A stretch of 24,831 nt of DNA, from the NCBI GenBank assembly GCA_964560805.1, contig CAZLLX010000001.1:1-24831 (forward strand), given 5' to 3'. This document shows positions 1 through 24,831 of the stretch, in pieces (position 1 is the stretch's first letter; each line of letters opens with the position of its first letter). The stretch is from an uncultured Candidatus Saccharibacteria bacterium. Lineage in GTDB: Bacteria > Patescibacteriota > Minisyncoccia > Phycocordibacterales > GWA1-40-21. The position numbers and the translations under genes are program-made. The notes under the pieces were generated by a model. That model did not search any database. It saw nothing but the letters and a program-made list of their open reading frames with translations, and had not been told where the DNA came from.

Positions 1-491
1 CTAAGTCTAGTAAAGGCATTTTATCTTGGCCACTAGCAAATATTTTTGTCACCCAAAATTTTGGTAAAACATCTGACTCGGGACGATTGTATGCCAGCGG
101 TTCACATAACGGGACAGATTTTCGTGCCACGGTTGGTACCAAGGTTATGTCCGCCGGAAATGGAATTGTGGAAGGAACAGGGGATACCGATTCAGTTTGC
201 CCCGGCGCCTCATACGGTAAGTGGGTTTTTATTCGCTATGACAACGGCTTGGCAAGTCTGTACGGACACCTTTCTCTAATTCTGGTTAAACCTGGTCAAA
301 AGGTTCGTACCGGCGAAGTGGTAGCTTACTCTGGTAATACTGGTTATTCAACTGGACCACATTTACATATGAGCTTATACGCCGGACAAGGTGTTAAAAT
401 TACAACACTAAAAAGTACTGTATGTAAAGGAACGTATACAATGCCGATTGCCGATCCAAAAGCTTATCTTGATCCATTAGAATATCTTTAA
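1..491 (+). CDS. M23 family peptidase (NlpD/EnvC-like), 5'-truncated by the window edge
   Basis: Frame is open from position 3 (KSSKGILSWPLANIFVTQNFG...). M23 motifs HNGTDF, YGHLS, GNTGYSTGPHLH are present. Confidence 0.9.
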   Translation, partial: KSSKGILSWPLANIFVTQNFGKTSDSGRLYASGSHNGTDFRATVGTKVMSAGNGIVEGTGDTDSVCPGASYGKWVFIRYDNGLASLYGHLSLILVKPGQKVRTGEVVAYSGNTGYSTGPHLHMSLYAGQGVKITTLKSTVCKGTYTMPIADPKAYLDPLEYL

Positions 492-523
492 AAAATAATT
501 TAAAAGTTATATAATACATTTAT

Positions 524-745
524 ATGAAAACTAATCATCAATCAGGTTTTATTAAAGCGATAATTGTAATTATTATTGCAATTGCGATTTTAAGTTACTT
601 TGGAATCAATATGAAGGCTATTTGGGAGTTTATCTTAAAGATCTGGCACAATCTACTTGAAACACCATTCAAATACCTTTGGGATTTTTGGGTTCAAAAT
701 ATTTGGACGCCATTTATAAGTAGTGTGAATAGTTTAAAACAATAA
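524..745 (+). CDS. Small membrane protein with a prepilin-like N-terminus
   Basis: 73 aa: QSG|FIKAIIVIIIAIAILSYFG hydrophobic helix, then a Trp-rich amphipathic segment. TATAAT at 510-515. Confidence 0.7.
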   Translation: MKTNHQSGFIKAIIVIIIAIAILSYFGINMKAIWEFILKIWHNLLETPFKYLWDFWVQNIWTPFISSVNSLKQ

Positions 746-750
746 AATTT

Positions 751-843
751 ATGTTCTGGGACTTCATTAAAGTTTTTTCAGTCTTTGACGGGGTACTAAT
801 AGCGATTCTTTTATTGTTATTGCTTTGGCCCTTGTTTTTCTAA
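751..843 (+). CDS. 30-aa hydrophobic smORF (absent from the ORF track)
   Basis: ATG 5 nt after the upstream stop. Translates MFWDFIKVFSVFDGVLIAILLLLLLWPLFF*, one TM helix. Confidence 0.45.
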   Translation: MFWDFIKVFSVFDGVLIAILLLLLLWPLFF

Positions 844-915
844 ATTAGCCTAGGGTATGCGTCGTAAAAGATATATTGTACGACACGCCTAAATAAAGCA
901 AGCCAATATCCCCTC

Positions 916-975
916 AGATAATCAGATTGTAAAAACCCCGAATTAAATTTTGGGGTTTTTACAATCTGATTATCT
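916..975. terminator. Bidirectional terminator-like hairpin, 24-bp perfect inverted repeat
   Basis: agataatcagattgtaaaaacccc (916-939) pairs with ggggtttttacaatctgattatct (952-975). Lies between convergent genes. Confidence 0.85.
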
Positions 976-1391
976 TATTTATTCCAACACTTACGTGAGG
1001 CGTTCCAGGGTTTGGTTCCCTCTTTATCATACAGGTACTTACCATAGGCCAAGTTACCGTCAACGGTTTCAAGATCATAACCAAGTTCGGTGGCCTTCTC
1101 TTTATGGAAGAATTCATTGATTTGCATCAAGCCCACATCCTCTGGCACAATCTCACCACGTAAAACCGATCCTTTACTGTTAAATTGGTTGTATCGTGAT
1201 TCACACTTAGCAATTTTGGCTAAGATTGGAGTCTCTTTAAAGTAATCTTGAACATATTGTTCAAGAGTTACTGGGTTCTCTACTTTAGTTTCGGTATTAT
1301 CGCTTGAAGCTACATCTTGAGCCAGAGCGGTATTAGCCGGACCGTATAGAGACGAGACCAATAAGACTACAGCTGAAGTTAATTCAATCAT
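975..1391 (-). CDS. Lytic transglycosylase (SLT/lysozyme-like) domain protein
   Basis: IAKCES (catalytic Glu), GLMQIN, DGNLAYGKYLY..EG..PW motifs. N-terminal hydrophobic stretch. Start placed at ATG 1391 (MIELTS), downstream of the promoter. Confidence 0.8.
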   Translation of the reverse strand: MIELTSAVVLLVSSLYGPANTALAQDVASSDNTETKVENPVTLEQYVQDYFKETPILAKIAKCESRYNQFNSKGSVLRGEIVPEDVGLMQINEFFHKEKATELGYDLETVDGNLAYGKYLYDKEGTKPWNASRKCWNK

Positions 1392-1426
1392 ATATTTAAA
1401 AATCAAGCTTACGCCTGATTTCCTAT

Positions 1427-1455
1427 ATACTATCATTTCCAGCTATTTTTGTCAA
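1427..1455 (-). promoter_or_regulatory. Sigma70 promoter for the SLT gene
   Basis: Minus strand TTGACA (1455-1450), N17, TAGTAT (1432-1427), with extended-10 TG. Confidence 0.75.
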
Positions 1456-1546
1456 GGTAATGACACACATTTTGACCCCCGTCAAACTAACAAAAATGGC
1501 TTAAAATAAGGGTATTTTCCTTGACAAAGGGGGTGTGGATATTGCC

Positions 1547-1888
1547 TTATTTTTGAGGCAAACAGCCATCTGCTGGCAAATACCCAGACTGTTTGGCTAA
1601 TTGAACTGATTTAAACCAAATTTTATTTGAATCTTTGATCAATTGAACCCGTCCACAGCTTGGATAGTAATAAAATTTACCAGTTTTTGAAGCTACAACG
1701 GTTTGAAAATCCGAATTTTCGTAATTATTTGCTTTGATTATCTGATCTGTCTCAAGTTTCTCAAAGACAATCAGACTTCCCTGCTTGTTCTCTTGAATTA
1801 TCAGCTGAACAATAAAAAACAGCAACGATAATACTAAAGTGCTCGTTAATAACCAAAAACCGTCCTGCCCCTTGATTTTTGTCTTCAT
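1547..1888 (-). CDS. Membrane-anchored protein with an Ada metal-binding-like C-terminal domain
   Basis: N-terminal TM helix. VASKTGKFYYYPSC...I.N.IWF.S...A.Q.GY.P...C pattern. Confidence 0.65.
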   Translation of the reverse strand: MKTKIKGQDGFWLLTSTLVLSLLFFIVQLIIQENKQGSLIVFEKLETDQIIKANNYENSDFQTVVASKTGKFYYYPSCGRVQLIKDSNKIWFKSVQLAKQSGYLPADGCLPQK

Positions 1889-1968
1889 TTCAGTTATATT
1901 ACTATAGCAGAAAAAACTTTATCCAAATCACTTATTAGGTGGATAAATCTTATAATTATTAAACAACA

Positions 1969-2241
1969 ATGGCACATAAAAAAGCCGCGGGTACAACTAA
2001 AAACGGTCGAGATTCGAATCCTCGATATTTGGGCGTGAAAATCGCTGATGGTGATGTGGCACAAATTGGTTCAATCATAGTTCGACAACAGGCTTACAAT
2101 ATTATGCCTGGCCGAAACGTTAAAATGGGTAAAGATTATACTTTGTTTGCCGCTAAACCTGGTAAAGTAAAGTTTGGCTCAAAACGAAAAGTATCTTTTG
2201 ATTCAACAATTCAGAAAAAAGGTATTGTGCACGTTATCTAA
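1969..2241 (+). CDS. rpmA: 50S ribosomal protein L27
   Basis: [43 protein letters not shown] motifs. Confidence 0.97.
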
Positions 2242-2246
2242 ATAAC

Positions 2247-2291
2247 TCCAAAATAAAAAACCCATCATCACGATGGGTTTTTTATTTTGGA
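2247..2291. terminator. Bidirectional terminator, 20-bp perfect inverted repeat
   Basis: tccaaaataaaaaacccatc, loop atcac, gatgggttttttattttgga. Between convergent rpmA and rplI. Confidence 0.88.
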
Positions 2292-2326
2292 ATCACGCAT
2301 CAAGGAGTATCTCTGAGAAACTCCTT

Positions 2327-2770
2327 TTACTCTGCCTTAATTACTAACTTGAACACCGCCTCCTTTGTACCAACCTTGACCGTAATTGGATGTTCACCAA
2401 CTTCTTTGATCGGTTTTTCGTAAACCACATTGTCTGGATTCAAAACGATATTTTTTTGAGCTTCAACTGCTTTGATGACTTCTTCTTTATGAATTCCGGC
2501 AAACAAATGACCTTTATCATTCACTTTACCTTTGATTTCAATTTGTAAACCCTTTACCCCATTCAAAGCTTTCATTAATTCGGCTTCATTCTTTTGTATT
2601 TCGGCCAAGTCAGCATTTTTCTTACTTTCAATCATTTTTACATTTCCAGGTGTTGCAGGAATCGCATCTTTCTTAGGAATTAGCATATTCAAAGCAAAAC
2701 CATCGGCCACATCTTTTATATCATATTTTCGCCCGATCTTTTTTACATCTTTAAGTAAAATTACTTTCAT
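2327..2770 (-). CDS. rplI: 50S ribosomal protein L9
   Basis: MKVILLKDVKKIG...V.DGFALNMLIP..A..AT and GHLFAGI, PIKEVGEH motifs. Confidence 0.96.
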   Translation of the reverse strand: MKVILLKDVKKIGRKYDIKDVADGFALNMLIPKKDAIPATPGNVKMIESKKNADLAEIQKNEAELMKALNGVKGLQIEIKGKVNDKGHLFAGIHKEEVIKAVEAQKNIVLNPDNVVYEKPIKEVGEHPITVKVGTKEAVFKLVIKAE

Positions 2771-2888
2771 ATTTGTTTTAAATTAAGCTAATAATAATCA
2801 AAATATAACTTGTTTTAGATAAAACCACAAGACTTCCATTTTTAGATAATCTTGAGATAATTTATGTAACCACAAGATGGAGATATGC

Positions 2889-3122
2889 ATGAAGAAGTGG
2901 CTTGTTCTTTTGTGTATAGTTTCAACAACTGCCACGGCCTACGATTCCCGCCTAAGCTTAAACGACTTGTGCGAGGACAGATTTCTTGAGAGACCTTGCT
3001 CAAGTAAGGCCTGGTACGGTGACGATTATGATGGCATGGGTGCGAAAATTGGCCGGCGAACGTATTTCTACGTTCCCCTGGCTGGCGATTATCACGGCCT
3101 GGTCATTCTGCGTCGCTTCTAA
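2889..3122 (+). CDS. Small secreted-type hypothetical protein, ~50% GC
   Basis: GGAG SD at 2879-2882 before ATG 2889. Signal-peptide-like MKKWLVLLCIVSTTATA. GC 116/234 by hand count. Confidence 0.6.
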   Translation: MKKWLVLLCIVSTTATAYDSRLSLNDLCEDRFLERPCSSKAWYGDDYDGMGAKIGRRTYFYVPLAGDYHGLVILRRF

Positions 3123-3156
3123 CACCCGGGTTTGAAGTGCTTCCCTGGGTGTTTTG
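3121..3156 (+). terminator. Intrinsic terminator-like hairpin
   Basis: aacacccggg...cctgggtgtt (10 bp, one G-U pair), followed by a T-rich run. Confidence 0.65.
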
Positions 3157-3158
3157 CT

Positions 3159-4385
3159 TTATTTCAATATATCAATGGCTTTTAACATTTGAAGGTCGTT
3201 TTTATTCTTGAAATCAAGTTCAGTCATTTTAATTTCATAATCAGGAGTGATGCCAGTATCAGAAATTGATTTTCCGGTTGGAGTTAACCAGCGCGCCACT
3301 GTTACTTTCAAAGCCGTATTATCAGTCACATCAATTAATTGTTGCACCGAACCTTTACCAAAAGATTTTGTACCCACCAATTTTGCTTTACCATTTTCTT
3401 GCAAAGCCCCCGCTAAAATTTCCGAAGCCGAAGCTGAACCATCGTCAATTAAAATAGCCAAACGCAAATTATCAGTAAATATATCATAGCCTTTACTACG
3501 ATAAACTTTCTCTGGTTGACCACTTTTTTCACCAAAATCTTCTCTAACGATTACCTTGCCAAGTGGTAAAAACCAACTAGCTAAATCAACAGCGGTATCC
3601 AGATAACCGCCGGGGTTACCACGCAAATCGATTACCAATCGATATTTTTTTGACTTAATAAATTCCTTTAAAGCTTCTTTGAATTGTTGCTTTGATTCAC
3701 CATAAAAATTATACAGACTGATTACAAAAACATCTCCTTTAATTTCAGTTTTAAGCGAAGGTAAATTTATAACGTCTCTAGTTACTGATATTTCAACCGG
3801 TTTACTTTCGCCAACTCTGGCAAAAGCCAATTTCACCACGGTTCCTTTTGGTCCACGAATCAGCTTAACCGCCTCATCCACACTTAAATCCAAAGCTGAT
3901 TTACCATCAATCATAATCAGTTTATCGCCGGATTTTATGCCTGCTTTCTCGGCCGGTGAACCCTTGATTGGCGCGACAACCGACAATACTTTATCTTTAA
4001 TCGCAATTTCCATTCCAATACCCTCAAAATTACCACTTAAACCATCTTCAAAATCTTTTTTTTCCGATGGTGGCATAAAAACTGTATATGGATCACCCAA
4101 TGAATCAGTTAGACCTTGAATTGCACCGTAAATTCTGTCTTCTGAACTTACTGTAGTCGTGCCATGAGTCGCCACATATTTTTCAGATAATAAGTCCCAA
4201 ACTTTCCAAAAAGCGGTCATATCAACATCGGGTGTGGTTGAGGCATTATTGATATTAATAACTCCAGAGTCTTGGACAATAATAGTGGCTGGTTTTGATC
4301 CAAACGAATTACCTAGCGACAAGCCTAAAATAAAAACTAAAGCAACAATTAAAATCGCCCGATATTTTTTTACCCAATTATTCAT
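3159..4385 (-). CDS. S41 family carboxy-terminal processing protease (CtpA-like) with PDZ domain
   Basis: GDPYT, FEGIG, PIKGSPAEKAGIKSGD (PDZ), DLRGNPGG, SASASEI (Ser), GTKSFGKGSVQ (Lys). Start placed at ATG 4385. Confidence 0.93.
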   Translation of the reverse strand: MNNWVKKYRAILIVALVFILGLSLGNSFGSKPATIIVQDSGVININNASTTPDVDMTAFWKVWDLLSEKYVATHGTTTVSSEDRIYGAIQGLTDSLGDPYTVFMPPSEKKDFEDGLSGNFEGIGMEIAIKDKVLSVVAPIKGSPAEKAGIKSGDKLIMIDGKSALDLSVDEAVKLIRGPKGTVVKLAFARVGESKPVEISVTRDVINLPSLKTEIKGDVFVISLYNFYGESKQQFKEALKEFIKSKKYRLVIDLRGNPGGYLDTAVDLASWFLPLGKVIVREDFGEKSGQPEKVYRSKGYDIFTDNLRLAILIDDGSASASEILAGALQENGKAKLVGTKSFGKGSVQQLIDVTDNTALKVTVARWLTPTGKSISDTGITPDYEIKMTELDFKNKNDLQMLKAIDILK

Positions 4386-4416
4386 AAGCATTATTATCGC
4401 ATACAAAAAAAGATTA

Positions 4417-4425
4417 TGCTATAAT
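4417..4425 (+). promoter_or_regulatory. Extended -10 promoter for the CorA-like gene and cysS
   Basis: TGcTATAAT, 6 nt before ATG 4432. Confidence 0.65.
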
Positions 4426-4431
4426 TTATTA

Positions 4432-5346
4432 ATGTTAAAAAAGCAACACTATCAAGCTATCACTTGGGTGGATTTAGAAAAACCAACCAAAGATGAAGCC
4501 CGCTCCATAATGGAGGAATTTAATTTAAGCCCCGAGGTGGCCCAAGACATTTTATTACCAACCTTCAAGGATAAAATTGTTACCGCCAAGGATTATATTT
4601 ATTTAGTTTTACACTTCCCTGCTTTTAAACATACTCACACACGCAGTCACCGTCAAGAAATTGATTTTGTGATTGGTAAAAAATTTATTATTACCAATCG
4701 CTATGAAAGCATTGATGCGATGGAAAAATACTCTAAGATCTTTGAAGTGAATTCAATTTTGGAAAAAAGAAATAACGAAGTTGGTTCTGGTGAAATATTT
4801 TTGGATATGATTAAAACTGTTTATTCTTCACTGTCAGACGAGCTTGATGCAATTAATTATCTTTTACACGAAGTGGAGAAAAATATTTTTGCTGGAAAAG
4901 AGCGCGAAATGGTCTTTGAATTATCACGGGTTGGCCGAGAAATCATTAATTTCAATCATATGATTACTCCACATGGTGCGATTCTAGAGACACTTAAACT
5001 TGAAGCTGAAAAAATATTGGGCAATAATTTCATTGTTGAACTTGATCAAGTAATAAACGAATACTATAAAATTTCCAAATTGCTTGAAAACATAACCCAG
5101 GTTCTACACGAACTTCGCGAAACAAACAACTCTCTTCTTTCTACCAAGCAAAACGAGATAATGAAGACTTTGACTATTTTTACCTTCCTCGCCCTTCCTT
5201 TCTCAATTATTACTGGCTTGTTTCAGATGAATACAAAAATTACACCAATCGTTGGCAGTGATTATGGCTGGTTTTATATTGTGGGTACCGAATTATTAGC
5301 CCTGATTGTCGTTTATCTGATTGCTCGCAAGAAAAAGTGGTTCTAA
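4432..5346 (+). CDS. CorA family Mg2+ transporter
   Basis: ITWVDLEKPT, N.IMKTLT and LFQMN (GMN-like signature), two C-terminal TM helices. Start placed at ATG 4432. Confidence 0.88.
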   Translation: MLKKQHYQAITWVDLEKPTKDEARSIMEEFNLSPEVAQDILLPTFKDKIVTAKDYIYLVLHFPAFKHTHTRSHRQEIDFVIGKKFIITNRYESIDAMEKYSKIFEVNSILEKRNNEVGSGEIFLDMIKTVYSSLSDELDAINYLLHEVEKNIFAGKEREMVFELSRVGREIINFNHMITPHGAILETLKLEAEKILGNNFIVELDQVINEYYKISKLLENITQVLHELRETNNSLLSTKQNEIMKTLTIFTFLALPFSIITGLFQMNTKITPIVGSDYGWFYIVGTELLALIVVYLIARKKKWF

Positions 5347-5349
5347 TTT

Positions 5350-6588
5350 ATGCAATTATACAATACCTTAACGAAGCAAAAAGAAGAGTTTAAGCCAATT
5401 AAGGATGGTGAGGTTTTGTTTTATCAATGTGGACCAACCGTATATTGGACTCAGCATATTGGAAATTTGCGTGCGATGGTTCAAGCAGATTTTATTCGAA
5501 AATCACTAATTTTTAGTGGTTATAAAGTAAAATTTGTTCGAAACTATACCGATGTCGGTCACTTAACTGGTGATAATTTAGGTGACGCTGATTCTGGTGA
5601 AGATCGCATGGAAAAAGGCGCTAAAAGAGAGGGTTTAACACCAGCAGAAATTGCCAATAAATACATCAATTTGTTTGAATCTGATTGTGCTGAATTAAAT
5701 ATTTTGAAGCCAAATTTTACACCCAAAGCAACCGAATTTGTGCCCGACATGATCGAAATGGTTAAAATTTTACTTGAAAAAGATTTTGCTTATTCAACGC
5801 CACTTGCAATTTATTTTGATATCACCAAGGCCAAAGATTATACCAGATTATCTGGCCAAAATTTAAAGGAAAACAAAGAAGGCGCAGGTAAGGGTGATGT
5901 TGAAGATAAAGAAAAAAAGAATCCCGAAGATTTTGCCCTTTGGTTTTTCAGGGCAGGAACTCATAAAAACGCTTTGCAGTATTGGCCCTCCCCTTTTACT
6001 TCTCCACTGGTTGAAAATGGTAATGGTTTTCCTGGTTGGCATATTGAATGTTCGGCGATGGCCAAAAAATTGCTTGGAGAAACTATTGATATTCACATGG
6101 GTGGTGTGGAACACATTTCAATTCATCACACCAATGAAATTGCTCAAAGTGAATCGGCCAACGATAAAGATTTTGCTCATTACTGGCTTCATAATGAATG
6201 GCTCTTGGTTAATAATGGCAAAATGAGTAAATCAGAAGGAACTGGTTATGCTTTGTCAGAAATAAAGGAAAAAGGTTTTAATCCTTTGGCTTTACGTTAT
6301 TTTTTCCTTCAGGCTCATTATCGCTCAAAACAAAATTTTACCTGGGAAGCCATGCAATCTGCACAGAACGGTTATGATGGTTTAATAAAAAAAGTTCGAA
6401 ATTTAGGAGATAAAATCGGCAAAGTAAATGATGAATTCAAAGCTGATTTTTTATCAAAAATAGGTTCTGATTTTAATGCCCCTCAAGCTCTAGCTTTTGT
6501 CTTTAATGTTCTAAAAGCTGATATTTCAGCCGAAGATAAGTTAGCCACAATCAAAGATTTTGATCGAGTACTTGTTCTTAATCTGTAA
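5350..6588 (+). CDS. cysS: Cysteine--tRNA ligase (short form)
   Basis: CGPTVY, HIGN, NYTDVGH, GWHIECSAM, DIHMGG..H...HH.NE, KMSKS motifs. Confidence 0.96.
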   Translation: MQLYNTLTKQKEEFKPIKDGEVLFYQCGPTVYWTQHIGNLRAMVQADFIRKSLIFSGYKVKFVRNYTDVGHLTGDNLGDADSGEDRMEKGAKREGLTPAEIANKYINLFESDCAELNILKPNFTPKATEFVPDMIEMVKILLEKDFAYSTPLAIYFDITKAKDYTRLSGQNLKENKEGAGKGDVEDKEKKNPEDFALWFFRAGTHKNALQYWPSPFTSPLVENGNGFPGWHIECSAMAKKLLGETIDIHMGGVEHISIHHTNEIAQSESANDKDFAHYWLHNEWLLVNNGKMSKSEGTGYALSEIKEKGFNPLALRYFFLQAHYRSKQNFTWEAMQSAQNGYDGLIKKVRNLGDKIGKVNDEFKADFLSKIGSDFNAPQALAFVFNVLKADISAEDKLATIKDFDRVLVLNL

Positions 6589-6591
6589 AAA

Positions 6592-7866
6592 TTATTTTAC
6601 CTCGCCATCTATAAAAGTTAGTGCTTTTCCGGCTTTGTTACCACGTCCGGTTCGGCCAATACGGTGAACATAATCTTCATAAGTAGCTGGCACGTCATAG
6701 TTTATCACGTGCGAAACATTTGGAATATCCAAACCACGCGCCGCCACATCGGTCGCTACTAAAATTGAAATTTCATTATCTTTGAAACCTTTAATTGCTC
6801 GCTGGCGTCGATTATGCGGTTTATCACCATGAATTGAATCAGCTTTGAAACCACGTTCAATCAATTTTTGTGATAATTTTTCCACGCCATGTTTGGTTTT
6901 ACCAAAGATAATCACTTTACTAAAGTTTTTGTCAATTAATAGATCATGAAGCACATCAATTTTGTTTTTTCCTGCTAATCGCACAATATCTTGATCCACA
7001 TTTTTTGAAGTATCACCGGTTCGGACAGACACGACCACTGGATTATTCAAAAATTGTTTAATCAAACCCTCAACTTCCTTGGTCATAGTTGCTGAGAAAA
7101 ATAAGGTGTGGCGCTTGGCAGGCATTTTCGCCATCACAAATTTCATGTCACCAATGAAGCCCATATCAAGCATTCGATCAGCTTCATCAAGCACAATGGT
7201 ATTAAAAGTACTTAAATCTATACAACGACGATTAATTAGATCCTTAACTCGGCCTGGAGTTCCAATTATAAAGCTATTGGTTCGGCGCAATTCCGCAATC
7301 TGACCATAAATTGAGACGCCCCCGACGCAACAAGTAGAGTAAATATTTAAACCGGTCACAAAACTGCGCAATTCTTGATTGATTTGAATGGCTAGTTCAC
7401 GAGTCGGAACCAAAATTAAAACTTTTTCATGCCAGTTCAATATCACTTTTTCAATTAATGGAATCAAAAAGGCGCCAGTTTTACCAGTACCAGTGTTGGC
7501 AATACCCACCACATCTTTACCCGCCAAAATGTGTGGAATGGTTTTGTCTTGAATCAAACTTGGAGTGACATAACCCTTAGTAAGGATATTTTGCTTTAGT
7601 CTTTGATCAATAATAAAATCGGCAAATTTATGATCAGGAATATAGGGTGCTTGCTCAGCCACCGGTTCAGCTTTGTTTATGAACTTTGAAAAATGAATGT
7701 TGGTGCCAGAAAAAGCGCGCTTACCACCACCGCGATGCGCACCGCCAAATCTAGAATGTCCGCCAAATTTTTGTCGGACACCTTGAGGTTGAGGTGAATG
7801 TTTAAAACTGCCAGCCTTTGGCCTAAAGCCATTTCTAGCCGGTCGCCTTGAGTTGTTTGTATTCAT
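6592..7866 (-). CDS. DEAD-box RNA helicase with an Arg/Gly-rich N-terminal extension
   Basis: Q motif, TGTGKT, PTRELA, TPGR, LDEADRMLDMGF, SAT, ATDVAARGLDI, HRIGRTGR. Confidence 0.95.
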   Translation of the reverse strand: MNTNNSRRPARNGFRPKAGSFKHSPQPQGVRQKFGGHSRFGGAHRGGGKRAFSGTNIHFSKFINKAEPVAEQAPYIPDHKFADFIIDQRLKQNILTKGYVTPSLIQDKTIPHILAGKDVVGIANTGTGKTGAFLIPLIEKVILNWHEKVLILVPTRELAIQINQELRSFVTGLNIYSTCCVGGVSIYGQIAELRRTNSFIIGTPGRVKDLINRRCIDLSTFNTIVLDEADRMLDMGFIGDMKFVMAKMPAKRHTLFFSATMTKEVEGLIKQFLNNPVVVSVRTGDTSKNVDQDIVRLAGKNKIDVLHDLLIDKNFSKVIIFGKTKHGVEKLSQKLIERGFKADSIHGDKPHNRRQRAIKGFKDNEISILVATDVAARGLDIPNVSHVINYDVPATYEDYVHRIGRTGRGNKAGKALTFIDGEVK

Positions 7867-7879
7867 ATTATTAGTTTTA

Positions 7880-7909
7880 ATAATATCACAAACTAACCTA
7901 TTTTGTCAA
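7880..7909 (-). promoter_or_regulatory. Sigma70 promoter for the DEAD-box helicase
   Basis: TTGACA (7909-7904), N18, TATTAT (7885-7880), with extended-10 TG. Confidence 0.65.
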
Positions 7910-7915
7910 GAATAA

Positions 7916-9367
7916 CTATTTCTCCAAATTAAATTCTTGATCAATCCGAATTTGTTTAACAAATTCAGGCACGTGAGAAACCAAGATCATCGCCCCTTCG
8001 TACTGATCCAAGGCCTTGGCGATAATTGGCAAATGACGGAAATTGATATGGTTGGTCGGCTCGTCAAGGATTAACAAACCTGGTCGCTCTAAAACTAATC
8101 GGCAAAACGCCACCAAACCCTTTTGCCCTTCAGACAAATTACCAATTTTATTATAAATCATATCACCAGTGATCAAGAAACCTCCAGCCACAGTGCGCAT
8201 TTCTTGCTCAATCTTTTTTTCCATCACCGACATTAATGAATCGTAAACCGTATCTTCAAAATTCAAAGTTGAGAAATCTTGGCGATAGTAACCGATTTTA
8301 ATACCAGGTTGAACTTTGGCACCATCAGACTTCCCAGTCGCTAAAGATTCAAGCAAAGTGCTCTTCCCTATTCCGTTTGGACCAGAAATTAACAAGTGTT
8401 GTTTTTTATGCAAGGAAATTTCCGCTTTTCTTTTTGATGGTTTATGATTTTTAAAAATCGTAAAGCTTGAAATATTAATTATTTCGCCGATTAAATCTTT
8501 TTGAACTGGAATAGTAAAATCACGAATTGTTTTATCTTCTCGGCGCACGTCAACGATTTCCTCTTCCATTTCCTCGGCAGCTTCACGCATCCGCTTTGCT
8601 ACCAAACGCATTTGTCCACCTTTATTCGAAAAGAAATTGGCTTTATCTTTTTTCTCCTGAATATTTTTAGCCAATTGAGCATTCTTCATATTTTCTTTTT
8701 CAATTCGCGCGGTGATTTGCTTAACCACATCAAAATAGTCTCCCACATATTGCTCTACCTTTTTGGTATATACATCCAAATATAAAACCCCATGAGTAAA
8801 GGCATTCAAAAAGTCCGCATCGTGTGAAATAACTATCACGGTCTTTTTATAATCGATCAAAAATTGAGTTAAATGAGCGATGCCGGCTTTATCCAAATTA
8901 TTGGTCGGCTCATCAAGCAAAAGTAAATCAGGATCTTGAATCAAAGCTGAAGCCAAAAGAAGTCTTGCTTGCTGACCACCAGAAAAACTTTTTACCACTC
9001 GATCAAGTGGTGCTTTAAGGTTTACTACTTCCAAAACGGCTTCGATTTTCGGTTCAATCGCATAATCTTTTTTAGAAAAACACTTTTCAAAAAATTCTTT
9101 AACCGTTAAATGTAAATCTGCCCGAGGAATTACCTGCTTGGCGGTGGCAATAGAAAGTTTATAGGCAATATCAATATCGCCAGATTCTGGCTTCAAAGCG
9201 CCTGTAATTAGCCCAAAAATCGTGCTTTTACCCGCACCGTTTTGCCCCATCAGGGTTATTTTAGCCCCTCGACGCACAGTAAAATCCGCCTCAGTCAATA
9301 TCTGACGGTGAATTCCGTATTCAAACGAAACCTGATCAAATCTAACGATTACTTCATCATTGGCCAT
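7916..9367 (-). CDS. ABC-F family ATPase (two NBDs, no TM domain)
   Basis: GQNGAGKS/FSGGQ/LLLDEP and GPNGIGKS/LSEGQ/LILDEP, joined by a helical linker. Start placed at ATG 9367. Confidence 0.92.
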   Translation of the reverse strand: MANDEVIVRFDQVSFEYGIHRQILTEADFTVRRGAKITLMGQNGAGKSTIFGLITGALKPESGDIDIAYKLSIATAKQVIPRADLHLTVKEFFEKCFSKKDYAIEPKIEAVLEVVNLKAPLDRVVKSFSGGQQARLLLASALIQDPDLLLLDEPTNNLDKAGIAHLTQFLIDYKKTVIVISHDADFLNAFTHGVLYLDVYTKKVEQYVGDYFDVVKQITARIEKENMKNAQLAKNIQEKKDKANFFSNKGGQMRLVAKRMREAAEEMEEEIVDVRREDKTIRDFTIPVQKDLIGEIINISSFTIFKNHKPSKRKAEISLHKKQHLLISGPNGIGKSTLLESLATGKSDGAKVQPGIKIGYYRQDFSTLNFEDTVYDSLMSVMEKKIEQEMRTVAGGFLITGDMIYNKIGNLSEGQKGLVAFCRLVLERPGLLILDEPTNHINFRHLPIIAKALDQYEGAMILVSHVPEFVKQIRIDQEFNLEK

Positions 9368-9436
9368 ACAAGATATACACAATACACGAATTTTTCTTTC
9401 TCCACAACTTAATCACAGTTTGTGCCTCAAAATCAA

Positions 9437-9466
9437 TTGTAAAAGATAAAATGACCGTGATACAAT
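9437..9466 (+). promoter_or_regulatory. Sigma70 promoter for dnaB-recR
   Basis: TTGTAA (9437-9442), N18, TACAAT (9461-9466), with extended-10 TG. ATG 9477 follows 10 nt later. Confidence 0.6.
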
Positions 9467-9476
9467 GCAAAGACAA

Positions 9477-10841
9477 ATGAGCCAAAATATTAAAAAAATT
9501 GTAACCAGAATTCCGCCAAATAGCATTGATTCCGAACGAGCCTTGCTTGGTTCAATCATGCTTCGCCCTGAAGCCATCCATGAAATAATGGATGTGTTAA
9601 AGCCTGAAGCCTTTTATTCTGAAAAACACCGCATTATTTTTGAATCAATGATGGAGCTTCACACCAAAAGTGAACCAATTGATTTACTAACACTAACTTC
9701 TCGCTTAGAAGAAAAGAAACAGTTGGAACAAATTGGTGGTTCAAATTATTTAACCGAATTAGTTAGCCTGGTTCCCTCATCAGCAAATGCCGAGCACTAT
9801 GCTCAAATTGTTCAGAAAAAGTTTGTCATGCGAAAATTAATTGAGGCCTCTGAACATATTTCACTTTTGGGTTACGAAGAAGCCGAAGATTTAAATGTTC
9901 TACTTGATCAAGCCGAAAAAAGAATTTATGAGGTAACTCAAAACACCACCTCAAATAAATTTGACGATATTAAAAGTGTTTTACCTGAAGCTTTAGAGCG
10001 TTGGGAAAGTTTACAAAAATCTGATCATGAATTACGCGGAGTGCCGACCGGCTTTAAAGATTTAGATAATTATTTATGCGGTTTACAAAAATCTGACCTT
10101 ATTATTTTAGCCGCTCGCCCATCAATGGGTAAAACCTCTTTGGCTTTGGATATTGCCCGTCAAGCCGCGGTTCATCACAATATTCCGGTGGCTATTTTCT
10201 CTTTGGAAATGTCCACTCAACAGTTAGTGGATCGTATGGTTTCAGCGCAATCACGCGTTGATGCCTGGAAATTGCGAACTGGTAAAGGTTGGGCCAGCGA
10301 AGAATTTGATCGAATTCGTGAAGCCTTAGAGCCAATTTCTAAAGCCCCTATTTTTATCGATTCAAAATCTGATAACAATATTTTAAAAATGCGTGGGGTG
10401 GTTCGTCGACTAAAAAATGACAAAGGCTTGGGCCTGGTGGTGGTTGATTACTTGCAGTTAATGACCCCTGTTCATTCACGTGGTAATGATAATGTGGTTC
10501 AACAAATTACCGAAATTTCTCGATCACTTAAACAACTAGCCAAGGAGTTTGATATCCCCGTTTTAGCTTTGTCACAGCTTTCCCGTGCCGTGGAATCACG
10601 TGGTGGACGCCCTAAATTATCAGACCTTCGAGATTCAGGAGCGATTGAACAGGACGCCGATGTGGTAATGTTTATTCACCGCGAAAACAACGAAGATGGT
10701 GGTGGCCGAAAAGAACAAACTGAAATTCTGATTGAAAAACACCGAAATGGTCCGACCGGAAAAGTCGATCTAATGTTTGATCCTAAAAAATCTACCTTCC
10801 TTAGTGTTGATAAAAACGCCGAGTTTAAAGATTTTGATTAA
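9477..10841 (+). CDS. dnaB: Replicative DNA helicase
   Basis: IPPNSIDSERALLG, AARPSMGKT, FSLEM, VDYLQLM, LSQLSR, DLRDSGAIEQDADVV, KHRNGPTG. No intein-sized insert. Confidence 0.97.
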   Translation: MSQNIKKIVTRIPPNSIDSERALLGSIMLRPEAIHEIMDVLKPEAFYSEKHRIIFESMMELHTKSEPIDLLTLTSRLEEKKQLEQIGGSNYLTELVSLVPSSANAEHYAQIVQKKFVMRKLIEASEHISLLGYEEAEDLNVLLDQAEKRIYEVTQNTTSNKFDDIKSVLPEALERWESLQKSDHELRGVPTGFKDLDNYLCGLQKSDLIILAARPSMGKTSLALDIARQAAVHHNIPVAIFSLEMSTQQLVDRMVSAQSRVDAWKLRTGKGWASEEFDRIREALEPISKAPIFIDSKSDNNILKMRGVVRRLKNDKGLGLVVVDYLQLMTPVHSRGNDNVVQQITEISRSLKQLAKEFDIPVLALSQLSRAVESRGGRPKLSDLRDSGAIEQDADVVMFIHRENNEDGGGRKEQTEILIEKHRNGPTGKVDLMFDPKKSTFLSVDKNAEFKDFD

Positions 10842-10849
10842 TTACTGTT

Positions 10850-11467
10850 ATGGACAGCATTCATAAACTAACAAAGATATTTAGCGAATTCCCAGGTATT
10901 GGCCCACGTCAGGCCAAACGTTTTGTGTATTTTTTACTATCTCGAAATGAAGCTTACTTAAATGAACTTATCGACTTAGTAAAAGAAATTAAAAAAAATA
11001 TTAAGTTGTGTCAAGAATGTTTCCGTTATTTTCCAAAGGATACACATAATTCAACCTTATGTGATGTTTGCCGAAATCCTAATCGTTCAAATAATGTTTT
11101 GATGGTTGTGTCTCGTGATGTAGATTTTGAAAATATTGAAAAAAGCCATTCTTTTGATGGAAAATATTTTGTTTTGGGCGGTACAGTACCTATTCTTGAT
11201 AAAAGCCCAGAAACAAAAATTCGTCTAAGAGATTTTTTAACTAAAATTGAAAATAAAAGCCAGAAAGGATTAAAAGAAATAATTTTAGGCCTTAACGCTA
11301 ATCCTGACGGTGAATACACAGGCCAATTTATCACGGAAGCCCTCGCCTCTCTTATCAACAAACACGATTTAAAAATTTCTCGCCTCGGCCGTGGCCTTTC
11401 AACTGGTACCGAATTAGAATATTCCGATTCAGATACTATCAAGAGTGCGTTGGAGAACAGAAAATAA
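10850..11467 (+). CDS. recR: Recombination protein RecR
   Basis: FPGIGPRQAKR, C4 zinc finger (CQEC..CDVC), TOPRIM DGEYT, GTELEYSD. Confidence 0.95.
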   Translation: MDSIHKLTKIFSEFPGIGPRQAKRFVYFLLSRNEAYLNELIDLVKEIKKNIKLCQECFRYFPKDTHNSTLCDVCRNPNRSNNVLMVVSRDVDFENIEKSHSFDGKYFVLGGTVPILDKSPETKIRLRDFLTKIENKSQKGLKEIILGLNANPDGEYTGQFITEALASLINKHDLKISRLGRGLSTGTELEYSDSDTIKSALENRK

Positions 11468-11486
11468 AAAACACTCCTTCCTAAGA

Positions 11487-12440
11487 CTAATCAGACTCGT
11501 ATTGAACTTTTTCTTTAAGATATTCAAGCATGGCACCATACACATTATTCCAAGCTGTATAAAATACTACAATTTTTTCGCGTTCTTCATCGGTATAGTC
11601 TCGGTTTTTAATCACCCTCATGAGTTCGTACATCTTCTCTCCTAGATCTTCGTTAGAGAGAATAGGTATTAACTCCTCGATATTTGGGATATTTTTTGAT
11701 TTAATATAATTATCCATCTCGGCAATATTCCAAGCCGGGTCACGTGCCAACAGAGTAATAAAAAGAGGTACAATCTCAACATATTTTTCAACAGCTGAAA
11801 ACCAGTTGTGTTCAAACTCAGAAAAAGATATTTGATTATAACCATCAATTTTGGTCATTATAAGGCCACAACTTATTGAACCTAAAAATCTTTCAGCATG
11901 TTTAAGAAATAAGACTGTAGGACTTTGCTTGGAGAAACTTTCCTGCAAACCCTGATCAAAACTTAGACCTCTCGACCCAATTCCCGATCCAATTGTAGTA
12001 AACAAAGGACTACCATGACCGTACGGAGAAAATCCCTCTTTCGCAAATTCTTCTAGCCTAATTTTATTATCACCCTTTTTTGCTGAAATATAATCAAAAA
12101 CATCCAGAATACCAACCATATGGGATAATGACCAATTTAAAGTTTGAACAGTCTTATGAGTTCTTGGAATAAGAGGGTGTACAGAATTTGAATAAGTTTT
12201 ATTATCATCAACAAAAACCAAATTTGCCAATTCATCCTGAGCCATAAGAGCTCGCTTGTCTTCCGGCTTTTTTCTAGGGTCTTTCCATTTTCGAATCCGT
12301 TCAATTCTTTCAGGTGACCAGATATTATGTCTAGCACAATAAGCTAATTCTTGATCAGAAAAAACCGGCCTCATATTAAATACCTCGGGATTATAAACCT
12401 CACTATTATTTGGTACTCTTTCTTCTTCTGGAAATTCCAT
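11487..12440 (-). CDS. Hypothetical protein (ORFan-like, 317 aa)
   Basis: Long open frame with TATAAT 9 nt before the ATG. No recognised motif. Confidence 0.75.
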   Translation of the reverse strand: MEFPEEERVPNNSEVYNPEVFNMRPVFSDQELAYCARHNIWSPERIERIRKWKDPRKKPEDKRALMAQDELANLVFVDDNKTYSNSVHPLIPRTHKTVQTLNWSLSHMVGILDVFDYISAKKGDNKIRLEEFAKEGFSPYGHGSPLFTTIGSGIGSRGLSFDQGLQESFSKQSPTVLFLKHAERFLGSISCGLIMTKIDGYNQISFSEFEHNWFSAVEKYVEIVPLFITLLARDPAWNIAEMDNYIKSKNIPNIEELIPILSNEDLGEKMYELMRVIKNRDYTDEEREKIVVFYTAWNNVYGAMLEYLKEKVQYESD

Positions 12441-12536
12441 ACTGAGTAGATTATAGTATAATGTTTGGCGTGAAGCAAATCATTTGGACAGACAAGGTAT
12501 ATCTTTGTCTTGGGATTAATGCCGTTATGGATGATA

Positions 12537-14177
12537 CTATTTTATAATTGCCTTAATAAACGCATCAAACAATGGATGTGGACGAAGTGGTCGAACCAAG
12601 AATTCTGGATGAAATTGGGTACCAAGGAAGAATGGATGTTTTGATTTTGGTAATTCGGCGATCTCCATTAAATGACCGTCTGGTGAAGTACCGGAAAAGA
12701 CTAAGCCAGCATTTTCCAAGGCTTCAATGTATGCCGGATTCACCTCATAGCGGTGGCGATGTCTTTCTATAACTTCCGAGCTCTTATAGGCCTCAGAAGC
12801 CACGGTTTTTGGCTTTAAAATGGCTTTATAGTCCCCTAACCGCATACTTGCGCCATATTTACCTTCCGCAAGTAATTTCTTTTGCTCGGGCATTATATCG
12901 ATTACCACGTCATTAGCCTTTGGATCAATTTCCGCCGTATTAGCATCTTTCAAACCAAGCACGTTTCGAGCATACTCAATCACCAAAAGTTGCATACCGT
13001 AACACAGACCAAAATAAGGAATTTTATTTTCACGAGCAAATTTTATTGTAGAAATAAGTCCTTCAATACCCGATGAACCAAAACCGCCTGGTACTAAAAT
13101 ACCGTCATAATCTTTTAGTGATGAGAGCTTTATTTTTTTATTTTCAATATCTTTAGAATTTAACCAAGTTAATTTTGGTTTAACTCCGGACCAATAAGCA
13201 GAATATTTAATTGCTTCAATGACCGACAGATAAGCATCAGACAAAACAAAGTCTCCGGTATCAAAATATTTTCCTACCACAGCAATTTTAACTTCCTTTT
13301 TTGTGGATTTAGATTTCTGAACAAATTTAGACCAATCTTCAATATGAGTTTCAACTGACTTCTCGCGCAAATGCAAAGTTTTCAAAATTAAATTACCGAT
13401 ATTGTCTTGCTCAAAATTTAACGGTACATCATAAACACTGCTAATGTCTGGAGCAGAAATTACATGACTTGGTCTGATTGAACAAGAGAAAGCAATTTTT
13501 TCTTTTCTCTTTTCATCAATTGGTACTTTTGATCGAGCAATAATCATATCTGGTTGAACACCATAAGAATTAAGCTGTCGCACAGCGTTTTGTGTTGGTC
13601 TGGTTTTCATTTCGCCAAGCGATCCCGGCACAGGTAAATACGACACCATTACAAACATCACATCATCAGGATGTTTAACCTTCAAAATTCTGGCGGCCTC
13701 GATAAACATCACGTTTTGATAATCACCAATAGTCCCACCAATTTCAATCAGTGAAATATCTGAGTCATGTGTTTTAGCTGAACGTTCCCAACGACTCATA
13801 ATTTCTTCAGTAATGTATGGTAAAGGATCAACACATTTTCCTTTATAACCCAAATTACGTTCTTTCTGAATAATATGATAATAAATTGTACCCGAGGTCA
13901 TATAATCATCATTCGACAAATCAAGATTCATAAAACGTTCGTAATTTCCCATATCTTGATCGGTTTCCAGACCAGAGTTAAGCACAAAAACCTCACCATG
14001 CTCGGTTGGATTCATAGTGCCAGCATCCACATTTAAATAAGGATCAACTTTAATTGGATTTACTGTAAAACCTTTACTTTTTAAAATTAAACCAATAGAT
14101 GATGCAGCAATTCCCTTACCCACTCCAGACATGACCCCGCCAACTACAAAAATATATTTATGAGATCGTTTGCGCAT
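12537..14177 (-). CDS. pyrG: CTP synthase
   Basis: GGVMSGVGKG, KVDPYLNVDAGTMNPTEHGEV, EIGGTIGD, PGGFG, GLCYGMQ, ERHRHRYE, QFHPEF. Confidence 0.98.
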   Translation of the reverse strand: MRKRSHKYIFVVGGVMSGVGKGIAASSIGLILKSKGFTVNPIKVDPYLNVDAGTMNPTEHGEVFVLNSGLETDQDMGNYERFMNLDLSNDDYMTSGTIYYHIIQKERNLGYKGKCVDPLPYITEEIMSRWERSAKTHDSDISLIEIGGTIGDYQNVMFIEAARILKVKHPDDVMFVMVSYLPVPGSLGEMKTRPTQNAVRQLNSYGVQPDMIIARSKVPIDEKRKEKIAFSCSIRPSHVISAPDISSVYDVPLNFEQDNIGNLILKTLHLREKSVETHIEDWSKFVQKSKSTKKEVKIAVVGKYFDTGDFVLSDAYLSVIEAIKYSAYWSGVKPKLTWLNSKDIENKKIKLSSLKDYDGILVPGGFGSSGIEGLISTIKFARENKIPYFGLCYGMQLLVIEYARNVLGLKDANTAEIDPKANDVVIDIMPEQKKLLAEGKYGASMRLGDYKAILKPKTVASEAYKSSEVIERHRHRYEVNPAYIEALENAGLVFSGTSPDGHLMEIAELPKSKHPFFLGTQFHPEFLVRPLRPHPLFDAFIKAIIK

Positions 14178-14233
14178 TTTTTATTTGATTAAATTTAAAT
14201 TATTTTAGCATTAATCTAAAACTACATAAAGAC

Positions 14234-14258
14234 AAAACCACCTTTTCAGGGTGGCTTT
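14234..14258 (-). terminator. Intrinsic terminator after rplU
   Basis: Minus strand gccacc-ctgaaaa-ggtggt, followed by ttt. Confidence 0.6.
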
Positions 14259-14266
14259 ATCGTGTT

Positions 14267-14584
14267 TTATTTTATTGAATCAATTTTTACCTTAAAGAAA
14301 GGTTGTCGATGGCCGTTTTTCTTAAAGTATCGGCTTTTTTGTTTATAGTGAATGACAATAACTTTTTGGGCTCGGCCAATTTCTTCGATAGTACCTTTTA
14401 CTTCAGCACCTTTAATATTTGGAGTACCAATAGTAGTATCTTTGCCATTATCAACAAGCAAAACCTTGTCAAAAACAACTTTATCACCTTCTTTATACTC
14501 GCCAATTAGTTTCTCAATTTTAACCGATTCACCAACTGCGACTTTATATTGCTTTCCGCCTGTTTTTATAACTGCAAATTCCAT
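14267..14584 (-). CDS. rplU: 50S ribosomal protein L21
   Basis: MEFAVIKTGGKQYKV...GHRQPFFKVKI. Start placed at ATG 14584. Confidence 0.97.
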   Translation of the reverse strand: MEFAVIKTGGKQYKVAVGESVKIEKLIGEYKEGDKVVFDKVLLVDNGKDTTIGTPNIKGAEVKGTIEEIGRAQKVIVIHYKQKSRYFKKNGHRQPFFKVKIDSIK

Positions 14585-14591
14585 GGGGTAT

Positions 14592-14620
14592 ATACTACAC
14601 CAAAAGCTCAAAAAATGCAA
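14592..14620 (-). promoter_or_regulatory. Sigma70 promoter for rplU (near-leaderless)
   Basis: TTGCAT, N17, TAGTAT, then 7 nt to the ATG. Confidence 0.7.
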
Positions 14621-14622
14621 TA

Positions 14623-15690
14623 CTATTCATCGTTTTCTGGTCTCGAAACCTCCAGAAGTTCAATATTTGAGTCTACACCAGTGATTCTGACAACGTCTTT
14701 ATCAATCTTCTTAAACTCTTTATTTGAAGCATTGAAATGATTCACCGTCGTAGAAAGAGCATTACCGAGCTTGGTTTGATACTCCTCATAGCTTTTAAGA
14801 TGCTTTTGTAGGCCTTCCACATTTTTGCGAATTTCCTTGGCCGATTCTTCAATTTGCATCGCTTTCAAACCCTGAAGAACGGTTTGCAAATAAGCTAAGA
14901 ATGAGGTTGGCGAAACGATTATTACTTTGTATTTATTGGCTGCGCGCTGAATCAAATTATCGGTTTCTTCTGTTAAAGCTCCAATTTTATTCACCAATAA
15001 ATCATAGTAAATGGCTTCATGAGGTATAAACATAAAAGCAAAATCCATAGTTCCCTCTTTTGGCCGAATATATTTTGATGTTTCTTGAATTCGCAGTTTC
15101 AAATCATTTACAAAAGCCTTTTCCAGCTTTTCTTTCTCGGCTGGATTAGTTTCAGCAATCAATTTATTATAATTTTCTAGTGAAAACTTGGAATCAACTG
15201 GAATAATCTTTTCTTTCACAAAAACCGCCGCGTCTACAATTTCACCATTTGCAAAAGCATATTGCATCTTATATTGTGTTGGCGCCAAAACATTTTGCAG
15301 TAGAGTTTCGAGATAATATTCACCCAAAATTCCCCGGTGTTTTGGATTTTTCAAAATATCTTGCAAAGATTGTAATTGATCAGCAAAAGATACCACTTGG
15401 CGATTGGTTTCATCAAGCTTGGTTAGACCTTGAGTCACATCACGGATTAATTTTGAAGACTCACTGAATTGGGCCCGCATCGAATCGTTCACATTCTTGG
15501 TTGTTTCACTAATCTTACTATCAACCGTTCGATTCAGTTCGTTAATTTGTTGAAGAATTAGGTTTAAGCCGATTTCCTCTTTTTTATTTTCTTCTGGTTC
15601 ACGTTTACGAAGGAAATAAACCACCAAAATCATATTAGCAATCAAAGCCAAGAAAATAACAACTAATATTACAATAAGTCCGGTACTCAT
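14623..15690 (-). CDS. rmuC: DNA recombination protein RmuC family
   Basis: N-terminal TM plus coiled coil, LKNPK.RG..GE, PVDSKF, DFAFMFIP.EA.Y, VSPTSF.AYL. Confidence 0.9.
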   Translation of the reverse strand: MSTGLIVILVVIFLALIANMILVVYFLRKREPEENKKEEIGLNLILQQINELNRTVDSKISETTKNVNDSMRAQFSESSKLIRDVTQGLTKLDETNRQVVSFADQLQSLQDILKNPKHRGILGEYYLETLLQNVLAPTQYKMQYAFANGEIVDAAVFVKEKIIPVDSKFSLENYNKLIAETNPAEKEKLEKAFVNDLKLRIQETSKYIRPKEGTMDFAFMFIPHEAIYYDLLVNKIGALTEETDNLIQRAANKYKVIIVSPTSFLAYLQTVLQGLKAMQIEESAKEIRKNVEGLQKHLKSYEEYQTKLGNALSTTVNHFNASNKEFKKIDKDVVRITGVDSNIELLEVSRPENDE

Positions 15691-15759
15691 ATCACGATTA
15701 TATCAAATCAGTTAATTTTATGATAGGATTTAACTAATTAATCATAATTAAATAAAAAT

Positions 15760-16209
15760 ATGTCAGTTCAACAAACAATTCGAGATGGTGTAAAGCAAGC
15801 CATGATTGCCAAGGATACAGTTCGATTAACCGTGCTTCGTGGTTTAATTAGTGCTTTTATGACCGAAGCGATGGATAAAAACAAAGATCAAGAAGCTTTA
15901 ACCGATGAAGAAGTTTTGGCAGTAATCAAGCGCGCCGTTAAACAACGTAAAGATTCAATTGACCAATTCACCAAAGGTAATCGAATGGATTTAGTGGCTA
16001 ATGAAGCCGCCGAGCTTAAAATACTAGAAACTTTCCTACCCCAGATGATGAGCAAAGATGATATTAAAAAAGTAGCGGAAGCGAAAAAAGTTGAACTTGG
16101 TATTACCGATAAAAACGGCTTAGGTAAATTCGTCGGTGTTTTAATGAAAGAATTAAAGGGTCAGGCGGACGGAAATGACGTAAAGGAAGTGGTAGAAAGT
16201 TTGTTTTAG
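15760..16209 (+). CDS. GatB/YqeY domain protein
   Basis: K.AM.AKD..RL..LR, KQRKDSI.QF.KG.R.DL...E..E..IL..FLP, G.ADG..V..V. Confidence 0.9.
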   Translation: MSVQQTIRDGVKQAMIAKDTVRLTVLRGLISAFMTEAMDKNKDQEALTDEEVLAVIKRAVKQRKDSIDQFTKGNRMDLVANEAAELKILETFLPQMMSKDDIKKVAEAKKVELGITDKNGLGKFVGVLMKELKGQADGNDVKEVVESLF

Positions 16210-16217
16210 TAAACCAC

Positions 16218-16245
16218 TTCACAAATAAAATTATGGGTGTATAAT
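16218..16245 (+). promoter_or_regulatory. Sigma70 promoter for the 62-aa ORF
   Basis: TTCACA, N16, TATAAT. SD AGGAG at 16268-16272. Confidence 0.55.
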
Positions 16246-16280
16246 TCAAATAGGTCTGTTCACCCACAGGAGAAACTGTC

Positions 16281-16469
16281 ATGACGGCGTTACTTGCAAA
16301 ACTCACAAGAGAACAAGATGATGCTGTTGCAGAAGCAGCGCGTCTTCACGAGTGTGGTTTGAGTGTACATTCTGCGGCAGTAGAGGCACACAAGAAGTGC
16401 AAGAACTGCGGTTTGACAATCGACGAGATTGTCGAGCACCTTCAAGAGTCACTCAAGGCAAATGCCTGA
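16281..16469 (+). CDS. Small Cys/His-rich hypothetical protein, ~49% GC
   Basis: AGGAG SD, own promoter and downstream hairpin. GC 92/189 by hand count. Confidence 0.6.
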   Translation: MTALLAKLTREQDDAVAEAARLHECGLSVHSAAVEAHKKCKNCGLTIDEIVEHLQESLKANA

Positions 16470-16482
16470 ACCTCACTTTCTG

Positions 16483-16519
16483 GCGCCGGTTGACGAATGT
16501 CACCGGCGCAAAGTCTTTT
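16483..16519 (+). terminator. GC-rich terminator-like hairpin
   Basis: gcgccggttgac-gaat-gtcaccggcgc (one bulge), followed by aaagtctttta. Confidence 0.65.
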
Positions 16520-16532
16520 ATAAATATTCAAA

Positions 16533-16561
16533 TTGCCAAGCAGGAAATTTCCTGCTATTAT
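16533..16561 (+). promoter_or_regulatory. tRNA-Glu promoter with a palindromic spacer
   Basis: TTGCCA, N17, TATTAT (TGc extended). AGCAGGAAATTTCCTGCT at 16539-16556. Confidence 0.7.
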
Positions 16562-16583
16562 TTTTTAGTCATTTTAAGTTTAT

Positions 16584-16658
16584 GGCCCTATCGTCTAACG
16601 GTTAGGACGGAGCCTTCTCAAGGCTTAAATCGGGGTTCGATTCCCCGTAGGGTCACCA
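16584..16658 (+). tRNA. tRNA-Glu (anticodon CUC)
   Basis: Acceptor GGCCCTA/TAGGGTC, anticodon arm GAGCC-TTCTCAA-GGCTT, T arm CGGGG-TTCGATT-CCCCG, discriminator A, encoded CCA. Confidence 0.97.
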
Positions 16659-16684
16659 ATATTATTAAAAAAATATAACTTTTC

Positions 16685-17431
16685 ATGCAAGATTTAGAAA
16701 TCATTATTCTGGCGGGTGGTAAGGGTAAACGAATGGGTGGAGACAAACCAAAAGTTCTGACAGAAATTAAGGGTCGGCCAATGATTTCATATGTACTTGG
16801 CGAAGTTAATAAATTTCAAAGTAATTCCCCGATTGTCGTTCTTGGTTATAAAGCGGAGGATGTTAAAAAAAATATTACTAATGAATCAAGAACAGCCATT
16901 CAAACCGAACAATTAGGTACTGGGCACGCTGTCTCCTGTGCCCTGCCATTCTTAAATAAGGTATCAAAATATGTAATGGTTTTGTATGGCGATCATCCAT
17001 TAGTTGATGCCGAAACAATTTCCAAAATATATAATATTCATAAACAACAAAATAAATCTCCAATTACCCTGGCCACCATAAAAGTCAGTGATTTCCTTGA
17101 TTGGCGCGCACCGTTTTACGATTTTGGTCGTATTATCAGAGGATCAAATGGAGAAATAGAATCTATTGTTGAAAAAAAGGATTCTAATGATGATCAACTT
17201 AAAATTACCGAGCTTAATCCTTCTTACTTTTGCTTTAACAAAGACTGGCTAATTGCCAATATCAGCAAAATTCAAAATAATAATTCCCAAAAAGAATTTT
17301 ATCTAACTGACTTAGTTGGCCTAGCCCAAAGTCAGGGCTATCACCTTAATTCATGCGAAATTGATACCCACAAGGCCCTGGGAGTTAACACACCAGAACA
17401 GTTGGCTCTGGTAACACAATTTATTAGATAA
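16685..17431 (+). CDS. NTP-transferase, GlmU N-terminal (UDP-GlcNAc pyrophosphorylase) domain only
   Basis: LAGGKGKRM, Q.EQLGTGHAV, LYGDHP, FGRIIR, IVEKKD, N.QKEFYLTD, GVNTPEQL. No hexapeptide acetyltransferase domain. Confidence 0.88.
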   Translation: MQDLEIIILAGGKGKRMGGDKPKVLTEIKGRPMISYVLGEVNKFQSNSPIVVLGYKAEDVKKNITNESRTAIQTEQLGTGHAVSCALPFLNKVSKYVMVLYGDHPLVDAETISKIYNIHKQQNKSPITLATIKVSDFLDWRAPFYDFGRIIRGSNGEIESIVEKKDSNDDQLKITELNPSYFCFNKDWLIANISKIQNNNSQKEFYLTDLVGLAQSQGYHLNSCEIDTHKALGVNTPEQLALVTQFIR

Positions 17432-17464
17432 CAAAAAAGCCTAGAACATCTAGGCTTTTTTGTT
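17430..17464. terminator. Bidirectional terminator, 16-bp perfect inverted repeat
   Basis: aacaaaaaagcctaga-aca-tctaggcttttttgtt, between convergent genes. Confidence 0.88.
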
Positions 17465-17477
17465 TAAATTTTACTAA

Positions 17478-18698
17478 TTACAAAGCGTCAATTGCTTCAT
17501 TTGCCAAATCTTCTGCCTCATTGGCATAATCTTCGGCGTCTGAATATTCTTCATCATCATAAGCTGCTTCCGCGTCATCTAATTTATCATTAGCATCACT
17601 TAGATAATCCTCAGCATCACCAACATCGTCTCCATTATCATCAGCGTCCGCAATTTCATTTTTAGCGTCTTTAATGGCACTTTTAGCATCACTGATTGCC
17701 TTTGAGGCCTTTGATTTTGCAGAACTTGAAGAACTAGAGCTTGAGCTTGAGGATTTTGTTCCGATTGAACTAATGGCTTTTTTAACCAAGCTTGATGCTT
17801 CATCAGCAGACTCTTCTGCTGATTCATAATCCTCATCATCTAGATAATTTCTAGCCTCATCAAGCTTATCTTTGGCTTGATCAAGTAAATCTTCAGATTT
17901 ACCGACACTTTTACCATCTCGATCAGCTTCGTTAATTTTTGATTTCGCCGAAATAATATCACCTGCCACATCATCAATTAAATTATCAATTTCATCCTCC
18001 TGGGTTTCACCACCAGCATCTTCATATCCATCTTTAGCGCTCTTGTATGAATCATCTGCCAAATCAAATGCTTCTTTATAATCTTTATCCAAATATGAAA
18101 CTACGGCATCAAACAAATCACGTTTTGCATCATCCAGGCTATCTAAAGCTGATTCCTTATTTTGATTTGAATCATCAATTTGATCGTCAGCATCATTAAT
18201 CATTTTAACTGCTTCTTTGATTCGGGTCTCAGCCTTTTTAGCATCAGCCGATGAGCTGGTTGTACCACCCTGATTTTTTAACTGAGCTTTTAAATCAAGT
18301 AATTGATTAGTTAAACTCACAATCAAAGCACTAGACGAGGTTGAATTTGAGGCACTAACTGAACCAGCTGATGTTGAACCTTTGATTAGAGATAGAAACT
18401 TGGCTCTTGAAGCTGGGCCAAAGAAACCGGATGCAGGTAAGCCATGATCTTTTTGCCACTTGGCAACCGCCTCTTGAGTTAGGGTTTTGTATTGATTAGT
18501 TTCATGGCCAGGTGAACCAACACCATCCTTTGAAATAGTATATCCATTATTGTTTAGATATTTTTGTAGACAACGAACATCCTCACCGGTTATACCATCA
18601 TCAAGGTCGCGGGTAAAATTACAGCCTGAATCGGCTGACACATTAAGCGCAATCAAACTTAAAACAAAAATTAATGAGAGATTAAATATTTTTTTCAT
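17478..18698 (-). CDS. Secreted peptidoglycan-binding protein with three acidic helical repeats
   Basis: Signal peptide. PG_binding_1-like G.DVR.LQKYL...T..AV.KWQ..HGLPASGFFGPASRA. Ser-rich linkers and three ~75-80 aa repeats. Confidence 0.82.
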   Translation of the reverse strand: MKKIFNLSLIFVLSLIALNVSADSGCNFTRDLDDGITGEDVRCLQKYLNNNGYTISKDGVGSPGHETNQYKTLTQEAVAKWQKDHGLPASGFFGPASRAKFLSLIKGSTSAGSVSASNSTSSSALIVSLTNQLLDLKAQLKNQGGTTSSSADAKKAETRIKEAVKMINDADDQIDDSNQNKESALDSLDDAKRDLFDAVVSYLDKDYKEAFDLADDSYKSAKDGYEDAGGETQEDEIDNLIDDVAGDIISAKSKINEADRDGKSVGKSEDLLDQAKDKLDEARNYLDDEDYESAEESADEASSLVKKAISSIGTKSSSSSSSSSSSAKSKASKAISDAKSAIKDAKNEIADADDNGDDVGDAEDYLSDANDKLDDAEAAYDDEEYSDAEDYANEAEDLANEAIDAL

Positions 18699-18710
18699 AT
18701 TATTAAATTA

Positions 18711-19619
18711 TTAACTATTAATCAAAAATACTGACAAGGTATTTATCAATTTCTCTTTGATCAAGATCGGCAAAATTCTTGCCCAATCATGAAGCATAGT
18801 GGCTAGTTCAACCCCAACAAATCTCCAATGCCATGGTTCATATTGATAATAGGCGTTATTTTTAGGATATGATAAAACAAAACCATACTTATAAGCGTTG
18901 GCCTGTAACCACTTAAATTCTTCGGTATTCTCAAAAGCAATTGTTAAAGTCGGTGATTTCATAGCCACCAAGTCAACGGTAGTTCCAAGTTGATGTTCTG
19001 AATAGCCTTGATCGGCGGAAAATTGATTTGATCCACTGCCATAGGTTGTTAAATAATTTGCCTTAAGACTTGTTTGATCCTTAAATGAACGATAAGCTGA
19101 GGAAATTTTAAGATCAATGCCGTCCTTAGAATTTGCTCTGTCAATCATTTTTTTCAAAAACGATAGGGCCATTGAATGAAATTGATATGTTCGTTTCGGA
19201 TCAAGAACATATTTTTCCGGAATATTAGACAATCTCATTGGCACATAATTTTCACTCAAGAAATATACTCGTGAATACTTTTGCAGCAACTCCTTATCTG
19301 TTTGTGATAATTTTTCAAGTGTACCAACAGAATCATTTATATCGTTAATTGCGTCTTCAAAAGACTCAGCCCGGTTTTGCTGTTCAATCAAACGTTGTGT
19401 TAGTTCCCTGGTGGTTGTTGCCTGACCACTTTCAATAATTTCAAGTCGCGCGGTAATATTCTTATCATTAATAGCAACTGTATTTTTTAGATTATTAATA
19501 ACTGTAAACTGCCAAACAAAAGCAACAAAAATTACAACTATTACTAAAAACACAATACCGTCAGAAACAAGAAGCCATTTAGTACCAGACATTGATTGTT
19601 TAATTTTATTCCAGTCCAT
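18711..19619 (-). CDS. M15B/VanY-like D-alanyl-D-alanine carboxypeptidase, membrane-anchored; C-terminus probably frameshifted
   Basis: TM plus coiled coil, SAYRS..DQ, SEHQLGTTVD, YEPWHWRF. See the frameshift finding. Confidence 0.9.
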   Translation of the reverse strand: MDWNKIKQSMSGTKWLLVSDGIVFLVIVVIFVAFVWQFTVINNLKNTVAINDKNITARLEIIESGQATTTRELTQRLIEQQNRAESFEDAINDINDSVGTLEKLSQTDKELLQKYSRVYFLSENYVPMRLSNIPEKYVLDPKRTYQFHSMALSFLKKMIDRANSKDGIDLKISSAYRSFKDQTSLKANYLTTYGSGSNQFSADQGYSEHQLGTTVDLVAMKSPTLTIAFENTEEFKWLQANAYKYGFVLSYPKNNAYYQYEPWHWRFVGVELATMLHDWARILPILIKEKLINTLSVFLINS

Positions 19620-19623
19620 ATAT

Positions 19624-20700
19624 TTATTTAGTTAAAGGATGTTGCCAGAAAAAATCTAACATTGTTTTTGTAGCAGAGATATTTTGGGTTGTTGTACCTA
19701 AAATATAATTAAGAATCAGACCATTAACCTTGCTACCAGGCCAGGTATGTCCACCATCAGTAATTGTACAAAGCTCGATTGGATTTTTACCGCCAGCATA
19801 CTCAACACAATTAACATCACCTTGCAAATAAATACCTTTAGCGGAACTAGTGATCTTGTTATTTGTTTTGAAAAAATTAATGGTATCTAAAACAGAAATA
19901 TATGGACCACCAACAACGAAAGATTTTGGTAAACTTTTATCAGAATAACCACCTAAATATGGTACAAATTTATCAGCTGTACCGTGGAAATGAATAATAG
20001 GGATTGCTCTGGTTGGATGACAATCGCTTTTATTTAAGACTAGTACCGAGGCAACGGGTGCGATAGCAGCAAAGGTATCAGTCATTTCACAAGCCAGACG
20101 ATAAGACACCATGCCGCCCATTGAAATACCTGTTGAATATATGCGATTAGTATCAATTTTATATTGTGATGAAATATTTTTTATCATTTCTTTAACAAAT
20201 AATACATCATCAACTTTTTTCTGATATGCCAATCCTCCACCAGCTGGGCCACCATTCCAGGTCGCTTGAATTTCCTTTTCCGTACTTTTAACCGAAGGGG
20301 TACCAAGTGGATATACAACAATGAAATTTCTAGTTTCAGCTTCTACATCCATATTTGACATCTCTTCTATGTTTTTATTGTTACTGCCGCCCCCATGAAA
20401 GACAAAAATAAGCGGTACAGCTATAGAACTATTATATGATTTTGGCACATACAAATTATAAGTTCTTGTTTGACCATTAACAACAACATTGAACGTTTTG
20501 CTGATATTGGTAGCAATTGAATTTGAACTATTTTTATTTGTAATCAATTTACCAGCTACTGTTGCTGTTTGATTAATGAGATCTTCATCACTGGTACTAT
20601 TTTCGCCTAAATAGTCAAAATTTTGACTATTATGAACAAAATAATAACCGACAACTACAAGTAATAATATAATAAACAAAATAGCAATCTTTTTTTTCAT
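19624..20700 (-). CDS. PHB-depolymerase/LpqC-type alpha/beta hydrolase, membrane-anchored
   Basis: R.Y.LYVP, FHGGG, G.SMGG nucleophile elbow, HGTAD, GGHTWPG. Confidence 0.88.
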   Translation of the reverse strand: MKKKIAILFIILLLVVVGYYFVHNSQNFDYLGENSTSDEDLINQTATVAGKLITNKNSSNSIATNISKTFNVVVNGQTRTYNLYVPKSYNSSIAVPLIFVFHGGGSNNKNIEEMSNMDVEAETRNFIVVYPLGTPSVKSTEKEIQATWNGGPAGGGLAYQKKVDDVLFVKEMIKNISSQYKIDTNRIYSTGISMGGMVSYRLACEMTDTFAAIAPVASVLVLNKSDCHPTRAIPIIHFHGTADKFVPYLGGYSDKSLPKSFVVGGPYISVLDTINFFKTNNKITSSAKGIYLQGDVNCVEYAGGKNPIELCTITDGGHTWPGSKVNGLILNYILGTTTQNISATKTMLDFFWQHPLTK

Positions 20701-20721
20701 GTTTACATTATACCAAATGCC

Positions 20722-20773
20722 AATAAATATTAAAACACCACCTCAAAGTTTGGGTGGTGTTTTAATATTTATT
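20722..20773 (-). terminator. Terminator-like hairpin, 21-bp perfect inverted repeat
   Basis: aataaatattaaaacaccacc (20722-20742) pairs with ggtggtgttttaatatttatt (20753-20773). Closes the ECF module. Confidence 0.82.
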
Positions 20774-20776
20774 ATT

Positions 20777-21529
20777 CTACTTATTTAGTTTTGCCTTCAA
20801 AGCAATTTTTAAGGCCTCAACTTTATTTTTAAAATCAGTCTGAGCTTTTTCAAATGCTTGCTTTCTGGTTTCAACTAAAGCTTTAACATTTTCATCTGAC
20901 TTGCCTAGGCCCTTAACAGAATTTTTAAAGGTTTCTTGGGCTGATTTTACACTTGCCTGAAAAGTTTCTTTGACTGTAGTGTTATCAACACCAGCTTGGC
21001 AGTCGACCTTGGCCTTATTTACAGCTGACTCAATAGCGGCTTTTCTAACGGCAATTGCTTCTGAAATTTTTGTCTGTCTATCACTAACTAATGAATCAAT
21101 ACCCTTTCGATAAGCATCACGCGCAGCATCAACAGCGCTCTGTCTTTCGGTAACTGCCGCCTTTACGCCAGCTTGAAATTCAGTAATTGCTGCTTTTGCC
21201 TCAGTTGAAGTAGCTTTGTTTAATAAGTTATCAATTTTAATTTGCTCTTTATTTAAAGCTTCAGTTCTCTTGGCTGACACTTGATTATCTTTTTCCGCTC
21301 GTCTTGTACTCATTTCTGATTCTCGCTTATCAAGTCTACCCTTAATTTCTGCTTCTTTATTGGCTAATTTCAAGGCAGAATCACCAAGTTTCTTATCAAG
21401 ATTTTCACAAAACTTGGCACCTTTATTTTCCTTTGGTAATTTTGCACCATCTGTAGCCGCAAACATGAATTGTGGCACGATCAAGGTTGCAAGAACGAAA
21501 GCACTTATAATTTGTTTATTGTATTTCAT
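20777..21529 (-). CDS. Secreted Ala/Lys-rich all-helical (coiled-coil) protein
   Basis: Signal peptide ending FMFA, long heptad-like helices, two Cys. Overlaps the upstream gene by 14 nt. Confidence 0.8.
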   Translation of the reverse strand: MKYNKQIISAFVLATLIVPQFMFAATDGAKLPKENKGAKFCENLDKKLGDSALKLANKEAEIKGRLDKRESEMSTRRAEKDNQVSAKRTEALNKEQIKIDNLLNKATSTEAKAAITEFQAGVKAAVTERQSAVDAARDAYRKGIDSLVSDRQTKISEAIAVRKAAIESAVNKAKVDCQAGVDNTTVKETFQASVKSAQETFKNSVKGLGKSDENVKALVETRKQAFEKAQTDFKNKVEALKIALKAKLNK

Positions 21530-21950
21530 AATTTGAATTAATTAAATCAACTGATAAATCTTCATCACTATAAACCGGCTCATCAAAGATACTGTCAATT
21601 TGATCAAGCTCGGTCAACAATGAATCAACATCAACTTCTTCGCCGGCTACTTCAACTTTTGTCTCGGTAACCAGGACTGGCTTGATTGGCTTTGGCTTCA
21701 TGTCATCATTTATCATAAAGACAAAGGCGACAATTAGAGCCGAAACCAATACCCCACCAGACAATATTTTTACTTTTTTCGACATATATTCTATTAAACT
21801 ATTAAATTTACCCGTCTGCTTATTATAACGAACAACTTGATCATTTGTGACATTGATTTTAGTCTGATCAAGAATTGAATTCAAAAGAGCTGGTTCTGGT
21901 TTAACCGAGTTAACGATTTCTGCTATTTGATTTTCATTAAAACTTTTCAT
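21516..21950 (-). CDS. Putative single-TM anti-sigma factor
   Basis: ATG abuts the ECF sigma stop. ~60-aa cytoplasmic N-terminus, one TM helix, acidic tail. Function inferred from position and topology. Confidence 0.6.
   Translation of the reverse strand: MKSFNENQIAEIVNSVKPEPALLNSILDQTKINVTNDQVVRYNKQTGKFNSLIEYMSKKVKILSGGVLVSALIVAFVFMINDDMKPKPIKPVLVTETKVEVAGEEVDVDSLLTELDQIDSIFDEPVYSDEDLSVDLINSNYEIQ
21825..21854 (-). promoter_or_regulatory. ECF-type promoter motif, copy B (intragenic)
   Basis: Minus strand aatgtcacaaa-tg-atcaa-gttg-ttcgttat. Confidence 0.6.
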
Positions 21951-22496
21951 TTATTCTTTAAAATTTATTATCTGCCTTAAATTTTTTATTCCTCGAGATT
22001 GTAGTTGCCTAACCGCTTCTTCGCTTTTTCCCATTATCTTGGATATTTCTAAGTTACTTTTATCATCAAGGTATTTCAGGATTAAAGCATCTGCCTCATT
22101 TTCCGATAACTGATTCAAGGCCTGCTTCAATTCGCTTATCTGATCTTTTTGCTCGGCAATCGTTTTGGGTGTTTCGTTTTCAACTAGTAAATTTTCAGCA
22201 GCCTCGTCAGCTATTGTCGGTATTTTCTTTCTGCGATAATTATCAATTAACAGATTTCTGGCAATTGTATAAAAATATGTTAGTGGATTTCTGTCTGTTA
22301 TTTTATATGTATCCAGTGAATTAAAGATTTTTATGAACACATCTTGGGTTAAATCATTAGCCAAATCTGCATCGCTGGTTCTAAAATAAAAATAGCGATA
22401 TATTGGCGTCAAATACACTTCGTAAATCTGACCGAAGGCTTCTTTGTCCCCGTTTTGTGCTTTTACTATCAAATCCTTTATTTCCACTTCTATCAT
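21951..22496 (-). CDS. ECF (sigma-70 group IV) RNA polymerase sigma factor
   Basis: AQNGDKEAFGQIYE.Y, A.DLTQDVFIK, YFYTIARN..ID.YR, L..LSENE..., EIS.IMGKSEEAVRQLQSRG. Start placed at ATG 22496. Confidence 0.93.
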   Translation of the reverse strand: MIEVEIKDLIVKAQNGDKEAFGQIYEVYLTPIYRYFYFRTSDADLANDLTQDVFIKIFNSLDTYKITDRNPLTYFYTIARNLLIDNYRRKKIPTIADEAAENLLVENETPKTIAEQKDQISELKQALNQLSENEADALILKYLDDKSNLEISKIMGKSEEAVRQLQSRGIKNLRQIINFKE

Positions 22497-22498
22497 AA

Positions 22499-22528
22499 AT
22501 AACGAAATTATTGATTCTTTGTGACATT
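22499..22528 (-). promoter_or_regulatory. ECF-type promoter motif, copy A (putative autoregulatory)
   Basis: Minus strand aatgtcacaaa-ga-atcaa-taat-ttcgttat. CGTT lies 4 nt before the ATG. Confidence 0.68.
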
Positions 22529-22531
22529 TTA

Positions 22532-23773
22532 TCACAAAAACAGCAAATCTCTGTCTAAATCATCGGAATCAGTACCACCTGGGTTATTTTTAAGTGCTTT
22601 TTGACTTGAAGCCAAATACACCGCCTTGCTGCCAAATTTTTCTTCTAACTTATCAATTTGCTCGTGGATTATATCAAACTTATTAGATTTGGAGGCCGAT
22701 ATAAATAAACCATCTTGAATTAAATGTTTTTTAGTTAAATTATGAAGAACAATGCCGGTTGTTCGATATAATTTATTTTTTTGAAAGATATTTGGCAAAT
22801 GCTTTTGAATTAATGAAAATATTATTTCTGGACTGTTAGTAAAAGAGCTTAGATTAATTGTTAAGTTTTGATAATCAAAATTTTTAGTTTTTAGAAAAAA
22901 TGTAAAGCGATTAGTTTTTAAATCAAAGTGTCTAGCTTTTAAACAAGCTTCTTCGGTATGTTTTGATAATTGTGACAATAAAAAATCCCTGTCTGAATTG
23001 GCTGGATAAAATGATCGAGTTTTTTGAATTGAAGAAAAATCTTCTTTAGGTTTTTGGTTGACCATTAATAAACTTTCTCCCTTTAATTCACGCCATAGGA
23101 TTTCAGCGGGTTTATGAAGATTAGTTTTGATCCAAGTTAAGTCCTTATTTATAAAATCAAACGCCAAAATCAATCCCATTTTGTTTAGTTTTTCTGCACT
23201 TTTGGGGCCAATACCCCAGATTTTACCTAATGGTGTTTTACTTAAATAGAAATCAACTTTCTCTTTTTCAATTACCGTTAAGCCGTTTGGTTTTTGCCAT
23301 TTCGAAGCCACTTTAGCTAAAACCTTGGTAGGGGCCAGTCCGATTGATACTGAGAGTTTTAATTCATTACTGATTTCATCTTTTATTTTTTGTGCAATTT
23401 CCAAATAGCTTAGTTTTAAAATTCTATCGTAACCAGTTAAATCAGCGAAACATTCATCAATGCTGTACTCTTCAACGATGTCTGCATAACGACGAACAAT
23501 ATCAAACATTAATTCAGAATATTTTACGTAACTTTTATAATCACCTGGTAAAATTATAATTTTGGGCCAAGTTTTTTTAACCTTACTGGTTGGCATACCG
23601 CGAACCACACCAAGAGCTTTGGCTTCATAAGATAAGGCTGTAACTATTCCTCGTTCTTGTCCGGTCACAACCGGTAAACCTTTTAATTTTGGATTTTTGG
23701 CCACTTCAACACCAACAAAAAATGCATCGCCATCAATATGTAAAATGCATTTTTTGTTGGTGATTTTCTCCAT
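22532..23773 (-). CDS. dinB: Y-family DNA polymerase IV (DinB/UmuC-like)
   Basis: HIDGDAFF, SYEAK..GV..GMP, YSIDECFADLTG, SIGLAP.K.LAKVAS..QKPNGL, IWGIG, D.L..KFG. Start placed at ATG 23773. Confidence 0.92.
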   Translation of the reverse strand: MEKITNKKCILHIDGDAFFVGVEVAKNPKLKGLPVVTGQERGIVTALSYEAKALGVVRGMPTSKVKKTWPKIIILPGDYKSYVKYSELMFDIVRRYADIVEEYSIDECFADLTGYDRILKLSYLEIAQKIKDEISNELKLSVSIGLAPTKVLAKVASKWQKPNGLTVIEKEKVDFYLSKTPLGKIWGIGPKSAEKLNKMGLILAFDFINKDLTWIKTNLHKPAEILWRELKGESLLMVNQKPKEDFSSIQKTRSFYPANSDRDFLLSQLSKHTEEACLKARHFDLKTNRFTFFLKTKNFDYQNLTINLSSFTNSPEIIFSLIQKHLPNIFQKNKLYRTTGIVLHNLTKKHLIQDGLFISASKSNKFDIIHEQIDKLEEKFGSKAVYLASSQKALKNNPGGTDSDDLDRDLLFL

Positions 23774-23779
23774 CACCTT

Positions 23780-23808
23780 ATTATAAGTGAACAATCGTTC
23801 ACTGTCTA
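23780..23808 (-). promoter_or_regulatory. dinB promoter containing a LexA-type SOS box
   Basis: TAGACA (23808-23803), N17, TATAAT (23785-23780). AGTGAAC-AATC-GTTCACT at 23786-23803. Confidence 0.78.
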
Positions 23809-23809
23809 A

Positions 23810-24016
23810 TTATTTTCGAGCAAGTTTACCAAGATTAATTAAAACCCATAGGGCTGACAAGCCAACCAAGGTATAAACGATTCGAGCTATAACTGACATG
23901 TCGCCAAAGATAGCGGCCACCAAGTCAAAGCTCAAAAGACCAACTAGGGCCCAATTCAAGCCACCAACGATGACAAGAACTAGAGCAACCCAATCAATAA
24001 CCTTTAATTTATTCAT
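23810..24016 (-). CDS. DUF378 family small membrane protein
   Basis: DW.AL.LVIVGGLNW.LVG...FDLVAAIFG..S...RIVY.LVGLSA. Confidence 0.88.
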   Translation of the reverse strand: MNKLKVIDWVALVLVIVGGLNWALVGLLSFDLVAAIFGDMSVIARIVYTLVGLSALWVLINLGKLARK

Positions 24017-24074
24017 TTAAATAATCAAATTACTTTATTAAGGCTCGACTAGACCTTCAGATATTATACCATTT

Positions 24075-24106
24075 AAAATAGCCGCTATCCAGTTGGATTA
24101 CGCGGC
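24075..24106 (-). terminator. Terminator-like hairpin after the 88-aa ORF
   Basis: gccgc and atcc/ggat stems, followed by tatttt on the minus strand. Confidence 0.5.
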
Positions 24107-24108
24107 CA

Positions 24109-24375
24109 CTATGCACAACCCGAAATATCGAGGGCTTTCAATTTCCCGAGAATACCTTCCGCACCGAGATAATTGCATAGAATTTGGGGGTGGAACGGAA
24201 ACCGCAGCAGAAACATATTCTGATCTGGGTCATCCGTGTCGGGCACGTAGGCACCAGCCAGTAAGGCGGCCCTGACTATCGCTTCGGTGGTGAGTTCGCG
24301 CTCGATTACGCAAATCACCAAGCAAACAACTGGTCCGAGATTCTTTGGACCAGGTTCAATACCAAAGTCGGTCAT
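24109..24375 (-). CDS. Small hypothetical protein, ~51% GC
   Basis: AAAGGAAA SD-like sequence before the ATG, hairpins on both sides. GC 136/267 by hand count. Confidence 0.6.
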   Translation of the reverse strand: MTDFGIEPGPKNLGPVVCLVICVIERELTTEAIVRAALLAGAYVPDTDDPDQNMFLLRFPFHPQILCNYLGAEGILGKLKALDISGCA

Positions 24376-24457
24376 AAACTTTCCTTTCTGGTGGCCTCGC
24401 CACCGGTTTGTGCTGTTTCTATCTTATCTTTTCAAAAATATTGAGAAAAGTCAAAAA

Positions 24458-24831
24458 TTACTTTAAAACTTCAGTTAGTAATTCAGGAAATTCTCTGCGG
24501 CCCATACCTTTTAATGTAAAATGGCCCATATTATCAAACAACTTAACTTTGGCTTGTGGTAAGTTTTTTGAAATTAAATTCACACTATCTTGTATTTCGT
24601 CAAAATCGTCCTTTGAATTAAAAATTACTATTTCGCCTACCTTGCCACCTAAATCAAATTCAAAATTAAAAAAGTCTCCGATTTCTTTTTTAGGATCAAG
24701 CCAAGGGGCGACCAAAATCAATTTATTGATCTTGATATTGTTTTTGGACAAAAATCTAAGCCAAAAACCGGCACCACAACTGTGACCAATTAAAATTGAC
24801 TCTTCATTTATTTTAAATTGAGAAATAGTTT
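24458..24831 (-). CDS. RBBP9/YdeN family serine hydrolase, 5'-truncated by the window edge
   Basis: Frame is open from the window end: ...SILIGHSCGAGFWLRFLS...LVAPW...SKDD...MGHF. Confidence 0.85.
   Translation of the reverse strand, partial: TISQFKINEESILIGHSCGAGFWLRFLSKNNIKINKLILVAPWLDPKKEIGDFFNFEFDLGGKVGEIVIFNSKDDFDEIQDSVNLISKNLPQAKVKLFDNMGHFTLKGMGRREFPELLTEVLK

Follow-up and report, generated by a model that had tools for sequence, protein, structure and literature searches.

Internal sigma-dependent promoters in sigma/anti-sigma operons are already known, and those described lie before a whole anti-sigma gene and provide negative feedback. The rpoE-rseABC operon of E. coli contains the sigmaE-dependent internal promoter rseA P3 (Rhodius et al. 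2006, via PMC8595263), which is located 228 nt upstream of rseA, within the sigma gene, and yields full-length anti-sigma and negative feedback (PMC8595263). At sigH-rshA of C. glutamicum, the SigH-dependent promoter PrshA (Busche et al. 2012, PMC3489674) drives a complete ZAS anti-sigma gene and shuts the response down, and sigH itself uses housekeeping promoters (PMC3489674). The ECF41 group has the promoter signature TGTCACA-n16(+/-1)-CGTC (Wecke et al. 2012, PMC3426412), and its members, which lack an anti-sigma partner, are fused to a C-terminal regulatory extension and have a COE gene as their target (PMC3426412). A promoter within a coding sequence is also described, the RpoE-dependent micL promoter lying inside cutC (reviewed in PMC8103513). 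For Parcubacteria, a literature search returned no work on ECF sigma factors.

The window considered here, the whole stretch of 24,831 nucleotides analysed, comes from an uncultured wastewater bacterium of the Parcubacteria/Minisyncoccia type and carries a three-gene ECF sigma module running from the sigma gene to a membrane protein gene (gene 2) and the gene for a secreted helical protein (gene 3) (Table 1). This is the order of rpoE-rseABC, with sigma, membrane anti-sigma and secreted partner in succession and gene 3 in the RseB-like position. As with rseA P3, the ECF sigma factor has a putative promoter at its own gene and a second one in the coding sequence of the operon, which would give a shorter transcript lacking sigma; as with PrshA, the downstream part of a sigma/anti-sigma unit would be transcribed alone from a sigma-dependent promoter. 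Unlike rseA P3, however, the internal motif lies inside the anti-sigma-like ORF and past the predicted sigma-binding segment, so that a short transcript could not encode that segment, and at sigH-rshA there is neither truncation of the anti-sigma nor a third gene. The likeness to micL is that an ECF promoter, functional there and presumed so here, is embedded in protein-coding sequence, but the micL promoter makes a small RNA rather than a shortened mRNA of the host gene. We know of no report of codon-level conservation of the micL promoter across distant lineages. The motif itself most resembles that of ECF41, with an almost identical -35 element (TGTCACA), a CGT-type -10 element and a spacer of 16 +/- 1, and here too the regulon is confined to one neighbouring unit. 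Unlike ECF41 proteins, the sigma factor has no extension and is followed by a conserved membrane protein gene, and no COE domain (carboxymuconolactone decarboxylase, oxidoreductase or epimerase) was found among the module neighbours.

Table 1. Positions in the window of the module's genes, motif copies and associated signals.
Feature	Position	Strand	Description
Sigma gene	21951..22496	-	ECF (group 4), 181 aa; start taken as ATG 22496
Gene 2	21516..21950	-	144-aa single-pass membrane protein, putative anti-sigma
Gene 3	20777..21529	-	250 aa, signal peptide and long four-helix bundle
Copy A (P_A)	22499..22528	-	putative ECF promoter of the operon
Copy A, -35 TGTCACA	22520..22526	-	
Copy A, -10 hexamer CGTTAT	22499..22504	-	
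Copy B (P_B)	21825..21854	-	second promoter-motif copy, inside gene 2
Copy B, TGTCACA	21846..21852	-	GTC ACA (21846..21851) encodes V34 T35
Copy B, CGTTAT	21825..21830	-	encodes R41 Y42; CGT (R41) at 21828..21830
TATAAT	21822..21827	-	overlaps copy B
Met56 codon	21783..21785	-	no ATG in any frame lies between it and copy B upstream
Hairpin then T-run	20724..20771	-	directly after gene 3; probable end of the transcription unit

The module and its paired motif

The sigma protein matches Pfam Sigma70_r2 (2.4e-14), Sigma70_r4_2 and Sigma70_ECF and scores above cutoff for TIGR02937, with a BldN-type model as its best NCBIfam match, below that model's cutoff. Like other small ECF (group 4) proteins it has regions 2 and 4 only, and it ends with region 4. 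Its N-terminus aligns with homologues from MIEVEIK, and a GTG at 22535 was rejected as the start since the homologues align from the ATG at 22496. Should transcription begin about 7-8 nt past the hexamer of copy A, a GTG at 22487 could serve as the start instead. The surrounding genome is largely leaderless: TATAAT-N6-ATG forms a sharp peak and Shine-Dalgarno cores are nearly absent.

Gene 2 reads from its sequence as a cytoplasmic N-terminus (residues 1-55), a transmembrane helix at about 64-80 and an acidic extracytoplasmic C-terminus, and in most loci it adjoins or overlaps the sigma stop codon. Neither the short nor the long forms of the protein match a Pfam or NCBIfam family, and searches of both collections found no recognised anti-sigma domain (zf-HC2, RskA and the like). 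Prediction of a sigma/gene-2 complex scored 0.60 against 0.07 for the best control, a result rated weak, as is any pass at <=0.60, on a mark that 51 of 78 solved complexes reached, as did 2 of 108 mismatches. The predicted interface involves gene-2 residues 3-33, entirely upstream of copy B. On gene order, topology and this weak complex prediction, we regard gene 2 as a putative anti-sigma.

Gene 3 has no Shine-Dalgarno sequence and begins 14 nt before gene 2 ends (overlap 21516-21529); across the module loci the overlap is 11-14 nt. The AlphaFold2 model of its product (pLDDT 81) has no match in the PDB with E <= 0.001, and the protein belongs to no Pfam or NCBIfam family. The AFDB clusters that match it are unnamed or DUF5667-named only, a DUF5667-named protein being matched with E 6e-9 and TM 0.76.

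The first-pass annotation had placed two copies of a 30-nt motif on the minus strand, and recomputation on that strand returned them at the same coordinates, with 24 of 30 positions identical, the identity falling in blocks of 11, 5 and 8 bases at identical spacing. Both copies fit TGTCACA-N15-CGT(T/A). The looser pattern TGTCACA-N13-17-CGTT has two matches in the window against 0.03 expected from shuffles, and the full degenerate 30-mer with up to three mismatches recovers copies A and B alone, with none expected, in agreement with the earlier statement that the window holds no further copy. The genome scan that had been proposed extended this to the 538,939-base draft (81.6% complete), in which A and B are the sole copies of ATGTCACAAA and the sole good bipartite matches. 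Loose motif scans of the same genome for other regulon members gave extra matches at chance level only. Across five near-complete module-bearing genomes, the loose motif count equalled that of a reversed-pattern control once the module's own copies (A and B where both matched) were set apart.

Copy A fills the 35-nt gap between the stop codon of a dinB-like gene and the sigma ATG. The gap from the hexamer to that ATG, first given as 4 nt, is in fact 2 nt; in the clade of the window the ATG is thus nearer to the -10 hexamer than expected for a start site, CGTC having been placed at -13 to -10 relative to the start (PMC3397946). ECF sigma factors use bipartite promoters with a CGT-type -10 element, often placed ahead of their own gene for autoregulation. 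Sixteen of the homologous loci described below include sequence upstream of the sigma gene, and 15 of these have copy A there in the form [G/A]TCAC-N16/17-CGT. The sigma ATG comes 2-11 nt after the hexamer, a distance that suits a leaderless promoter. Together with the fit to the ECF41-like signature, this distance favours the earlier interpretation of the motif as an ECF-type promoter.

Copy B is encoded by gene-2 codons 33-42 (N V T N D Q V V R Y). As the first-pass annotation described, it overlaps a TATAAT and precedes an in-frame methionine, Met56, by about 40 nt; we measured 39 nt from the end of the CGTTAT hexamer. Transcription from copy B would begin near 21819-21816. None of the 20 listed sequencing runs holding this DNA is on record as RNA.

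Conservation of copy B across homologous loci

The comparison set comprised 20 homologous modules of sigma, membrane protein and secreted helical protein, gathered via sigma homologues, a representative search and genome searches, with a median gene-2 identity of 24%. A locus scan with the gene-2 alignment gave nothing in genome contigs and only an already known contig in metagenome contigs. Gene 3 adjoins gene 2 in 17 of the 20 loci, and in one of the other three the contig ends just past gene 2.

Copy B lies inside gene 2 in 18 of the 20 loci, although these are related to each other and counts across them are not fully independent. It is always in frame 0 and always has a 16-nt spacer, its position ranging over gene-2 codons 33-78. 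Conservation of synonymous sites in register had been set beforehand as the test of this site, and the outcome was strongly positive: the valine is GTC in 18/18, the threonine ACA in 18/20 and the arginine CGT in 19/19, against background codon shares of 12-20%, 22-36% and 15-25%, respectively. The synonymous third-codon base preceding these codons is T in 16 of 18 loci, across eight different amino acids, whereas control conserved columns (Pro, Leu, Gly, Val) use three to five codons. The in-frame conservation and the fixed codons in distant relatives point to copy B as a DNA-level element, and the promoter seems to be what dictates the conserved peptide V-T-x5-R. The suggestion that this DNA is doubly coding is thus well supported by the cross-locus comparison.

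Were positions 21786-21950 untranslated, copy B would be an ordinary intergenic promoter. We reject this reading: every locus has an open frame here, and in the K-P-x3-L-L-x2-I-L segment upstream of B the amino acids are conserved while their codons vary freely (four for Pro, five for Leu). In 12 loci a second invariant pentamer, GGTCG, occurs 18-30 nt downstream of copy B.

The two loci without copy B, L017 and L023, have lost V-T..R. They instead carry GTCACG-N17-CGT 51 nt before the sigma stop codon, a site found in none of the 17 other loci compared there, so a promoter motif lies downstream of the sigma start within the operon in all 20 loci. Only in these two is the internal motif upstream of a complete anti-sigma ORF, and they alone resemble the layout of rseA P3. 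Since the motif in these loci sits in the 3' end of the sigma gene, upstream of full-length gene 2, the pattern suggests that the conserved need is for a second promoter for the downstream genes and not necessarily for a truncated anti-sigma; the two loci show that the module can work with its second motif in that position.

Downstream of copy B, the methionine at the Met56 position is kept in most homologues, as is the K-x-x-K-I-L-S-G-G that follows it, which makes Met56 a candidate start for an N-terminally truncated gene-2 product consisting of the transmembrane helix and the extracytoplasmic domain. The first ATG past copy B is in frame in 12 of 18 loci, compared with an expected fraction of 0.336 (P = 0.004), and in three loci an in-frame ATG lies exactly 6 nt past the hexamer. 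However, the first in-frame ATG is anywhere from 3 to 69 nt away, and an out-of-frame ATG comes first in four to six loci, so a truncated protein is not guaranteed.

A proposed circuit and its rivals

Taking these observations together, we consider it probable that copy B is a functional second sigma-dependent promoter. Recognition of both copies by the module's own sigma factor is something that we infer. With P_A immediately ahead of the sigma gene and the spacing leaderless or nearly so, the sigma factor would positively autoregulate the whole operon, and active sigma would also start a shorter transcript from P_B, most likely near 21817, carrying the membrane and extracytoplasmic two-thirds of gene 2 together with gene 3. 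Because the start of gene 3 falls within gene 2 and lacks a Shine-Dalgarno sequence, translation would probably have to begin in frame inside gene 2 (in this locus at Met56), with reinitiation at gene 3. Such a transcript would give an N-terminally truncated, sigma-blind gene-2 protein and extra gene-3 product, with no extra sigma or inhibitor. That such a truncated protein is functional is possible, if somewhat short of an even chance. The fuller circuit we put forward tentatively: basal transcription from P_A would supply full-length inhibitor, and freed sigma, acting at P_B, would add a sigma-blind 'sensor-only' isoform and the secreted partner, so that the anti-sigma gene is split into two expression units. 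The sensor-only isoform, a transmembrane helix with an acidic tail, could compete with the full-length anti-sigma for its partner or for the inactivating signal and lock the switch on; alternatively, the module could be self-contained, with this isoform and the gene-3 product as its true output. Either way, V-T-x5-R would exist only because RNA polymerase reads the underlying DNA.

The rival that fares best shares the promoter claim and differs on the truncated protein alone: P_B would be a real sigma-dependent promoter whose sole role is to raise gene 3 above the level of sigma and anti-sigma, any truncated peptide being a by-product of translational coupling or absent. Apart from the sigma gene and gene 2, only gene 3 lies ahead of the terminator in this unit, no other motif copies were found in the genomes searched, L017 and L023 keep a second motif despite its position before full-length gene 2, and the position of the ATG after B is not constant, all of which would suit such a role. 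We nevertheless find it rather unlikely, given that Met56 and the motif following it are conserved, that out-of-frame ATGs are depleted after B, and that the overlap of 11-14 nt and the absence of Shine-Dalgarno sequences argue for a dependence of gene-3 translation on ribosomes reading the end of gene 2.

Two further readings we judge highly improbable. Copies A and B could be operator sites of a DNA-binding regulator, since TGTnACA is a short inverted repeat, TGTCACA is nearly palindromic and sites about 670 bp apart could loop. Against this, neither the central C nor the CGT 16 nt downstream varies, the bipartite -35/-10 layout is like that of ECF promoters, copy A stands at promoter distance from a leaderless start, and no regulator gene is conserved beside the module among the neighbourhoods compared. 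Equally, copy B of the window could be mainly a housekeeping-sigma promoter (GTCACA-N18-TATAAT) giving constitutive internal transcription; a consensus scan scores it 10 of 12, and TATAAT overlaps the hexamer in the window, L006 and L032. Yet the other 15 copy-B loci have no TATAAT while GTCAC and CGT are invariant throughout, and there is no ATG 6 nt later, which is the rule for the housekeeping promoters of this genome.

Scarcely credible, finally, is an RNA-level or purely protein-level constraint (structure, pausing or a binding peptide) with an incidental likeness to A, for which the downstream GGTCG might speak, as selection on a protein cannot hold synonymous codons, or the third base ahead of them, constant and the same bipartite motif precedes the sigma gene in each lineage, in otherwise unrelated DNA.

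Implications

Compared with the internal promoters already described, what is new here is a promoter-like element within an anti-sigma-like ORF, at the predicted boundary between the sigma-binding segment and the membrane sensor, which has its codons fixed throughout a family that otherwise shares only about 24% protein identity. As an instance of dual coding, it is a clean and statistically strong example of a transcription signal dictating a conserved peptide motif. The circuit that it implies, in which more output and sensor fragment could be made with no added inhibitor, is testable; the module, apparently a self-contained regulon, could be transferred to a heterologous host for this. It gives unusual access to gene regulation in CPR bacteria that are uncultured and largely leaderless.

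The sigma factor module and its homologues

The first-pass annotation had described two copies of a 30-nt promoter-like motif on the minus strand, copy A (P_A) before an ECF sigma factor gene and copy B (P_B) inside the next gene, a putative membrane anti-sigma (gene 2). Both copies are indeed present, and 24 of their 30 positions are identical; the distance from copy A to the sigma ATG had been put at 4 nt and is in fact 2 nt. The pattern TGTCACA-N13-17-CGTT is found twice in the window against 0.03 times expected from shuffles, and across the 539-kb draft genome nothing other than copies A and B matches well.

Features of the module and its surroundings
Feature	Coordinates	Strand	Remarks
Y-family polymerase (dinB-like) gene	end at 22532	-	upstream of the three-gene module; stop codon TGA at 22534-22532
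Copy A	22528-22499	-	30-mer before the sigma gene
ECF sigma factor gene, 181 aa	21951-22496	-	Sigma70_r2, r4_2 and ECF matches
Gene 2, single-pass membrane protein, 144 aa	21516-21950	-	three-gene module, tightly packed
Copy B	21854-21825	-	read as N33-V-T-N-D-Q-V-V-R-Y42 of gene 2
Gene 3, secreted helical protein, 250 aa	20777-21529	-	ATG inside the end of gene 2, 14-nt overlap
Hairpin and T-run	20724-20771	-	3' of gene 3
VanY-type peptidase gene	18711-19619	-	downstream
Gene for 406-aa secreted protein	17478-18698	-	downstream; very acidic, Ser/Asp-rich

Between the dinB-like stop codon and the -35 element of copy A there are 5 nt and no terminator, and read-through from the dinB promoter could provide basal sigma expression. 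GTG 22535, which overlaps this stop codon (GTGA), was considered as the sigma start and set aside, homologues giving it no support. Given that in the window's clade only 2 nt separate the sigma ATG from the CGTNNN hexamer (the -10 element) of copy A, the P_A transcript may itself begin within the first sigma codons, with GTG 22487 as its start.

Gene 2 matches no known family in Pfam or NCBIfam. The 14 nt that it shares with gene 3 (21516-21529) encode N-Y-E-I-Q-stop in one frame and M-K-Y-N-K in the other; the overlap measures 11-14 nt in most homologous loci and its Glu codon is GAA in 17/17, making this a second dual-coded spot. It is also a likely site of translational coupling, since the overlap and the lack of a Shine-Dalgarno sequence mean that gene 3 probably needs ribosomes finishing gene 2. 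The gene-3 structure model shows a signal peptide followed by a long four-helix bundle (pLDDT 81), with no PDB match at E <= 0.001; its matches among the AFDB clusters are unnamed proteins and one DUF5667-named protein (E 3e-9 to 4e-8). Gene 3 may encode either an output protein or an RseB-like protein that partners the acidic gene-2 tail. Equivalents of the downstream VanY-type gene in the homologous loci L009 and L006 match Pfam VanY, and in L006 this gene again lies 3' of the module; these envelope genes, the acidic secreted protein included, may have a functional link with it although they lie beyond its terminator.

Gene-2 homologues are rare. Within the same family, 52 genomes gave 2 matches besides the window's own (one marginal, E 5e-4); at E <= 1e-5 and with the window's own genome included, the order, class and phylum gave matches in 5/401, 8/401 and 3/401 sampled genomes respectively. 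Sigma homologues, genome searches and a profile run against 1.8 billion representatives together yielded 20 loci with DNA, in which sigma is 38-83% identical to that of the window and gene 2 has a median pairwise identity of 24%. The three-gene order is kept and the neighbouring genes differ, with dinB, clpP, Fic, TPR and HxlR genes variously flanking the module in the window, L007, L014, L015, L016 and L017. These different neighbourhoods, together with presence in only ~1-2% of sampled genomes of the order and class, suggest that the module is an accessory cassette subject to gain and loss.

Codon conservation at copy B

Copy A takes the form [G/A]TCAC-N16-CGT (N17 in two loci) in 15 of the 16 loci having sequence upstream of sigma, the sigma ATG falling 2-11 nt past its hexamer. 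Copy B lies inside gene 2 in 18/20 loci, always with GTC ACA in frame 0 and a 16-nt spacer; N-terminal domains of unequal length place it anywhere from codon 33 to codon 78.

Synonymous sites at copy B are conserved in register, which is the check that the first-pass annotation had proposed. In the codon alignment the Val of the motif is GTC in 18/18 (background 12-20% of Val codons), the Thr is ACA in 18/20 (22-36% of Thr codons) and the Arg is CGT in 19/19 (15-25% of Arg codons). The third-codon base that precedes GTC is T in 16/18 loci, in codons for eight different amino acids, and the codon after the Arg ends in T in 17/18, whereas control columns of equal protein conservation (Pro in K-P, three Leu, several Gly and Val) use 3-5 codons each. 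Since synonymous sites are expected to be saturated at a median protein identity of 24%, the codon invariance is, on comparative grounds, a mark of selection that acts directly on the nucleic acid, DNA or RNA. Copy B might instead have been an intergenic promoter preceded by an untranslated region, but the same control columns, upstream of it, show that the N-terminal region of gene 2 is translated.

In 12 loci (e.g. L021, L014, L034) the copy B hexamer is followed, 18-30 nt on, by an invariant pentamer, GGTCG. Its Gly is GGT in 13/13 and its Arg is CGT or CGA in 13/13, never AGA; L031 keeps it though it is read there in another frame, and the clade of the window, L006 and L007 has lost it, with a deletion there.

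Promoter reading, putative regulon and predicted product

The bipartite form with a CGT -10 element is typical of ECF promoters. The ECF41 signature is TGTCACA-n16-CGTC, and that group, as putatively does this module's sigma, controls a single unit (PMC3426412). In five near-complete module-bearing genomes the loose motif GTCAC-N16-CGTWW is no commoner than its reversed control, and hits to GTCACA/G...CGT(T/A)A are confined to the module itself (copies A and B where both matched), so the putative regulon would be the operon itself.

In the window's genome, TATAAT stands exactly 6 nt before the ATG in 27 of 353 long ORFs, with TANNNT there in 64, and Shine-Dalgarno cores are almost absent upstream of starts. 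Most mRNAs therefore look to be leaderless, in which case a -10 element a few nucleotides before an ATG is the normal promoter position. One example is the esterase gene after the module (TATAAT 20707-20712, ATG 20700).

If one takes as a guide a Thermoanaerobacter tengcongensis ECF promoter with CGTC at -13 to -10 (PMC3397946), P_B would start ~7-8 nt past its hexamer, near 21819-21816. Of the 20 listed sequencing runs containing this DNA, none is registered as RNA. Whichever frame is read, the first ATG after copy B is that of Met56 (21785), which is in frame and conserved together with K-x-x-K-I-L-S-G-G leading into the TM helix. Across loci this first ATG is in frame in 12/18 against an expected fraction of 0.336 (P = 0.004, the loci not being independent), and in L021, L024 and L029 an in-frame ATG sits exactly 6 nt past the hexamer, the leaderless position. 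Complex prediction for sigma with gene-2 residues 1-58 gave 0.60 against 0.07 for the best control; passes at or below 0.60 are rated weak, and this mark is reached by 51/78 solved complexes and 2/108 mismatches. All predicted contacts, between residues 3-33 and sigma regions 2 and 4, lie upstream of copy B, and the short P_B transcript would thus lack the presumed inhibitory segment.

Loci without copy B and known systems

L017 and L023, which have no copy B, no longer encode the V-T..R residues either. In each of them the sigma gene has GTCACG-N17-CGT 51 nt upstream of its stop codon, made up of Ser-Arg...Arg codons in region 4.2; this motif is found in 0/17 other loci compared there. In L017 the copy A spacer is also 17 nt. 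In L023 (G767:C5, locus coordinates 759-1379) a TATAAT-type promoter replaces copy A. The sole ECF-type motif in this locus is the one at the sigma 3' end, and its hexamer is followed 10 nt later by the gene-2 ATG. From this arrangement the L023 sigma would not be autoregulated and would have genes 2 and 3 as its targets. Given that both loci carry this alternative site, the conserved requirement seems to be that a second promoter-like site lies somewhere 3' of the sigma start.

This kind of device is already known. The layout in L017 and L023 is that of Escherichia coli rseA P3, where rseABC is transcribed from a sigmaE-dependent promoter within rpoE (PMC8595263), or of Corynebacterium glutamicum PrshA, a SigH-dependent promoter that serves rshA alone (PMC3489674); the RpoE-dependent micL promoter likewise lies inside a gene, cutC (PMC8103513). 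What is new here is the placement of the motif inside an anti-sigma-like reading frame, after the predicted binding segment, its conservation in a CPR family with the codons locked, and a regulon that is apparently self-contained.
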